From: an uncultured Candidatus Saccharibacteria bacterium | GTDB lineage: Bacteria; Patescibacteriota; UBA1384; XYA2-FULL-43-10; 1-14-0-10-43-13 | NCBI GenBank assembly: GCA_964543385.1 | Contig: CAZIYE010000001.1 | Coordinates: forward strand, 639,274-671,273 | DNA: 32,000 nucleotides | Direction of reading: 5' to 3' | In this document: in pieces, positions 1 to 32,000 of the stretch | Layout of the letters: each line of letters opens with the position of its first letter | How positions within the stretch are numbered: the stretch's first letter is position 1 | The notes under the pieces: generated by a model | What the model was told of the DNA's origin: nothing | Databases searched by the model: none | The model's input: only the letters and a program-made list of their open reading frames with translations | Position numbers and translations under genes: made by a program

Positions 1-1
1 C

Positions 2-1312
2 TTTGCTGACAGAATTTCCTCTTGGTTTGTACCGGTAGTTATTAGTTTGGCAATCATAACTTTAATAGTTTGGTTGCTATTAGGTGCAGGACTTCCTTTT
101 GCTCTGATGGCTTTTACCGCTGTTATTGTGATTGCTTGTCCTTGTGCACTTGGTCTTGCTACTCCGACTGCAATTATGGTCGGAACAGGTAAAGGCGCAG
201 AGCATGGTATTCTAATAAAGGGCGGTGAGCCGCTAGAGGCTGCCGAAAAAATTAAGGCAATAGTTTTTGATAAAACAGGCACTCTAACAAATGGTAAGCC
301 TGAGGTTACTAATATCTTATCTTCCTCTAGTACTGATGAAGACGACATACTCCAAATTTCCGCTTCCTTAGAAAAATCCTCAGAGCATCCTTTGGCTGAA
401 GCTATTTATAGTTATGCCAATGAAGAAGGAATTAAACTTGATGAAGTTACTGATTTCAAGGCAATCCCCGGTCATGGTGTCGAAGGCAAGATAAATGGTA
501 AAAAATATTTCTTTGGAAACCGAAGACTTGCTACAGATGTTGTTGGTCTAGATATTAGTAAGATCAATCGCAAGATGTCAAGAATCGAAGAAGATGGTAA
601 AACTGTAATGATTTTAACCTCTAAAAAAGAAATCCTAGGTTTGATAGGTGTAGCTGATACAGTCAAAGAGACTTCGAAAGAAGCTGTAGAAAAACTCAAA
701 AAGATGGGTATCGATGTTTGGATGATTACCGGTGATAATCAGCGAACTGCTAATGCAATCGCTAAGGAAGTTGGCATTACCAATATTCTTGCTGAAGTGC
801 TTCCTGAGGACAAAGCCAACGAAGTCAAAAAACTTCAGGAAAGTGGCAAAATTGTGGCAATGGTCGGAGATGGTATTAACGACGCCCCTGCTCTGGCTCA
901 AGCCGATCTTGGTATTGCTATGGGCTCTGGTACTGATGTAGCCATAGAAGCCGGTGGCATTGTTATTATTAAGAACGATCTAAGAGATGTGGTAAAAGCG
1001 ATTGAACTTTCCAGAGAAACTATGGGCAAAGTCCGCCAGAATATGTTTTTTGCTCTTTTTTATAATGTGATTAGTATTCCTATTGCCGCCAGAGTTTTTG
1101 TTGACTTGGGTCTTATATTAAAGCCTGAGCTAGCTGGTTTAGCCATGGCAATGAGCTCAATTTCTGTCGTCTCGAACTCGATATTGCTTAGAGGTTTCAG
1201 GCCTCATAAAAAAAACTGGCTCTCCACTATTGCTCCAATAATTATGACTTTCGTATTTACTATATTGTTTCTGTGGTTCGCTCGTCTTAGCTCTGAAATG
1301 TCAGGAAAATAG
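2..1312 (+). CDS. copA: P1B-type heavy-metal (Cu+-like) translocating P-type ATPase, C-terminal part; 5' end lies outside the window
   Basis: The frame is open from nt 2 (FADRISSWFVPVV...). Motifs: CPC in CPCALGLATP, DKTGT phosphorylation site, TGDN, GDGINDAP hinge. After the usual last TM (ISVVSNSILLRGF) there is an extra hydrophobic tail of about 35 aa. Confidence 0.9.
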   Translation, partial: FADRISSWFVPVVISLAIITLIVWLLLGAGLPFALMAFTAVIVIACPCALGLATPTAIMVGTGKGAEHGILIKGGEPLEAAEKIKAIVFDKTGTLTNGKPEVTNILSSSSTDEDDILQISASLEKSSEHPLAEAIYSYANEEGIKLDEVTDFKAIPGHGVEGKINGKKYFFGNRRLATDVVGLDISKINRKMSRIEEDGKTVMILTSKKEILGLIGVADTVKETSKEAVEKLKKMGIDVWMITGDNQRTANAIAKEVGITNILAEVLPEDKANEVKKLQESGKIVAMVGDGINDAPALAQADLGIAMGSGTDVAIEAGGIVIIKNDLRDVVKAIELSRETMGKVRQNMFFALFYNVISIPIAARVFVDLGLILKPELAGLAMAMSSISVVSNSILLRGFRPHKKNWLSTIAPIIMTFVFTILFLWFARLSSEMSGK

Positions 1313-1433
1313 GTAACCAACGCTTTTTTAGAATTGAAAGATTAGCCATGGTGATACCAACTTTTTCCGATAATTCCGTTACGCGCATTTTGCGCATAGC
1401 TAACATGATATCAACATTTATTATTATCGCCAT
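1287..1433 (-). pseudogene. Truncated small Cro/C1-type HTH regulator (YozG-like) remnant, 48 codons
   Basis: Below the ORF-track cutoff. The minus-strand ATG at 1433 follows ttaaGGAGaaaa. MAIIINVDIMLAMRKMRVTELSEKVGITMANLSILKK resembles, from memory, the N-terminal two-thirds of the YozG family. The expected GKAKAIRFSTLE...GDIL C-terminus is replaced by RWLPIFLTFQS-stop, encoded antisense to the copA 3' end. No other frame restores it. Confidence 0.5.
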
Positions 1434-1683
1434 TTTTCTCCTTAAACCGTCAATAGAGTGATTAGAGTTTAAATTTGAACACTAGTCAGTAAATGTATGC
1501 TAAGTATTTGTTATTCATCTCTGAATATGTTATTACAAAGTTAATCGGTTTTAATACTCCTGTCCTGCCCTTGGGGTACAATAAAAGGAATCCGATCTCG
1601 AAAATCAAGGGCCCCAAACTATTCATAATCCCTTATGGGAGGTCGGGTTGAATAGTCTATCAATCTAACATCTTTGGAGAGTT

Positions 1684-1887
1684 ATGGACGACAAAGAATT
1701 CAACAAAGCCTTCGATGAAGCTACAAAGAAGAAAATGCTTGAGGAGCCAGACATCTGGTGGAAACCACGAAGACACAGATGGGATGAATGGGGCTCGCCG
1801 GTAGGATTGTCTCTCGGTTGGACACTATTTATAGTTCCACTTGGCGTTTTCCTTTGGCTACTTCATCTTGCTGGACTCATAGGCTAG
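1684..1887 (+). CDS. Small hypothetical membrane protein (67 aa)
   Basis: GGAG lies 4 nt before the ATG. Charged N-terminus, then hydrophobic LSLGWTLFIVPLGVFLWLLHLAGLIG. A perfect terminator palindrome follows immediately. Confidence 0.6.
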   Translation: MDDKEFNKAFDEATKKKMLEEPDIWWKPRRHRWDEWGSPVGLSLGWTLFIVPLGVFLWLLHLAGLIG

Positions 1888-1893
1888 AAACAT

Positions 1894-1928
1894 AAAATCG
1901 TCCCGATATATATCGGGACGATTTTATT
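1894..1928 (+). terminator. Rho-independent terminator
   Basis: Perfect 32-nt palindrome aaaatcgtcccgatat/atatcgggacgatttt followed by T-rich sequence. Confidence 0.85.
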
Positions 1929-1952
1929 AGGTAGTGCTCCAGAATTATCAGT

Positions 1953-1981
1953 TTGACTTTTTTCTTATTATCTGTTATTAT
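1953..1981 (+). promoter_or_regulatory. sigma70-type promoter upstream of csp (TTGACT-N17-TATTAT)
   Basis: Hexamers and 17-nt spacing read directly. This leaves a leader of about 80 nt, as is usual for cold-shock genes. Confidence 0.5.
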
Positions 1982-2061
1982 CAAATAGAATAATTTTGGG
2001 AAAATAGTCGATTTTCTCGGATAGATTTAATTTGATAACAACATAAACAATCATAAACACT

Positions 2062-2259
2062 ATGACAGGTACAATCAAAAAATTGACAGACAAGGGCTTT
2101 GGCTTTATTACTTCTCCAGAGTTGGGAAAAGATTTATTTTTTCACAAAAACTCTTGTGTAGATAATTTTGACACTTTCGCCGAAGGAAACGAAGTTTCTT
2201 TTGAGTCGGAAGATTCTCCAAAAGGACTAAACGCAGTCAATGTTACATTGGTTAAATAA
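2062..2259 (+). CDS. Cold-shock domain protein (CspA family, 65 aa)
   Basis: RNP1-like KGFGFI and RNP2-like LFFH. Size and overall pattern are typical of the CSD family. Confidence 0.9.
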   Translation: MTGTIKKLTDKGFGFITSPELGKDLFFHKNSCVDNFDTFAEGNEVSFESEDSPKGLNAVNVTLVK

Positions 2260-2277
2260 CCGATATCCATTGTCCAA

Positions 2278-2312
2278 AAAAAACTCCTAGCATAAAAACT
2301 AGGAGTTTTTTG
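2278..2312. terminator. Rho-independent terminator after csp
   Basis: aaaaaactcctag / ctaggagtttttt stem flanked by an A-run and a T-run. Confidence 0.85.
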
Positions 2313-2333
2313 TATTGGATAAGTAATATTAAT

Positions 2334-2365
2334 TGGCTCTACACAACGGCCGAAGTTCGAGTTAT
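2334..2365. repeat. Copy D of the 32-nt motif TGGCTCT-N11-GAAGTTCGAG-TTAT
   Basis: Same 7+11+10+4 architecture as 4730-4761 and 5834-5865. It also sits just downstream of a terminator hairpin. Confidence 0.5.
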
Positions 2366-2403
2366 AATTAGTTGAATGCAATGAGATAGACAAAATAGAA
2401 ACT

Positions 2404-3393
2404 ATGAATAAAAAAAATTTTAGCAAGGGAGTAGAAGGACTTGTCGATCCAATAACTGTTGGGTCGCTTCATTTTATCCAACCGTTTAATCAGTTGTTGC
2501 CAAAGAAAATTCAGAAAAAAGTTGTTCAATCATCATCAAAAAAGACCTCCTATATGGGATTTGTAGTCGAACCATATAGCTTTTTTCTGTTTTACGAAAT
2601 TTCTGATTTAGAAAAAGCCACAAATTTATTGCCTGATGGTTTCAAAATGATAAAAACAAAAGTATTTGAGGAAGATGAGCCTAAATATTATTGCGTTTTT
2701 GGCTGTTTTCGGGCTCATACCAGTGCATTTTGGGGTGTGAGAGCAGAATTTTACATTATTGCAGAAGATAAGCAAACTGGATTACTGAGCTGGATAATAG
2801 TTGACTATGATACTAATACTATTAGTTATGACAGCGGGAATGGATTGCGCTCGCCCAATAGCAGCCGTGCCGTTGTAACAATTAATCATCGCGGAATGCT
2901 TTTTGTTGATATTAAAAGAGACGACGATAACAGAGAGCTGGTTTGCGACGCAAATATCGAAAAAGGTGAGATGACGAAGCTTGACCAAAGGTTGTGGCTG
3001 GAGGGAAATCTCTCGATTGGATATGGTCGTGTTTTGTCAGAAAATGATGCCGATATTTTTTCTCTTAAGTTTGAGCCACTTGAGGTTGAGAAAGCGTTGA
3101 AAATCCCAACTGATAGTTTGGAGATCGAATCGAATACTTGGTATCCTGGATTATTTAAATCATTACCCTCGCAGATAGTTTGCTTTCCTTATGCACAGCA
3201 TTTCGTTTCTGATAGTCCGGGGCATTCCAGTAATCTTAAAAACAGAGACGAACTAATCGCAGCTGAGGAGAATATAGATTTCTCTAAGTTAGAAGTTTTC
3301 TCTACCAAGTCATTCAAGGTAATGTTTATAGTCGGATCGATAGTATCTTTTCTTGTCACCATGACTTTTTTCCTTCTCTGGTTGCTCAAATAA
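2404..3393 (+). CDS. Hypothetical protein with C-terminal TM anchor (329 aa); possible acetoacetate-decarboxylase-like/DUF2071-like fold
   Basis: Long ORF with C-terminal hydrophobic FKVMFIVGSIVSFLVTMTFFLLWLL. The stretch LLPDGFKM...YYCVFGCFRAHTSAFWGVRAEFYIIAED recalls ADC-like/DUF2071 proteins; that fold call is weak. Confidence 0.55.
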   Translation: MNKKNFSKGVEGLVDPITVGSLHFIQPFNQLLPKKIQKKVVQSSSKKTSYMGFVVEPYSFFLFYEISDLEKATNLLPDGFKMIKTKVFEEDEPKYYCVFGCFRAHTSAFWGVRAEFYIIAEDKQTGLLSWIIVDYDTNTISYDSGNGLRSPNSSRAVVTINHRGMLFVDIKRDDDNRELVCDANIEKGEMTKLDQRLWLEGNLSIGYGRVLSENDADIFSLKFEPLEVEKALKIPTDSLEIESNTWYPGLFKSLPSQIVCFPYAQHFVSDSPGHSSNLKNRDELIAAEENIDFSKLEVFSTKSFKVMFIVGSIVSFLVTMTFFLLWLLK

Positions 3394-3622
3394 TTTGGCC
3401 AGTGTTTGGACCAAAAAAGGCCATCTGGGGATCAGTATTTTTATGTCTCTACACCGTGTTAGAAGTTGGAACTAGTTCTCAGCTGGCAATCGAATGAATA
3501 TCAACTAAAAGGCTTAAAAGTGAGAATAATAGTATTAAATATCAGCAAAATCTCAGTCTGTTTTTTTTGCATATTCGTGTTAGCATGTTGTTATGATATT
3601 AGGAAATTAAAAGGAGTCGAAA

Positions 3623-4546
3623 ATGGAATTGACAAGTTCAACTATTGAACCAAAAAAGAACTCAGGTCTCATCAAAATGATCATTCTTATCGCAGCCGGA
3701 GTTTTGGTCTTGGGGAGTGTTTCATCCGTCGGTGCAGCGTATTATCAGTCTAATAAATTGATAAAAGAAGGGGATTCATTTAAAAATAATGGTGAATATT
3801 CTGCGGCCGCATCCAAATATGATCAAGCCATCAAAAAATGGAAAATGAATGAGTCTAAGGTCTCCACAAAAGTTGATGAGACAAAAACATTAATAAGCGA
3901 ACAGGAAAAATATGACTTGGGTGAGATTGCATACCAAAGACAAGATTGGCAAAATTGTAGCGATGAACTAAAGAAAGTATCCCCAGTTCACAAGAATTAT
4001 AGTTCAGCTCTTTCTCACTCGCAAATCTGTCAGCAAAAGATGCAAGAAGAAGTCGATTTAGCTGCTAAAACCAAAGCAGATTTGGATGCTAAAACTGCCA
4101 CCGACGCACAAATTGCTGCTGATGCTAAAGCCAAAGCTGATACTGCAGCCGCTAAAAAAGTCGCTGAAGCGAAAGCCAAGGCTGCTGAAGACGCCATAAT
4201 TCCAACTCCGATCGATATTGTCATCACGGCGCTCGACAGTGACAATAATAATAAGGTTATGGGCATTTACGAAGCACCAGCTGGTACCCCTGGTGCTGTC
4301 TATAATGGATATTACGAATTTGGTATCCCATTAAATAAATTTAAACTTACATACCCTTCTGTTTCTGGAGCGGTATCAGCCAGAGGTATTTTAGAAGAAG
4401 GTGCATCCACAATCACTGATTTGGGTGATCTAAATTTGCAATTTAACGATGCTAAAATCGGTCTTAATGTTATCAGAGTTGAGGTTTTAAATTCAAAAGG
4501 CCAAATTATTGCTACTGGTAAAACAAGAATTGTTCGATATCCATAA
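3623..4546 (+). CDS. N-terminally anchored hypothetical protein with Ala/Lys-rich low-complexity linker (307 aa)
   Basis: AAGGAG lies 6 nt before the ATG. TM IKMIILIAAGVLVLGSVSSVGAAYY, then an AKTKADLDAKTATDAQIAADAKAKADTAAAKK linker and a C-terminal beta-rich domain. Confidence 0.7.
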   Translation: MELTSSTIEPKKNSGLIKMIILIAAGVLVLGSVSSVGAAYYQSNKLIKEGDSFKNNGEYSAAASKYDQAIKKWKMNESKVSTKVDETKTLISEQEKYDLGEIAYQRQDWQNCSDELKKVSPVHKNYSSALSHSQICQQKMQEEVDLAAKTKADLDAKTATDAQIAADAKAKADTAAAKKVAEAKAKAAEDAIIPTPIDIVITALDSDNNNKVMGIYEAPAGTPGAVYNGYYEFGIPLNKFKLTYPSVSGAVSARGILEEGASTITDLGDLNLQFNDAKIGLNVIRVEVLNSKGQIIATGKTRIVRYP

Positions 4547-4667
4547 GCGACTCATTGACGAATCACTTATCGGTATAATTGCTTTTTGTAATCTTATACC
4601 TGAAATTTTGATATAGCATTTTAAAATATTTCGCATACAGTTAGTTGCAGAAAACCCTAATTAATAT

Positions 4668-4761
4668 ATGTTCAAGTCCGTTGATCCATACAAAAAATAA
4701 AATAACTAGTCCTAGACTAGTTATTTCTATGGATCTGTGTAGTTGCAGAAGTTCGAGCTAT
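4668..4761. repeat. Module A: T-arm-like motif (GTTCAAGTCC) + terminator hairpin (4700-4726) + TGGATCT-N11-GAAGTTCGAG-CTAT
   Basis: Hairpin aaataactagtc-cta-gactagttattt is nearly identical to those at 5803-5831 and 6345-6375. An 11-nt direct repeat TAGTTGCAGAA (4642-4652 and 4740-4750) brackets the left part. Confidence 0.7.
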
Positions 4762-4823
4762 TTCTTGAGTATCGCAACTTTACCATATCTCAAATTGTGA
4801 GTTCCTGACAGGACCACTTCCAA

Positions 4824-5702
4824 TCACACATGAGGTGTTTCTTTTATCTCTGAATAAGACAATGTCTCTGGCCAAATCATATTTCCGTCCAAATCATAGA
4901 CAGGTAGGCATTTTTCTGGACTTACTGTCGCTAAATGTTTCATGGTGTCAATTACTTCATTAACAGTTAAATCACTGCGAACATCTACGACAATACCCTT
5001 AAATTTCCCTTGACTAATCCTGAACGGAGTCGAAAAACCCGTTCCTTGATCTGTTTGATGATTGGAGTTGCTTTGCGGATCGAATCCGTTTTTGAGCTTC
5101 TGAAAATAATATGATGATTTCCCTCTGTCTGACTCTGAAGAAAAAGTGTTCATTACTTTAAAATCTGGCCTGCCAACTTCTTTAATACCGCTTAATGTTC
5201 CTGGCGGCAACTCCCTGTGTTTGCTTATATCCAAAATTAGAGTGGCAGTATAATTTGCCATGTGTGTCTGTTTTATTTGCAAAGGCCCTTTTATGCCAGA
5301 TATTCTTCCAACAATATTAAACCAAACTCGGTTTCCGGGGATATCCCATTCTCTGGCACTTTTAGCCCAACCTGTAGCAAGGGCTTCTCTTCTTAATTCA
5401 AACGATGGATTGTTCTTCATTCTTTCTGGGGTACCCTTATTGCCCAATAGACCCATGTTTAAAATTTCCTGAAGCCTATCTCTTTCGACACCGTTACGAA
5501 TTGAAGTAAAAGCAGTCCCGTACTCATCTATATCGCATAGTTTTGACATAATCAAATCTTTGACTTCAGGACTCAGATTCAATTCTGGATTGACGGCATT
5601 ATCCTCTTGGTTAGACTCGGTAGATAGTTTTGAAGCCTCCATGCGTTGCATTTCAGCCAAGGCTTCTGGCGGCAAATAACTTAATTCTTCATCCATTTGC
5701 AT
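4824..5702 (-). CDS. Hypothetical protein (292 aa), no recognisable motif
   Basis: Long uninterrupted ORF between repeat modules A and B. No family recognised from the sequence. Confidence 0.6.
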   Translation of the reverse strand: MQMDEELSYLPPEALAEMQRMEASKLSTESNQEDNAVNPELNLSPEVKDLIMSKLCDIDEYGTAFTSIRNGVERDRLQEILNMGLLGNKGTPERMKNNPSFELRREALATGWAKSAREWDIPGNRVWFNIVGRISGIKGPLQIKQTHMANYTATLILDISKHRELPPGTLSGIKEVGRPDFKVMNTFSSESDRGKSSYYFQKLKNGFDPQSNSNHQTDQGTGFSTPFRISQGKFKGIVVDVRSDLTVNEVIDTMKHLATVSPEKCLPVYDLDGNMIWPETLSYSEIKETPHV

Positions 5703-5774
5703 ACCTAATTTATTTACAAATTTGTATTATCTTATTCAAAGAATTCTGGCCAAATATTACCACAATTACACAGT

Positions 5775-5865
5775 CAGTTCGAGTCCAAAGTGGAGGAAAC
5801 AAAAAATAACTAGTCCTAGACTAGTTATTTTCATGGCTCTGCACAGTGAACGAAGTTCGAGCTAT
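5775..5865. repeat. Module B: CAGTTCGAGTCCA + terminator hairpin (5803-5831) + TGGCTCT-N11-GAAGTTCGAG-CTAT
   Basis: The 13-mer CAGTTCGAGTCCA is identical to 6318-6330 and lies at the same 24-nt offset from ACAAAAAATAACTAGTC. The right end contains the NUDIX stop codon. Confidence 0.7.
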
Positions 5866-6272
5866 TGTAGCTTGATTTTTCTATCCAATACCATTTCAAA
5901 GAAAGTTTTGGTGGCTGTTTTCAATGGGAGATCCATTATTTCTTTTAGTGAGAACCAACCGAATGATGATGCTTCGTTCTTATCTAAAACAACTTTTTCA
6001 TCTTTAATTAACTCTGCTTGCCAAAATGAGAGACTTTTTACTTTATAGTCTGCAGGAAGGGTGATTAGTTTGTTCAAAGATTTTACTCTTAGTCGTGTCT
6101 CTTCAAAGACTTCTCTTTCAACTGATTCTGTTTCATCTTTGTCTAGTGAATTTATCCTTCCGTGGGGAGGAGACCACAATCCAGTCGATGGCTTTCGATT
6201 ATCCTCTAAAAGCAATATTTTGTTGTCAGGGTTCTTGATGATTACTACAACTCCATGTTCTGTTGAATCCAT
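5862..6272 (-). CDS. NUDIX hydrolase (136 aa)
   Basis: Nudix-box-like GRINSLDKDETESVEREVFEETRLRV. AAGGAG lies upstream of the ATG. Confidence 0.8.
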   Translation of the reverse strand: MDSTEHGVVVIIKNPDNKILLLEDNRKPSTGLWSPPHGRINSLDKDETESVEREVFEETRLRVKSLNKLITLPADYKVKSLSFWQAELIKDEKVVLDKNEASSFGWFSLKEIMDLPLKTATKTFFEMVLDRKIKLQ

Positions 6273-6317
6273 TATCTCCTTTACATTAATAAATTAATCT
6301 TATCAATTTAGGGCGAC

Positions 6318-6377
6318 CAGTTCGAGTCCAGTCTGATTTATACAAAAAATAACTAGTCTAGGACTAATTATTTTTAT
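6318..6377. repeat. Module C: CAGTTCGAGTCCA + terminator hairpin (6345-6375) abutting the 3' end of tRNA-Asn
   Basis: Same left flank and hairpin arms as A and B. The loop is inverted (TAG versus CTA) and there is one arm mismatch. The right flank is the genuine tRNA-Asn CCA end. Confidence 0.7.
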
Positions 6378-6452
6378 TGGCTCCCTGAGCTGGACTCGAA
6401 CCAGCAACATCTTCGTTAACAGCGAAGCGCTCTGCCATTGAGCTATCAGGGA
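6378..6452 (-). tRNA. tRNA-Asn (anticodon GTT), CCA encoded
   Basis: Hand fold of the reverse complement: acceptor TCCCTGA/TCAGGGA, D-loop CAATGGCA, anticodon stem CTTCG/CGAAG with loop CTGTTAA, T-arm GCTGG-TTCGAGT-CCAGC, discriminator G, CCA. 75 nt. Confidence 0.9.
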
Positions 6453-6769
6453 ATAAATTGTTATTTTTCAAACAATGTTTTGATAAAATTTCTGCCAGCG
6501 TGGGATTTTAAATATTTTTCTCTTCCCAACGCTTCTTTTCTATTATCAAATCTTTCAGTATAAAAAATTTTCCATGGCTTGTATTTTCTGCTGAAATGAT
6601 TCGATCCAGAATTGTGTTCAAGTAATCTTTTTTCAAGGTTATCAGTTACTCCAGTATAAGTCTTTGGCGATTTTTCACTGATTAGAATATAGATATAACT
6701 ATCTGCCATTGCCCGTCCTTGCTGATTAATCAGCCAAGGCCGAGGTCTCGGCTCGCTTCGCGAGTCGGA
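6453..6769 (-). mobile_element. Putative ~320-nt GIY-YIG mini-insertion in the tRNA-Asn 5' region
   Basis: Bounded by the direct 12-nt repeat TCCCTGATAGCT (tRNA nt 1-12). Carries its own structured leader/SD and the nuclease ORF. Mobility is inferred, not shown. Confidence 0.4.
6461..6709 (-). CDS. Small GIY-YIG nuclease superfamily protein (UPF0213/YhbQ-like, 82 aa)
   Basis: YIYILISEKSPKTYTGVTDNLEKRLLEHNSG...PWKIFYTERFDNRKEALGREKYLK fits the GIY-YIG pattern. AAGGA lies 6 nt upstream of the ATG. The stop is 8 nt before tRNA-Asn. Confidence 0.85.
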   Translation of the reverse strand: MADSYIYILISEKSPKTYTGVTDNLEKRLLEHNSGSNHFSRKYKPWKIFYTERFDNRKEALGREKYLKSHAGRNFIKTLFEK

Positions 6770-6781
6770 AGCTATCAGGGA
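6702..6781 (-). repeat. Split duplicate of tRNA-Asn nt 1-12 (6781->6770) and nt 13-22 (6711->6702), separated by a 58-nt GC-rich triple-hairpin insert (6712-6769)
   Basis: AGCTATCAGGGA occurs at 6770-6781 and 6441-6452; TCTGCCATTG occurs at 6702-6711 and 6431-6440. Insert hairpins: ctcgc-ttc-gcgag, gccgag-gt-ctcggc, ccttg(c)tgatt/aatcag(c)caagg. Confidence 0.8.
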
Positions 6782-6802
6782 AAATGTATTTTTCTAATAG
6801 CA

Positions 6803-6831
6803 ATTCTAGCAAAAAAAATGACTTCTGTAAA
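6803..6831 (-). promoter_or_regulatory. sigma70-type promoter TTTACA-N17-TAGAAT upstream of the displaced tRNA 5' fragment
   Basis: Read on the minus strand: tttaca-gaagtcattttttttgc-tagaat, about 20 nt upstream of TCCCTGATAGCT. It would drive fragment + GIY-YIG + tRNA-Asn as one transcript. Confidence 0.5.
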
Positions 6832-6843
6832 TAAACCTATCTA

Positions 6844-6939
6844 CTAGGATGAATAAGCTAGGAGTATGGCAGATATAAACATGTCATACCAGTTGACTCT
6901 TTTGCGGTCAGAGAGATGGTTTGCCTCAAAAGCATTCAT
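6844..6939 (-). CDS. Candidate 31-aa small protein (MNAFEANHLSDRKRVNWYDMFISAILLAYSS)
   Basis: Strong SD (gaAAGGAGtaagATG). Very short, with no homology recognisable by eye. Confidence 0.3.
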   Translation of the reverse strand: MNAFEANHLSDRKRVNWYDMFISAILLAYSS

Positions 6940-7031
6940 CTTACTCCTTTCTTCGGTAATGACTTTGGAGACCTATTTTACCTCTTGGTCAATAGATGTC
7001 AAGAAAAATATATAGATATTACATCTCTCTA

Positions 7032-7080
7032 TTGACATACAATCCATCTAGGATTATAGTTCAAATGTTATTGAACTATA
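7032..7080 (+). promoter_or_regulatory. Promoter TTGACA-N17-TATAGT overlapping a 10-6-10 inverted repeat (TATAGTTCAA-atgtta-TTGAACTATA), probable ArsR-family operator
   Basis: Hexamers at 7032-7037 and 7055-7060. The perfect inverted repeat at 7055-7080 starts in the -10 element, 18 nt before the arsR-like ATG. Confidence 0.65.
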
Positions 7081-7098
7081 AATATTATAGTAGATATT

Positions 7099-7371
7099 AT
7101 GAATAATAAAATAGAAGAATTATCTTTTTTGATAAACGAAAACAAGCTAAGAGTTATCTCGGCAATCTACAAATGTACTAAGGATGTCTGCGCTTGCAAT
7201 TTAGTTGATAATCTTGGCATGCCTAAGAACCTTCTTTCGTATCACATAAAAACTTTGAGAGAAGCAGGATTTATAGAAGAGGTTAAATGTGGTCGTTTTA
7301 AAAATTATTGCATATCGAAAAATAAAATTAATAGAATCAAACAAATCTTAGAATTAGTTGAAATGTTATAA
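7099..7371 (+). CDS. ArsR/SmtB-family metalloregulator (90 aa)
   Basis: Winged-HTH pattern NLLSYHIKTLREAGFIEEVKCGRFKNY. A CxC pair in DVCACNLVD lies at the position of the ArsR ELCVCDL metal site. Confidence 0.8.
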   Translation: MNNKIEELSFLINENKLRVISAIYKCTKDVCACNLVDNLGMPKNLLSYHIKTLREAGFIEEVKCGRFKNYCISKNKINRIKQILELVEML

Positions 7372-7379
7372 GGAGGTCA

Positions 7380-8609
7380 ATGAAAAAAGATCAGACTTTT
7401 ATGATTATTAAAGAAAGAGTAAATCAGGTCGGAAATATTTTAAATCTTAGTGATAAAGAGATCAATCTGCTTCTATCTCCCAAGAGGATTGCAAAGGGTA
7501 ATCTAGTCGTTGAGGGTGAGAAAATCCCTGCTTGGCGGATTCTATATAATAATGCGCTTGGTCCTGGCAAAGGCGGAATTCGTTTCCATCCTGAGGCCAG
7601 TAAAGACGAAGTCGAATCGCTAGCCTTTTGGATGACTCTGAAGAATTCGCTTGTAGGATTACCATACGGTGGTGCTAAAGGTGGTGTAAGATTCAATCCA
7701 AAGGGTAAAAGTAAGGAATACTTAGAGAAGGTTAGCAGAGCTTATATCGATAAATTTTATCCTTTCTTGGGAGAAAATATTGATATTCCGGCCCCTGATG
7801 TTTATACAAATCCCCAGGTAATGGCTTGGATGCTCGATGAATATGAGAAAAAAGTTGGTCATCATGCGCCTGCCATGATTACGGGAAAGCCAATAGAACT
7901 TGGCGGACTTCAACTCCGAGCGGACTCTACGGCAAAAGGTGGCAAGATAATTTTAGAAGAAGTAATTCATCACGACGGGATTGGGAAGAATCCAACAATT
8001 GCTATACAGGGATTTGGAAATGCCGGTTATAATATTGCAAGGATGCTTGATAGTGATGAATTTAAAATCATTGCTGTAAGTGACAGCAAAGGTGGTATTT
8101 ATGATAAAAATGGTTTAGACATCAAACGGGTTTCTGAAATTAAAATAAAAACAGGTACAGTTACTAGCTATAAGGCGAAAAATATCTCAAACAATGATCT
8201 CTTGGAACTTCCTGTTGATATTCTAATATTAGCTGCTTTGGAAAATCAGATTACCAAGGAAAATGCTGGGAGAGTAAAAGCTAAATATATAATAGAGTTA
8301 GCAAACGGGCCAGTTGATTTCGAAGGAGATAAAATTCTGGACGAGAGAGGAATTATCGTTGTTCCGGACATATTGGCAAATGCCGGTGGCGTGATCGTTT
8401 CATATTTTGAGTGGGCTCAGAACAAAACTGGCAATATCATGGACCATGACTATCTTAGTCAAAAACTATTTTTAACCCTCGAGAGTGCCTGGCATCAAGT
8501 TTATGAGCTTTATAAAGATAATGAAGGCATAGATCTAAGGACCGCGGCATACATTATCGCTATAAAAAGAGTCCTAGAGGCCGAAAGATCAAGAGGCAAT
8601 TTAAAATAG
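7380..8609 (+). CDS. gdhA: Glutamate dehydrogenase (Glu/Leu/Phe/Val dehydrogenase family, 409 aa)
   Basis: AAGGAGG SD. GPGKGGIRFHP, LPYGGAKGG and the dinucleotide fold GFGNAG. Starts 8 nt after the arsR-like stop. Confidence 0.9.
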   Translation: MKKDQTFMIIKERVNQVGNILNLSDKEINLLLSPKRIAKGNLVVEGEKIPAWRILYNNALGPGKGGIRFHPEASKDEVESLAFWMTLKNSLVGLPYGGAKGGVRFNPKGKSKEYLEKVSRAYIDKFYPFLGENIDIPAPDVYTNPQVMAWMLDEYEKKVGHHAPAMITGKPIELGGLQLRADSTAKGGKIILEEVIHHDGIGKNPTIAIQGFGNAGYNIARMLDSDEFKIIAVSDSKGGIYDKNGLDIKRVSEIKIKTGTVTSYKAKNISNNDLLELPVDILILAALENQITKENAGRVKAKYIIELANGPVDFEGDKILDERGIIVVPDILANAGGVIVSYFEWAQNKTGNIMDHDYLSQKLFLTLESAWHQVYELYKDNEGIDLRTAAYIIAIKRVLEAERSRGNLK

Positions 8610-8616
8610 CTGGTAA

Positions 8617-8645
8617 TTGCTAAAAGAGACAGCGAACTATATAAT
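8617..8645 (+). promoter_or_regulatory. sigma70-type promoter TTGCTA-N17-TATAAT
   Basis: Hexamers and spacing read directly. Upstream of the 8682 gene. Confidence 0.55.
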
Positions 8646-8681
8646 TGTTGTATAAACATTAGCTTATTGACTTGGAGGGAA

Positions 8682-9557
8682 ATGAAGCCTATTTGGGTTG
8701 TTCTAATCACAGTTCTCGCGACTGCTGTTTTGGTCGGTGGTGGCACTTATTATTTTCTTAATCAAAAATTGGAAAAAGATAAGACTTCTTTACAAAAACA
8801 GATAGATGATTTAAAAGAGGTGACTGTAACTGCAGATACAGCAGATGCTGCTATTGTTGATACTACTTCCGCTCCAGTTGTCGATGTGACAGCTGATTGG
8901 AAAAACTTTACAGATAATACTCATTCGTTGAGTTTTAAATATCCAGCCACATGGGGGATGAAGTCCAGCCAAGATGCTAAGAAAAATGAAGAAGAAATGG
9001 TCTATGTCGATCAAAGCATAACAGTACTCAGTAATGGAAAAACTGAAGAAAATAGCAATATCGGTTTGACTTATACATATATTACCAATATATCTGACTA
9101 TGATAAGAACATCGTAGCGCATAACAAAGACATCGATGAGCTGCTAAGTGTATATAACAATAAAGAAGTTGGTGCTAATACTGCAAAAGAGAATATTTGG
9201 TTGCCATCTTCAAATGCGGCTATCATCGCAACTTCTAGTCCAGAGTATATAGAATCAAAGGACGGTACTTTTCGTGGGATTGTCTATTTCGCCAATATCG
9301 GCCAAGGTTTTAGTACGGGTTTGGATTGTGTAATAGTGATGACAAATGGCAAAAAAATATTCCAATTGCATTCTAGCGGAGGATCTGTAAAATCAGATTA
9401 TTATAAGGGGATATTCTCTGGCGATGCAGTAGTCTCTGAGAAGTTAATCCAAGAGTTTTTCACATATATTAAGACACTTACATCAAAGAATGTAGAGGAA
9501 ACAGTAATAAAAGATTACAACGATATCTATAAAAATATTGCTCTAAGCTTAAAATAA
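8682..9557 (+). CDS. N-terminally anchored hypothetical protein (291 aa), paralog of the next gene
   Basis: The ATG at 8682 is preferred over the track's TTG at 8667 because GGAGG sits 4 nt upstream. TM + coiled-coil (LQKQIDDLKE) + TADWKNFT...FKYPATW. Confidence 0.7.
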   Translation: MKPIWVVLITVLATAVLVGGGTYYFLNQKLEKDKTSLQKQIDDLKEVTVTADTADAAIVDTTSAPVVDVTADWKNFTDNTHSLSFKYPATWGMKSSQDAKKNEEEMVYVDQSITVLSNGKTEENSNIGLTYTYITNISDYDKNIVAHNKDIDELLSVYNNKEVGANTAKENIWLPSSNAAIIATSSPEYIESKDGTFRGIVYFANIGQGFSTGLDCVIVMTNGKKIFQLHSSGGSVKSDYYKGIFSGDAVVSEKLIQEFFTYIKTLTSKNVEETVIKDYNDIYKNIALSLK

Positions 9558-9581
9558 CAAAAGATAAAAAAAGGAAGTTAG

Positions 9582-10217
9582 ATGAAAACCTGGCTATTGG
9601 TGCTAATTACAGTCATAGTGACTGGTGGTGCCGTCGGAGGGGGAATTTACTATTATCTAGATCAGAATTCTGACAAAGATATCGCGGCTTTGCAAACACA
9701 GCTCGATGCGCTTAAAAAACCGGCTGCTACTACTGTTGTAGATTCAACTGCTGATTGGAAGACATATACGAGCACAAAATATGGTTTTTCTGCAAAATAT
9801 CCCAAGGACTGGACTGTTGTTGACTCTGCAGACAATAATGTTTCTTTCAGGAGTGCCGACACAGCCGCAAAGTTCAAAGAAATCGCCGACAGTAATATAG
9901 CCGTTGGTGGTCCAACGAGCGATATGGTAGTCGCCTATTATCCTACTATCAAAGATGCCGATGTAAATGCAGTCAAATCCGCCAAGACTATCGCAGATCT
10001 CGCAAACGATAAGGGTGCAGCTAGATCAGGCGCCACAAAAATTACGTTTGCTGGCGGCGAAGCTTACGAAGATATTATGGCAGGAATGACCTCAGTTTAT
10101 GAGATATTGGCAGGGAACAATAATCATGTTTATAGTTTGACTTTTAACGTCGAAACAAAAGCCGAATTGACAGCAACACAGAAATTGATTATTTCTAACT
10201 TCACTTTCACTAAATAG
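9582..10217 (+). CDS. N-terminally anchored hypothetical protein (211 aa), paralog of the previous gene
   Basis: AAGGAAG SD. Same layout: TM, LQTQLDALKK, TADWKTYT...AKYPKDW. Confidence 0.7.
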   Translation: MKTWLLVLITVIVTGGAVGGGIYYYLDQNSDKDIAALQTQLDALKKPAATTVVDSTADWKTYTSTKYGFSAKYPKDWTVVDSADNNVSFRSADTAAKFKEIADSNIAVGGPTSDMVVAYYPTIKDADVNAVKSAKTIADLANDKGAARSGATKITFAGGEAYEDIMAGMTSVYEILAGNNNHVYSLTFNVETKAELTATQKLIISNFTFTK

Positions 10218-10233
10218 CTGATCCAAAATATAT

Positions 10234-10268
10234 AAAAAGCGCCCGAGCTTTGAAGGGCGCTTTTTATA
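10234..10268. terminator. Rho-independent terminator
   Basis: aaaaagcgccc / gggcgcttttt stem with flanking A- and T-runs. Confidence 0.85.
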
Positions 10269-10385
10269 ATCAGTTGAATTACTGTTTACTTTCAACTTGG
10301 CAAATCACATGGAATGCCCATACTATTATGATACCTGTTATAATGTAGTTGATTAATGTTGCCATAATCAAAATATAATTCTTAG

Positions 10386-10805
10386 TTATTTTTCTTTCTC
10401 GGTTTCTTCATCTTCTTCTGTTGATTTTTCAATCTCTTCTTCCTCGATTGCACTGCGGCATATATCGGCGCAGTTACGGCAAACAAGAGCACAGTTTTTC
10501 ATGTGTTCATCATTAAATAATGTTTTACAGGATTCGGCGCAGTCATCACATATAAAAGCACAAATACTGAGGAGATCACCGGCATACTCTGAACCACGAA
10601 TTACAAAGTTTTCTGCTACGATACATATCTCTGCGCAATCCAAGAGCCAAAGAACATGCTCTTTTTTGGCAAAGTCTCCACCTTCGTCCAAGGAGTGCAT
10701 TACTCCCTCTAAACAACTTTCATGGCATTGCGCTAGATTTGCCAGCAAACTCCTATCTTCAGCATCAATTTCCATGTCATTTGCATCCATTTTTTCTTTT
10801 TCCAT
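10386..10805 (-). CDS. Cys-rich four-helix-bundle protein (DUF326 / Csp3-like copper-binding family), 139 aa with acidic tails
   Basis: 12 Cys in repeated CxxxC spacing (CHESC, CAEIC, CAFICDDCAESC, CALVCRNCADIC). Asp/Glu-rich N- and C-termini. Confidence 0.7.
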   Translation of the reverse strand: MEKEKMDANDMEIDAEDRSLLANLAQCHESCLEGVMHSLDEGGDFAKKEHVLWLLDCAEICIVAENFVIRGSEYAGDLLSICAFICDDCAESCKTLFNDEHMKNCALVCRNCADICRSAIEEEEIEKSTEEDEETEKEK

Positions 10806-10946
10806 ATTTCTCCTTGTGATAATTATCTCGATTGACTCTTAATTTACCGAAGAATATCGATAGCAAATATATAAGAAAATCTAGAAATTAGGCATTTATG
10901 GAGCAAAAAGTCATAGGAAAGTTAGAAGTAAAAGTATTCGCAAACA

Positions 10947-11363
10947 GTGACCATAATAAATATGCAAAGTATATTTGAGACACTTCAAGATTCTTTAGAT
11001 TTCAATCAGCTCCTAAAAGCCATCAATGAAACAAATTACTGGGAGATTTTTAATGGTAAGGGGCCCTTTACTCTTTTTGCACCAAATGATGAAGCTTTTG
11101 AAAATCTACCAGATAATCATTTCACTAAACTTTTTTGGAATAAGAGCAACCTAGCAGATATTATCAGTCAGCATGTAGTGATCGGGAGGTTGAAGGTTAC
11201 TGATCTCCTCAAAATGGATGAGGTTTCAAATTTAAACAATAGAACTCTGGCTACCGAGAGATATAACGAAGGTTTTATCGTTGGCGGGGCCAAAATAATT
11301 AGAGGAGATATAGAATGCCTAAATGGCATCATTCATGAAATTGATTTAGTGCTAATGCCCTAA
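10947..11363 (+). CDS. Fasciclin (FAS1) domain protein; start uncertain (GTG 10947 or ATG 10962)
   Basis: FTLFAPNDEAFENLP and NGIIHEIDLVLMP are typical FAS1 motifs. Neither start gives a signal peptide. Confidence 0.8.
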   Translation: MTIINMQSIFETLQDSLDFNQLLKAINETNYWEIFNGKGPFTLFAPNDEAFENLPDNHFTKLFWNKSNLADIISQHVVIGRLKVTDLLKMDEVSNLNNRTLATERYNEGFIVGGAKIIRGDIECLNGIIHEIDLVLMP

Positions 11364-11406
11364 CCGTTTGGAGTTGAAGGTTTTCATTGGTATAATCTAA
11401 GACAAG

Positions 11407-11892
11407 ATGGAAATCATTGTCTTTATTTTTTTACTGATAGTATTGCTTATTGGCTTTTTGGGGATAATGTTTCCTGTCCTCCCAGGATTGCCTTTTATGT
11501 TTTGTGCGGTTTTGGTTTATGCAATATTTGATCATTTCAATCATGTTTCTGGCAATGAATTAATTATACTCGGAATATTCGCAGCAATTTCTCTTCTTGT
11601 TGATTATTTAGCAGGTGCCTTAGGGGCAAAAATGTTTGGTGCTTCAGCTAAAGGTACAGTAGGTGGTATAGTCGGGTCTATTATCGGCTTGTTGCTCTTC
11701 CCGCCGTTAGGAATATTCATCGGTCTTGCTTTGGGCGTCCTTATTACGGAACTAGTATTCGCTAAGAAAACTATTAAAGAGTCGACAAAAATCACTACAG
11801 GAGCGCTATTGGGAGCACTAGCTGGAATAGTGATTAATCTTATTGTAGGCTTAGCTTTTCTAATTACATTCATAATCTCTTATTGGAACTAA
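11407..11892 (+). CDS. DUF456-family membrane protein (161 aa)
   Basis: Four hydrophobic segments; LPGLPFMF and Gly-rich helices are typical of DUF456. TGgTATAAT lies only about 10 nt upstream. Confidence 0.65.
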   Translation: MEIIVFIFLLIVLLIGFLGIMFPVLPGLPFMFCAVLVYAIFDHFNHVSGNELIILGIFAAISLLVDYLAGALGAKMFGASAKGTVGGIVGSIIGLLLFPPLGIFIGLALGVLITELVFAKKTIKESTKITTGALLGALAGIVINLIVGLAFLITFIISYWN

Positions 11893-13782
11893 ATGAATTT
11901 CAAGAAAGAAAAAGTTATTTTCGCAATTTCGGGTGTTGCCGGTGCTGGCAAAGATACTTTACTCGATTTTTTGCGAGAAAAGGGTTGTGCTATTTCCGTT
12001 TCTTATACCGATAGGCAAGCGAGAGAAGGAGAAATCGACGGCAAATCTTACAACTTTATTTCTGAAGAAGAATTTACAAAAGCAGTCGAAAACGGTGAAT
12101 TCATAGAGTGGGAGAGAACAAGAGGGGAAATCCGTTACGGCAAGATGAAAAGTGAATTTGAATCTGCCTTAAATTCCGGTAAGACTTCGGTAATGCAAAT
12201 AGATGTTCTGGGAGCCCAAAAATTCAAAAAGATGGGCTATGAGATAGTAACCATTTTTGTTATTCCTCCAAGTCTGGAAGAGGCGATGAATCGTTTAAAA
12301 GTTCGAAACACTGATACAGAAGATCAGCTAAAAATCAGAGTTGAACGTTATGAGCTCGAAATGTCTTACAAAGATAAATATGATCATGTTGTTGTAAATG
12401 ATGATTTGGAAAAAGCAAAACAAGAGATTTTGGATATAGTAGAAAAAGAGTCAAAGAAATTTGAAAAGAAAAAGAGACTGACCGAGATTGTTAGAAACTC
12501 TTATGTAATTCTCTCTTTATTTGCAGTGATTGGATTTGGTTTTTTTCAGTCTTATCAATATGAGAAGACTTCTATTACAAAAAGACTGACGACGCTGCAG
12601 GTCGAACCCCCTAAAGAAGAAGTAAATAACGTAGTGGAAACCCCTCCGGAGGAAATAAAAAAAGAAACTCCAGTAGTGATAACTCCGGTAGTAAAGCCGC
12701 CGTCAAAAGAAGTCAAAAAGAAAATTGCAGCTAGTCCCCCCAAATATACGCCACCGCCACAAAATGTTGTAGGTGAGACTAAAACAAATAGTGATGGATC
12801 TACAACGACGGCTGTATCGACAGGCGGTGAAGTCAATGACTCTGATCTCCAAAAAATTGCCCAGTCAGAAGTCCAAGCTAGTACGCCTCTAGATATTCCT
12901 TATAACGACGAGACCACTAGATTTGCCGATCTAAAACCTATTCTATTGAACTACATGAATTCTGTTTTGAAGTGGAAGGACGAGGTCAAGGAGCTAAAGG
13001 AAATAGCCATAAGAGATGCAGGAGCTAGTGGCTGGCTTGGCGTTTACCAAGGTAATTACATCCAGGAGGCTGATGATGGCAAGATTAGTGGTTCCGGAAT
13101 GATAGTCATAAATACTTACTATATAGAAAGAGATTATTGTGCCGGAGACCGTGATTTTGATGGATGCGAGGGGGAATATGCAAAATATATTCTAGCTCAT
13201 GAATATGGTCATCACTACACGATATACCACAAACTTGTAGATTGGGGATTACTGCCAAATGAACGTTTTCCTGACAGTTATTATAATACTAGACCTTTGA
13301 GCAAAACTTCGACTGCGACAGACTACTCTTTGGGTTGGCAAAATTGCGAAGCAGAAATTATAGCCGAGGATTATTCATATTTTTATTCAGGTTATGGTCT
13401 GCATCGCATGTCTGGTACATATGGCAATCCATCTCTACTTACAAAAAATTGGCTTGACAATATCGGTAGTCCTGCGCCAACATTTACTATCATCTCTCCT
13501 GAAGGCGGTGCTAATCTGGCTGGCAATATAACGTTAAAAATTGAGGCGGCTAGCAACTCCGCTATACAAAACGTCTTATTTTATATTGGTGATAATCTGA
13601 TAAGTCTTCCTGATAATAAGTCCCTTGAAATAATAATTGACACAACCGCTTATGCTAATGGTGGGTACGTCCTTAAAGCTGTTGTCGATAACGGAATCTT
13701 ATCCACAACAAAAGAAATAAATGTGACTATCTATAATGTTCCTCCTGCTGAAACTCCGCCGCCTACTACAGAGATACCTTGA
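11893..13782 (+). CDS. Fusion protein: N-terminal guanylate-kinase-like domain, TM helix, Pro-rich linker, HExxH (zinc-peptidase-like) domain, C-terminal Ig-like domain (629 aa)
   Basis: P-loop GVAGAGKDT, SYTDRQAREGEIDGKSYNFISEEEF, FIEWE...YGK and IFVIPPSLEEAMNRLKVR match the Gmk pattern. TM YVILSLFAVIGFGFFQSY. PPKYTPPPQ linker, AHEYGHH motif. The ATG abuts the DUF456 stop. Confidence 0.75.
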   Translation: MNFKKEKVIFAISGVAGAGKDTLLDFLREKGCAISVSYTDRQAREGEIDGKSYNFISEEEFTKAVENGEFIEWERTRGEIRYGKMKSEFESALNSGKTSVMQIDVLGAQKFKKMGYEIVTIFVIPPSLEEAMNRLKVRNTDTEDQLKIRVERYELEMSYKDKYDHVVVNDDLEKAKQEILDIVEKESKKFEKKKRLTEIVRNSYVILSLFAVIGFGFFQSYQYEKTSITKRLTTLQVEPPKEEVNNVVETPPEEIKKETPVVITPVVKPPSKEVKKKIAASPPKYTPPPQNVVGETKTNSDGSTTTAVSTGGEVNDSDLQKIAQSEVQASTPLDIPYNDETTRFADLKPILLNYMNSVLKWKDEVKELKEIAIRDAGASGWLGVYQGNYIQEADDGKISGSGMIVINTYYIERDYCAGDRDFDGCEGEYAKYILAHEYGHHYTIYHKLVDWGLLPNERFPDSYYNTRPLSKTSTATDYSLGWQNCEAEIIAEDYSYFYSGYGLHRMSGTYGNPSLLTKNWLDNIGSPAPTFTIISPEGGANLAGNITLKIEAASNSAIQNVLFYIGDNLISLPDNKSLEIIIDTTAYANGGYVLKAVVDNGILSTTKEINVTIYNVPPAETPPPTTEIP

Positions 13783-13890
13783 TGGGCTGGATAAAAAAAG
13801 TAAGCATATAAGAAATATATGTTTATAAATAATAAAGAAACTATCTCCTAGACTAGCAATATCAAGTTGTTGATAAATAAAGTTCTCTAA

Positions 13891-13939
13891 CCACTACATA
13901 TAGTGTTTTAGTCTACCACTTTGCCACTACATATAGTGG
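13891..13939 (+). promoter_or_regulatory. Two NrdR boxes (CCACTACATATAGTGT and CCACTACATATAGTGG), 33 nt start to start
   Basis: Both are 16-nt palindromic sites resembling the published NrdR box (acaCwAtATaTwgtgt). They lie upstream of nrdD. Confidence 0.75.
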
Positions 13940-14125
13940 TTAATTCTTTTGAAACTATTGACCGAACAAATGGCGAATAGTAACATATTAATTACCGAAA
14001 AAATGTTGTTAAGCTGTTCAATCAGCGGTGAGAAAGCGTTAAGAATTGGCCGTTCTAACCAAATTTTCTCTCCCTGATGAATGACCGGTAACAACTGGTA
14101 ATTATTAAAAATCTGGAGGGCCTAA

Positions 14126-16378
14126 ATGTTCACAAAAATTAGAAAAAGAAATGGTAAAATAGTTGAATTCAGCGTCGACAAAATTGCAAAAGCTATTGCA
14201 AAAGCTGGTGCATCAACTGGCGAATTCGATGAAGATGTAGCTAAAAAATTGGCAGAGAAAGTTGCTAATGAGGCACCCGCAAAAGTTCATCGAAAAATCC
14301 CAACTGTTGAAGAAATGCAGGACGTTGTCGAGGATGTATTACTCTCTTCTAAATATAAAAAGACCGCCAAGGGATATATCGTTTATAGAGAAAAACATGC
14401 GGAAATGCGCGAACTAGCTGAATCTCAACGTGTAGATCTGATGGACCAATATCTAGGCAATCTCGACTGGCAGGTCAAAGAAAATTCAAACATGGCCTAC
14501 TCATTACAGGGTTTGAACAACTATGTCGCCTCTGAAATCTCCAAGAGTTATTGGCTTCATAAAGTATATCCTGAAGAGGTTGCACGAGCCAATTCCGAAG
14601 GTGATATGCATATTCATGATCTTGATAAATTGTCCACCTATTGTGTTGGTTGGGATCTCCAGGATCTTCTAAGAGAAGGTTTCAAGGGTGCAGAAGGTAA
14701 GATCGAATCTAGCCCAGCAAAACATTTAAAAACTGCACTAGGTCAATTGGTCAACTTCTTTTATACCCTTCAGGGCGAATCAGCCGGTGCTCAAGCTGTT
14801 TCTAGCTTTGATACTCTTATGGCTCCATTTATCCGTTATGACAATCTCAGCAAAGAAGAAGTCAAGCAAGCCCTCCAAGAGTTCATGTTCAATATGAATG
14901 TCCCTACCAGAGTTGGTTTTCAGACTCCATTTACAAACGTAACAATGGATTTGGTCTGCCCTTCGACTATTGCAGATGAGCCTGTTATCATCGGCGGTAA
15001 ACCTCAGAAGGAAACTTACAAAGAGTTTCAAAAAGAGATGAATATCTTCAATCAAGCATTTACTGAAGTTATCTCTGCTGGTGATGCTCGAGGTCGCGTC
15101 TTTACTTTCCCAATCCCAACTTACAATATTACCAAGGATTTTGATTGGAACAATAAAGAAATTGATGGTCTCTGGGAAATGACCGCCAAATATGGTATCC
15201 CTTATTTCTCAAACTTTGTGAATTCCGATATGAGCCCAGATGATGCTAGAAGTATGTGTTGCAGACTTCGTCTCGACAATAGAGAGCTTCGAAAACGTGG
15301 CGGTGGTTTATTTGGCGCAAATCCGCTCACTGGTTCAGTCGGCGTAGTTACTATTAACTTACCTCGTCTTGGCTATCGTTCACGAGACAAAAGAGAGTTC
15401 CTTTTTAATCTTTCCTACGTCATGGATCTTGCCAAAGATTCCTTGGAGATGAAGAGAAAAGTTCTAGAGAATATGACTGAGTCAGGACTGTATCCTTATA
15501 CTAAATTCTATCTTAGAAATATTAAGGCACGTGACGGCAGATATTGGGGTAATCACTTCTCGACTATTGGGCTTCTTGGTATGAATGAAGCGGCGCTTAA
15601 CTTGATCGGTCGTGATATTGCTACTGCTGATGGTCTACAATTCGCCAAAGAGGTTCTCGAGTTCATGAGAGAGCGCATGGCAAAGTATCAGGAAGAGACA
15701 GGCAACTACTATAATCTTGAAGCAACCCCTGCCGAAGGCACCTCATTCCGTTTGGCTCTAAAAGATAAAGAGCGATATCCGGAAATCATGGTTGCTAATG
15801 AAAGCTCTTATCGAGAAAACAACGTCCCACCTTATTATACTAACTCCTCTCATATCCCTGTTGATTACACCGATGACGCCTTCGAACTTTTGGATCTTCA
15901 GGACGATCTTCAGACCAAATACACTGGCGGCACGGTCATACACACCTTTGTCGGCGAGGAAATAAAAGATGTCGAATCAGTCAAAGCTTTCGTCAAAACA
16001 GTCTGTCAGAACTACCGCTTACCATACTTTACCATCACTCCAACATTTTCGGTCTGCCCACAACATGGCTATATTGCTGGCAAACATATGACTTGCGACA
16101 AATGTGGCTCAAAAAACGAAGTGTATTCCAGAATAGTTGGCTATATTCGCCCAATCCAGCAGTGGAATGCAGGCAAACGCGCTGAGTTTGAAGACAGAAA
16201 TACTTACAATATCAGCAAGAAAAAGTGTGTAAAAACCGAAGATGAATTCGAGACAAAGAAGATGCCTTTTGCAGAAACACTCGAATCGACGGTTGAAAAA
16301 GCTACTGAAAAAATCAGAAATAAAGTATTGGCTACTGCGGAGGTGGGAGTCGAGACTGAACAAGGGGCGCTGGTTTAA
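14126..16378 (+). CDS. nrdD: Anaerobic (class III) ribonucleoside-triphosphate reductase (750 aa)
   Basis: N-terminal ATP-cone (KRNGKIVEFSVDKIAKAI), active-site MCCRLRLD, Zn ribbon CPQHG...CDKCG, glycyl-radical motif SRIVGYIRP...WNAGK. A charged tail of about 45 aa follows the usual end. Confidence 0.95.
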   Translation: MFTKIRKRNGKIVEFSVDKIAKAIAKAGASTGEFDEDVAKKLAEKVANEAPAKVHRKIPTVEEMQDVVEDVLLSSKYKKTAKGYIVYREKHAEMRELAESQRVDLMDQYLGNLDWQVKENSNMAYSLQGLNNYVASEISKSYWLHKVYPEEVARANSEGDMHIHDLDKLSTYCVGWDLQDLLREGFKGAEGKIESSPAKHLKTALGQLVNFFYTLQGESAGAQAVSSFDTLMAPFIRYDNLSKEEVKQALQEFMFNMNVPTRVGFQTPFTNVTMDLVCPSTIADEPVIIGGKPQKETYKEFQKEMNIFNQAFTEVISAGDARGRVFTFPIPTYNITKDFDWNNKEIDGLWEMTAKYGIPYFSNFVNSDMSPDDARSMCCRLRLDNRELRKRGGGLFGANPLTGSVGVVTINLPRLGYRSRDKREFLFNLSYVMDLAKDSLEMKRKVLENMTESGLYPYTKFYLRNIKARDGRYWGNHFSTIGLLGMNEAALNLIGRDIATADGLQFAKEVLEFMRERMAKYQEETGNYYNLEATPAEGTSFRLALKDKERYPEIMVANESSYRENNVPPYYTNSSHIPVDYTDDAFELLDLQDDLQTKYTGGTVIHTFVGEEIKDVESVKAFVKTVCQNYRLPYFTITPTFSVCPQHGYIAGKHMTCDKCGSKNEVYSRIVGYIRPIQQWNAGKRAEFEDRNTYNISKKKCVKTEDEFETKKMPFAETLESTVEKATEKIRNKVLATAEVGVETEQGALV

Positions 16379-16393
16379 TCCCCATTTGATATT

Positions 16394-16440
16394 TCGAACA
16401 TATTGTTCGAGCGTAAGCGAGAACTGTCAGCAGTTCTCGC
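16394..16440 (+). promoter_or_regulatory. Two consecutive perfect hairpins in the nrdD-nrdG spacer
   Basis: tcgaaca-tat-tgttcga (16394-16410) and gcgagaactg-tcag-cagttctcgc (16417-16440). No clean T-run follows, so this is more likely an attenuator or stabiliser than a full terminator. Confidence 0.5.
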
Positions 16441-16462
16441 TTCGTTTAAACAAAAGGACCAA

Positions 16463-17155
16463 ATGGAAATAGCAGGGATACAAAAACTTACATTAGTAGA
16501 CTTTCCAGGTCATGTTGCGGCAACGGTTTTTACTAGAAGTTGTAATTTTCGCTGTGGTTTTTGTCATAATCCGGAGCTTGTCTTGCCAGCACAATATAAC
16601 GAGCTTCTGTCTGAGCAACAGATAGTTGATTTCATGATATCGCGCTTTGGCAAATTAAATGGAATATGTATCACCGGAGGAGAACCTACCCTCCAAAAGG
16701 ACTGTGATAAATTTATTTCCCATATGAGGGCTCTTGGCTTTGACGTGAAATTAGATACCAACGGCAGCAATCCCAAGATGCTTAAAAAAATTATCAAGGA
16801 TGGTGATGTAAATTACATTGCTATGGATATCAAAGGTCCTTATCAAAAATATAATGAGATTACCTCTTCAAATGACTCGTTGCTCACAGAAAAAGTAAAA
16901 GAGAGTATTGAACTCATAATGAATTCAGGAATAGATTATGAATTCCGCACCACTGTCTGCCATCCTCTCCATGAGGTGAATGATTTTAAAGAAGTGGGAG
17001 AGATGATCAAGGGTGCAAAACACTATTTTATACAACAATTTGTCAAGTCCAAATCAATCAATAGTGAGATGGACTACAAGCCACTTAAAGACTTTGAGGT
17101 TGAAGAAATAAAAAACATTATGACACAATATGTCAATGAAGTGTCTATTAGATAG
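16463..17155 (+). CDS. nrdG: Anaerobic RNR activating protein (radical SAM, 230 aa)
   Basis: CNFRCGFCHN cluster motif. MEIAGIQKLTLVDFPG is the usual NrdG N-terminus and AAGGA precedes it. The track's 16403 start runs through the hairpins. Confidence 0.9.
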   Translation: MEIAGIQKLTLVDFPGHVAATVFTRSCNFRCGFCHNPELVLPAQYNELLSEQQIVDFMISRFGKLNGICITGGEPTLQKDCDKFISHMRALGFDVKLDTNGSNPKMLKKIIKDGDVNYIAMDIKGPYQKYNEITSSNDSLLTEKVKESIELIMNSGIDYEFRTTVCHPLHEVNDFKEVGEMIKGAKHYFIQQFVKSKSINSEMDYKPLKDFEVEEIKNIMTQYVNEVSIR

Positions 17156-17167
17156 AAGAAGGGGTTT

Positions 17168-18103
17168 ATGTTTGAATCATTTGTAAAATCTATTATCATG
17201 AAATTTATTCCTGAAGGTCATCTTTTTGATGCGGTTAGTTTTTTTATTTACGATGTTATCAAAATTTCACTCCTGATGATTATTATCATTTTTATTGTCT
17301 CCATTGTCCGTACTTATTTACCACCAGCTAAAATAAAAAAAATTCTCTCGCACAAAAATTCAATTCTCGGTAATATCTCGGCAAGTTTTCTAGGCATCAT
17401 TACGCCATTTTGTACTTGTTCGGCTATTCCACTATTCCTTGGTTTTCTTGAAGCCGGAGTACCATTAGGCGTGACTTTTTCATTTTTAGTTGCCAGCCCG
17501 ATGATAAATGAGATCGCAATTGTACTATTGCTCGGAACTTTTGGCTGGAAGATTGCCCTTATTTATGTAGTTAGCGGACTCCTGATTGCAATTATTTCCG
17601 GCTTGATTATCGGCAAAATGAATGTCGAGAGTCTCATAAACGAAGATTTCGCGACCAGAAAAATTGCCGATCCAGTAGTTTACAAGAGTTTTAAGGACAG
17701 AGCTATCTATGGTAATGATTATGCATTTAGTATTTATAAGAAAGTGTTACCATATCTGCTGATCGGTATTGCTCTCGGTGCTTTTATGCATGGCTATGTG
17801 CCGGCAGATTTCTTATCAAAATATATAGGAGAAGGGAACTGGTTTGCGGTTCCGCTTGCAGTTTTATTTGGAGTACCACTTTACTCAAATGCAGCTGGAG
17901 TAATCCCGCTGATTTCTGTACTGACAGAAAAAGGTGTGGCAATCGGCACAAGTCTTGCCTTTATGATGGCAGTAGTCGGACTTTCGTTGCCAGAGTTCAT
18001 GATTTTAAAGAGGATAATGAAACCAAAACTAATAATTATTTTTGCCGCTACCGTTGCAACCGGAATTATTTTGACCGGATACCTGTTTAATGCAATCATC
18101 TAA
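17168..18103 (+). CDS. COG0701/DUF318 permease (ArsP-like, 311 aa)
   Basis: Polytopic membrane protein with the vicinal Cys motif TPFCTCSAIPLF, characteristic of this family. Starts 12 nt after nrdG. Confidence 0.7.
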   Translation: MFESFVKSIIMKFIPEGHLFDAVSFFIYDVIKISLLMIIIIFIVSIVRTYLPPAKIKKILSHKNSILGNISASFLGIITPFCTCSAIPLFLGFLEAGVPLGVTFSFLVASPMINEIAIVLLLGTFGWKIALIYVVSGLLIAIISGLIIGKMNVESLINEDFATRKIADPVVYKSFKDRAIYGNDYAFSIYKKVLPYLLIGIALGAFMHGYVPADFLSKYIGEGNWFAVPLAVLFGVPLYSNAAGVIPLISVLTEKGVAIGTSLAFMMAVVGLSLPEFMILKRIMKPKLIIIFAATVATGIILTGYLFNAII

Positions 18104-18109
18104 AAAGCG

Positions 18110-18154
18110 AAAAGGACGCGAGAGCCTATGAGGGCAGGTTGCGTCCTTTTGAAG
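18110..18154. terminator. Bidirectional terminator hairpin at the left edge of the GC-rich island
   Basis: aaaaggacgc ... gcgtcctttt with a 21-nt partly paired loop. T-runs on both strands. Confidence 0.7.
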
Positions 18155-18173
18155 AGGGGGTATCGTACGAGGA

Positions 18174-18518
18174 TTATTGCACGATACAGAAGGGGAGTTT
18201 GCCGATGTGAATCAGCCCATCGACCTCGGGGAGACCGGTGACTTTGTGATTACACCACCAGACATTCGAGATGGAGCTGGCGCTGGAAATCGTGATAGCA
18301 CCGACTTTTTCCACGATCTCCATCAGGTCGATTTCGGTCTCCATCGTGAAGATGGGCAGTTCGGTCAGCTTCGGGTTATTCGTGCAGCTGCCGCCGTGTG
18401 GGCAGTACACGATCTGGAGTGGCGTGGTCTCTTCGGCAAAGGTAGCCGATAAACCGGCGAGGGCTTCGCGAAGGGCATCCGCTGTGGGTTTGCCGCTGAG
18501 CAGGTATCTTTTCAGCAT
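18174..18518 (-). CDS. Hypothetical protein (114 aa), GC-rich codon usage
   Basis: AGGAG lies 6 nt before the ATG. The sequence is markedly GC-rich relative to its neighbours. No family recognised (contains CPHGGSC). Confidence 0.6.
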   Translation of the reverse strand: MLKRYLLSGKPTADALREALAGLSATFAEETTPLQIVYCPHGGSCTNNPKLTELPIFTMETEIDLMEIVEKVGAITISSASSISNVWWCNHKVTGLPEVDGLIHIGKLPFCIVQ

Positions 18519-18625
18519 AGTTTTCTCCTATTTCGGCAGTTGCCAAGATTGGCTTAACTGTTTATAACACAATATTATTAAATTGGCTACCATAATCCTT
18601 AATGAATAGTCGCCAGGAAGTGAAA

Positions 18626-18958
18626 TCACCGCCTGGCGAATGGAACAACATCGAGATCGATTACTTTCCATTGGGCAATCCAGTCATCCTCATCCTCTGC
18701 TGGGATTTGGGCCAATGCGAGCCATTCGCCAAATGGCTTATTGTTTTCGATCCGTCGGAGTAGGCGGTCGAAGTGGACACCCTTGATCTGCCTGACTGAG
18801 ACATAAAGCTCGATATATCCAAAGCCGATATAATAGTTCCAGATTGTTACATTAAATCGGCGCGTGTTACCTTTGGTGGTTTGGACTGTGATTTTGAGCT
18901 TTCTCTCAATGGGCGATTTTGGCAAACCAAGAGCATTAAGAATTTCTACTTCTCTCAT
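18626..18958 (-). CDS. Hypothetical protein (110 aa)
   Basis: AAGGGGG lies 6 nt before the ATG. Elevated G+C. No family recognised. Confidence 0.6.
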   Translation of the reverse strand: MREVEILNALGLPKSPIERKLKITVQTTKGNTRRFNVTIWNYYIGFGYIELYVSVRQIKGVHFDRLLRRIENNKPFGEWLALAQIPAEDEDDWIAQWKVIDLDVVPFARR

Positions 18959-19082
18959 GGTAGGCCCCCTTTAGATAGATAGTACATTTAAATATCTTCA
19001 ATTCATTATGCTTTATCCTAATTTTGCAATGAGATGGGAGATATGAAATAATTTTAGTGGCATTAAGTTAACAAGGATTCAT

Positions 19083-19529
19083 ATGACAGACAGGAAAATG
19101 GGCATCGGTTTAGGAGTGATGATTTTAAGCGATAGCAAAGTGTTGCTTGGCCAACGTCATATCGATCCCAGTAAGGCGGATTCAGAATTGCATGGCGAAG
19201 GAACCTGGACAATGCCAGGAGGCAAATTGGAATTCGGCGAAAGCTTTGAAGATGCCTGTATTCGTGAAACCAGTGAAGAAACAGGACTCATAATTAGAAA
19301 AGAAGACCTTAAACTGATTAGTCTGACCAATGATATTGTTCCGACAGCCCATTTTGTAACAGTAGGCTTCCTCTGCGAAATTTTTGAGGGCACGCCAAAA
19401 GTGATGGAGCCAGATGAGATTACTGATTGGAACTGGTTTGACCTAAACAACTTGCCTGCAAAAGTTTTCCCACCAAGCCAAAAAGTATTAGATAATTATA
19501 TCGCTGGCAAGATCTATAGGACTGAATAA
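19083..19529 (+). CDS. NUDIX hydrolase (MutT-like, 148 aa)
   Basis: Canonical Nudix box GGKLEFGESFEDACIRETSEETGL. AAGGA upstream of the ATG. Confidence 0.85.
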   Translation: MTDRKMGIGLGVMILSDSKVLLGQRHIDPSKADSELHGEGTWTMPGGKLEFGESFEDACIRETSEETGLIIRKEDLKLISLTNDIVPTAHFVTVGFLCEIFEGTPKVMEPDEITDWNWFDLNNLPAKVFPPSQKVLDNYIAGKIYRTE

Positions 19530-19534
19530 AAATA

Positions 19535-19572
19535 AAAGACCGGATCACACTGCAAGAGTGTGTCCGGTCATA
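19535..19572 (-). terminator. Terminator hairpin (T-run on the minus strand) between convergent genes
   Basis: gaccgga(t)cacac / gtgtgtccggtc stem. The minus-strand reading is followed by ttttatttttatt. Confidence 0.65.
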
Positions 19573-19635
19573 AGTAGTCCATTGGGCATTCGCCCAGATG
19601 AGAGTCGGTAACTGATTGACATGAGTCAATCTTGA

Positions 19636-19869
19636 TTAGACGTTTGCGGCCTCGTCGCTGTAGAGCTCCTCGAGACGGCGGACACGCTGCGCTTCGCGTT
19701 CGATTTGATCGAGACGGATGAACTCAAGCCAAGCACGGTCTTCGGCTTCGGTCATTGGTTCGTCGAATTCGTATTTATCGTCTTTCGCCGGAAAGTCGAT
19801 AAATACGTCGAAGTCAGAGAACCCAGGGGTGTCACTGTCATTTCCGAATCCATAACCATCGTATTGCAT
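19636..19869 (-). CDS. Small, strongly acidic hypothetical protein (77 aa)
   Basis: AAGGAG lies 6 nt before the ATG. 22 Asp/Glu versus 8 Lys/Arg by hand count. C/G-ending codons (gac, ttc, ctc, gcc). Confidence 0.6.
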   Translation of the reverse strand: MQYDGYGFGNDSDTPGFSDFDVFIDFPAKDDKYEFDEPMTEAEDRAWLEFIRLDQIEREAQRVRRLEELYSDEAANV

Positions 19870-19988
19870 GAGGGTCTCCTTACGGGATTTGGTATGATAA
19901 AATTACACTAAAGTGTAGAAAATAGCAATAAATTAGGGGCATTATGGAAAATAATATAGATAAGGCAAAAGATTATTTCTTTTAAACG

Positions 19989-20501
19989 ATGGAAGAAGCC
20001 AAGGATGATCCGTGGCATTTGGTTGGTCATGTTCCCGAAGCAGTTAAGTGGACAGAGAAAATTATTTCCAAATATCCCGCAGCCGATAGGGAAGTTGCTT
20101 TAATTTCTGTTTGGCTTCACGATTCAGCTCATTATGAAGGCGATTGGGAAGTTGATCATGCAGTCAAAAGCGAAAATAAGGCAAGAAAATTTCTTCAAGA
20201 ATTAGGTCCAACTAAAGATAAAATAGATAAGATATGTCACTGCATCCGAGCACATCGCTGCAGGGATGTTTTGCCGCAAACCATTGAGGCAAAAATAGTG
20301 GCTTGTGCTGATTCGGCTAGCCATATGACAGATATTCTCTATATAGATATGATAAAGAACGACAAGACACAATACGCACTCGAGAAATTAGAACGTGATT
20401 ACCGTGATCTTTCCGCTTTTCCTGACGTAAAAAATAACCTCGCTCCTGTTTATGAAGCCTGGAAAAGATTAATAATAAGTCTGGCTGATATCAATATCTA
20501 A
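19989..20501 (+). CDS. HD-domain phosphohydrolase (170 aa as annotated); a 13-codon in-frame upstream segment (19944-19982) ends in TAA
   Basis: H...HD motif (VWLHDSAHY), plus IRAHR and CADSASH. The only SD (AGGGG) precedes ATG 19944; MENNIDKAKDYFF-TAA-ACG-ATG is in the same frame. Confidence 0.75.
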   Translation: MEEAKDDPWHLVGHVPEAVKWTEKIISKYPAADREVALISVWLHDSAHYEGDWEVDHAVKSENKARKFLQELGPTKDKIDKICHCIRAHRCRDVLPQTIEAKIVACADSASHMTDILYIDMIKNDKTQYALEKLERDYRDLSAFPDVKNNLAPVYEAWKRLIISLADINI

Positions 20502-20558
20502 GAATTTTTGTTGGGGGGATGCCAACCCAACGGATTACCGGAGGGTTGGCGTGCGTGC

Positions 20559-20897
20559 TTAGCGCCATGTGAGAATGCTGCTTGATAACTCGCGGTATGA
20601 TTGTGCAGTGGTGTTTGTCGGTCTACCGCAGGTTATCACGATCTTTCCTTTGAAGGACTTAAAGATCGCAGTAATCGCTGCCGTGGCGGCAGGGTTGTCG
20701 CCAATCTCGCAGAGATGGGCGTTGAGGATGATGCGGTCGATCTGCTCATGATTCTCCTCGAGCAGATATAGCGCATCGATTGGGGAGGTGGCAGGCATCA
20801 ATTCCATGTTATTGCCTTGAATGCTCCGGTCGTCTCTGATTTCTGATTCATATTCCAGAACCAGAATGGCTTTGTTAGCTTTATTCTTTTCATTCAT
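20559..20897 (-). CDS. Hypothetical protein (112 aa), degenerate receiver (REC)-like
   Basis: AILVLEYESEIRD...ALYLLEENHEQIDRIILNAHL resembles a CheY-like fold, but the acidic pocket and phospho-acceptor Asp are not conserved. Elevated G+C. Confidence 0.5.
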   Translation of the reverse strand: MNEKNKANKAILVLEYESEIRDDRSIQGNNMELMPATSPIDALYLLEENHEQIDRIILNAHLCEIGDNPAATAAITAIFKSFKGKIVITCGRPTNTTAQSYRELSSSILTWR

Positions 20898-21090
20898 CAG
20901 ATGGGGGTTCCTTTCAAATGTGATTCTGCTAACTAGTCGTAGTTTATAAAATCAGATCGATTCAGAGTAGGTAGAAAAACACAAAAATATAGCCAATTTA
21001 GTAATTTTTTGTAATTTTTCATAAAATAAATATTTTATCGTAATCTCAGTCATTTTTGATCGGTTCTTACTTTTAGGATAGTATTATTAC

Positions 21091-21657
21091 ATGACTTACA
21101 AAACACATAAAACGGTAGCGCTTTTGGCATCATCGGTGTTATTTATCCATGTACATAAAATTGAACTAACTGTCCCAATGATTCTATTGCTAGCTATAAT
21201 AACGGTCTTGGGATCTAGCGTCCCAGATCTAGATACGCCATCTGGCAAAGTTTGGAGTAAAATTCCAGCGGGATCTCTTATCGGCCGCATAATAAACCCT
21301 ATCTTTATAGGTGGGCATCGTCATCTTTCTCACTCAATATTGGGTTTTGGCATTTTTATTGCTCTGTTTGGCCTATTAATAAAACTATTACCTCAATATC
21401 CTATGCTTAGTAATCTACACTCCGCTGATTTAATGCTAGCTTTTTCGGCTGGCTATCTTTCTCATATATTTGCTGACTTGTTTACTGAAGCTGGCGTACC
21501 TCTACTCTTTCCAATGGGTTATCACTTTGGTATTCCACCGGATCCTTTTAAAAGAGTTAGAATAAAAACAGGCAGGTGGTTTGAAAACTTAGTTATTTAT
21601 CCTGCTGTAAATATTGCATTGATTGTGATAATTTATGACTATCTTAAAAATAGGTAG
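21091..21657 (+). CDS. Membrane-bound metal-dependent hydrolase (DUF457/YdjM-like, 188 aa)
   Basis: HRHLSHSILG and SHIFADLFT motifs with multiple TM segments. Promoter-like TTGATC-N17-TAGTAT upstream. Confidence 0.65.
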   Translation: MTYKTHKTVALLASSVLFIHVHKIELTVPMILLLAIITVLGSSVPDLDTPSGKVWSKIPAGSLIGRIINPIFIGGHRHLSHSILGFGIFIALFGLLIKLLPQYPMLSNLHSADLMLAFSAGYLSHIFADLFTEAGVPLLFPMGYHFGIPPDPFKRVRIKTGRWFENLVIYPAVNIALIVIIYDYLKNR

Positions 21658-21663
21658 GTAAAT

Positions 21664-22407
21664 ATGATTTGGCTATATTCAATTGTTAGCGTTTGTATTG
21701 TTTCTTCCGTTTCTCTGATAGGGATTTTTGCATTAGTCTTAAACCAAAAATTTTTAAATAAAATACTACTTTTTTTGGTTGCTTTCTCTGCAGGAGGCTT
21801 ACTTGGAGACGCCTTTATTCATCTTTTGCCAGAGAGTATAGAGAAAAGTGGTCTAAACCTTTTTGTTGCCCTATCGGTTCTCTCCGGTATTATCATCTTC
21901 TTCATACTAGAAAAATTTTTGCGTTGGCGGCATTGTCATGATGTGAGCTGTAATGGCCATGCGCATCATCTTGGTACTATCAATCTTATTAGTGACGGGG
22001 TGCACAATTTTATTGATGGTTTATTGATAGGGGCAAGCTTTATGGTTTCAATTCCGCTTGGCGTTACTACAACTCTAGCTGTGGTTTTGCATGAAATACC
22101 ACAGGAACTTGGTAATTTTAGCGTGTTATTGCATTCAGGCTATACCATAAAGAAGGCACTATTTTACAATTTTGTTTCGGCACTTACTGCTATTGTTGGT
22201 GTTGTCATTGTTCTTCTGGTAGGGGAAAGAGTGATGGCATTTAGCGATTTTATGATTCCTTTCACAGTCGGTACATTTATGTATATCTCCCTTTCGGATC
22301 TTATTCCTGAATTGCACAAGGAGATGGGGCGGAAGAAGTCGCTTTTGCAATTAGCGTCATTCGTTTTAGGTATCGGGTTGATGGCGGCTCTCTTGCTCAA
22401 CGAATAG
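21664..22407 (+). CDS. ZIP-family divalent metal transporter (247 aa)
   Basis: HNFIDGLLIGASF and LHEIPQELGNFSVLL signature helices. His-rich loop HCHDVSCNGHAHH. Confidence 0.85.
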   Translation: MIWLYSIVSVCIVSSVSLIGIFALVLNQKFLNKILLFLVAFSAGGLLGDAFIHLLPESIEKSGLNLFVALSVLSGIIIFFILEKFLRWRHCHDVSCNGHAHHLGTINLISDGVHNFIDGLLIGASFMVSIPLGVTTTLAVVLHEIPQELGNFSVLLHSGYTIKKALFYNFVSALTAIVGVVIVLLVGERVMAFSDFMIPFTVGTFMYISLSDLIPELHKEMGRKKSLLQLASFVLGIGLMAALLLNE

Positions 22408-22577
22408 TAAAAATATTGTAGATTTTTTAAAAAAAAGAGTGTAGAGTTAGAGCTGCAAGAGTGGTCGACCTTGCAGATTATATGACATAATTTGGATAGA
22501 TTTAAATTAGGGTGCGTTCTGGTTCATGCTAATTTGCTAAAATTTGGCTTTTGCGACTAATTTAATCTAAAGAAAAA

Positions 22578-22892
22578 ATGGATCAAGATAACAAGCATGA
22601 GGACTTTGCACCTGCAAAGCCCAATCAAAAGCTTTTCATTGGCGGGTTAGCATGGGCTGCAACCGATGAGGATCTAAAGAAGGCTTTCGAACCTTTTGGT
22701 GAGGTTGTAGCTGCTTCTGTTGTTCGATATCCCGATACTGGCCGTTCCAAAGGCTTCGCTTTTGTTGAGTATGCTACCGTTGAGGAAGCAGTCAAAGCAA
22801 AAGAGGAGATGGACGGTAAGGAAATCGCGGAGCGAGCAATCAAAGTTGACTTTGCCCGACCACGTGAGGAACGAAAAGACGACCGCTTCTAA
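22578..22892 (+). CDS. RRM-domain RNA-binding protein (104 aa)
   Basis: RNP2 KLFIGGL and RNP1 KGFAFVEY. Confidence 0.9.
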   Translation: MDQDNKHEDFAPAKPNQKLFIGGLAWAATDEDLKKAFEPFGEVVAASVVRYPDTGRSKGFAFVEYATVEEAVKAKEEMDGKEIAERAIKVDFARPREERKDDRF

Positions 22893-22908
22893 ACGGTTCG
22901 TAGCACAT

Positions 22909-22945
22909 AAAAAATACCCCCATATTTATATGGGGGTATTTTTGT
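22909..22945. terminator. Terminator hairpin that also has the shape of a CsoR-type site (ATACCCCC...GGGGGTAT)
   Basis: Perfect 14-bp stem aaaatacccccata / tatgggggtatttt with loop ttta. Confidence 0.8.
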
Positions 22946-22978
22946 TATCCCCAAAGAACCTAGTTATCCGCAGTTGAA

Positions 22979-22999
22979 ATATACCGGAGGGGGGTATAT
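22979..22999. promoter_or_regulatory. CsoR/RcnR-type operator ATATACC-GGAGGGG-GGTATAT
   Basis: A 7-bp perfect inverted repeat flanks a G-tract, about 70 nt upstream of the CsoR-like gene. Related half-sites GGGGTATAA (23012) and TTATCCCC (23038, 22945). Confidence 0.6.
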
Positions 23000-23069
23000 T
23001 GTGGATAGCGAGGGGTATAACTGTGGAGAGTATAAATTATCCCCAATCCAATTTATTATCCTTATCAAC

Positions 23070-23330
23070 ATGGAGACTATGAAATATCAATCAATCTATA
23101 ACAGGCTTAGACGTATAGAGGGTCAGGTGCGTGGTGTGGAGGAAATGATAACTAAGGACAGTGCAGAGAAAGAAATTCTAATCCAACTAGAGGCGTTGAA
23201 GTCATCACTTTCCTCAACTATCAGTTCTTTTCTGGCCGAGATAATTAACAAGAAGCGATTGGACGATGGTTCTTTTGCAGTTGACGAAGACTGGATCAAG
23301 TCTATACTGAGATTCTTGAAGAAGAATTAA
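23070..23330 (+). CDS. CsoR/RcnR/FrmR-family (DUF156) regulator lacking all Cys and His (86 aa)
   Basis: LRRIEGQVRGVEEMI...ILIQLEALKSSL is the family signature. Start set at Met33 of the track ORF; the upstream part covers the operator and promoter region. Confidence 0.7.
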   Translation: METMKYQSIYNRLRRIEGQVRGVEEMITKDSAEKEILIQLEALKSSLSSTISSFLAEIINKKRLDDGSFAVDEDWIKSILRFLKKN

Positions 23331-23345
23331 AAGCTCACAGTTTTT

Positions 23346-23393
23346 AAAGACAATAAAATACCTCCCGAAATCGGGAGGTATTTTATTGTCTTT
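23346..23393. terminator. Bidirectional terminator, ~22-bp perfect stem
   Basis: aaagacaataaaatacctcccga / tcgggaggtattttattgtcttt. Confidence 0.9.
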
Positions 23394-23403
23394 ATTTTAA
23401 GTA

Positions 23404-23559
23404 TTAAGCATTAATCATAATTGCGCCGTAGATAGTACCGATAGTAATAGAGAGTATACCGACTACTGCAATTGCTACTGCCTCATAATGTTTGAGGTCG
23501 TGAATGTCAACATTCTCACTACCGATTCTTACTACGTCTTTGTGAAGTTTTTTTTCCAT
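23404..23559 (-). CDS. Small tail-anchored membrane protein (51 aa)
   Basis: The track ORF starts inside the -35 hexamer of its own promoter, so internal Met32 is used. C-terminal TM AVAIAVVGILSITIGTIYGAIMI. Confidence 0.45.
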   Translation of the reverse strand: MEKKLHKDVVRIGSENVDIHDLKHYEAVAIAVVGILSITIGTIYGAIMINA

Positions 23560-23623
23560 TTTTGTAGTCTCTTTTGTAAGAGACCCTCCATTTATTTTTT
23601 CCGCTAAATTGGGAAATTGAATA

Positions 23624-23652
23624 AGTATATCAATAATGCAACATTTTGTCAA
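23624..23652 (-). promoter_or_regulatory. Promoter TTGACA-N17-TATACT (copy of the 27187 promoter module)
   Basis: About 45 nt are near-identical to 27183-27225 (actattgacaaaatgttgYattattgatatacttattYaattt). Confidence 0.7.
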
Positions 23653-23757
23653 TAGTTTAAGTCTAAATGACGTGTTTTAATAAAATGTTTGATCTTCAAT
23701 CATTTTTTATTTATAATCTGTAATAGTTAAAACGACATTAATTAAAAAAGGAAGAAA

Positions 23758-23991
23758 ATGGCAAGTGAAGAAAAAGCCAAAAAGGCTGTTAAGGTTGATC
23801 ATGATGTCTGCATTGGATGTGCAACATGCGAAGGCATCGCCCCTGACTATTTCAAGATTGAAGATGGCCTAGCCCATGTCGTCAAGAATTATTCAGAAGA
23901 AGATAATGATCTTATAGAAGAGGCAATCAATAATTGTCCTGTTCAGGCTATATCTATTTCTGACGCTGAAGAAGAAGCAGCAGAGAAATAA
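23758..23991 (+). CDS. Small single-cluster ferredoxin (77 aa)
   Basis: CIGCATCEGIAP ... NNCPVQAI: CxxCxxC...CP pattern, with an acidic C-terminal tail. Confidence 0.85.
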   Translation: MASEEKAKKAVKVDHDVCIGCATCEGIAPDYFKIEDGLAHVVKNYSEEDNDLIEEAINNCPVQAISISDAEEEAAEK

Positions 23992-24018
23992 ATACTTAAT
24001 ACTAAAAGATACTCATAT

Positions 24019-24052
24019 AAAAAATCACCCTAATAACCGAGGGTGATTTTTT
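24019..24052. terminator. Bidirectional terminator
   Basis: aaaaatcaccc / gggtgattttt stem between convergent genes. Confidence 0.85.
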
Positions 24053-24065
24053 ATATTTATGTAGA

Positions 24066-25475
24066 TTATTTATGCACGTAGACTGGTGTGCCAATTTCTG
24101 TCCAATTGAAGATCATCTCTGCAGTTCCTGGGCCTAGACGAATGCAGCCATGTGATACAGTCTGCCCTAAATGTGAGACATCTTCCTTAGTCCCATCTGG
24201 CCACATGACGAGCTCATGGATTCCGATAGGTCCATTAATCTGCTGCCACCACGGCATGTATAAGTGGTATATACTTGACCAAGCCATCGGGATCTTATTT
24301 AGAACTTTGAAATCTCCGGTAGGAGTTGGCATCGATGGTTTGCCGGTGGAAGTTATCAAGCAGTCAATCAGATTGACACCATCGACTCTACAAAATCTTT
24401 GCGTGGATAGATTAATATCTATGTACTTGCCTTCATAGCGTCCAGTTTCAACTCCATTGGTAATATTTACTTTGATCTCTTTTGGTGCCTCTTTAACTAC
24501 TGGTAACTCAATTGCAATTTGTGATTGGGCAAGTAGAGATTTTAGACTGTTTAGTGTGGCATCCTTGTCTAAATAAACCCCTTCTCTGCCTGCCTGCAGT
24601 ACTTCTCCGCTATCTGTGATTTTCCTATCTATCTTTTTCGCCTCAAAGTTTCTAGCAATTTTGTTCATATATGCTTTAGCATTTGTGTCATCTATGCTAG
24701 CGGAAAATTGGCCGCTATTATTGGCAAAAACAATCCAAGCCCCGATCTCTTTTTTATTTGGCTGATAACTCTTGCCTTGGTAGTTGAAGGTGATATTTTT
24801 ATTTAATAAATCTTCAGTTTGTTTCTTGGCGACCGCAAAGTCAGCACTTTTTACCTTTGCCTGGATTAGAGTAGAGCCCAAAATAATCTTTTTATCGCTA
24901 GAAGTCACTAGGCTAACAACTTCTTCGATGAGCTTGCTAGTATCTACAACTTGGCCATCTTTACTTTCGATATATTTAATTTCACCATCAACGATAGCTA
25001 GGCTCGCGTCGATTGGTTCTTGATCTAGCTGTTTAACAGTAATATCTATAAAGCTTTTATATTTAACCTCATTAACATCCGGTCTTCCCTCTATGATAGT
25101 TTTTTTCATTAAAGTTTTGGATGAGTTCTTCAGGTTGTTCCAAAAACCAGCATTTCGGCCGGTATCATAAATACTATTAATTATTTCGTTAGAGTCAAAA
25201 GACAAACCGGTATCCTCGATTTTCGCCTTTAATTCTTTATCTCCAGAAGAAATAATAAATTCCTGTTTTGTTAGTGACTCAAATTCCTTTGCTAGTATTT
25301 TTTCAGCTTGTTTTTTTGTTTTTCCTGAGAGATCTATCGATCCAAAGTGGACATTTTTATAAATCTTTCCTGCATATACCTGTTGGTAGGAAAGCATAAC
25401 AGCTAATACCAAAGCACAGAGTGCAACAATAGTCAGTAAGGACCACTCTAAGATCCCCTTACTCCTTTGAGTCAT
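24066..25475 (-). CDS. L,D-transpeptidase (YkuD domain) with N-terminal anchor (469 aa)
   Basis: C-terminal catalytic motif VSHGCIRL with GIHE upstream. N-terminal TM LLTIVALCALVLAVML. Confidence 0.85.
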   Translation of the reverse strand: MTQRSKGILEWSLLTIVALCALVLAVMLSYQQVYAGKIYKNVHFGSIDLSGKTKKQAEKILAKEFESLTKQEFIISSGDKELKAKIEDTGLSFDSNEIINSIYDTGRNAGFWNNLKNSSKTLMKKTIIEGRPDVNEVKYKSFIDITVKQLDQEPIDASLAIVDGEIKYIESKDGQVVDTSKLIEEVVSLVTSSDKKIILGSTLIQAKVKSADFAVAKKQTEDLLNKNITFNYQGKSYQPNKKEIGAWIVFANNSGQFSASIDDTNAKAYMNKIARNFEAKKIDRKITDSGEVLQAGREGVYLDKDATLNSLKSLLAQSQIAIELPVVKEAPKEIKVNITNGVETGRYEGKYIDINLSTQRFCRVDGVNLIDCLITSTGKPSMPTPTGDFKVLNKIPMAWSSIYHLYMPWWQQINGPIGIHELVMWPDGTKEDVSHLGQTVSHGCIRLGPGTAEMIFNWTEIGTPVYVHK

Positions 25476-25719
25476 TTTTACCCCTCCTAATAAGAACTTG
25501 TTTGTATTTATATATTTTATAAAAAACTCTCACCAAAAGCAATAAAAACATCCATGCTATTTTTTAAATATATTAAAAGTTAACCATTGGCGGGTGACAT
25601 TGAACAGGGATTAGCTGGAAGCAGCATTATAGACCATACGTTAGAAAACAAGGCAAAAAATTTATTAATAGATCAATGATGGGAGCTAGATTATCTCAAG
25701 AGTCCAAATTCTTTTTTCA

Positions 25720-26859
25720 TTAACCAGCCCAGTAGTTATTTACAAAAAGAATTATATTCATGGACAATAATAGCCCTGAGACAAAAATTATTGTTAACTG
25801 TAGATATTGGTTTTTTATAGAAGCTAACAAAATATATATAGGGAATAGAACTAATATATATCTACCAATGCTCATAAATGTTCCGCTGCTTAAAGCAACT
25901 AAAAGCGTCGCCACCATGTATAGCCCATAGGAGGTTCTCAATCTTTTGAAAACAAAATATGTTGTGACAAAAGCAAAAAACACAAACAAAGAATCTATCA
26001 CCAAATTAGATATGGCTGGATTTGTAGTGGATAAAAAATGCTCTCCGTTTATACTAAATGACCTTCCCCACCAGCTTTCTACCTTGAGGAAGAGAAGAAA
26101 ATCTCCGAATTTTATATAATGGTAGACAAAAAATACAAAGGTTCCTAGTGGGATCAAGCATATTGATAATAATCTTTTGTTAAATATGCGTTGGAATTTA
26201 TAGTTTTTATAATATTCCCAAATTAATGGAATAAATAACAGCAAGCCAGTAATTCTGGTTATAGCTGAGAAAAAGCCAAAAATTCCGGCCAAGACGAAGT
26301 TTTTCTTTAATGCATAATAAAATGATGCTATAGAAAGGAATAAAAAGAGAGACTCTGTATAGATGGAATTAAGGAAAAAAGCAGTTGGGAATAGCAGAAG
26401 AAACATAAGCGGCAATTGAGGTTTAACTTCTGCGTGAAACTCCCTAATTAATTTTACAAAGTAAATTAGAGAAAGGAGCAGAAATATCATGCTCACAATC
26501 CATCCAGCAATAACGTAATTTCCTCCGAACACAAAAGATGCTAGTTTTATTAATTGTGGATATAGCGGAAAAAACACTATGTTGGATAATTTTTCTGGGC
26601 CATTAAAGATGTATCCATTTTGGGCAATATCCAAATACCAATAAGAATCCCACCCGGAATGCAAAGAAATTGGACTCCACTGTTGATTCTGAACAGTCTT
26701 TTCTGAATTAATCCAAGGATAGGCGGTATCGCTTTTAAGATTGAATCGATTGAGAGCGATGAGGGCAAAGGTGTTAATAACTATGATCCATATCAAAAAA
26801 ACGATAATGATTTTCTTATGGGTTTGGAAAAATTGACCTATCGCTTTGATGCTCATCAT
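25720..26859 (-). CDS. Polytopic GT-C-type glycosyltransferase-like membrane protein (PIG-V/mannosyltransferase-like, 379 aa)
   Basis: WDSYWYLDIAQNGY ... FFPLYPQLI near the N-terminus, followed by about 9 further TM segments. Confidence 0.55.
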   Translation of the reverse strand: MMSIKAIGQFFQTHKKIIIVFLIWIIVINTFALIALNRFNLKSDTAYPWINSEKTVQNQQWSPISLHSGWDSYWYLDIAQNGYIFNGPEKLSNIVFFPLYPQLIKLASFVFGGNYVIAGWIVSMIFLLLSLIYFVKLIREFHAEVKPQLPLMFLLLFPTAFFLNSIYTESLFLFLSIASFYYALKKNFVLAGIFGFFSAITRITGLLLFIPLIWEYYKNYKFQRIFNKRLLSICLIPLGTFVFFVYHYIKFGDFLLFLKVESWWGRSFSINGEHFLSTTNPAISNLVIDSLFVFFAFVTTYFVFKRLRTSYGLYMVATLLVALSSGTFMSIGRYILVLFPIYILLASIKNQYLQLTIIFVSGLLLSMNIILFVNNYWAG

Positions 26860-26916
26860 ATCTCCATCTTATTACTGTTTAATACTTTGTATTCTCCCAT
26901 TTGCAATTCCAAAATG

Positions 26917-26968
26917 CAAACAAAAAGCCCTCCTTTGTATAAGCCATGGAGGGCATCTTTTGTTTATT
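26917..26968. terminator. Terminator hairpin downstream of tRNA-Met
   Basis: gccctcc / ggagggc stem. The minus-strand reading is followed by tttttgtttg. Confidence 0.7.
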
Positions 26969-27036
26969 TCAAAACATTGATTGTGGACGGCGAAAGTGGT
27001 CTGATATCCTTTTAAATATTAATGAGCAATGAATGT

Positions 27037-27112
27037 TGGTGGACCTGGCAGGGATCGAACCTGCGACCAAGCGGTTATGAGCCGCCTGCTCTAACCACTG
27101 AGCTACAGGTCC
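27037..27112 (-). tRNA. Elongator-type tRNA with CAT anticodon (Met, or Ile2 if lysidinylated), CCA encoded
   Basis: Hand fold: acceptor GGACCTG/CAGGTCC, D-stem GCTC/GAGC (C11:G24), anticodon stem GGCGG/CCGCT with loop CTCATAA, T-arm GCAGG-TTCGATC-CCTGC, A73, CCA. 76 nt. Confidence 0.9.
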
Positions 27113-27186
27113 ACTTTAATAATCTAGCAAAATCAAGGCTTTTTTTCAATGATTATATTATAACACACTTTTTATCACTTATACTA

Positions 27187-27215
27187 TTGACAAAATGTTG
27201 TATTATTGATATACT
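27187..27215 (+). promoter_or_regulatory. Promoter TTGACA-N17-TATACT with TGn extension
   Basis: Hexamers read directly; tgaTATACT. 22 nt upstream of the 27237 ATG. Confidence 0.7.
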
Positions 27216-27236
27216 TATTTAATTTAAAAAAATAGT

Positions 27237-27809
27237 ATGAACAAATCACACAAACCAAAATCAAATATGAAAATAAAAATTCTACTTAGTATCATAGTTT
27301 TGTCCTTTGTTTTTGTCTCTTCGTCTCAAAAAGCTTTAGCTTCTGACATCACTGTCGAGAATGTTACTTATCTTTTAAATAAGGAACGTATTTATCATGG
27401 TCTTTCTCCTCTCAACGTTGATATTGATCTAAATCATGCTGCCAAGAATAAATCGAAAGACATGTTGAATAGAAACTATTTTGAGCATTATGCGTATAAT
27501 CTAACACCTTGGGATTTTATAAATAACTCTGGTTATAAATATCTTTATGCTGGTGAGAATTTAGCTATGGATTTTGAAACTTCTGAGGGTATGGTTGGCG
27601 CTTGGATGAAGTCTCCTTTGCATAGAAAAAATATTCTTAGCGAAGACTTTGAAGATATCGGAATTGGCGTTGTCAAAGGCATCTACGTGGAGAATGGTCA
27701 GGAGAAAGAGACCACAATTGTTTCTAATATGTTTGGCAGAAAAAAGCCTGTCATTGTCGAGATCTTTAATAAAATTATAGATAATATTCAGATTCTATTC
27801 AGCTGGTAA
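27237..27809 (+). CDS. Secreted CAP/SCP (YkwD-like) domain protein (190 aa)
   Basis: Signal-like ILLSIIVLSFVFVSSSQKALA. NYFEHYA, AGENLA and WMKSPLHRKNIL motifs. Confidence 0.8.
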   Translation: MNKSHKPKSNMKIKILLSIIVLSFVFVSSSQKALASDITVENVTYLLNKERIYHGLSPLNVDIDLNHAAKNKSKDMLNRNYFEHYAYNLTPWDFINNSGYKYLYAGENLAMDFETSEGMVGAWMKSPLHRKNILSEDFEDIGIGVVKGIYVENGQEKETTIVSNMFGRKKPVIVEIFNKIIDNIQILFSW

Positions 27810-27857
27810 TAGCTTTTTAGGCAAAATCGTCTTTATGCTCCCTGTGGATAACCACTC

Positions 27858-27886
27858 AATATCCTCTTCCAAAGAGGATATTTTGT
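27858..27886 (+). terminator. Rho-independent terminator
   Basis: aatatcctctt / aagaggatatt stem followed by ttgtgttg. Confidence 0.8.
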
Positions 27887-27891
27887 GTTGA

Positions 27892-27919
27892 TTGACACAA
27901 AATTGTCTTTATATATACT
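27892..27919 (+). promoter_or_regulatory. Promoter TTGACA-N16-TATACT, followed by a leader of about 265 nt
   Basis: Hexamers read directly. Related to the 27187/23652 module (ttgacaCaaaaTtgt...tatacttat). Confidence 0.55.
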
Positions 27920-28189
27920 TATCAGGCGCAAGCATAGGTAATCTATGGTTAAAGTATGAAAAGATATGACAATCATGGGTTGAAAACCTTGCTAGCATAA
28001 AACAAAATCAAATTTCCTAAGTTTATAATTTGGGAAGCAAAAACAAATAAATTATCTTACTATTAGTTCTTTCTTGCCAGAGGGGCAGCAGGGAATTTTT
28101 CCTGTATTGCGAGAACTGATTCTCATTGCTCTTTTGGAGGGAAAACACCAGTTTATTGCTGGAATTTAAAATTTAGAATGGAGTGGTTT

Positions 28190-30466
28190 ATGAAGAAATT
28201 TTTAAAGAAATCGCTCGTATATCTGATTATGACGATGCTGGTTGTCCCAGCTACTCTCATAACGGGTGCATTGAGCGCTCAAAAAGCAGAAGCAGCTTCC
28301 GCGCCAATAATTAGCGATTACAAGTTGAATGGAATTGCGACACTGACAAGTGCTTATCTTTCGCCAAACGGTGGTGGAACAAATGACGATGCAAAGGTTA
28401 ATCTCAAATTCCGATTCCCGGTTACTAGTTATAAGATAGAGATCCTTACGGAGGTCGGAACTCTTGTAGATGAGATAGGTTCTGGCAATTCGGTCGCTGA
28501 TCCACAAGAGAAAGTATGGTCAGGCAAGGATTCTGAAGGCATTACATATGCCGATGGTAGTTATCGAATCAAGGTATCAGTCTCTTATGTTGAAGATTCT
28601 CAGTTCGAGACAACAATTGATACATCTCGAACTTTAATTGTTGACAATACGAACCCACTTGGCCAAATAGTTTCACCAATAGACGGCCAGTATCTTCGTG
28701 GTAATAATCTGATTTCTGTACAAGCAGGAGACATTACATCGGGAATAAGCAGAGTAGATTTCTATCAAGGGATATCTCCTATTGGCTGGGTAACTGCCCC
28801 TGATGTAACAGGGAAGTATTCCAAAAATTGGTTTACGAATAATACGATGGCCGACGGTGTCTACGAGCTGAGTGCTGTTTTAACTGATGGGGCTGGTAAT
28901 CAGGTCACCACAGAAACAGTGTCAATTAATGTCGATAATACATCACCAGTTATATCATCAATTGATGATATAGTGGCTAGCGAAGAGTTTTCTGTAACAA
29001 TTGAGGCCAGTGATATAAATCCCATAACTTATCATCTGTCTCAGGGTTATGGTCCTGGTAATCTCACATTTATCCAAGATGAAAATAATCCCGCTACATT
29101 TAAAATCAAGGCTAACGTTAATAGCAGCGATTATGGGATATATGCAACTGCTACTGACGCATCAGGCAACTATGCTACAACAAACTTTGGCTTGACCTGG
29201 ACAGCACAGTATAATATCACGGCAGAAAATCCAACTCTTGAAATTGATACAGCTGCCGGCGATGGTGACATCATTGTGGACCCTGCCACGGCAAATCCAG
29301 TTCTTGATCTCCATAATTTTATGGGCACGAGAGTTTTAGAAGATGGTCAAGAAGAAGAGGGCGTTGTTCTCCAAGATTTGACGTTAAAAATAAAATCATT
29401 GGTCAATAATATTCCTGTCACTCTTGAAATGGGTTTTAGATCTCCAGAGACTGATGATTCTCAGGTATTTATTACTGGACCAGAAGGTTGGGACGGAAAA
29501 ATAAATTTGCCAAGGATTACTTCTATAACTGATGCAGAGTTAGCAACCGGTTCTGGTTATTCTGCCTCTGATATATTAGCCATAGAGGTTGGTCTTTTGG
29601 ACGGTGAATTAAAATTCGAAGGTCCTGTTAAATTAACTCTCGGAAACCAAGCTGGTAAAAGAGTTGGCTATATCGGCGATGGAAAATTTATTGAGATTTT
29701 ACAGATATGCGGTTCTAGTGACGAGACGTTACCTTCAGAGAAGTTGTCATGCAAAGAGGTTTCTGACGATGGAAAAGACATAGTAATATGGACAAATCAT
29801 TTTACCAAGTATACTTCTTACTCTCAGATAGTTAAATCTCCAATCATCACTTCTGTGACTGCAGTGGCAAGAGATAATAATAACTATCTAAAGGTAGTAT
29901 GGAGTGGCGCTGCCGCAGATTCTTATGAATTTTATGTGAATGGGATTCTGGTGCAGCCGACCAACCTCTCGTTAAATTCAGCTGATTTAAGAGTTTCCAG
30001 CGACGGTATCTATACAGTAAAAATGAAGGCCAAAATTGCTTTAGATATTTCTGCTTTCTCTAATGAAGTTTCTGCAACTATTCAGGCACCAGTTGTCATT
30101 ACGCCAGCAGTTACTCCTGAAAATACTGTATCTCTAACCCCAGCTCCTGCAAAAGCCAAGGCTGCTGTTCAACCAGCTCCTGCTCCAGAGCAAAAAGTAG
30201 AAACACCAAAGGATGATCAGGGTATAATAAAGGGTGAAGAGAAGAAAGATGATAAAGATGAGACCAATTGGACTCCATGGATAATTCTTTTCATACTAAT
30301 TCTTTTTGCTGGTGCTGCAACAGGCGGTTACTTCTATTGGTTTGCTGGTAAAGAAGATGATAGAGAAGGGGAGAATAAGCCTTCTAAAACAGAAAATAAA
30401 TCAGATACAAAAGTAACTGTAAAAACTAAAACTTCAGTATCCAAGAAAAAATCGAAAAGGTGGTAG
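28190..30466 (+). CDS. Large surface protein with Ig-like/FlgD-Ig-like repeats, Pro/Ala linker and C-terminal membrane anchor (758 aa)
   Basis: ATG 28190 is preferred (GGAG 7 nt upstream). Signal peptide ends AQKAEA. KVWSGKDSEGITYADGSYRIKV is an FlgD-Ig-like pattern; VDNT(N/S)P repeats. C-terminal TM WIILFILILFAGAATGGYFYWF plus a basic tail. Confidence 0.8.
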   Translation: MKKFLKKSLVYLIMTMLVVPATLITGALSAQKAEAASAPIISDYKLNGIATLTSAYLSPNGGGTNDDAKVNLKFRFPVTSYKIEILTEVGTLVDEIGSGNSVADPQEKVWSGKDSEGITYADGSYRIKVSVSYVEDSQFETTIDTSRTLIVDNTNPLGQIVSPIDGQYLRGNNLISVQAGDITSGISRVDFYQGISPIGWVTAPDVTGKYSKNWFTNNTMADGVYELSAVLTDGAGNQVTTETVSINVDNTSPVISSIDDIVASEEFSVTIEASDINPITYHLSQGYGPGNLTFIQDENNPATFKIKANVNSSDYGIYATATDASGNYATTNFGLTWTAQYNITAENPTLEIDTAAGDGDIIVDPATANPVLDLHNFMGTRVLEDGQEEEGVVLQDLTLKIKSLVNNIPVTLEMGFRSPETDDSQVFITGPEGWDGKINLPRITSITDAELATGSGYSASDILAIEVGLLDGELKFEGPVKLTLGNQAGKRVGYIGDGKFIEILQICGSSDETLPSEKLSCKEVSDDGKDIVIWTNHFTKYTSYSQIVKSPIITSVTAVARDNNNYLKVVWSGAAADSYEFYVNGILVQPTNLSLNSADLRVSSDGIYTVKMKAKIALDISAFSNEVSATIQAPVVITPAVTPENTVSLTPAPAKAKAAVQPAPAPEQKVETPKDDQGIIKGEEKKDDKDETNWTPWIILFILILFAGAATGGYFYWFAGKEDDREGENKPSKTENKSDTKVTVKTKTSVSKKKSKRW

Positions 30467-30492
30467 ATACTAAGGTGAAATAAGCGTGAAAG

Positions 30493-30528
30493 AAAGATCC
30501 CCCTGAGATTATCAGGGGGATCTTTGGT
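30493..30528 (+). terminator. Rho-independent terminator
   Basis: aaagatccccctga / tcagggggatcttt perfect 14-bp stem. Confidence 0.85.
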
Positions 30529-30574
30529 AGAAGGCCTACACTAAATATCATTTTTGCCATATAATTAAGACGTA

Positions 30575-30976
30575 ATGAAAAATTGGTTTCAGAAAATCAT
30601 CTCGTTTATTGAGAAATTTATTCCTATGACTTTTGGAAGTCTTATTTTGTTTGCGTTTATAATTTATCTTTCTATCGTTGTGGGCAAATCTGTTATCTCA
30701 AACTATGAATCCAATAAAAGCATTGAGAAGGAAGAGATAAAACTAGTTGAGCTCGAAGCCAGGCTTCACAATATTCAAAATGAAATAAACTATTATCAAA
30801 CTTATTCTTTTAAAGAAAAAGAGGCCAGGGCCAAGCTCGGCTATAAAGCTCCTGGCGAAAATGTATTGAGTTTGACTATAGATACAGAAGAGGAAAAGGT
30901 GGCCGATACTAGTTTAGTAGAAACCAAGATTAAGGTTTCTAATTTCCATCTATGGTGGCAATATTTTTTTCGATAG
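30575..30976 (+). CDS. Septum formation initiator family protein (FtsB/DivIC-like, 133 aa)
   Basis: Single TM, coiled coil (LVELEARLHNIQNEINYY), then the family-typical KEKEARAKLGYKAPGENV. Confidence 0.75.
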   Translation: MKNWFQKIISFIEKFIPMTFGSLILFAFIIYLSIVVGKSVISNYESNKSIEKEEIKLVELEARLHNIQNEINYYQTYSFKEKEARAKLGYKAPGENVLSLTIDTEEEKVADTSLVETKIKVSNFHLWWQYFFR

Positions 30977-31025
30977 TTTATAATATAACCAAATTACTTT
31001 TATTGTAGATCTTTCAAGGAGGGGA

Positions 31026-31817
31026 ATGGTTCAGAGAAAGAATAAGAAATCTAAAACTAATATTTTTAAGCCGGTGGCTTTGATTATACTTCTATCGGCT
31101 ATTTTTGTTGTGGTTTTGATCGCTTTCCCCAAATTTTCCGCTGATGCCAATTCCAGTAATCCCTTAAAAGATTCTAAGCTAAATATCATTGTCCAGAATC
31201 CCTACGGGGAACCCGTGCCTACTGAATTTCCTAATGGCAGGGATTTTATCGAAGTTACTTTGAGCGCCAGTAAAAAGGATGGTTCGGCGCTCATTGATAT
31301 TCCAATTATAATTGATAAATCAAGTGCTGTTAAAGTAACTGGTCCATCAACAACCGAAGACGGCCAAATACAGCTCAGATTCACTTCGAATAAAGCTATA
31401 AATGACAAAATTCAAATTAAACTTAAAGATTGTACTACCGTGAAGGTGGGATTTAAAATTAAATTTTCCTCCGATACTTCCATGAAGGACCTAAGCGACA
31501 AAAATGGTTTTGTGACTAACGCCCCGTTGAATCTTATGGTCCAAATAAAGCCACGTATGACTAGTCACATAGCATCAGCACAGGCTAGATATATCTACAC
31601 TCGAAGAATCAATAAATGGGGTTTCTGGGTTAAGGTTAGGAGAGTAGTCACTGAGCAGATGGAGTGTAGCGATGGGACCTGCCAGGTAGTTATGGGAGGA
31701 GACATAACCTCCAAAGATAGAAATCAGAGTGGTTCATTCATTTATAGCTTTACCTTTACTGACGAAAACGGAAAAGTTTTTTCTAAATCATTTAAGGGGC
31801 AATTGCGAAATCCTTAA
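31026..31817 (+). CDS. N-terminally anchored hypothetical protein (263 aa)
   Basis: GGAGG SD. TM VALIILLSAIFVVVLIAF followed by a beta-rich ectodomain. No family recognised. Confidence 0.65.
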   Translation: MVQRKNKKSKTNIFKPVALIILLSAIFVVVLIAFPKFSADANSSNPLKDSKLNIIVQNPYGEPVPTEFPNGRDFIEVTLSASKKDGSALIDIPIIIDKSSAVKVTGPSTTEDGQIQLRFTSNKAINDKIQIKLKDCTTVKVGFKIKFSSDTSMKDLSDKNGFVTNAPLNLMVQIKPRMTSHIASAQARYIYTRRINKWGFWVKVRRVVTEQMECSDGTCQVVMGGDITSKDRNQSGSFIYSFTFTDENGKVFSKSFKGQLRNP

Positions 31818-31874
31818 TTCTCTCGATGACCTTGAATTTATTTGGTAAATCATGTACTATATAAACTTGAATGA

Positions 31875-31951
31875 TGCGGGGTGGAGCAGCCTGGTAGCTC
31901 GCGTGGCTCATAACCATGAGGTCGTTGGTTCAAATCCAACCCCCGCTACCA
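31875..31951 (+). tRNA. Initiator tRNA-fMet (CAT), CCA encoded
   Basis: Hand fold: 1:72 mismatch (T1xT72) above GCGGGG/CCCCGC, A11:T24 in the D-stem, anticodon loop CTCATAA, T-arm GTTGG-TTCAAAT-CCAAC, A73, CCA. 77 nt. Closely resembles E. coli tRNA-fMet as I remember it. Confidence 0.85.
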
Positions 31952-32000
31952 AAAAATTTGAATCATGAGTCATGAATTGGGAATTGTGGGCGTTAGTTTT

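Follow-up and report, generated by a model that had tools for sequence, protein, structure and literature searches.

Accessory DNA is thought to find little space in very small bacterial genomes, and the mobile elements of such bacteria have been poorly characterized. The locus reported here, from one such genome, has likenesses to several described systems. The tycheposon islands of Prochlorococcus (bioRxiv 10.1101/2020.12.28.424599) likewise occupy a fixed site by a tRNA gene, with newcomers pushing older elements inward; they too contain scattered degenerate remnants and partial tRNA repeats, intact elements being much rarer than islands, and a minority of tycheposon elements use large serine recombinases (LSRs). 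LSR attachment sites such as those of A118/LI, Bxb1, and phiC31 (PMC3783163) resemble the sites described below in having half-sites of ~25 bp, short identity between partner sites, an outer block of 9 conserved bp that spans positions 16-24 of the element half-site and lies 5 bp nearer the centre on the host side, and a recombinase gene that directly adjoins attP. Integron cassette arrays and integrase-less attC clusters are similar in their mostly single-gene units, repeated structured site, uniform polarity, and frequent lack of a nearby integrase, and the dif-module (pdif) cassettes of Acinetobacter plasmids in being small, with one or a few genes between short recombination sites, and in relying on an enzyme encoded elsewhere.

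We analysed a 32,000-nucleotide stretch (the window) of an uncultured Candidatus Saccharibacteria genome, G000 (902,808 bp, 98.7% complete). It contains a tRNA-linked integration hotspot of the ordinary genomic-island kind, here in a bacterium with a tiny genome (candidate phyla radiation-like). A tRNA-Asn(GTT) gene, whose final 6 nt, GAGCCA, are the shared core, serves as integration target and as right anchor, and the variable island (1930-6377) starts past the terminator of the left anchor (Table 1); no anomaly was found in the base composition of the island. Window 1503-1929 aligns with 1275-1698 of the Logan contig L176 at 84.6%, where homology ends, to resume at tRNA-Asn; the two loci thus have both anchors in common (84.6% and 88%), with 9.8 kb of different DNA between them in L176. 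Unrelated content between conserved anchors, one of them a tRNA gene, is what a tRNA island displays. In another relative, L138, the match to the window spans 5774-6452 (79%) and is lost precisely at the left edge of module B, one of the repeated modules (A to E) that punctuate the island. The tRNA-proximal cassette is common to L138 and the window and the distal cassettes are different, which is the opposite of a simple order with the newest insertion next to the tRNA. The modules are break points of synteny.

The initial annotation had placed one gene between each pair of adjacent modules, which proved correct for both: a NUDIX hydrolase gene (Pfam E=6e-13) and ORF292, with no family match. 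Both are sporadic in the order; homologs of ORF292 occur in only 2 of the 43 other genomes, and NUDIX has a single distant homolog. Cassette genes are unrelated between arrays, and include those for an aldo-keto reductase, a 2-hydroxyacid dehydrogenase, HD-domain and FecR proteins, and orphans.

Table 1. Features of the tRNA-Asn locus (window positions). Scar and cargo denote predicted roles.
Feature	Coordinates	Strand	Evidence
Left chromosomal anchor: tiny membrane-protein gene and terminator (1895-1927)	1684..1927	+	L176 alignment
csp gene (2062-2259) and bidirectional terminator hairpin (2278-2311)	2062..2311	+	Pfam CSD E=4e-16; inverted repeat
Putative scar D: tRNA-tip core TGGCTC and Y arm	2334..2365	+	Profile match 30.9 bits
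Putative cargo ORF329, no family match	2404..3393	+	
Putative scar E: decayed core and Y arm	3444..3475	+	66% identical to copy D; 13.2 bits
Putative cargo ORF307, no family match	3623..4546	+	
Truncated extra Y-arm copy, holding left copy of 11-nt repeat TAGTTGCAGAA	4633..4652	+	Read off sequence
Inverted T-arm-like motif, module A (GTTCAAGTCC, tRNA-Ala(GGC) type)	4670..4679	+	
Hairpin A, bidirectional intrinsic terminator; minus-strand end of ORF292	4699..4727	.	Inverted-repeat finder; terminator scan
Putative scar A: core (TGGATC) and Y arm	4730..4761	+	31.0 bits; alignment of copies
Putative cargo ORF292, orphan	4824..5702	-	
Inverted T-arm-like motif, module B	5775..5787	+	
Hairpin B, bidirectional terminator; minus-strand end of NUDIX	5802..5832	.	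Inverted-repeat finder; terminator scan
Putative scar B: core TGGCTC and Y arm	5834..5865	+	37.2 bits
Putative cargo NUDIX hydrolase	5862..6272	-	Pfam PF00293 E=6e-13
Inverted T-arm-like motif, module C	6318..6332	+	
Hairpin C, present tRNA-Asn terminator	6345..6375	.	
tRNA-Asn(GTT)	6378..6452	-	ARAGORN; Rfam 70 bits

The modules share a 32-nt motif, composed of TGGCTC, the plus-strand reading of the tRNA gene's final 6 nt, followed by a 25-nt arm, Y, with the consensus RCRYAGT-N4-GAAGTTCGAGCTA. The copies in modules D, A, and B had been recognized in the initial annotation and are confirmed; a repeat finder added the weak copy in module E, which it had missed. A profile search of all 902,808 bp of G000 finds just these four copies, all in the array (37, 31, 31, and 13 bits; the next match scores 10 bits), and the array is therefore not a product of chance. 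The motif is present in 11 of the 44 genomes of the order, at one to four copies apiece, and is absent from the other class-level genomes sampled, save for one weak match. Within each locus all copies are co-oriented relative to the tRNA, regardless of the orientation of the intervening genes, and in further genera of the order tRNA-Asn is flanked by the same polar arrays, with unrelated genes. In the window, the NUDIX stop codon falls within the final bases of scar B.

Short direct repeats had also been proposed to bracket the modules. The 11-nt repeat at module A (4642-4652 and 4740-4750) is real, but it reads as a truncated second Y arm and not as a target duplication; the truncated copy has the variant GTAGTTGCAGAA, common to the Y copies of G022 and L176. 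At module B, the right copy of CACAGT is simply the Y consensus and the left a 6-mer match expected by chance. Homologous modules of other genomes show neither repeat, and such repeats are not a general module feature.

Y is tied to an LSR in only two contigs, G008:C5 and L176, in which the hairpin, TGGCTC, and Y form the far end of an ~8-kb element whose last gene, at the opposite end, codes for an LSR of 537-539 aa with Resolvase, Recombinase, and Zn_ribbon_recom domains. The LSR reading frame enters the tRNA-Asn 3′ end, which its last 10 codons overlap (14 in L176). The two elements are collinear from Y through the LSR gene, and the element may have reached both contigs by descent, as its LSR gene (76% nucleotide identity) has diverged to about the same extent as a housekeeping gene in the flank. 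These full elements have no hairpin at the tRNA-proximal end, whereas a hairpin closes every cassette in the window. LSR genes of the order commonly end within tRNA 3′ ends, and a sister clade (51-54% identity) is located on tRNA-Asp; in one such contig, L190, the far junction has an arm that is identical to Y at 14 of 21 positions. Y-like words in the 3′ end of the G008 LSR gene are not conserved in L176, and we regard them as coincidence.

No cognate LSR was found in the window or in the whole of G000, and no LSR lies opposite Y in either. G000 codes for two LSRs, which are only ~28% identical to the G008 type and located at other tRNAs, and a recombinase search of the genome returned a single tyrosine recombinase, 125 kb off. 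The initial annotation had remarked that no integrase is present in the window; the enzyme would be an LSR absent from the genome and not an integrase elsewhere on the contig. Neither a circular form in the viral contigs scanned nor an empty site among contigs bearing the same flanking protein was found, and exact-protein look-ups gave no alternative contexts.

The core depends on the target, being TGGCTC at tRNA-Asn, TGGCGGG at tRNA-Asp (L190), and TGGCAG in the tRNA-Trp array of G002, with one example each for tRNA-Asp and tRNA-Trp. Counting from the tRNA end, TCGA lies at nt 19-22 in tRNA-Asn, tRNA-Asp, and tRNA-Trp and at nt 24-27 in Y, where the Asp and Trp arms have TAGA; the inner TGG/GGA is at an unshifted position in tRNA and arm. 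Relative to the core, the TTCGAG of Y is displaced outward by 5 bp compared with the TCGAAC of the tRNA itself. With the centre taken between TGG and CTC of the core, the invariant GAAGTTCGA occupies half-site positions 16-24. In serine integrases the zinc-ribbon motif is at 16-24 in attP and 11-19 in attB (PMC3783163), and the offset between Y and tRNA, as read from aligned sequences, matches this attP-versus-attB rule. T-loop DNA seems a candidate outer recognition block, represented by GAAGTTCGA in Y and by TGGACTCGA on the tRNA side.

We think it probable that the modules are attL-type scars of serial LSR-element integration at the tRNA-Asn tip, each event leaving one or two accessory genes. 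Site-specific integration, repeated at the extreme tRNA-Asn 3′ end, would have produced the island, and a module would consist of three parts: a bidirectional terminator hairpin that formerly lay right behind the tRNA (the chromosome-side 'B' flank), the final 6 nt of the tRNA gene, and Y, the predicted element-side half-site (P′) of the attachment site of an LSR integrative-element family. Modules A, B, D, and E would be attL-type junctions of separate events, and module C the present hairpin/tRNA junction; the csp gene with its terminator hairpin is the B-side flank of scar D. NUDIX, ORF292, ORF307, and ORF329 would be the cargo remaining after loss of the rest of each element, recombinase gene included. 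We infer that the window's own scars arose by an LSR reaction, that the crossover lies within TGGCTC, and that each event was followed by the placing of a new terminator next to the tRNA. Because serine integrases do not reuse attL or attR, stacking would require a restored attB every time. This requirement counts against the reading, as do the absence of a cognate LSR from G000, the restriction of the link between Y and an LSR to two contigs, the lack of a hairpin at the tRNA-proximal end of the full elements, the recurrence of the hairpin behind tRNA-Ala(GGC), the cassette order relative to L138, and the failure to find a circular form or an empty site among the contigs searched. A crossover at GTTCGAG rather than TGGCTC was rejected, as it would strand the last 28 recombinase codons in the chromosome. 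Serial att-type scars delimiting cassettes were one of two origins offered in the initial annotation, and that option is partly supported: synteny breaks, sporadic cargo, and the recombinase-bearing elements of relatives, whose far junction is the motif, agree with it, but the details differ. In particular, of the module put forward as an att-type marker, the part relevant to recombination is the 32-nt motif, made up of tRNA tip and element arm, and not the hairpin or the T-loop-like motif.

The T-arm-like motif has its own regularities. As first reported, CAGTTCGAGTCCA begins at 5775 and 6318, both 24 nt upstream of ACAAAAAATAAC, and GTTCAAGTCC stands at 4670. In module C, 12 nt of the motif are perfectly complementary to the tRNA T-arm at 6390-6401, and the block is an exact mirror of the tRNA half-site. 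This inverted copy is not accounted for by an LSR half-site, because its spacing is ~40 bp off; as the left half of attB it would lie ~50 nt from the centre instead of 11, and the block stays 4-10 nt off the attB position even if the hairpin is deleted or folded out into a cruciform. Modules B and C are identical in the 13-nt T-arm-like block and in the hairpin while the intervening 11 nt are unrelated, which suggests function over simple decay and lends something to an alternative that we nevertheless consider unlikely, namely that the cassettes are non-autonomous mobile units (Y, gene, T-arm-like motif plus hairpin) moved in trans by the LSR of a full element. The units would be circles with Y at one end and the terminator and mirror tRNA half-site at the other, and each would bring a new terminator and restore a usable target, such that the array grows as an integron-like platform at the tRNA; if true, the system would function as an integron with a serine recombinase as its driver and a tRNA gene as its anchor. 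The regular build, with one or two genes per unit and the same hairpin closing each, is in keeping with mobile units, as are the mirror-image block and the shared proximal and differing distal cassettes. Against them, cassettes were not found to recur at a second position or in a second genome except by apparent descent, the contigs scanned yielded no circular junction, and the mirror half-site is too far from the core, with no remedy in hairpin extrusion. Moreover, serine integrases are not known to use attL-like substrates without a directionality factor (PMC3783163).

The distribution of the hairpins also bears on the integration-scar reading. The three near-identical hairpins of the initial annotation were verified in the sequence at all coordinates: the arms of A (4700-4711/4715-4726) and B (5803-5815/5819-5831) are perfect, and copy C has one mismatch and a reversed loop (TAG versus CTA). 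A search of all of G000 with the hairpin arm found, beyond this array, only an identical hairpin directly behind tRNA-Ala(GGC) at C1:49394, 595 kb away, giving four hairpin copies; these and the four motif copies, in 0.9 Mb, are all at two tRNA ends. Other genomes have the same hairpin behind tRNA-Trp fragments, tRNA-Ala fragments, and a tmRNA-like 3′ end, and its sequence has been kept in five or more genera, in contrast to the drift that is usual for terminators. Such recurrence would be expected if the hairpin with its T-arm-like flank were a MITE-like mobile terminator that inserts alone behind tRNA 3′ ends, the 32-nt motif being separate; we judge this quite improbable. MITE and REP families have many dispersed copies, terminal inverted repeats, and target duplications, whereas G000 has just the four hairpins and no genome-wide family and, the palindrome itself aside, shows neither terminal inverted repeats nor target duplications. 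There is also no transposase candidate, as G000 has no PF01797 match for a Y1 (HUH) transposase of the IS200/IS605 type and only the one distant tyrosine recombinase. About half of the Y copies stand behind unrelated hairpins, and a mobile terminator would leave Y and the synteny breaks unaccounted for. The MITE-like option, the second origin in the initial annotation, is thus not supported as the main explanation, though it keeps a small probability for the hairpin itself, which recurs beside several tRNA ends.

Copy D contains a promoter-like TACACA-17-TATAAT (2340-2368), 36 nt upstream of ORF329, and two further copies ahead of plus-strand genes also end in TATAAT; a sigma-70 promoter as the main role of Y fits only copies that precede plus-strand genes, and we treat this site as secondary reuse. 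Folding the motif as a pseudo-tRNA 3′ end or an enlarged-loop D-arm leaves stems unpaired, with no compensating change in copy A, and folding the whole module in the manner of attC would require a 13-versus-2-nt internal loop. That the motif is a regulatory or RNA element (promoter, operator, or small RNA) or a tyrosine-recombinase site (attC-like or Xer/dif-module-like) is very improbable, despite the promoter-like copies and a weak GCTC/GAGC dyad like the tRNA D-stem, since at most copies the facing gene is convergent, with its 3′ end toward the motif, the core varies with the neighbouring tRNA, unlike a promoter or operator, the two variants of the 4-nt spacer would pair with different partners without consistent covariation or an Rfam match, the two GTTCGAG blocks are direct and not inverted repeats as in attC, and G000 lacks an integron integrase, its one tyrosine recombinase being 125 kb away.

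Serial integration at a single tRNA tip that collects the cargo of serine-recombinase elements, which several families of the order share, would provide an entry point for new genes into a small genome. The analysis also supplies attachment sites that can be put to the test, with host half, element half, and core defined, for recombinases that seemingly recognize universal T-loop DNA as their outer block, which may interest those searching for new serine integrases with predictable targets, and for annotation it would account for puzzling conserved intergenic motifs and pseudo-tRNA ends.

Set against known systems, the locus departs from integron and attC arrays in having no IntI-type tyrosine recombinase, repeated blocks that are direct instead of inverted R″/R′ cores, cassettes with their own promoters and in either orientation, and an array anchored on a tRNA gene. 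Unlike pdif sites, which are 28-bp XerC/XerD sites (11-6-11) in alternating orientation, the sites here all point the same way, have no sequence relation to pdif, and are linked to a serine recombinase. In contrast to tycheposons, the repeat shared with the tRNA is merely 6-7 nt, at its very tip, all intact elements seen carry a serine and not a tyrosine recombinase, and most remnants comprise one gene, with a terminator hairpin closing each of them, in a host genome of 0.9 Mb. Relative to known LSR sites, the target appears to be a tRNA 3′ tip with T-loop DNA as the outer motif, related enzymes appear to have switched between tRNA-Asn, tRNA-Asp, and possibly tRNA-Trp, and the recombinase frame is predicted to cross the site, such that its last codons would differ between the integrated and excised forms.

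The three hairpins, the T-arm-like motifs, the copies of a 32-nt motif and the two ORFs described in the initial annotation are all in place downstream of tRNA-Asn(GTT), and the pattern is genuine and not due to chance. The motif consists of a tRNA-tip core, TGGCTC, and a 25-nt arm (Y). Within the host genome (902,808 bp, 38% G+C, four contigs; the window is C1:639274-671273), the order across 2334-6377 is motif D, ORF329, motif E, ORF307, module A, ORF292, module B, NUDIX, module C, and the tRNA. A motif profile searched over the whole genome recovers only four copies, all at this array, and the hairpin arm has a single extra copy, directly after tRNA-Ala(GGC) (C1:49394); the motif and hairpin are therefore a local feature rather than a dispersed family, and not the generic genome-wide repeat considered in the initial annotation. 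NUDIX and ORF292 point toward the arm, and a terminator scan shows that each is terminated by the hairpin lying beyond it. Scar D is also promoter-like, with TACACA, 17 nt and TATAAT 36 nt upstream of ORF329; TATAAT also ends two further Y copies located ahead of plus-strand genes.

Features of the tRNA-Asn locus (window positions)
Feature	Position	Strand	Remark
tRNA-Asn(GTT)	6378-6452	minus	
Motif, module A	4730 (start)		32 nt
Motif, module B	5834 (start)		32 nt
Motif D	2334 (start)		32 nt
Motif E	3444-3475		decayed fifth module; from repeat finder, additional to the initial annotation
T-arm-like CAGTTCGAGTCCA	5775 and 6318 (starts)		each 24 nt ahead of ACAAAAAATAAC
T-arm-like GTTCAAGTCC	4670		module A
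Promoter-like segment of scar D	2340-2368		
GIY-YIG gene	6461-6709		
Duplicate of tRNA-Asn 5' end	6773-6786		first 12-13 nt
Leader of tiny membrane-protein gene	1503-1683		GC-rich

A DNA search of relatives recovered this hairpin and motif grouped at tRNA-Asn in genomes from several genera of the family (G010, G022, G008, G029, G014, and G017), and an array at tRNA-Trp in G002. Seventeen aligned copies give the consensus TGGCTCT, RCRYAGT, four free bases, and GAAGTTCGAGCTA, with GAAGTTCGA nearly invariant. The model derived from this alignment matches 11 of the 44 genomes of the order, with one to four copies apiece, and nothing but one weak match among the other class-level genomes sampled. 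Copies at one locus run in a uniform direction relative to the tRNA, independent of the orientation of the intervening genes, and those genes have no relationship from one array to another; homologs of ORF292 occur in two, and of this NUDIX type in one, of the 43 other genomes of the order. Only about half of the motif copies are preceded by a TAACTAGTC-type hairpin and the remainder by unrelated terminator hairpins, which points to the motif, and not the hairpin, as the constant part of the module.

The modules pass the presence/absence check proposed in the initial annotation, on the evidence of two contigs. L138, from a metagenome, resembles window 5774-6452 (module B, NUDIX, module C, and tRNA-Asn) at 79% identity, and the similarity ends precisely at module B's left boundary, with different genes beyond. 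L176, a Logan contig, matches 1503-1929 (leader and tiny membrane-protein gene; 84.6%) and 6378-6475 (tRNA; 88%); between these anchors lie 4.4 kb in the window and 9.8 kb in L176, and the motif copies are the sole common content. The modules are break points of synteny. The leader itself is ~85% conserved relative to L176 1275-1440, paired blocks included.

Full elements suggest what the motif is. In contig C5 of G008, positions 20-80 of stretch L157 comprise a terminator hairpin followed by TGGCTC and the arm, and ~8 kb further along lies a gene for a protein of 537 aa that combines Resolvase, Recombinase, and zinc-ribbon domains; the final ten codons of this gene are antisense to the 3' end of tRNA-Asn, and no other TGGCTC after a hairpin was found in this element. 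L176 is arranged likewise: its recombinase shares 77% identity with that of G008, two older motif copies lie further out, and the two elements are collinear from motif through recombinase. The first cargo genes of full elements likewise point toward the arm, with the hairpin beyond as terminator. These two contigs tie Y to the recombinase, although they may have inherited the element from a common ancestor; tRNA-Asp and tRNA-Trp each add a single parallel case in support. Recombinases 51-54% identical to that of G008 are placed the same way on tRNA-Asp, at loci where the Asn motif had no match; the far junction in L190 has the tRNA-Asp tip, TGGCGGG, and then an arm identical to Y at 14 of 21 positions, with an older scar beyond, and at the tRNA-Trp junction in G002 TGGCAG precedes a Y-like arm. 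The first 6-7 bases thus track the target tRNA and the rest the recombinase clade, as expected of a hybrid of host and element half-sites. We found no excised circle in the viral contigs scanned, and no empty site among contigs carrying the same flanking protein. Two contigs of the G008 assembly, C5 and C26, start nearly alike (80 nt of hairpin, core, and Y, with three differences), C5 continuing into the 8-kb recombinase element and C26 into an array of three cassettes with a tRNA-Asn-like gene at its end; either the assembly forks here between two variants in the population, or there are two copies in tandem.

The spacing of the motif is also suggestive. The T-loop TCGA lies at nt 19-22 counted from the tip in tRNA-Asn, -Asp, and -Trp, and the corresponding block of the matching arms at nt 24-27, an outward shift of five bases, with the inner TGG or GGA unchanged in position. 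With the centre set between TGG and CTC, the invariant GAAGTTCGA falls at half-site positions 16-24. The zinc-ribbon motif of serine integrases lies at 16-24 in attP and 11-19 in attB (Rutherford et al., PMC3783163). The fit is specific, but the centre was chosen by us and symmetry among the left half-sites is weak, so it counts as support and not as proof.

We propose that modules A and B are attL-type scars, as are motifs D and E, each combining an old tRNA terminator, the tRNA tip, and an element arm, and that module C is the current junction, a terminator with the intact tRNA. The serial att scars of the initial annotation would then be essentially right, with the 32-nt motif, not the hairpin, as the part relevant to recombination, and a serine, not a tyrosine, recombinase as the enzyme. 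The host genome has only one tyrosine recombinase, 125 kb away, and two serine recombinases; the latter are ~28% identical to the G008 type and adjoin other tRNA ends. The scars are therefore relics that lack a resident enzyme. No Y1 transposase was found in this genome. Both large serine recombinase genes (C2:821-2540 and C3:52027-53589) abut tRNA 3' ends; on C2 the last 20 nt of tRNA-Arg(TCG) are repeated 129 nt downstream, within the 3' end of the annotated recombinase ORF, flanking a ~110-nt insert, and on C3, where the contig ends, the ORF extends into a tRNA that is truncated. In L167 (G017:C5) and L179 (G008:C10), one recombinase ends in sequence resembling the 3' end of a tmRNA-like gene, which in another genome also follows a TAACTAGT-type hairpin.

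Several points sit uneasily with simple serial insertion. Serine integrases do not reuse attL and attR, so stacking requires a fresh host-type left flank behind the tRNA for each event. Full elements have the recombinase gene behind the tRNA, where the cassettes here have the hairpin; the recombinase side may have been deleted, with selection for a terminator behind an essential single-copy tRNA. The T-arm-like block is an inverted T-loop copy of the neighbouring tRNA (GTTCGAGTCC at Asn, TTCGATTCC at Trp), that of module A being of tRNA-Ala(GGC) type; it is kept behind tRNA-Asn in other families beside different hairpins, and mirrors the host half-site displaced by ~40 bp. Palindrome extension by template switching, or some other role, may account for it. 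The identical hairpin follows tRNA-Ala(GGC) in the host genome and tRNA fragments in others, and may thus travel with some element end. The cassette adjoining the tRNA is common to the window and L138 and the outer ones differ, an order easier to reconcile with homologous recombination that swaps DNA between the ~100-bp modules than with strictly ordered insertion. The need to rebuild the target, the conserved but misplaced T-arm-like block, the recurring hairpin, and the shared proximal cassette sustain the less likely alternative that the cassettes are mobilised as units.

Further tRNA-Asn remnants occur in the window and in relatives. The GIY-YIG gene sits between the intact tRNA and a duplicate of its 5' end, which is followed by a GC-rich insert of ~55 nt, and its ORF start reuses the D-loop bases CAATGGCAGA. 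The GIY-YIG/tRNA-Asn pairing is conserved in G023, G036, G005, and G037, the last of which (L005) has a whole second tRNA-Asn copy with the same kind of insert in the D-arm. Arrays in relatives (L011 8238, 9909, and 11694; L013 2747 and 3555; L010 of G009) include pseudo-tRNA-Asn 3' ends 11-15 nt long, an almost complete tRNA-Asn copy whose T-arm is replaced by a GC-rich hairpin, and a recurrent ~60-nt unit of TGGCTCCCCGA, a GC hairpin, and CAGGCTGG; these features suggest either that small GC hairpins were inserted or that other integrases cross over further inside the tRNA. In two different families, L002 (G023) and L014 (G029) have a degenerate second T-arm and acceptor end of tRNA-Asn ~150 nt downstream of the real tRNA, with a conserved ~130-nt segment between.

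The locus belongs to a known kind of system, of which this member is new. As in Prochlorococcus, such islands far outnumber the intact elements that give rise to them.

Follow-up and report, generated by a model that had tools for sequence, protein, structure and literature searches.

A gene for a small GIY-YIG protein that begins inside a broken copy of a tRNA gene, and ends just ahead of an intact copy of the same gene, raises the question of whether a mobile element has entered and rebuilt that tRNA gene or whether nuclease and tRNA form a stable arrangement of the host. The locus lies in a stretch of 32 000 nt from a Candidatus Saccharibacteria bacterium, which was analysed as a whole and is referred to here as the window. 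Features are listed in Table 1.

The intact tRNA-Asn(GTT) noticed in a preliminary description of the locus was called by ARAGORN and is the sole tRNA-Asn in the window. A self-search of all 32 kb gave no second GIY-YIG gene and no second copy of the GC-rich hairpin module (HP3), and the two tRNA-Met genes present are plain. That description had also claimed that nt 1–12 and 13–22 of the tRNA recur upstream as displaced, colinear copies. Alignment confirmed both as exact direct repeats, of which the first is 13 nt rather than 12 nt long (6441–6453=6770–6782, spacing 329) and comprises tRNA nt 1–12 plus one leader base (6782, the last base of the leader), and the second is 10 nt long (6431–6440=6702–6711). 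By analytic estimate, a given 12-mer would turn up by chance within 500 nt with a probability of ~3e-5, and a colinear 10-mer within 100 nt with one of ~1e-4. The repeats place the insertion point between tRNA-Asn nt 12 and 13. The insert is 329 bp and reads, 5′ to 3′, HP3, copy of tRNA nt 13–22, 82 aa ORF, 8 nt spacer and copy of tRNA nt 1–12. With its last 12 nt standing in for the displaced 5′ end, this cassette leaves a complete tRNA immediately behind it. As described previously, the start codon of the ORF (ATG, 6709–6707) sits within the CAATGGCAGA copy and its stop is 8 nt ahead of the tRNA. The same locus recurs in a separate assembly (L001) and is thus not an assembly artefact. An inverted 10-mer at 6866–6875, previously offered as weak support, exists but was treated as chance, since 15 other 10-mer matches to the same 140 nt query occur across the window.

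Table 1. Features of the tRNA-Asn locus and the inserted cassette (positions are those of the window)
Feature	Position	Strand	Evidence
Terminator-like hairpin, AT-rich, with T-run, 3′ of the tRNA; native, outside the cassette	6340–6375	−	Inverted repeat 6345–6358/6362–6375
tRNA-Asn(GTT), intact, regenerated	6378–6452	−	ARAGORN; Rfam tRNA 70.2 bits
Replacement arm A′, cassette-borne (tRNA-Asn nt 1–12)	6441–6452	−	
Spacer, 8 nt, CAATTTAT, from ORF stop to regenerated tRNA	6453–6460	−	Read from sequence
GIY-YIG ORF, ATG start, 82 aa, single domain, SLX1/UPF0213/Ssn-like	6461–6709	−	
Inner arm B′, copy of tRNA nt 13–22, CAATGGCAGA, holding the ORF start codon	6702–6711	−	Exact repeat of 6431–6440
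HP3 hairpin module, 58 nt	6712–6769	−	Kept in 11 sequences
Outer arm A, displaced original tRNA nt 1–12, TCCCTGATAGCT	6770–6781	−	Exact repeat of 6441–6452
Original tRNA leader (transcribed 5′ flank)	6782–6802	−	Aligns with the leader directly 5′ of tRNA-Asn in L130
Native tRNA-Asn promoter, TTTACA-N17-TAGAAT, TG-extended −10	6803–6831	−	Promoter scan and relatives
Predicted empty-site junction: leader joined directly to TCCCTGATAGCTCAATGG			

The preliminary description had named two checks that could refute an insertion, namely the search for an empty tRNA-Asn site in relatives and for other GIY-YIG copies beside duplicated tRNA pieces. Many such copies were found and are described below. 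An empty site was found at locus L130, where the same HTH–GDH neighbours (GDH 78 % identical) flank promoter, leader, tRNA-Asn and terminator hairpin and no GIY-YIG gene is present. The tRNA-Asn allele of L130 has one more T in the D-loop. At the same spot, locus L129 carries tRNA nt 1–13, a 16 nt perfect palindrome, tRNA nt 17–25, another GIY-YIG ORF (protein 30–44 % identical to the others) and an intact tRNA. Comparison of these loci shows an insertion polymorphism at an orthologous position. L130 is the sole empty site found and could reflect precise loss of a cassette rather than a never-invaded state. Two further GDH relatives (P0018 and P0019) had broken synteny or a contig too short.

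The promoter proposed previously was recovered at 6803–6831 by a promoter scan (10 of 12 matches, with TG), and a homologous promoter and leader align in both L130 and L129. Conservation at the empty site identifies it as the native promoter of the tRNA and so bears out the proposal of its takeover by the nuclease gene. The terminator scan detected no terminator-like site between ORF and tRNA, so that co-transcription of the two is plausible. Downstream of the tRNA, the hairpin and T-run align with the same feature in L130. The hairpin at 6340–6375 was not called by the terminator scan, which is G+C-biased, the hairpin being AT-rich.

The 58 nt insert was previously said to fold into three hairpins. 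Folded alone, the window copy is only modestly better than shuffled sequences (RNA, z=-1.2, 96 nt; DNA, z=-2.8, 69 nt), but related loci supply 10 further sequences in which the module is conserved (n=11 alignment). A closing stem, P1, pairs CCGAC (6764–6768) with GACGG (6713–6717), with one A–A mismatch in the window copy, and encloses P2 (6752–6764), P3 (GCCGAGACCTCGGC, 6739–6752) and P4 (6717–6739), the last of which pairs the Shine–Dalgarno AAGGA (6716–6720). The module opens with CGTCTC, followed by a palindrome and then C. Across the 11 sequences compensatory changes occur in P2 and P4, and P1 and P3 are invariant in sequence. When folded as ssDNA, 5 of 10 HP3 sequences gave a four-way junction (z -1.7 to -6.1). 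No Rfam family matched the insert, and 6200–7100 returned the tRNA alone at E<=10. A metagenome scan for the HP3 core gave 110 matches, of which 106 were due to chance in high-GC DNA and four were real. All four lie in a tRNA-Asn 12/13 context, and for these reasons HP3 is not a dispersed repeat or MITE. HP3 accompanies a protein clade of at least 50 % identity. This alignment indicates that the 58 nt insert belongs to the cassette as a conserved, integral component, rather than having arrived by an incidental second insertion. Three other accounts of the hairpins were rejected: palindromes from P-nucleotide-type repair, as the hairpins form conserved families; inversion of the whole module between the two HP3 subtypes, as P2 and P4 do not swap; and a role in RNA only, as the hairpin changes strand and side between the 5′-end and 3′-end forms of the cassette.

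The 82 aa protein matches Pfam PF01541 (E=1.9e-17, 63.8 bits against a cut-off of 22.6), in agreement with its earlier identification as GIY-YIG. Its catalytic set is complete (Tyr of GIY, Tyr of YIG, Arg, His/Tyr and Glu). Among 14 homologues Y7 is kept in at least 90 %, and Y18, G20, R28, H32 and E64 are invariant. The homologues begin with M-A-(D/E/K/H), and 5–13 nt of arm B′ are kept. An AF2 model (pLDDT 93.8) has the element order E-E-H-H-E-H-H, with a three-stranded sheet and flanking helices. The best Foldseek matches were UPF0213 BH0048 and the SLX1 nuclease domain (TMq ~0.7; matches include PDB 6seh and 7cq4), and a profile search of the PDB gave UPF0213 at E=4e-12. Identity to alphaproteobacterial mini GIY-YIG proteins was 35–41 %, including an Azospirillum homologue (L132) that is flanked by four canonical NTS hairpins and served in the comparison as proxy for the SsnA sequence. 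The family profile scored 52–55 bits for the NTS-flanked Azospirillum and Sinorhizobium homologues and 49 bits for UPF0213. UPF0213/SLX1-like proteins (BH0048, EF2693, Escherichia coli YhbQ) share the minimal domain and are the best matches in sequence and structure, but the window family differs in having its own C-terminal signature, REKYLKSHAGRKFIKKLF. No function, tRNA linkage or hairpin partner of UPF0213 is reported in the literature searched.

No DNA-binding module (NUMOD, HTH or Zn finger) was detected within the 82 aa, Pfam giving only PF01541 and a sub-threshold T5orf172 match. NCBIfam gave a sub-threshold match to group I intron endonucleases alone (TIGR01453, 21 bits against a cut-off of 56). 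Viral contigs and PHROGs contained no relatives, and PADLOC returned sub-significant matches only. On the model and the profile searches, the protein is a minimal domain of SLX1/UPF0213/Ssn-like type, not one of I-TevI type with a DNA-binding domain, which makes classical protein-only homing doubtful. The earlier suggestion of a homing-type element that regenerates its target is thus supported as to insertion and regeneration, and doubtful as to homing of the I-TevI type.

In a species-level genome scan all 10 family members lay within ~420 nt of a same-strand tRNA. Their hosts are CPR, Bacteroidota, Neomarinimicrobiota and one MAG labelled as Gammaproteobacteria, and the nearby tRNAs belong to six species (Asn, Gln, Arg, Lys, Ser and Met). 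In most of these loci the side of the ORF away from the tRNA holds a tRNA fragment interrupted by a GC-rich hairpin, and three of the 10 are tandem arrays. The layout of arm A, HP3, arm B′, ORF and tRNA-Asn was found at nine distinct loci. The equivalent of arm A is within one mismatch of the local tRNA in the other HP3-type loci examined. B′ is only 5 nt in L010, where TAACAATTTAT precedes the tRNA as it does in the window. The ORFs of L003 and L129 run into the tRNA and stop at the TAG of tRNA nt 8–10, and those of L072 and L012–L014 likewise reach into their tRNAs. The window and L003 tRNAs differ at two positions only. L004 holds three different tRNA-Asn alleles and is the only locus in which HP3 is two-sided.

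Beyond tRNA-Asn, cassettes occupy tRNA 5′ ends in L012 and L014 (Arg) and L013 (Lys), and 3′ ends in L015 and L018 (Ser) and L016 (Met), the hairpin of the 3′-end forms lying within a T-loop copy. The L013 and L017 proteins are 64 % identical, and a TCCGGC...GCCGGA hairpin adjoins both. L014 (Arg, 5′ end) and L015 (Ser, 3′ end) encode proteins of 57 % identity and share a hairpin whose orientation to the tRNA is reversed between the two loci. Comparison across loci shows that hairpin type follows the protein clade and not the tRNA, and that members of a single protein/hairpin clade occupy different tRNAs and different ends of them. Tandem units were identical at 343/343 (L010), 303/303 (L015) and 289/302 (L018) positions, with ORFs intact in each. 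Perfectly identical units in MAGs could be assembly artefacts, but the 96 % identical pair of L018 cannot be. L003 has part of an older HP3 upstream and L016 has several 3′ remnants, and these alignments show that both tandem arrays and decayed older copies occur in the class. Hairpin-bearing tRNA remnants lie downstream of the intact tRNA in L009, L004b, L013 and L017, a layout that a simple model does not predict, and L011 has no hairpin. Flanking genes are different at every locus and the distribution across phyla is patchy. On this comparison, the window cassette is not an isolated case but belongs to a class spread over several phyla and six tRNA species, with tRNA 3′-end forms among its members.

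The locus is probably a mobile, selfish cassette of nuclease and hairpin that targets tRNA genes and regenerates them, with a chemistry of mobility that we infer. The original 5′ end of the tRNA stays upstream, next to the native promoter, which would therefore transcribe the whole cassette together with the tRNA. Leader, arm A, HP3, nuclease mRNA and tRNA would form one transcript from which RNase P would free the tRNA, and pairing of the ribosome-binding site by HP3 may keep translation of the nuclease low. By analogy with Ssn/NTS, the putative nuclease, for which ssDNA, dsDNA and RNA are candidate substrates, would bind its own hairpin in single-stranded DNA and nick a few nt 5′ of it, at the boundary of outer arm and hairpin; the predicted Ssn-like cut falls at the junction of tRNA nt 12 and HP3. 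The tRNA-matching arms on either side of the hairpin could then provide homology for integration and excision (a Campbell-type crossover in the outer arm) or, alternatively, for gene conversion into an empty tRNA gene, and only products with an intact tRNA would survive. GIY-YIG enzymes only hydrolyse, so integration would have to use host recombination, repair or ligation. Against this reading, the regenerated tRNA would stay a target unless something protects it. A class in which a minimal SLX1/Ssn-like GIY-YIG protein and its cognate GC-rich hairpin occupy tRNA gene 5′ or 3′ ends is apparently undescribed: no published tRNA-embedded GIY-YIG cassette was found in the literature searched, which included few subscription journals.

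Among the closest known systems is Ssn/NTS, in which the mini GIY-YIG protein SsnA of Neisseria meningitidis, with homologues in cd10448, binds a hairpin in ssDNA and cuts ~3 nt upstream, with Y6, Y17 and E64 essential (PMC11893778). The Neisseria system is viewed as domesticated and as modulating transformation, and tRNA is nowhere mentioned in the paper (Chenal et al. 2025; PMC11893778). Both systems have a single-domain GIY-YIG protein without a DNA-binding domain (~80–100 aa; 82 aa in the window, thus <150 aa), a gene adjoining a GC-rich 20–50 nt hairpin with polarity, and an insertion-sequence-like architecture. The spacing of Tyr, Tyr and Glu is near-identical (Y6/Y17/E64 in SsnA, Y7/Y18/E64 in the window protein), hairpin sequence co-varies with the protein in Ssn/NTS much as hairpin type follows protein clade here, and the CGTCTC start of HP3 recalls the HGTCWY start of the Ssn-related motif (SRM). 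However, NTS are two-sided and/or dispersed, whereas HP3 is one-sided and single-copy (one in 32 kb), not genome-dispersed; NTS are simple hairpins, whereas HP3 forms a three-hairpin four-way junction; and the hairpin here always lies within a duplicated tRNA fragment, in a cassette that interrupts and rebuilds a tRNA gene. The full SRM pattern, HGTCWYN(0-2)YYVSBRHN(0-5)WNVSBRGN(0-2)RNCYNB, had no match in the window and 20 related loci except L072, where the match looks fortuitous, its register being off the stem; the positive control L132 gave four matches.

Other elements share parts of this design. tRNA-integrating phages and islands also keep the tRNA functional with a replacement copy and leave a partial copy at the far end, but they use tyrosine or serine integrases, usually enter the 3′ half, are kilobases long and have an uninterrupted direct repeat. 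The window cassette measures 329 bp, has no integrase, sits at the tRNA 5′ end and has a left-over copy split by a hairpin. An integrase-mediated element with att sites was rejected, as the insert encodes the GIY-YIG ORF alone and no tyrosine or serine recombinase. IS200/IS605 and REP/RAYT elements resemble the cassette in combining a small gene with GC-rich hairpins recognised in ssDNA, in cleavage a few nt from the hairpin foot and in a left cleavage-site flank identical to the target. They differ in using an HUH Y1 transposase with covalent intermediates, GIY-YIG enzymes being hydrolases, and IS200/IS605 have hairpins at both ends and no target duplication. A hairpin transposon of the IS200/IS605 type was likewise rejected, on the grounds that there is no HUH Y1 transposase ORF and a single hairpin module. 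Group I introns in tRNA genes have a ribozyme core, insert in the anticodon loop and restore the tRNA by splicing. A tRNA intron, split tRNA or group I intron was rejected, given the intact tRNA downstream, the insertion at nt 12/13 and the lack of a ribozyme match in Rfam.

Three other readings were weighed against a hairpin-recognising mobile cassette. A housekeeping UPF0213-type gene, inherited vertically in an operon with tRNAs and with hairpin and leader pieces as processing or regulatory signals, would account for a layout conserved among homologues down to ~58 % protein identity, for intact ORFs with conserved catalytic residues and for the absence of relatives from viral contigs and PHROGs. 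It is very improbable, being already largely refuted by the empty orthologous site; a different cassette at the same site in a close relative, flanking genes that differ at every locus, six tRNA species with insertions at both ends, tandem arrays, decayed copies and the patchy spread across phyla all argue against it as well. We also consider it unlikely that the 82 aa protein alone makes a double-strand cut in intact tRNA-Asn near nt 12/13 and that repair copies the cassette into the break, as in classical free-standing homing, with the hairpin either a by-product through which the left-over copy ceases to be a target or a 5′ UTR element of translation or stability. GIY-YIG homing endonucleases are well known, and T4 SegB, encoded in a tRNA cluster, cuts within the tRNA gene region (PMC2330249). 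Like SegB and I-TevI, the window cassette combines a GIY-YIG domain with selfish behaviour, presence/absence polymorphism at a conserved target and probable co-conversion of flanking tRNA sequence, in that tRNA alleles seem to travel with cassettes (L004; window versus L003); the pairing of the Shine–Dalgarno by HP3 also fits. However, Seg and Tev enzymes reach 200–250 aa and include a linker and DNA-binding domain, whereas the window protein is a bare catalytic domain with a fold nearer to SLX1/UPF0213 than to I-TevI, and Seg genes are intergenic, do not split or regenerate a tRNA and have no cognate hairpin. Known Seg and Tev examples are, to our knowledge, from phages and organelles and not from CPR or Bacteroidota chromosomes. 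Site specificity encoded by the protein is hard to reconcile with proteins of 57 % identity that occupy different tRNAs and opposite ends and strands relative to a common hairpin. That hairpin type tracks protein clade suggests recognition of the hairpin; an insertion that merely conferred immunity needs no conserved sequence, yet P1 and P3 are invariant; and the regenerated tRNA would still be cleavable.

A guided nuclease would use the hairpin as protein scaffold and the tRNA-matching arms as a bipartite guide, either ssDNA or 5′-UTR RNA, that pairs with the complementary strand of the tRNA gene; the GIY-YIG domain would cut opposite the hairpin, at the branched junction, and the arms would set the target. 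Between the arms and the local tRNA there is at most one mismatch, although the proteins have diverged to 40–70 % identity, and a single protein/hairpin clade occurs on different targets. B′ is present nearly everywhere though simple homing does not need it, and is intact even where it is non-coding (L014, L013, L015 and L129). SLX1-like enzymes, to which the PDB 6seh and 7cq4 matches belong, cut branched DNA, and Ssn cleaves a stem assembled from two oligonucleotides, termed ‘DNA-guided cleavage’ by the authors (PMC11893778). The idea has a low probability. Left-over or duplicated target sequence would explain the arms equally well. The start of arm A is always at, or 1–2 nt before, tRNA nt 1, and the arm runs on into the native leader, as expected of a displaced original end rather than of a designed guide; in L010, moreover, only 5 nt of B′ are left. 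A guide made of RNA is unlikely to apply throughout the class, given that the hairpin lies on different strands in 5′-end and 3′-end forms and that Ssn does not bind RNA (PMC11893778).

If the reading as a mobile cassette that regenerates its tRNA is correct, these loci represent a type of bacterial mobile element that is widespread but has gone unrecognised. With ~300–350 bp, an 80 aa nuclease and one hairpin, the cassettes would be among the smallest autonomous-looking elements known. Entry into an essential tRNA gene that is then rebuilt would gain a strong constitutive promoter, homology conserved across species and protection against imprecise deletion, and would tie the newly described hairpin–nuclease principle of Ssn to a defined genomic target. 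This reading also suggests that tRNA alleles may move horizontally with cassettes in CPR bacteria, whose tRNAs are single-copy. If the arms help to choose the target, the system might be developed into a very compact programmable nuclease for ssDNA or branched DNA. Should the guided reading be true, it would provide a very small, naturally retargetable system of homology-guided cleavage and integration, with tRNA genes as safe harbours. Cassettes of this kind would provide a context for proteins annotated as ‘GIY-YIG nuclease family protein’ or UPF0213-like without a role, for which 6,234 cluster representatives were found at E<=1e-10. They would also account for partial tRNA calls and for irregular gene calls among these representatives, where many calls are extended at the N-terminus by translated tRNA or hairpin DNA and six apparent ‘two-domain’ GIY-YIG proteins are read-throughs.

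The split tRNA duplicate, ORF and intact tRNA-Asn of the preliminary description were confirmed by exact repeats, ARAGORN, Rfam and assignment of the ORF to the GIY-YIG domain (PF01541, E=1.9e-17). Both tRNA pieces are colinear with the tRNA, with a joint chance probability of the order of 1e-9 by analytic estimate, and the outer repeat extends to 13 nt when one leader base is counted. The locus recurs in an independent assembly (L001). Between the pieces lies HP3, an insert of three hairpins (P2, P3 and P4) with a closing stem (P1). P4 of the window copy pairs the AAGGA ribosome-binding site, from which we infer that translation of the nuclease would be restrained. An inverted 10-mer previously put forward as weak support is present at 6866-6875 but carries no weight: the same 140-nt query matches the window at 15 other 10-mers, and this one is no more than expected. 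The tRNA-Met genes of the window (27037-27112, minus strand; 31875-31951, plus strand) have no adjacent GIY-YIG gene, hairpin or partial duplicate.

Features of the window locus and layouts of tRNA-embedded GIY-YIG cassettes at related loci (L-numbers)
Feature or locus	Position or layout	Strand	Basis or detail
Promoter TTTACA-N17-TAGAAT	6831-6803	minus	Promoter scan
Leader, 21 nt	Between promoter and outer tRNA piece	minus	
Outer tRNA piece, TCCCTGATAGCT	6781-6770	minus	Exact copy of tRNA nt 1-12
GC-rich insert HP3, 58 nt	6769-6712	minus	
Inner tRNA piece, CAATGGCAGA	6711-6702	minus	Exact copy of tRNA nt 13-22
ORF, 82 aa	6709-6461	minus	ATG at 6709, inside decamer CAATGGCAGA
Spacer, eight nt	Between ORF and tRNA	minus	
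tRNA-Asn(GTT), intact	6452-6378	minus	ARAGORN; Rfam 70 bits
5'-end form	Outer tRNA piece, hairpin, inner piece, ORF, intact tRNA		
L014, Arg	nt 1-9, 28-nt hairpin, nt 10-22		5'-end form
L013, Lys	nt 8-22, 22-nt hairpin, nt 31-42		5'-end form
L012, Arg			5'-end form
L006, second cassette	nt 1-11, 29-nt hairpin, nt 21-38		5'-end form
3'-end form	Intact tRNA, ORF, inner piece, hairpin in T-loop, outer piece running into native 3' flank		
L015 and L018, Ser			3'-end form
L016, Met			3'-end form

Relatives of the locus were sought with the neighbouring glutamate dehydrogenase (GDH), giving matches at 78% identity. One of these, L130, has the same HTH-GDH neighbours as the window and, on the tRNA strand, the window promoter and leader (TTTACAGAA..TTTTTTTTGCTAGTAT; alignment A3) and AT-rich terminator hairpin (alignment A4). 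Its leader joins tRNA-Asn directly and no GIY-YIG ORF is present in the whole 6.5 kb; L130 is an empty site. Relative to it, the window has gained 329 bp between tRNA nt 12 and 13, in the order HP3, nt 13-22, ORF, 8 nt and nt 1-12, a length equal to the spacing of the direct repeats. By comparison with this orthologous site, the cassette is inserted DNA that rebuilds the tRNA and sits under its native promoter. The earlier proposal of a GIY-YIG insertion that rebuilds its tRNA-Asn target was supported, with corrections, and the proposed takeover of the tRNA promoter by the nuclease held, the promoter being common to L130. A further relative, L129, is as closely related as L130 and has the promoter in common, followed by TCCCCGATAGCTC, a 16-nt perfect palindrome TCCGCCAGCTGGCGGA, GGCAGAGCG, a GIY-YIG ORF and an intact tRNA-Asn. 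This ORF is a different one, 30-44% identical to the others. The window, L130 and L129 therefore represent three allelic states at one locus among close relatives.

Further differences were observed among these relatives. The tRNA-Asn of L130 (3531-3606, minus strand) has an 8-nt D-loop with one extra T (CAATTGGCAGA), compared with CAATGGCAGA in filled alleles (window 6431-6452); the difference lies 3-4 nt away from where the cassette is inserted and could be a target resistance polymorphism or mere drift. In L129, a gene for a 501-aa large serine recombinase with Resolvase and Recombinase domains (1730-3235, plus strand) ends within the 3' part of the tRNA-Asn (3194-3268, minus strand) whose 5' end holds the GIY-YIG cassette, and the other end of this tRNA appears to be used by a second, unrelated mobile element. 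A GDH relative at 70% identity (L134) has a reverse transcriptase (RVT_1, 327 aa; 1459-2442, minus strand) directly downstream of GDH, which could belong to a retron or group II intron.

Homologues of the window protein came from Patescibacteria (CPR) metagenomes. At every locus with enough DNA (L002, L003, L004, L006 and L007) the gene was directly upstream of tRNA-Asn(GTT) and was preceded by a tRNA 5' piece, a three-hairpin insert and CAATGG... with the start codon, while neighbouring genes were unlike from locus to locus. A scan of metagenome contigs with an HP3-core pattern gave 110 matches, four of them genuine; because all four lie between TAGCT(Y) and CAATGG, followed by a GIY-YIG ORF, HP3 is not a dispersed repeat but a fixed part of the cassette. 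Eleven copies (alignment A2) follow the pattern TAGCT-Y-CCGTC-TC[P2]GA-GCCGAG-RY-CTCGGC-[P4]-GACGG-R-CAATGG. P2 and P4 vary in sequence and length (as in window CTGATTAATCAG to L002 CTAATTAATTAG) but form a hairpin every time, with compensatory pairs found in P2 by RNAalifold, whereas P1 and the palindrome P3 are sequence-invariant. Folding as ssDNA gave a four-way junction in 5 of 10 HP3 copies, with z-scores of -1.7 to -6.1. Three positions co-vary between two states, T/AC/G or C/GT/A, in A2 (window 6700-6782 and 10 loci): the base that follows TAGCT, the two central nt of P3 and the base that precedes CAATG, with the P3 centre Watson-Crick complementary to the two flanking bases. Both subtypes are present in one locus, L004. 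Watson-Crick contacts fit this co-variation, and shared ancestry explains it equally well as there are only two states.

A scan with the family's conserved C-terminal peptide, using one genome per species, identified 10 loci, in Berkelbacteria, Saccharibacteria, Curtissbacteria, Levyibacteriota, Bacteroidota (2), Neomarinimicrobiota (2), a Gammaproteobacteria-labelled MAG and an unclassified MAG. All 10 had a tRNA on the same strand no further than about 420 nt away; for six, it was 6-22 nt beyond the point where the matched region or ORF ends, or overlapped that point. Exact-match mapping separated two mirror layouts, at the 5' and 3' ends of tRNA genes. Several ORFs lack their own stop codon; those of L003 and L129 stop at the TAG of tRNA nt 8-10. 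Tandem arrays with all ORFs intact were found in L010 (units 343/343 identical), L015 (303/303) and L018 (289/302), two unlike cassettes in tandem in L006 and L007, and decayed older copies in L003 (partial HP3) and L016 (several 3' remnants). A profile search of 1.84 billion representatives gave 6,234 clusters at E<=1e-10. N-terminal pseudo-extensions were present in 62 of the top 150 representatives (P0137-P0286), several being recognisably translated tRNA DNA (e.g. P0137 ...DPRFES..., P0164 AEWSNAPVLKTG...GSNPSPSA) or translated GC hairpins (e.g. P0138 PPRLDRLVEAGR). Some gene calls read through C-terminally into the tRNA (e.g. P0156 ...EVAEWSKAARC), and six 'two-domain' proteins in the top 150 were read-throughs of tandem cassettes. 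Many database gene calls of this family are artefactually extended.

Across these loci, hairpin type tracked the protein and not the tRNA. HP3 cassettes form one protein clade of at least 50% identity (identity matrix), and a TCCGGC...GCCGGA hairpin adjoins the genes of two proteins that are 64% identical (L013 and L017). The L014 (Arg, 5' end) and L015 (Ser, 3' end) proteins are 57% identical and have one common hairpin, CCCGCCTGACCG...TCAGTCGGGCAGG, on opposite strands relative to the tRNA; read on the hairpin strand, both layouts begin with the outer piece, continue through hairpin and inner piece, and end with ORF and intact tRNA. A YCCGSC...GSCGGR flavour is common to all hairpins. These sequence comparisons argue for a predicted recognition of the hairpin by the protein, and for a hairpin that would act as DNA, because as RNA it would be in the 5' UTR in one form and, as its reverse complement, in the 3' UTR in the other. 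They also argue that the protein-hairpin pair alone would not encode target choice.

The closest known system is Ssn/NTS, in which single-domain GIY-YIG proteins (cd10448) are paired with a hairpin repeat (NTS/SRM). SsnA (94 aa; Y6, Y17 and E64 essential) binds the repeat exclusively in single-stranded DNA and makes its cut about 3 nt upstream of it, and Ssn genes typically lie between their own hairpins in an insertion-sequence-like arrangement (Chenal et al. 2025, PMC11893778). The best annotated tblastn relatives of the window protein were alphaproteobacterial mini GIY-YIGs (35-41% identity), which scored 52-55 bits against the cassette-family profile, with UPF0213 at 49 bits, so that membership of the Ssn clade is only possible. 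One of these relatives is on Azospirillum lipoferum plasmid AZO_p3 (L132, 1376-1884), where its 97-aa GIY-YIG gene, inserted between sufB and sufC, is surrounded by four canonical, near-perfect Neisseria-type NTS copies in inverted pairs (CGTCATCCCCGCGAAGGCGGGGATCCAG), with no tRNA nearby; this is a textbook Ssn-type, IS-like insertion within an operon. The cassette hairpins did not match the published SRM pattern, although the start of HP3 (CGTCTC, palindrome, C) resembles the HGTCWY-palindrome-C of the Ssn-related motif. By analogy, an Ssn-type cut 3 nt upstream of HP3 would land at the tRNA nt 12/HP3 junction. Transfer RNA is absent from the Ssn paper (PMC11893778), whereas the cassettes here are embedded in tRNA genes, of which no description was found in literature searched mostly outside subscription journals. 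The window feature is real and represents what appears to be an undescribed variant among hairpin-associated mini GIY-YIG elements, with tRNA genes as regenerating safe harbours.

The family conserves Y7, Y18, G20, R28, H32 and E64. A confident AlphaFold model of the window protein (pLDDT 93.8) is closer to UPF0213 BH0048 and to the nuclease domain of the branched-DNA endonuclease SLX1 than to UvrC or I-TevI; PADLOC, PHROGs and viral contigs added nothing on this protein. Classical homing by the protein alone is weakened by the lack of a DNA-binding domain in its 82 aa, by target switching within a clade and by conservation of the hairpin. The reading as a stable operon of the host conflicts with the empty site. 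A guided nuclease, in which the two arms flanking a protein-binding hairpin serve as the halves of a bipartite guide, is improbable.

The cassette belongs to a mobile-looking family whose nuclease and hairpin, judging from the loci compared, travel together and change tRNA targets. The nuclease would bind the hairpin in ssDNA and nick at the junction of outer arm and hairpin. A small circle with outer arm, hairpin and inner arm could undergo a Campbell-type crossover in the outer arm, yielding the block hairpin, inner arm, ORF and outer arm; synthesis-dependent repair with a filled allele as template would give the same block. Inner-arm crossovers would give a hairpin-disrupted tRNA and be lost, and this would account for the usual position of the hairpin, with the ORF between it and the functional tRNA. 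If the 13-nt direct repeats recombined with each other, the exact empty site would be regained. Tandem arrays may be a trace of the regenerated tRNA being re-cut. Several distinct tRNA-Asn alleles occur within single loci (L004, L009), and the tRNAs of the window and L003 are identical but for two positions although the two loci have no neighbouring genes in common, which suggests that tRNA sequence travels with the cassette.

A variant layout, with a hairpin-bearing tRNA remnant downstream of the intact tRNA, was found in L009, L004b, L013 and L017. In L009 (1735-1960), a 12-nt inverted repeat (TTTTTAGCAATT / AATTGCTAAAAA) brackets the intact tRNA-Asn, which is followed by GTAGCT-HP3-CAATGG..., a near-full-length tRNA-Asn pseudogene that represents another allele and carries HP3 at nt 12/13; the ORF is preceded only by TCCCGAG. 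The simple insertion model does not account for this layout. Other features were seen near tRNA-Asn genes. In the window, the T-arm sequence GTTCGAGTCCA(G) has inverted plus-strand copies at 6320-6331 (12 nt) and 5777-5787 (11 nt), both downstream of tRNA-Asn, outside the cassette and forming no T-arm; the former is partly kept in L130 (TTCGAGTC). In L006, an AbiEii-family toxin gene and small upstream partner (2753-3614, minus strand) lie ~1 kb from the double GIY-YIG/tRNA-Asn locus, with several mobile or defence genes clustered near this tRNA.

Follow-up and report, generated by a model that had tools for sequence, protein, structure and literature searches.

In streamlined bacteria such as SAR11/HIMB59, hypervariable islets are held between conserved core genes. 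Phage "morons" are autonomous promoter-ORF-terminator units with a composition unlike that of their neighbours. We analysed a segment at 18.1–20.9 kb of a 32,000-nucleotide window from an uncultured Candidatus Saccharibacteria bacterium, and we consider it, with a probability of roughly 60%, to be a slot of variable content in a conserved chromosomal neighbourhood rather than one acquired element. Two resident hydrolases, NUDIX and HD, are interleaved there with four independent single-gene units in the opposite orientation (u110, u112, u77 and u114) that entered the slot at different times: u110 is the oldest, u112 is common to the nearest lineage, and u77 and u114 were seen only in the present strain. 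The GC-richness of these units would reflect, at this locus, a class of GC3-rich genes found throughout the genome, which are short, mostly domain-less and often antiparallel; it would not be a donor signature specific to the block. The composition of this class may evolve uncoupled from the backbone, and its mRNAs would be unusually structured.

Gene layout and base composition

The six ORFs between positions 18104 and 21090 were confirmed at the coordinates first stated. The GC and GC3 values of the four minus-strand genes were 0.55 and 0.71 for u114 (18174..18518), 0.46 and 0.50 for u110 (18626..18958), 0.52 and 0.58 for u77 (19636..19869), and 0.48 and 0.58 for u112 (20559..20897), and the median GC3 of the ultra-small, Patescibacteria-type genome (0.90 Mb) was 0.33 in 883 rough gene calls. 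The first-pass annotation had described these four ORFs as GC-richer than the genome, and the computed values agree. As GC3 outliers, u114, u77 and u112 are clear (percentiles 99.9, 98.0 and 98.3 among the 883 calls), while u110 is only a mild one (94.2). The plus-strand NUDIX gene (19083..19529; GC 0.42, GC3 0.41) and HD gene (19989..20501; 0.40, 0.32) are intermediate or native in composition, as had been suggested; the corresponding values were 0.37 and 0.34 for arsP and 0.37 and 0.28 for ydjM in the flanks.

The four small genes are each monocistronic, with a separate SD, an AT-rich spacer on the 5′ side and a GC-rich hairpin on the 3′ side. The promoter-side spacers are indeed AT-rich (GC 0.28–0.35), including the divergent spacers u110/NUDIX (18959..19082, 31% GC) and u112/ydjM (20898..21090, 28% GC), and the 3′-side spacers that carry the GC-rich hairpins have a GC of 0.45–0.58. 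The spacers of the small genes are 106–124 nt long; the co-directional neighbours u110 and u114 are separated by 107 nt and have separate SDs. The good SD attributed to all six genes failed for HD, since its start at 19989 has none. A hairpin with 10-bp perfect arms (18110..18150) lies between the arsP stop and the u114 stop; an A-run borders one arm and a T-run the opposite one, and it is therefore probably a bidirectional terminator. Fold and inverted-repeat searches placed another hairpin across the u110 stop codon (18610..18639, minus strand). Foldable hairpins also lie between the convergent genes: a strong one between NUDIX and u77 (19538..19569), followed by a U-run on the u77 strand, and a GC-rich one between HD and u112 (20521..20550).

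The 114-aa ORFan u114, which contains 4 Cys, is the least certain and youngest-looking of the four small genes. Its minus strand might be non-coding, the ORF being a by-product of stop-poor GC-rich sequence and the 345-nt segment being either non-coding, a relic, or coding on the plus strand, where an alternative 81-aa ORF (18207..18452) lies opposite u114. Gene callers disagree on identical DNA, reporting u114 in two assemblies and the 81-aa ORF in another (L046, with 100% identical DNA). The codon log-likelihood per codon barely sets the two frames apart (0.155 for u114, 0.119 for the plus-strand ORF), ORFs of at least 91 aa occur in three frames, and no homologue of u114 was found in 5.8e9 protein clusters, the family, the order, 400 phylum genomes, viral contigs or plasmids. 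We nevertheless regard a non-coding minus strand as rather unlikely, and judge the plus-strand ORF less likely to be real. A GGAGA SD precedes the u114 ATG at 5 nt, the ORF exactly fills the GC-rich segment, the A-/T-flanked hairpin follows its stop codon (18174–18176), the order GC3 > GC1 > GC2 is typical of coding DNA, and the segment has no Rfam match.

Conserved neighbourhood and relative ages of the genes

The neighbourhood order of GK-fusion, nrdD, nrdG, slot, RRM protein gene, csoR-like gene and ferredoxin gene is conserved. In five relatives, DNA and tblastn matches located one or both of NUDIX and HD in the interval from nrdG to the RRM gene; the two hydrolases are thus resident in this neighbourhood, and the single foreign block proposed in the first-pass annotation was not upheld. 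Slot content differs among relatives. The order in L019 is nrdG-arsP-u110-u112-ydjM, without NUDIX, u77, HD and u114, and the u114 position is empty. L020 and L021 have the order nrdG-u110-HD. In L023, u110 is divergent from NUDIX and another ORF occupies the u114 position. Other, unrelated GC-rich ORFs occur in the slots of relatives.

Compared with L019, the flanking genes arsP, nrdG, ydjM and ZIP show dS values of 0.77–2.05, and the RRM gene 0.17. The dS of u110 (0.87; dN/dS 0.13) and u112 (1.16; dN/dS 0.32) is in step with the flanks. The oldest of the four small genes is u110, which is also present in lineages where NrdG identity is down to 68%. Its orthologues (84, 79 and 57% identity) are syntenic, have three different neighbours and are under purifying selection (dN/dS 0.08–0.13), and in the relatives compared u110 always lies just downstream of nrdG/arsP and convergent with them. 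The four small genes did not arrive together, since two of them, u110 and u112, are of long standing: both keep their synteny in close relatives and evolve under purifying selection. All four are accessory, as had been supposed, in the sense of being lineage-restricted.

The proposed gene pairs also came apart on comparison. u110 adjoins NUDIX in just one other contig, L023, and has no fixed partner, as it adjoins u112 in L019 and HD in L020 and L021. HD elsewhere never occurs with a u77-like partner.

The GC3 percentiles of 98–99.9 for u114, u77 and u112 would be consistent with horizontally acquired islets, in which u114 and u77, if not all four GC-rich ORFs, are recent and unameliorated imports from GC-richer donors. 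The absence of u114 and u77 from every relative searched, the empty or differently occupied u114 position in L019 and L023, and the breaks of a same-genus assembly at both slot edges point in the same direction; since u114 and u77 have no orthologues, these two could have come recently from an unsampled donor. We consider import improbable, because no donor was found (u114 is matchless in 5.8e9 clusters, and u77 has one 35% match in 1.8e9 representatives), neither repeats at the flanks nor an integrase nor repeated DNA turned up in the searches, the SDs are host-type and the 5′ spacers AT-rich, and u110 and u112 are GC-rich here despite being old and diverging in step with the flanks. A genomic island acquired as a unit was rejected: the composition is atypical, but NUDIX and HD are syntenic, u110 and u112 occur in close lineages with co-divergent dS, and a search for island marks found no integrase, tRNA target, flanking direct repeats or donor homologues.

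A single accessory module for defence, anti-defence or toxin-antidote function, in which the small partners regulate NUDIX and HD and u77 is a DNA mimic, is highly improbable: the divergent arrangement of small genes and hydrolases, the match of NUDIX to the PADLOC candidate family PDC-S07 (E 5e-13) and to phage NUDIX PHROGs, the charge of u77 and the co-directional adjoining of u110 and u114 are in keeping with it, but neither pair is conserved, NUDIX and HD occur family-wide without small partners, none of the four small proteins matched a PADLOC, PHROG or Pfam model or had a relative among viral contigs, phages or plasmids, their genes are monocistronic with spacers in place of the overlapping ends usual in TA operons, the genes next to them have housekeeping roles, and searches for signatures of defence, anti-defence, TA systems or mobile elements found nothing. 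A known PADLOC-DB defence system was rejected, since the PDC-S07 match reflects generic domain similarity, as do the PHROG matches of NUDIX, and the other five proteins are matchless. A type II TA pair of u110 and u114 was likewise discarded; u110 occurs without u114 in L019, L020 and L023, the spacer is 107 nt, and PADLOC and Pfam TA domains are absent.

The encoded proteins

The MutT-like NUDIX protein matched PF00293 at 77.1 bits (cut-off 21.1). Read by eye against the pattern GX5EX7REUXEEXGU, its Nudix box is complete (G-KLEFG-E-SFEDACI-RE-T-S-EE-T-G-L). The MutT 8-oxo-dGTPase equivalog (TIGR00586 / NF008044) was rejected at 43–45 bits, compared with cut-offs of 98–148, and NUDIX and HD both scored far under the cut-offs of all NCBIfam equivalogs; by its sequence, the protein is a generic NUDIX hydrolase. 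Its syntenic homologues in relatives are 62–72% identical, and dN/dS is 0.03 against L023.

The HD-domain phosphohydrolase matched PF01966 at 34.2 bits (cut-off 22), its HD motif is intact by eye (WLHDSAH and later His/Asp residues), and its syntenic homologues are 46–56% identical. A 13-codon remnant of its N-terminus (19944..19985, plus strand) starts at ATG 19944, which the only SD near HD precedes, and ends at an in-frame TAA (19983–19985); the ORF restarts two codons past this TAA. The N-terminus is continuous in relatives, and the DNA at the HD start is identical in other assemblies. The two enzymes resemble MutT/NUDIX and HD house-cleaning phosphohydrolases in their Pfam scores above cut-off and intact motifs; in contrast to typical HD phosphohydrolases, HD here lacks its first ~15 residues because of the in-frame TAA. 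NUDIX and HD are most readily seen as resident, vertically inherited nucleotide house-cleaning enzymes.

The first-pass annotation described the right-edge protein as receiver-like and degenerate, and our analysis agrees. The 112-aa u112 models as a pseudo-receiver, in which four strands belong to an alpha/beta core and the C-terminal tail has pLDDT < 50. For its AF2 model (pLDDT 64, four strands), Foldseek ranked receiver domains and the pseudo-receiver of KaiA highest, with probabilities up to 1.0 and TMq 0.52–0.55 but E-values of only ~1e-2. Its weak profile matches fall on true Response_reg domains, although u112 is below every Pfam threshold and has no PF00072 match at E up to 1. When u112 was aligned with a real response regulator by hhalign (probability 61%, E 8e-5), Asn59 fell in the column of the acceptor Asp. 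This position is also Asn in the single orthologue, P0003 (50% identity by BLASTP, 47% by global alignment), and E-Y replaces the acidic pair of receivers in u112. As a product, u112 would be a phosphorylation-dead receiver, with the binding of a partner as its one possible mode of action. It resembles the KaiA N-terminal pseudo-receiver (PDB 1M2E, 1R8J) in its CheY-like alpha/beta model and in the replaced acceptor Asp. In contrast to KaiA-N, it is a stand-alone domain of about 90 residues and four strands, without beta5/alpha5, the conserved Lys or an output domain.

Functional readings of u110, u77 and u114 are conditional. The 110-aa u110 is basic (pI 9.3) and clade-restricted, and its AF2 model (pLDDT 78.5, pTM 0.72), for which a structure search found no fold match, suggests a small beta-rich protein. 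The strong acidity claimed for the 77-aa u77 was borne out by a computed net charge of −14 (pI 4.05). Its gene has an AGGAG SD and, inside the CDS, a 38-nt near-perfect palindrome (19770..19807) with 17-nt arms, 94% complementary, and a 4-nt loop. The N-terminal half of u77 is aromatic-acidic, and the C-terminal half, read by eye, may be helical. No orthologue was found in the family, the order or 400 phylum genomes, and the one remote homologue, P0009, is 35% identical over the full length. Its small size and acidity are shared with the DNA-mimic anti-restriction proteins Ocr and ArdA; unlike these, u77 resembles none of the solved structures in sequence and lies off mobile elements, with no phage or plasmid relatives found.

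GC-rich genes across the genome and comparison with known systems

The view that the block is special in composition did not survive a genome-wide count: about 92 GC-rich patches are scattered over the genome, and 54 of the 883 genes (~6%) have GC3 ≥ 0.48. By these statistics, which rest on crude longest-ORF gene calls, the GC3-rich genes are shorter than the others (median 156 vs 259 aa) and more often antiparallel to both neighbours (28% vs 8%, Fisher p = 4e-5); 8 of 10 large GC-rich ORFs lack a Pfam domain. The mRNAs of u110 and u112 are more stably folded than expected. CDS folding z-scores were −4.7 for u112, −4.0 for u110 and −2.4 for u114, compared with −0.16 ± 1.0 (minimum −1.98) for thirty coding control segments; orthologues scored −2.2 to −3.65, and their flanking genes ~0.

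In counts that are small and from silent sites near saturation, third-position changes of u110 run GC-ward in G000 (9:4; backbone 43:57) and AT-ward in L019 (4:11; backbone 69:25; p = 7e-4). As u110 copies drift in GC3 against their flanking genes in two lineages, composition may behave as a cassette trait. Four GC3 outliers stand among six adjacent genes, and ~0.16 such runs are expected genome-wide by a hand estimate; since this clustering exceeds naive expectation, a common cause possibly acts on the slot. It is a tentative and somewhat doubtful idea that Patescibacteria keep short accessory genes GC-rich and self-folding in AT-rich chromosomes by a gene-level, not locus-level, force, which would be an undescribed property. 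What maintains the high GC of these genes might be mRNA-structure selection, GC-biased repair at recombination-prone slots, or repeated allele exchange among lineages differing in GC.

Our study removes a tempting wrong annotation, a defence/anti-defence island built on NUDIX and HD, and indicates that compositional outliers in these ultra-small genomes should not be taken for recent transfers from host to symbiont. Further results are a conserved small protein family under purifying selection (u110), a probable stand-alone pseudo-receiver (u112) and one documented case of a genome-wide pattern of GC-rich, structured, antiparallel orphan genes. Should one cause underlie this pattern, the pattern bears on the acquisition and retention of new genes in CPR bacteria.

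Our preferred reading, a variable slot, can be set beside the two described systems. As self-contained units of SD, ORF and hairpin with a composition unlike their flanks, the small genes resemble phage morons; in contrast to morons, they are chromosomal, lie outside any prophage and have no detected phage relatives, and two of the four are old and syntenic. Like the hypervariable regions of SAR11/HIMB59, the slot is fixed between conserved genes, its content varies among close relatives, assemblies break there, and most of its genes lack a functional assignment. It differs from those regions in being very small (2.8 kb), in having native housekeeping hydrolases interleaved, and in variable genes that are GC-richer than the backbone and mostly antiparallel, with unusually structured mRNAs.

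A probable variable slot between nrdG and the RRM gene

The compositional signal of the four small ORFs is real. All six ORFs of the block at 18.1–20.9 kb were recovered as the first-pass annotation had described them, and the four small minus-strand ORFs, named here by protein length, are rich in GC at third codon positions (GC3): 0.71 for u114 (18174–18518), 0.50 for u110 (18626–18958), 0.58 for u77 (19636–19869), and 0.58 for u112 (20559–20897). These values fall at percentiles 99.9, 94.2, 98.0, and 98.3, respectively, among 883 rough non-overlapping gene calls (median 0.33, 95th percentile 0.51) from the genome under study, G000 (902,808 bp, four contigs, 38% GC; the window is C1:639274–671273); u110 lies above the genome median as a mild outlier only. 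GC3 is 0.41 and 0.32 in the interleaved NUDIX and HD hydrolase genes and 0.28–0.38 in the flanking nrdD, nrdG, arsP, ydjM, and ZIP genes. The promoter-side (5′) spacers are AT-rich (GC 0.28–0.35), as had been noted, and GC-rich hairpins occupy the 3′ spacers.

A 14-kb DNA query and tblastn across the loci of relatives, all with genomes of 0.5–1.5 Mb in the genome search, defined a conserved backbone of GK-fusion, nrdD, nrdG, slot, RRM, csoR-like, 82-aa ORF, and ferredoxin genes. From the small genomes of these relatives, G000 is presumed to be of Patescibacteria/CPR type. Within the slot, arsP, NUDIX, HD, ydjM, and ZIP are variably present: the order is nrdG-…-NUDIX-ZIP in G016, nrdG-…-NUDIX-RRM in G012, nrdG-…-HD-RRM in G021, ydjM-HD-…-RRM in G003, and nrdG-…-HD-ydjM-RRM in G008. 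The metagenome contig L019 reads nrdG-arsP-u110-u112-ydjM-ZIP-RRM and lacks NUDIX, u77, HD, and u114. In the same-genus assembly G001, both slot edges are contig breaks (L014 and L015; contigs C75 and C63), one contig stopping inside arsP and the other carrying unrelated sequence for 0.9 kb upstream of ydjM, which suggests strain heterogeneity at this locus.

When 40 relatives were searched at the DNA level, NUDIX and HD were the only portions of the block that matched (66–73% identity). Since both genes are syntenic in the nrdG–RRM stretch of relatives, they are resident genes. NUDIX has a complete Nudix box (PF00293, 77 bits) and a dN/dS of 0.03 against the copy on contig L023, and HD matches PF01966 at 34 bits. 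Good Shine–Dalgarno (SD) sequences had been reported for all six genes; this is corrected for HD, whose ATG at 19989 has none, the only SD belonging to an ATG at 19944 that opens a 13-codon stub ended by an in-frame TAA (19983–19985). At the TAA position, the N-terminal helix of the HD proteins of relatives runs on unbroken (…EKAK..F…KDDPW…). Two other assemblies carry identical DNA, and therefore the TAA is not a single-assembly error. The arrangement at 19944–19988 may represent an early pseudogene or a restart.

We favor, with a probability of about 60%, the explanation that the stretch is a variable slot in which the two resident hydrolases lie among four single-gene units that are unrelated to one another and differ in age. 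A foreign accessory module, as first proposed, was not supported: NUDIX and HD are resident, the small genes differ in age, and their pairing is not kept.

Different histories of the four small genes

Among 5.8e9 protein clusters, u110 has three homologues (84, 79, and 57% identity), all on unbinned metagenome contigs. Each lies directly downstream of nrdG or arsP, to which it is convergent. For u112 only one homologue was found, on L019 (50% identity by BLASTP, 47% by global alignment). Against L019, dS is 0.87 for u110 and 1.16 for u112, compared with 0.77–2.05 for arsP, nrdG, ydjM, and ZIP and 0.17 for RRM; dN/dS is 0.13 for u110 (0.08 against L023) and 0.32 for u112. Judged from these substitution rates, both u110 and u112 are genuine genes, kept by purifying selection, and they diverged jointly with the backbone. 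Because the NrdG on L020 is only 68% identical to that of G000, u110 predates a genus-level split. Searches of the order (43 other species representatives) and of 400 other sampled genomes of the phylum recovered neither gene, apart from weak single-genome matches (E about 6e-3 for u110 and 9e-4 to 8e-3 for u112).

For u77 (22 acidic residues, 8 basic), a search of 1.8e9 representatives returned one remote full-length homologue, the likewise acidic P0009 (81 aa, 35% identity), whose genomic context was not found in scans of genomes, metagenomes, and viral contigs. The 400 other sampled phylum genomes contained no homologue of u77; the family and order were covered only through the representative-protein search and contig scans.

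The coding status of u114 requires separate consideration. Other assemblies carry 100% identical DNA at this position (L044, L045, L046); two of them annotate u114, and another places an 81-aa ORF on the opposite strand (18207–18452). Identical DNA also occurs in Logan contigs of SRR12261224 and SRR12261226 and in JGI sample 3300045131. As a result, protein databases list two products for 18174–18518 that exclude each other. An apparent strain variant without u114 (L046) was merely this other gene call on identical DNA. That u114 is not a minus-strand gene is consistent with the opposite call and with a slight margin in per-codon score, trained on the GC-rich long ORFs of G000 (0.155 for u114 versus 0.119 for the 81-aa ORF), but we regard this as unlikely. 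The score itself slightly favors u114, and minus-strand coding is the favored prediction from sequence because a GGAGA SD lies 5 nt from its ATG, its ORF fills the GC-rich segment exactly, there is a terminator hairpin at 18110–18150, and its codon positions rank GC3 > GC1 > GC2.

Recent acquisition of u114 and u77 by horizontal transfer is improbable. It would agree with the lack of any u114 homologue in the family and the 400 phylum genomes, and with the u114 position being empty in L019 and holding another ORF in L023. Against it, no donor was found, as u114 also has no homologue in the 5.8e9 protein clusters, viral contigs, or plasmids. In separate searches, neither phage nor plasmid origin of the small genes received a match in PHROGs, IMG/VR, INPHARED, or PLSDB, and no paralogues or repeated DNA that would mark a repeat or mobile-element family were found in G000.

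The slot explanation also accommodates the changing neighbors of u110, whose partner on the other side is NUDIX in L023 but the orthologue of u112 in L019 and HD in L020/L021. Since these neighbors change and the small genes differ in history, the proposed pairs u110/NUDIX and u77/HD fail the refutation test set in the first-pass annotation, and the block did not arrive in one piece. That it is a functional module is very improbable, as pair partners vary among relatives and the small proteins have no match in PADLOC or PHROGs.

GC-rich genes across the genome

The block is an instance of a wider pattern of GC-rich small genes in G000. GC reaches 48% or more in about 92 patches that are each no shorter than 300 nt, and 54 of the 883 rough calls (30 kb, 3.3% of the genome) have a GC3 of at least 0.48. 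These genes are shorter than the others (median 156 versus 259 aa) and are antiparallel to both neighbors 4.4 times as often (28% versus 8%, Fisher p = 4e-5). Of ten large GC-rich ORFs, eight lack a Pfam domain; the remaining two are a pyrF and an ORF with a weak amidase-like match below threshold. In relatives, the slot contains different GC-rich ORFs that are unrelated to these. Almost all of them run antiparallel to the backbone, and only plsX of G008 has a Pfam domain. Literature searches found no published description of GC-rich orphan genes in CPR.

Polarized third-position changes in u110 ran GC-ward in G000 (9:4 versus 43:57 in the backbone, p = 0.085) and AT-ward in L019 (4:11 versus 69:25, p = 7e-4). 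As few changes were counted and silent sites are close to saturation, we treat this as a hint that the composition of u110 may be uncoupled from its surroundings.

Several individual genes were also observed. The G008 plsX (L018, G008:C11, 4154–5197; PF02504, E 7e-81), antiparallel to the backbone, is an essential-type lipid gene with “foreign” composition (56% GC, GC3 0.65). The OMP decarboxylase gene pyrF (G000:C1:369957–370784; L027 857–1684, minus) has a GC3 of 0.69 in a 38% GC genome; among GTDB species genomes, the only relatives confirmed by pattern came from Lachnospiraceae MAGs at 40% identity and are uninformative. On L020, the most distant u110 contig, two GC-rich ORFs of 185 and 75 aa (636–1588; GC3 0.64–0.66; no Pfam domains; mRNA z-scores −2.1 and −2.4), both antiparallel to the backbone, adjoin a tandem HD pair.

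The coding sequences of three of the small genes fold more strongly than thirty control coding segments (−0.16 ± 1.0, minimum −1.98), with z-scores of −4.7 for u112, −4.0 for u110, and −2.4 for u114; u77 scored −1.0. Orthologues scored −2.2 to −3.65, and flanking genes about 0. Much of the excess is due to long hairpins within u77, a 38-nt near-perfect palindrome at 19770–19807 (17-nt arms, 94% complementary, 4-nt loop), and within u112 (20730–20777 and 20583–20638). RNAalifold gave u110 a 12-bp long-range helix with two compensatory pairs, from four sequences, too few for a claim of conserved structure. Structured non-coding RNAs were rejected as an identity of the GC-rich segments, as Rfam gathering and E-value scans were empty, and ARAGORN found three tRNAs only, distant from the block; dN/dS makes u110 and u112 clearly coding.

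Predicted proteins

None of the four small proteins matched Pfam, NCBIfam, PADLOC, or PHROGs. The defence or anti-defence role initially suggested was not borne out: the sole defence-library match in the block is that of NUDIX to the candidate PDC-S07, a generic domain similarity. Functions beyond “pseudo-receiver” and “house-cleaning hydrolases” we infer.

The basic u110 protein (pI 9.3) is predicted from a four-sequence input to form one helix followed by six strands (pLDDT 78.5, pTM 0.72). Foldseek returned nothing below E 1e-3 in PDB or BFVD, only weak small-beta-barrel matches, and a PDB sequence-profile search gave no match.

A degenerate receiver-like protein had been proposed at the right edge, and the analysis of u112 agrees. 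Its predicted structure has a four-stranded alpha/beta core and a low-confidence tail (pLDDT 64 overall and < 50 in the tail, pTM 0.59). Its profile weakly matched proteins in four other genomes (E 9e-4 to 8e-3), and two of three checked were true Response_reg domains; one such regulator aligned by hhalign at E 8e-5 with 32% identity over 56 columns. Receiver-looking ORFs in the slots of L011 and L020 were rejected as homologues (hhalign probability < 1%). By Foldseek, u112 comes closest to receiver domains and to the N-terminal pseudo-receiver of KaiA (probability up to 1.0, TMq 0.52–0.55, E about 1e-2). Because of these receiver matches, and because Asn59, which its orthologue keeps, stands opposite the acceptor Asp and E-Y opposite the acidic pair, u112 appears to be a phosphorylation-dead receiver derivative, whose activity, if it resembles other pseudo-receivers, would most likely be partner binding.
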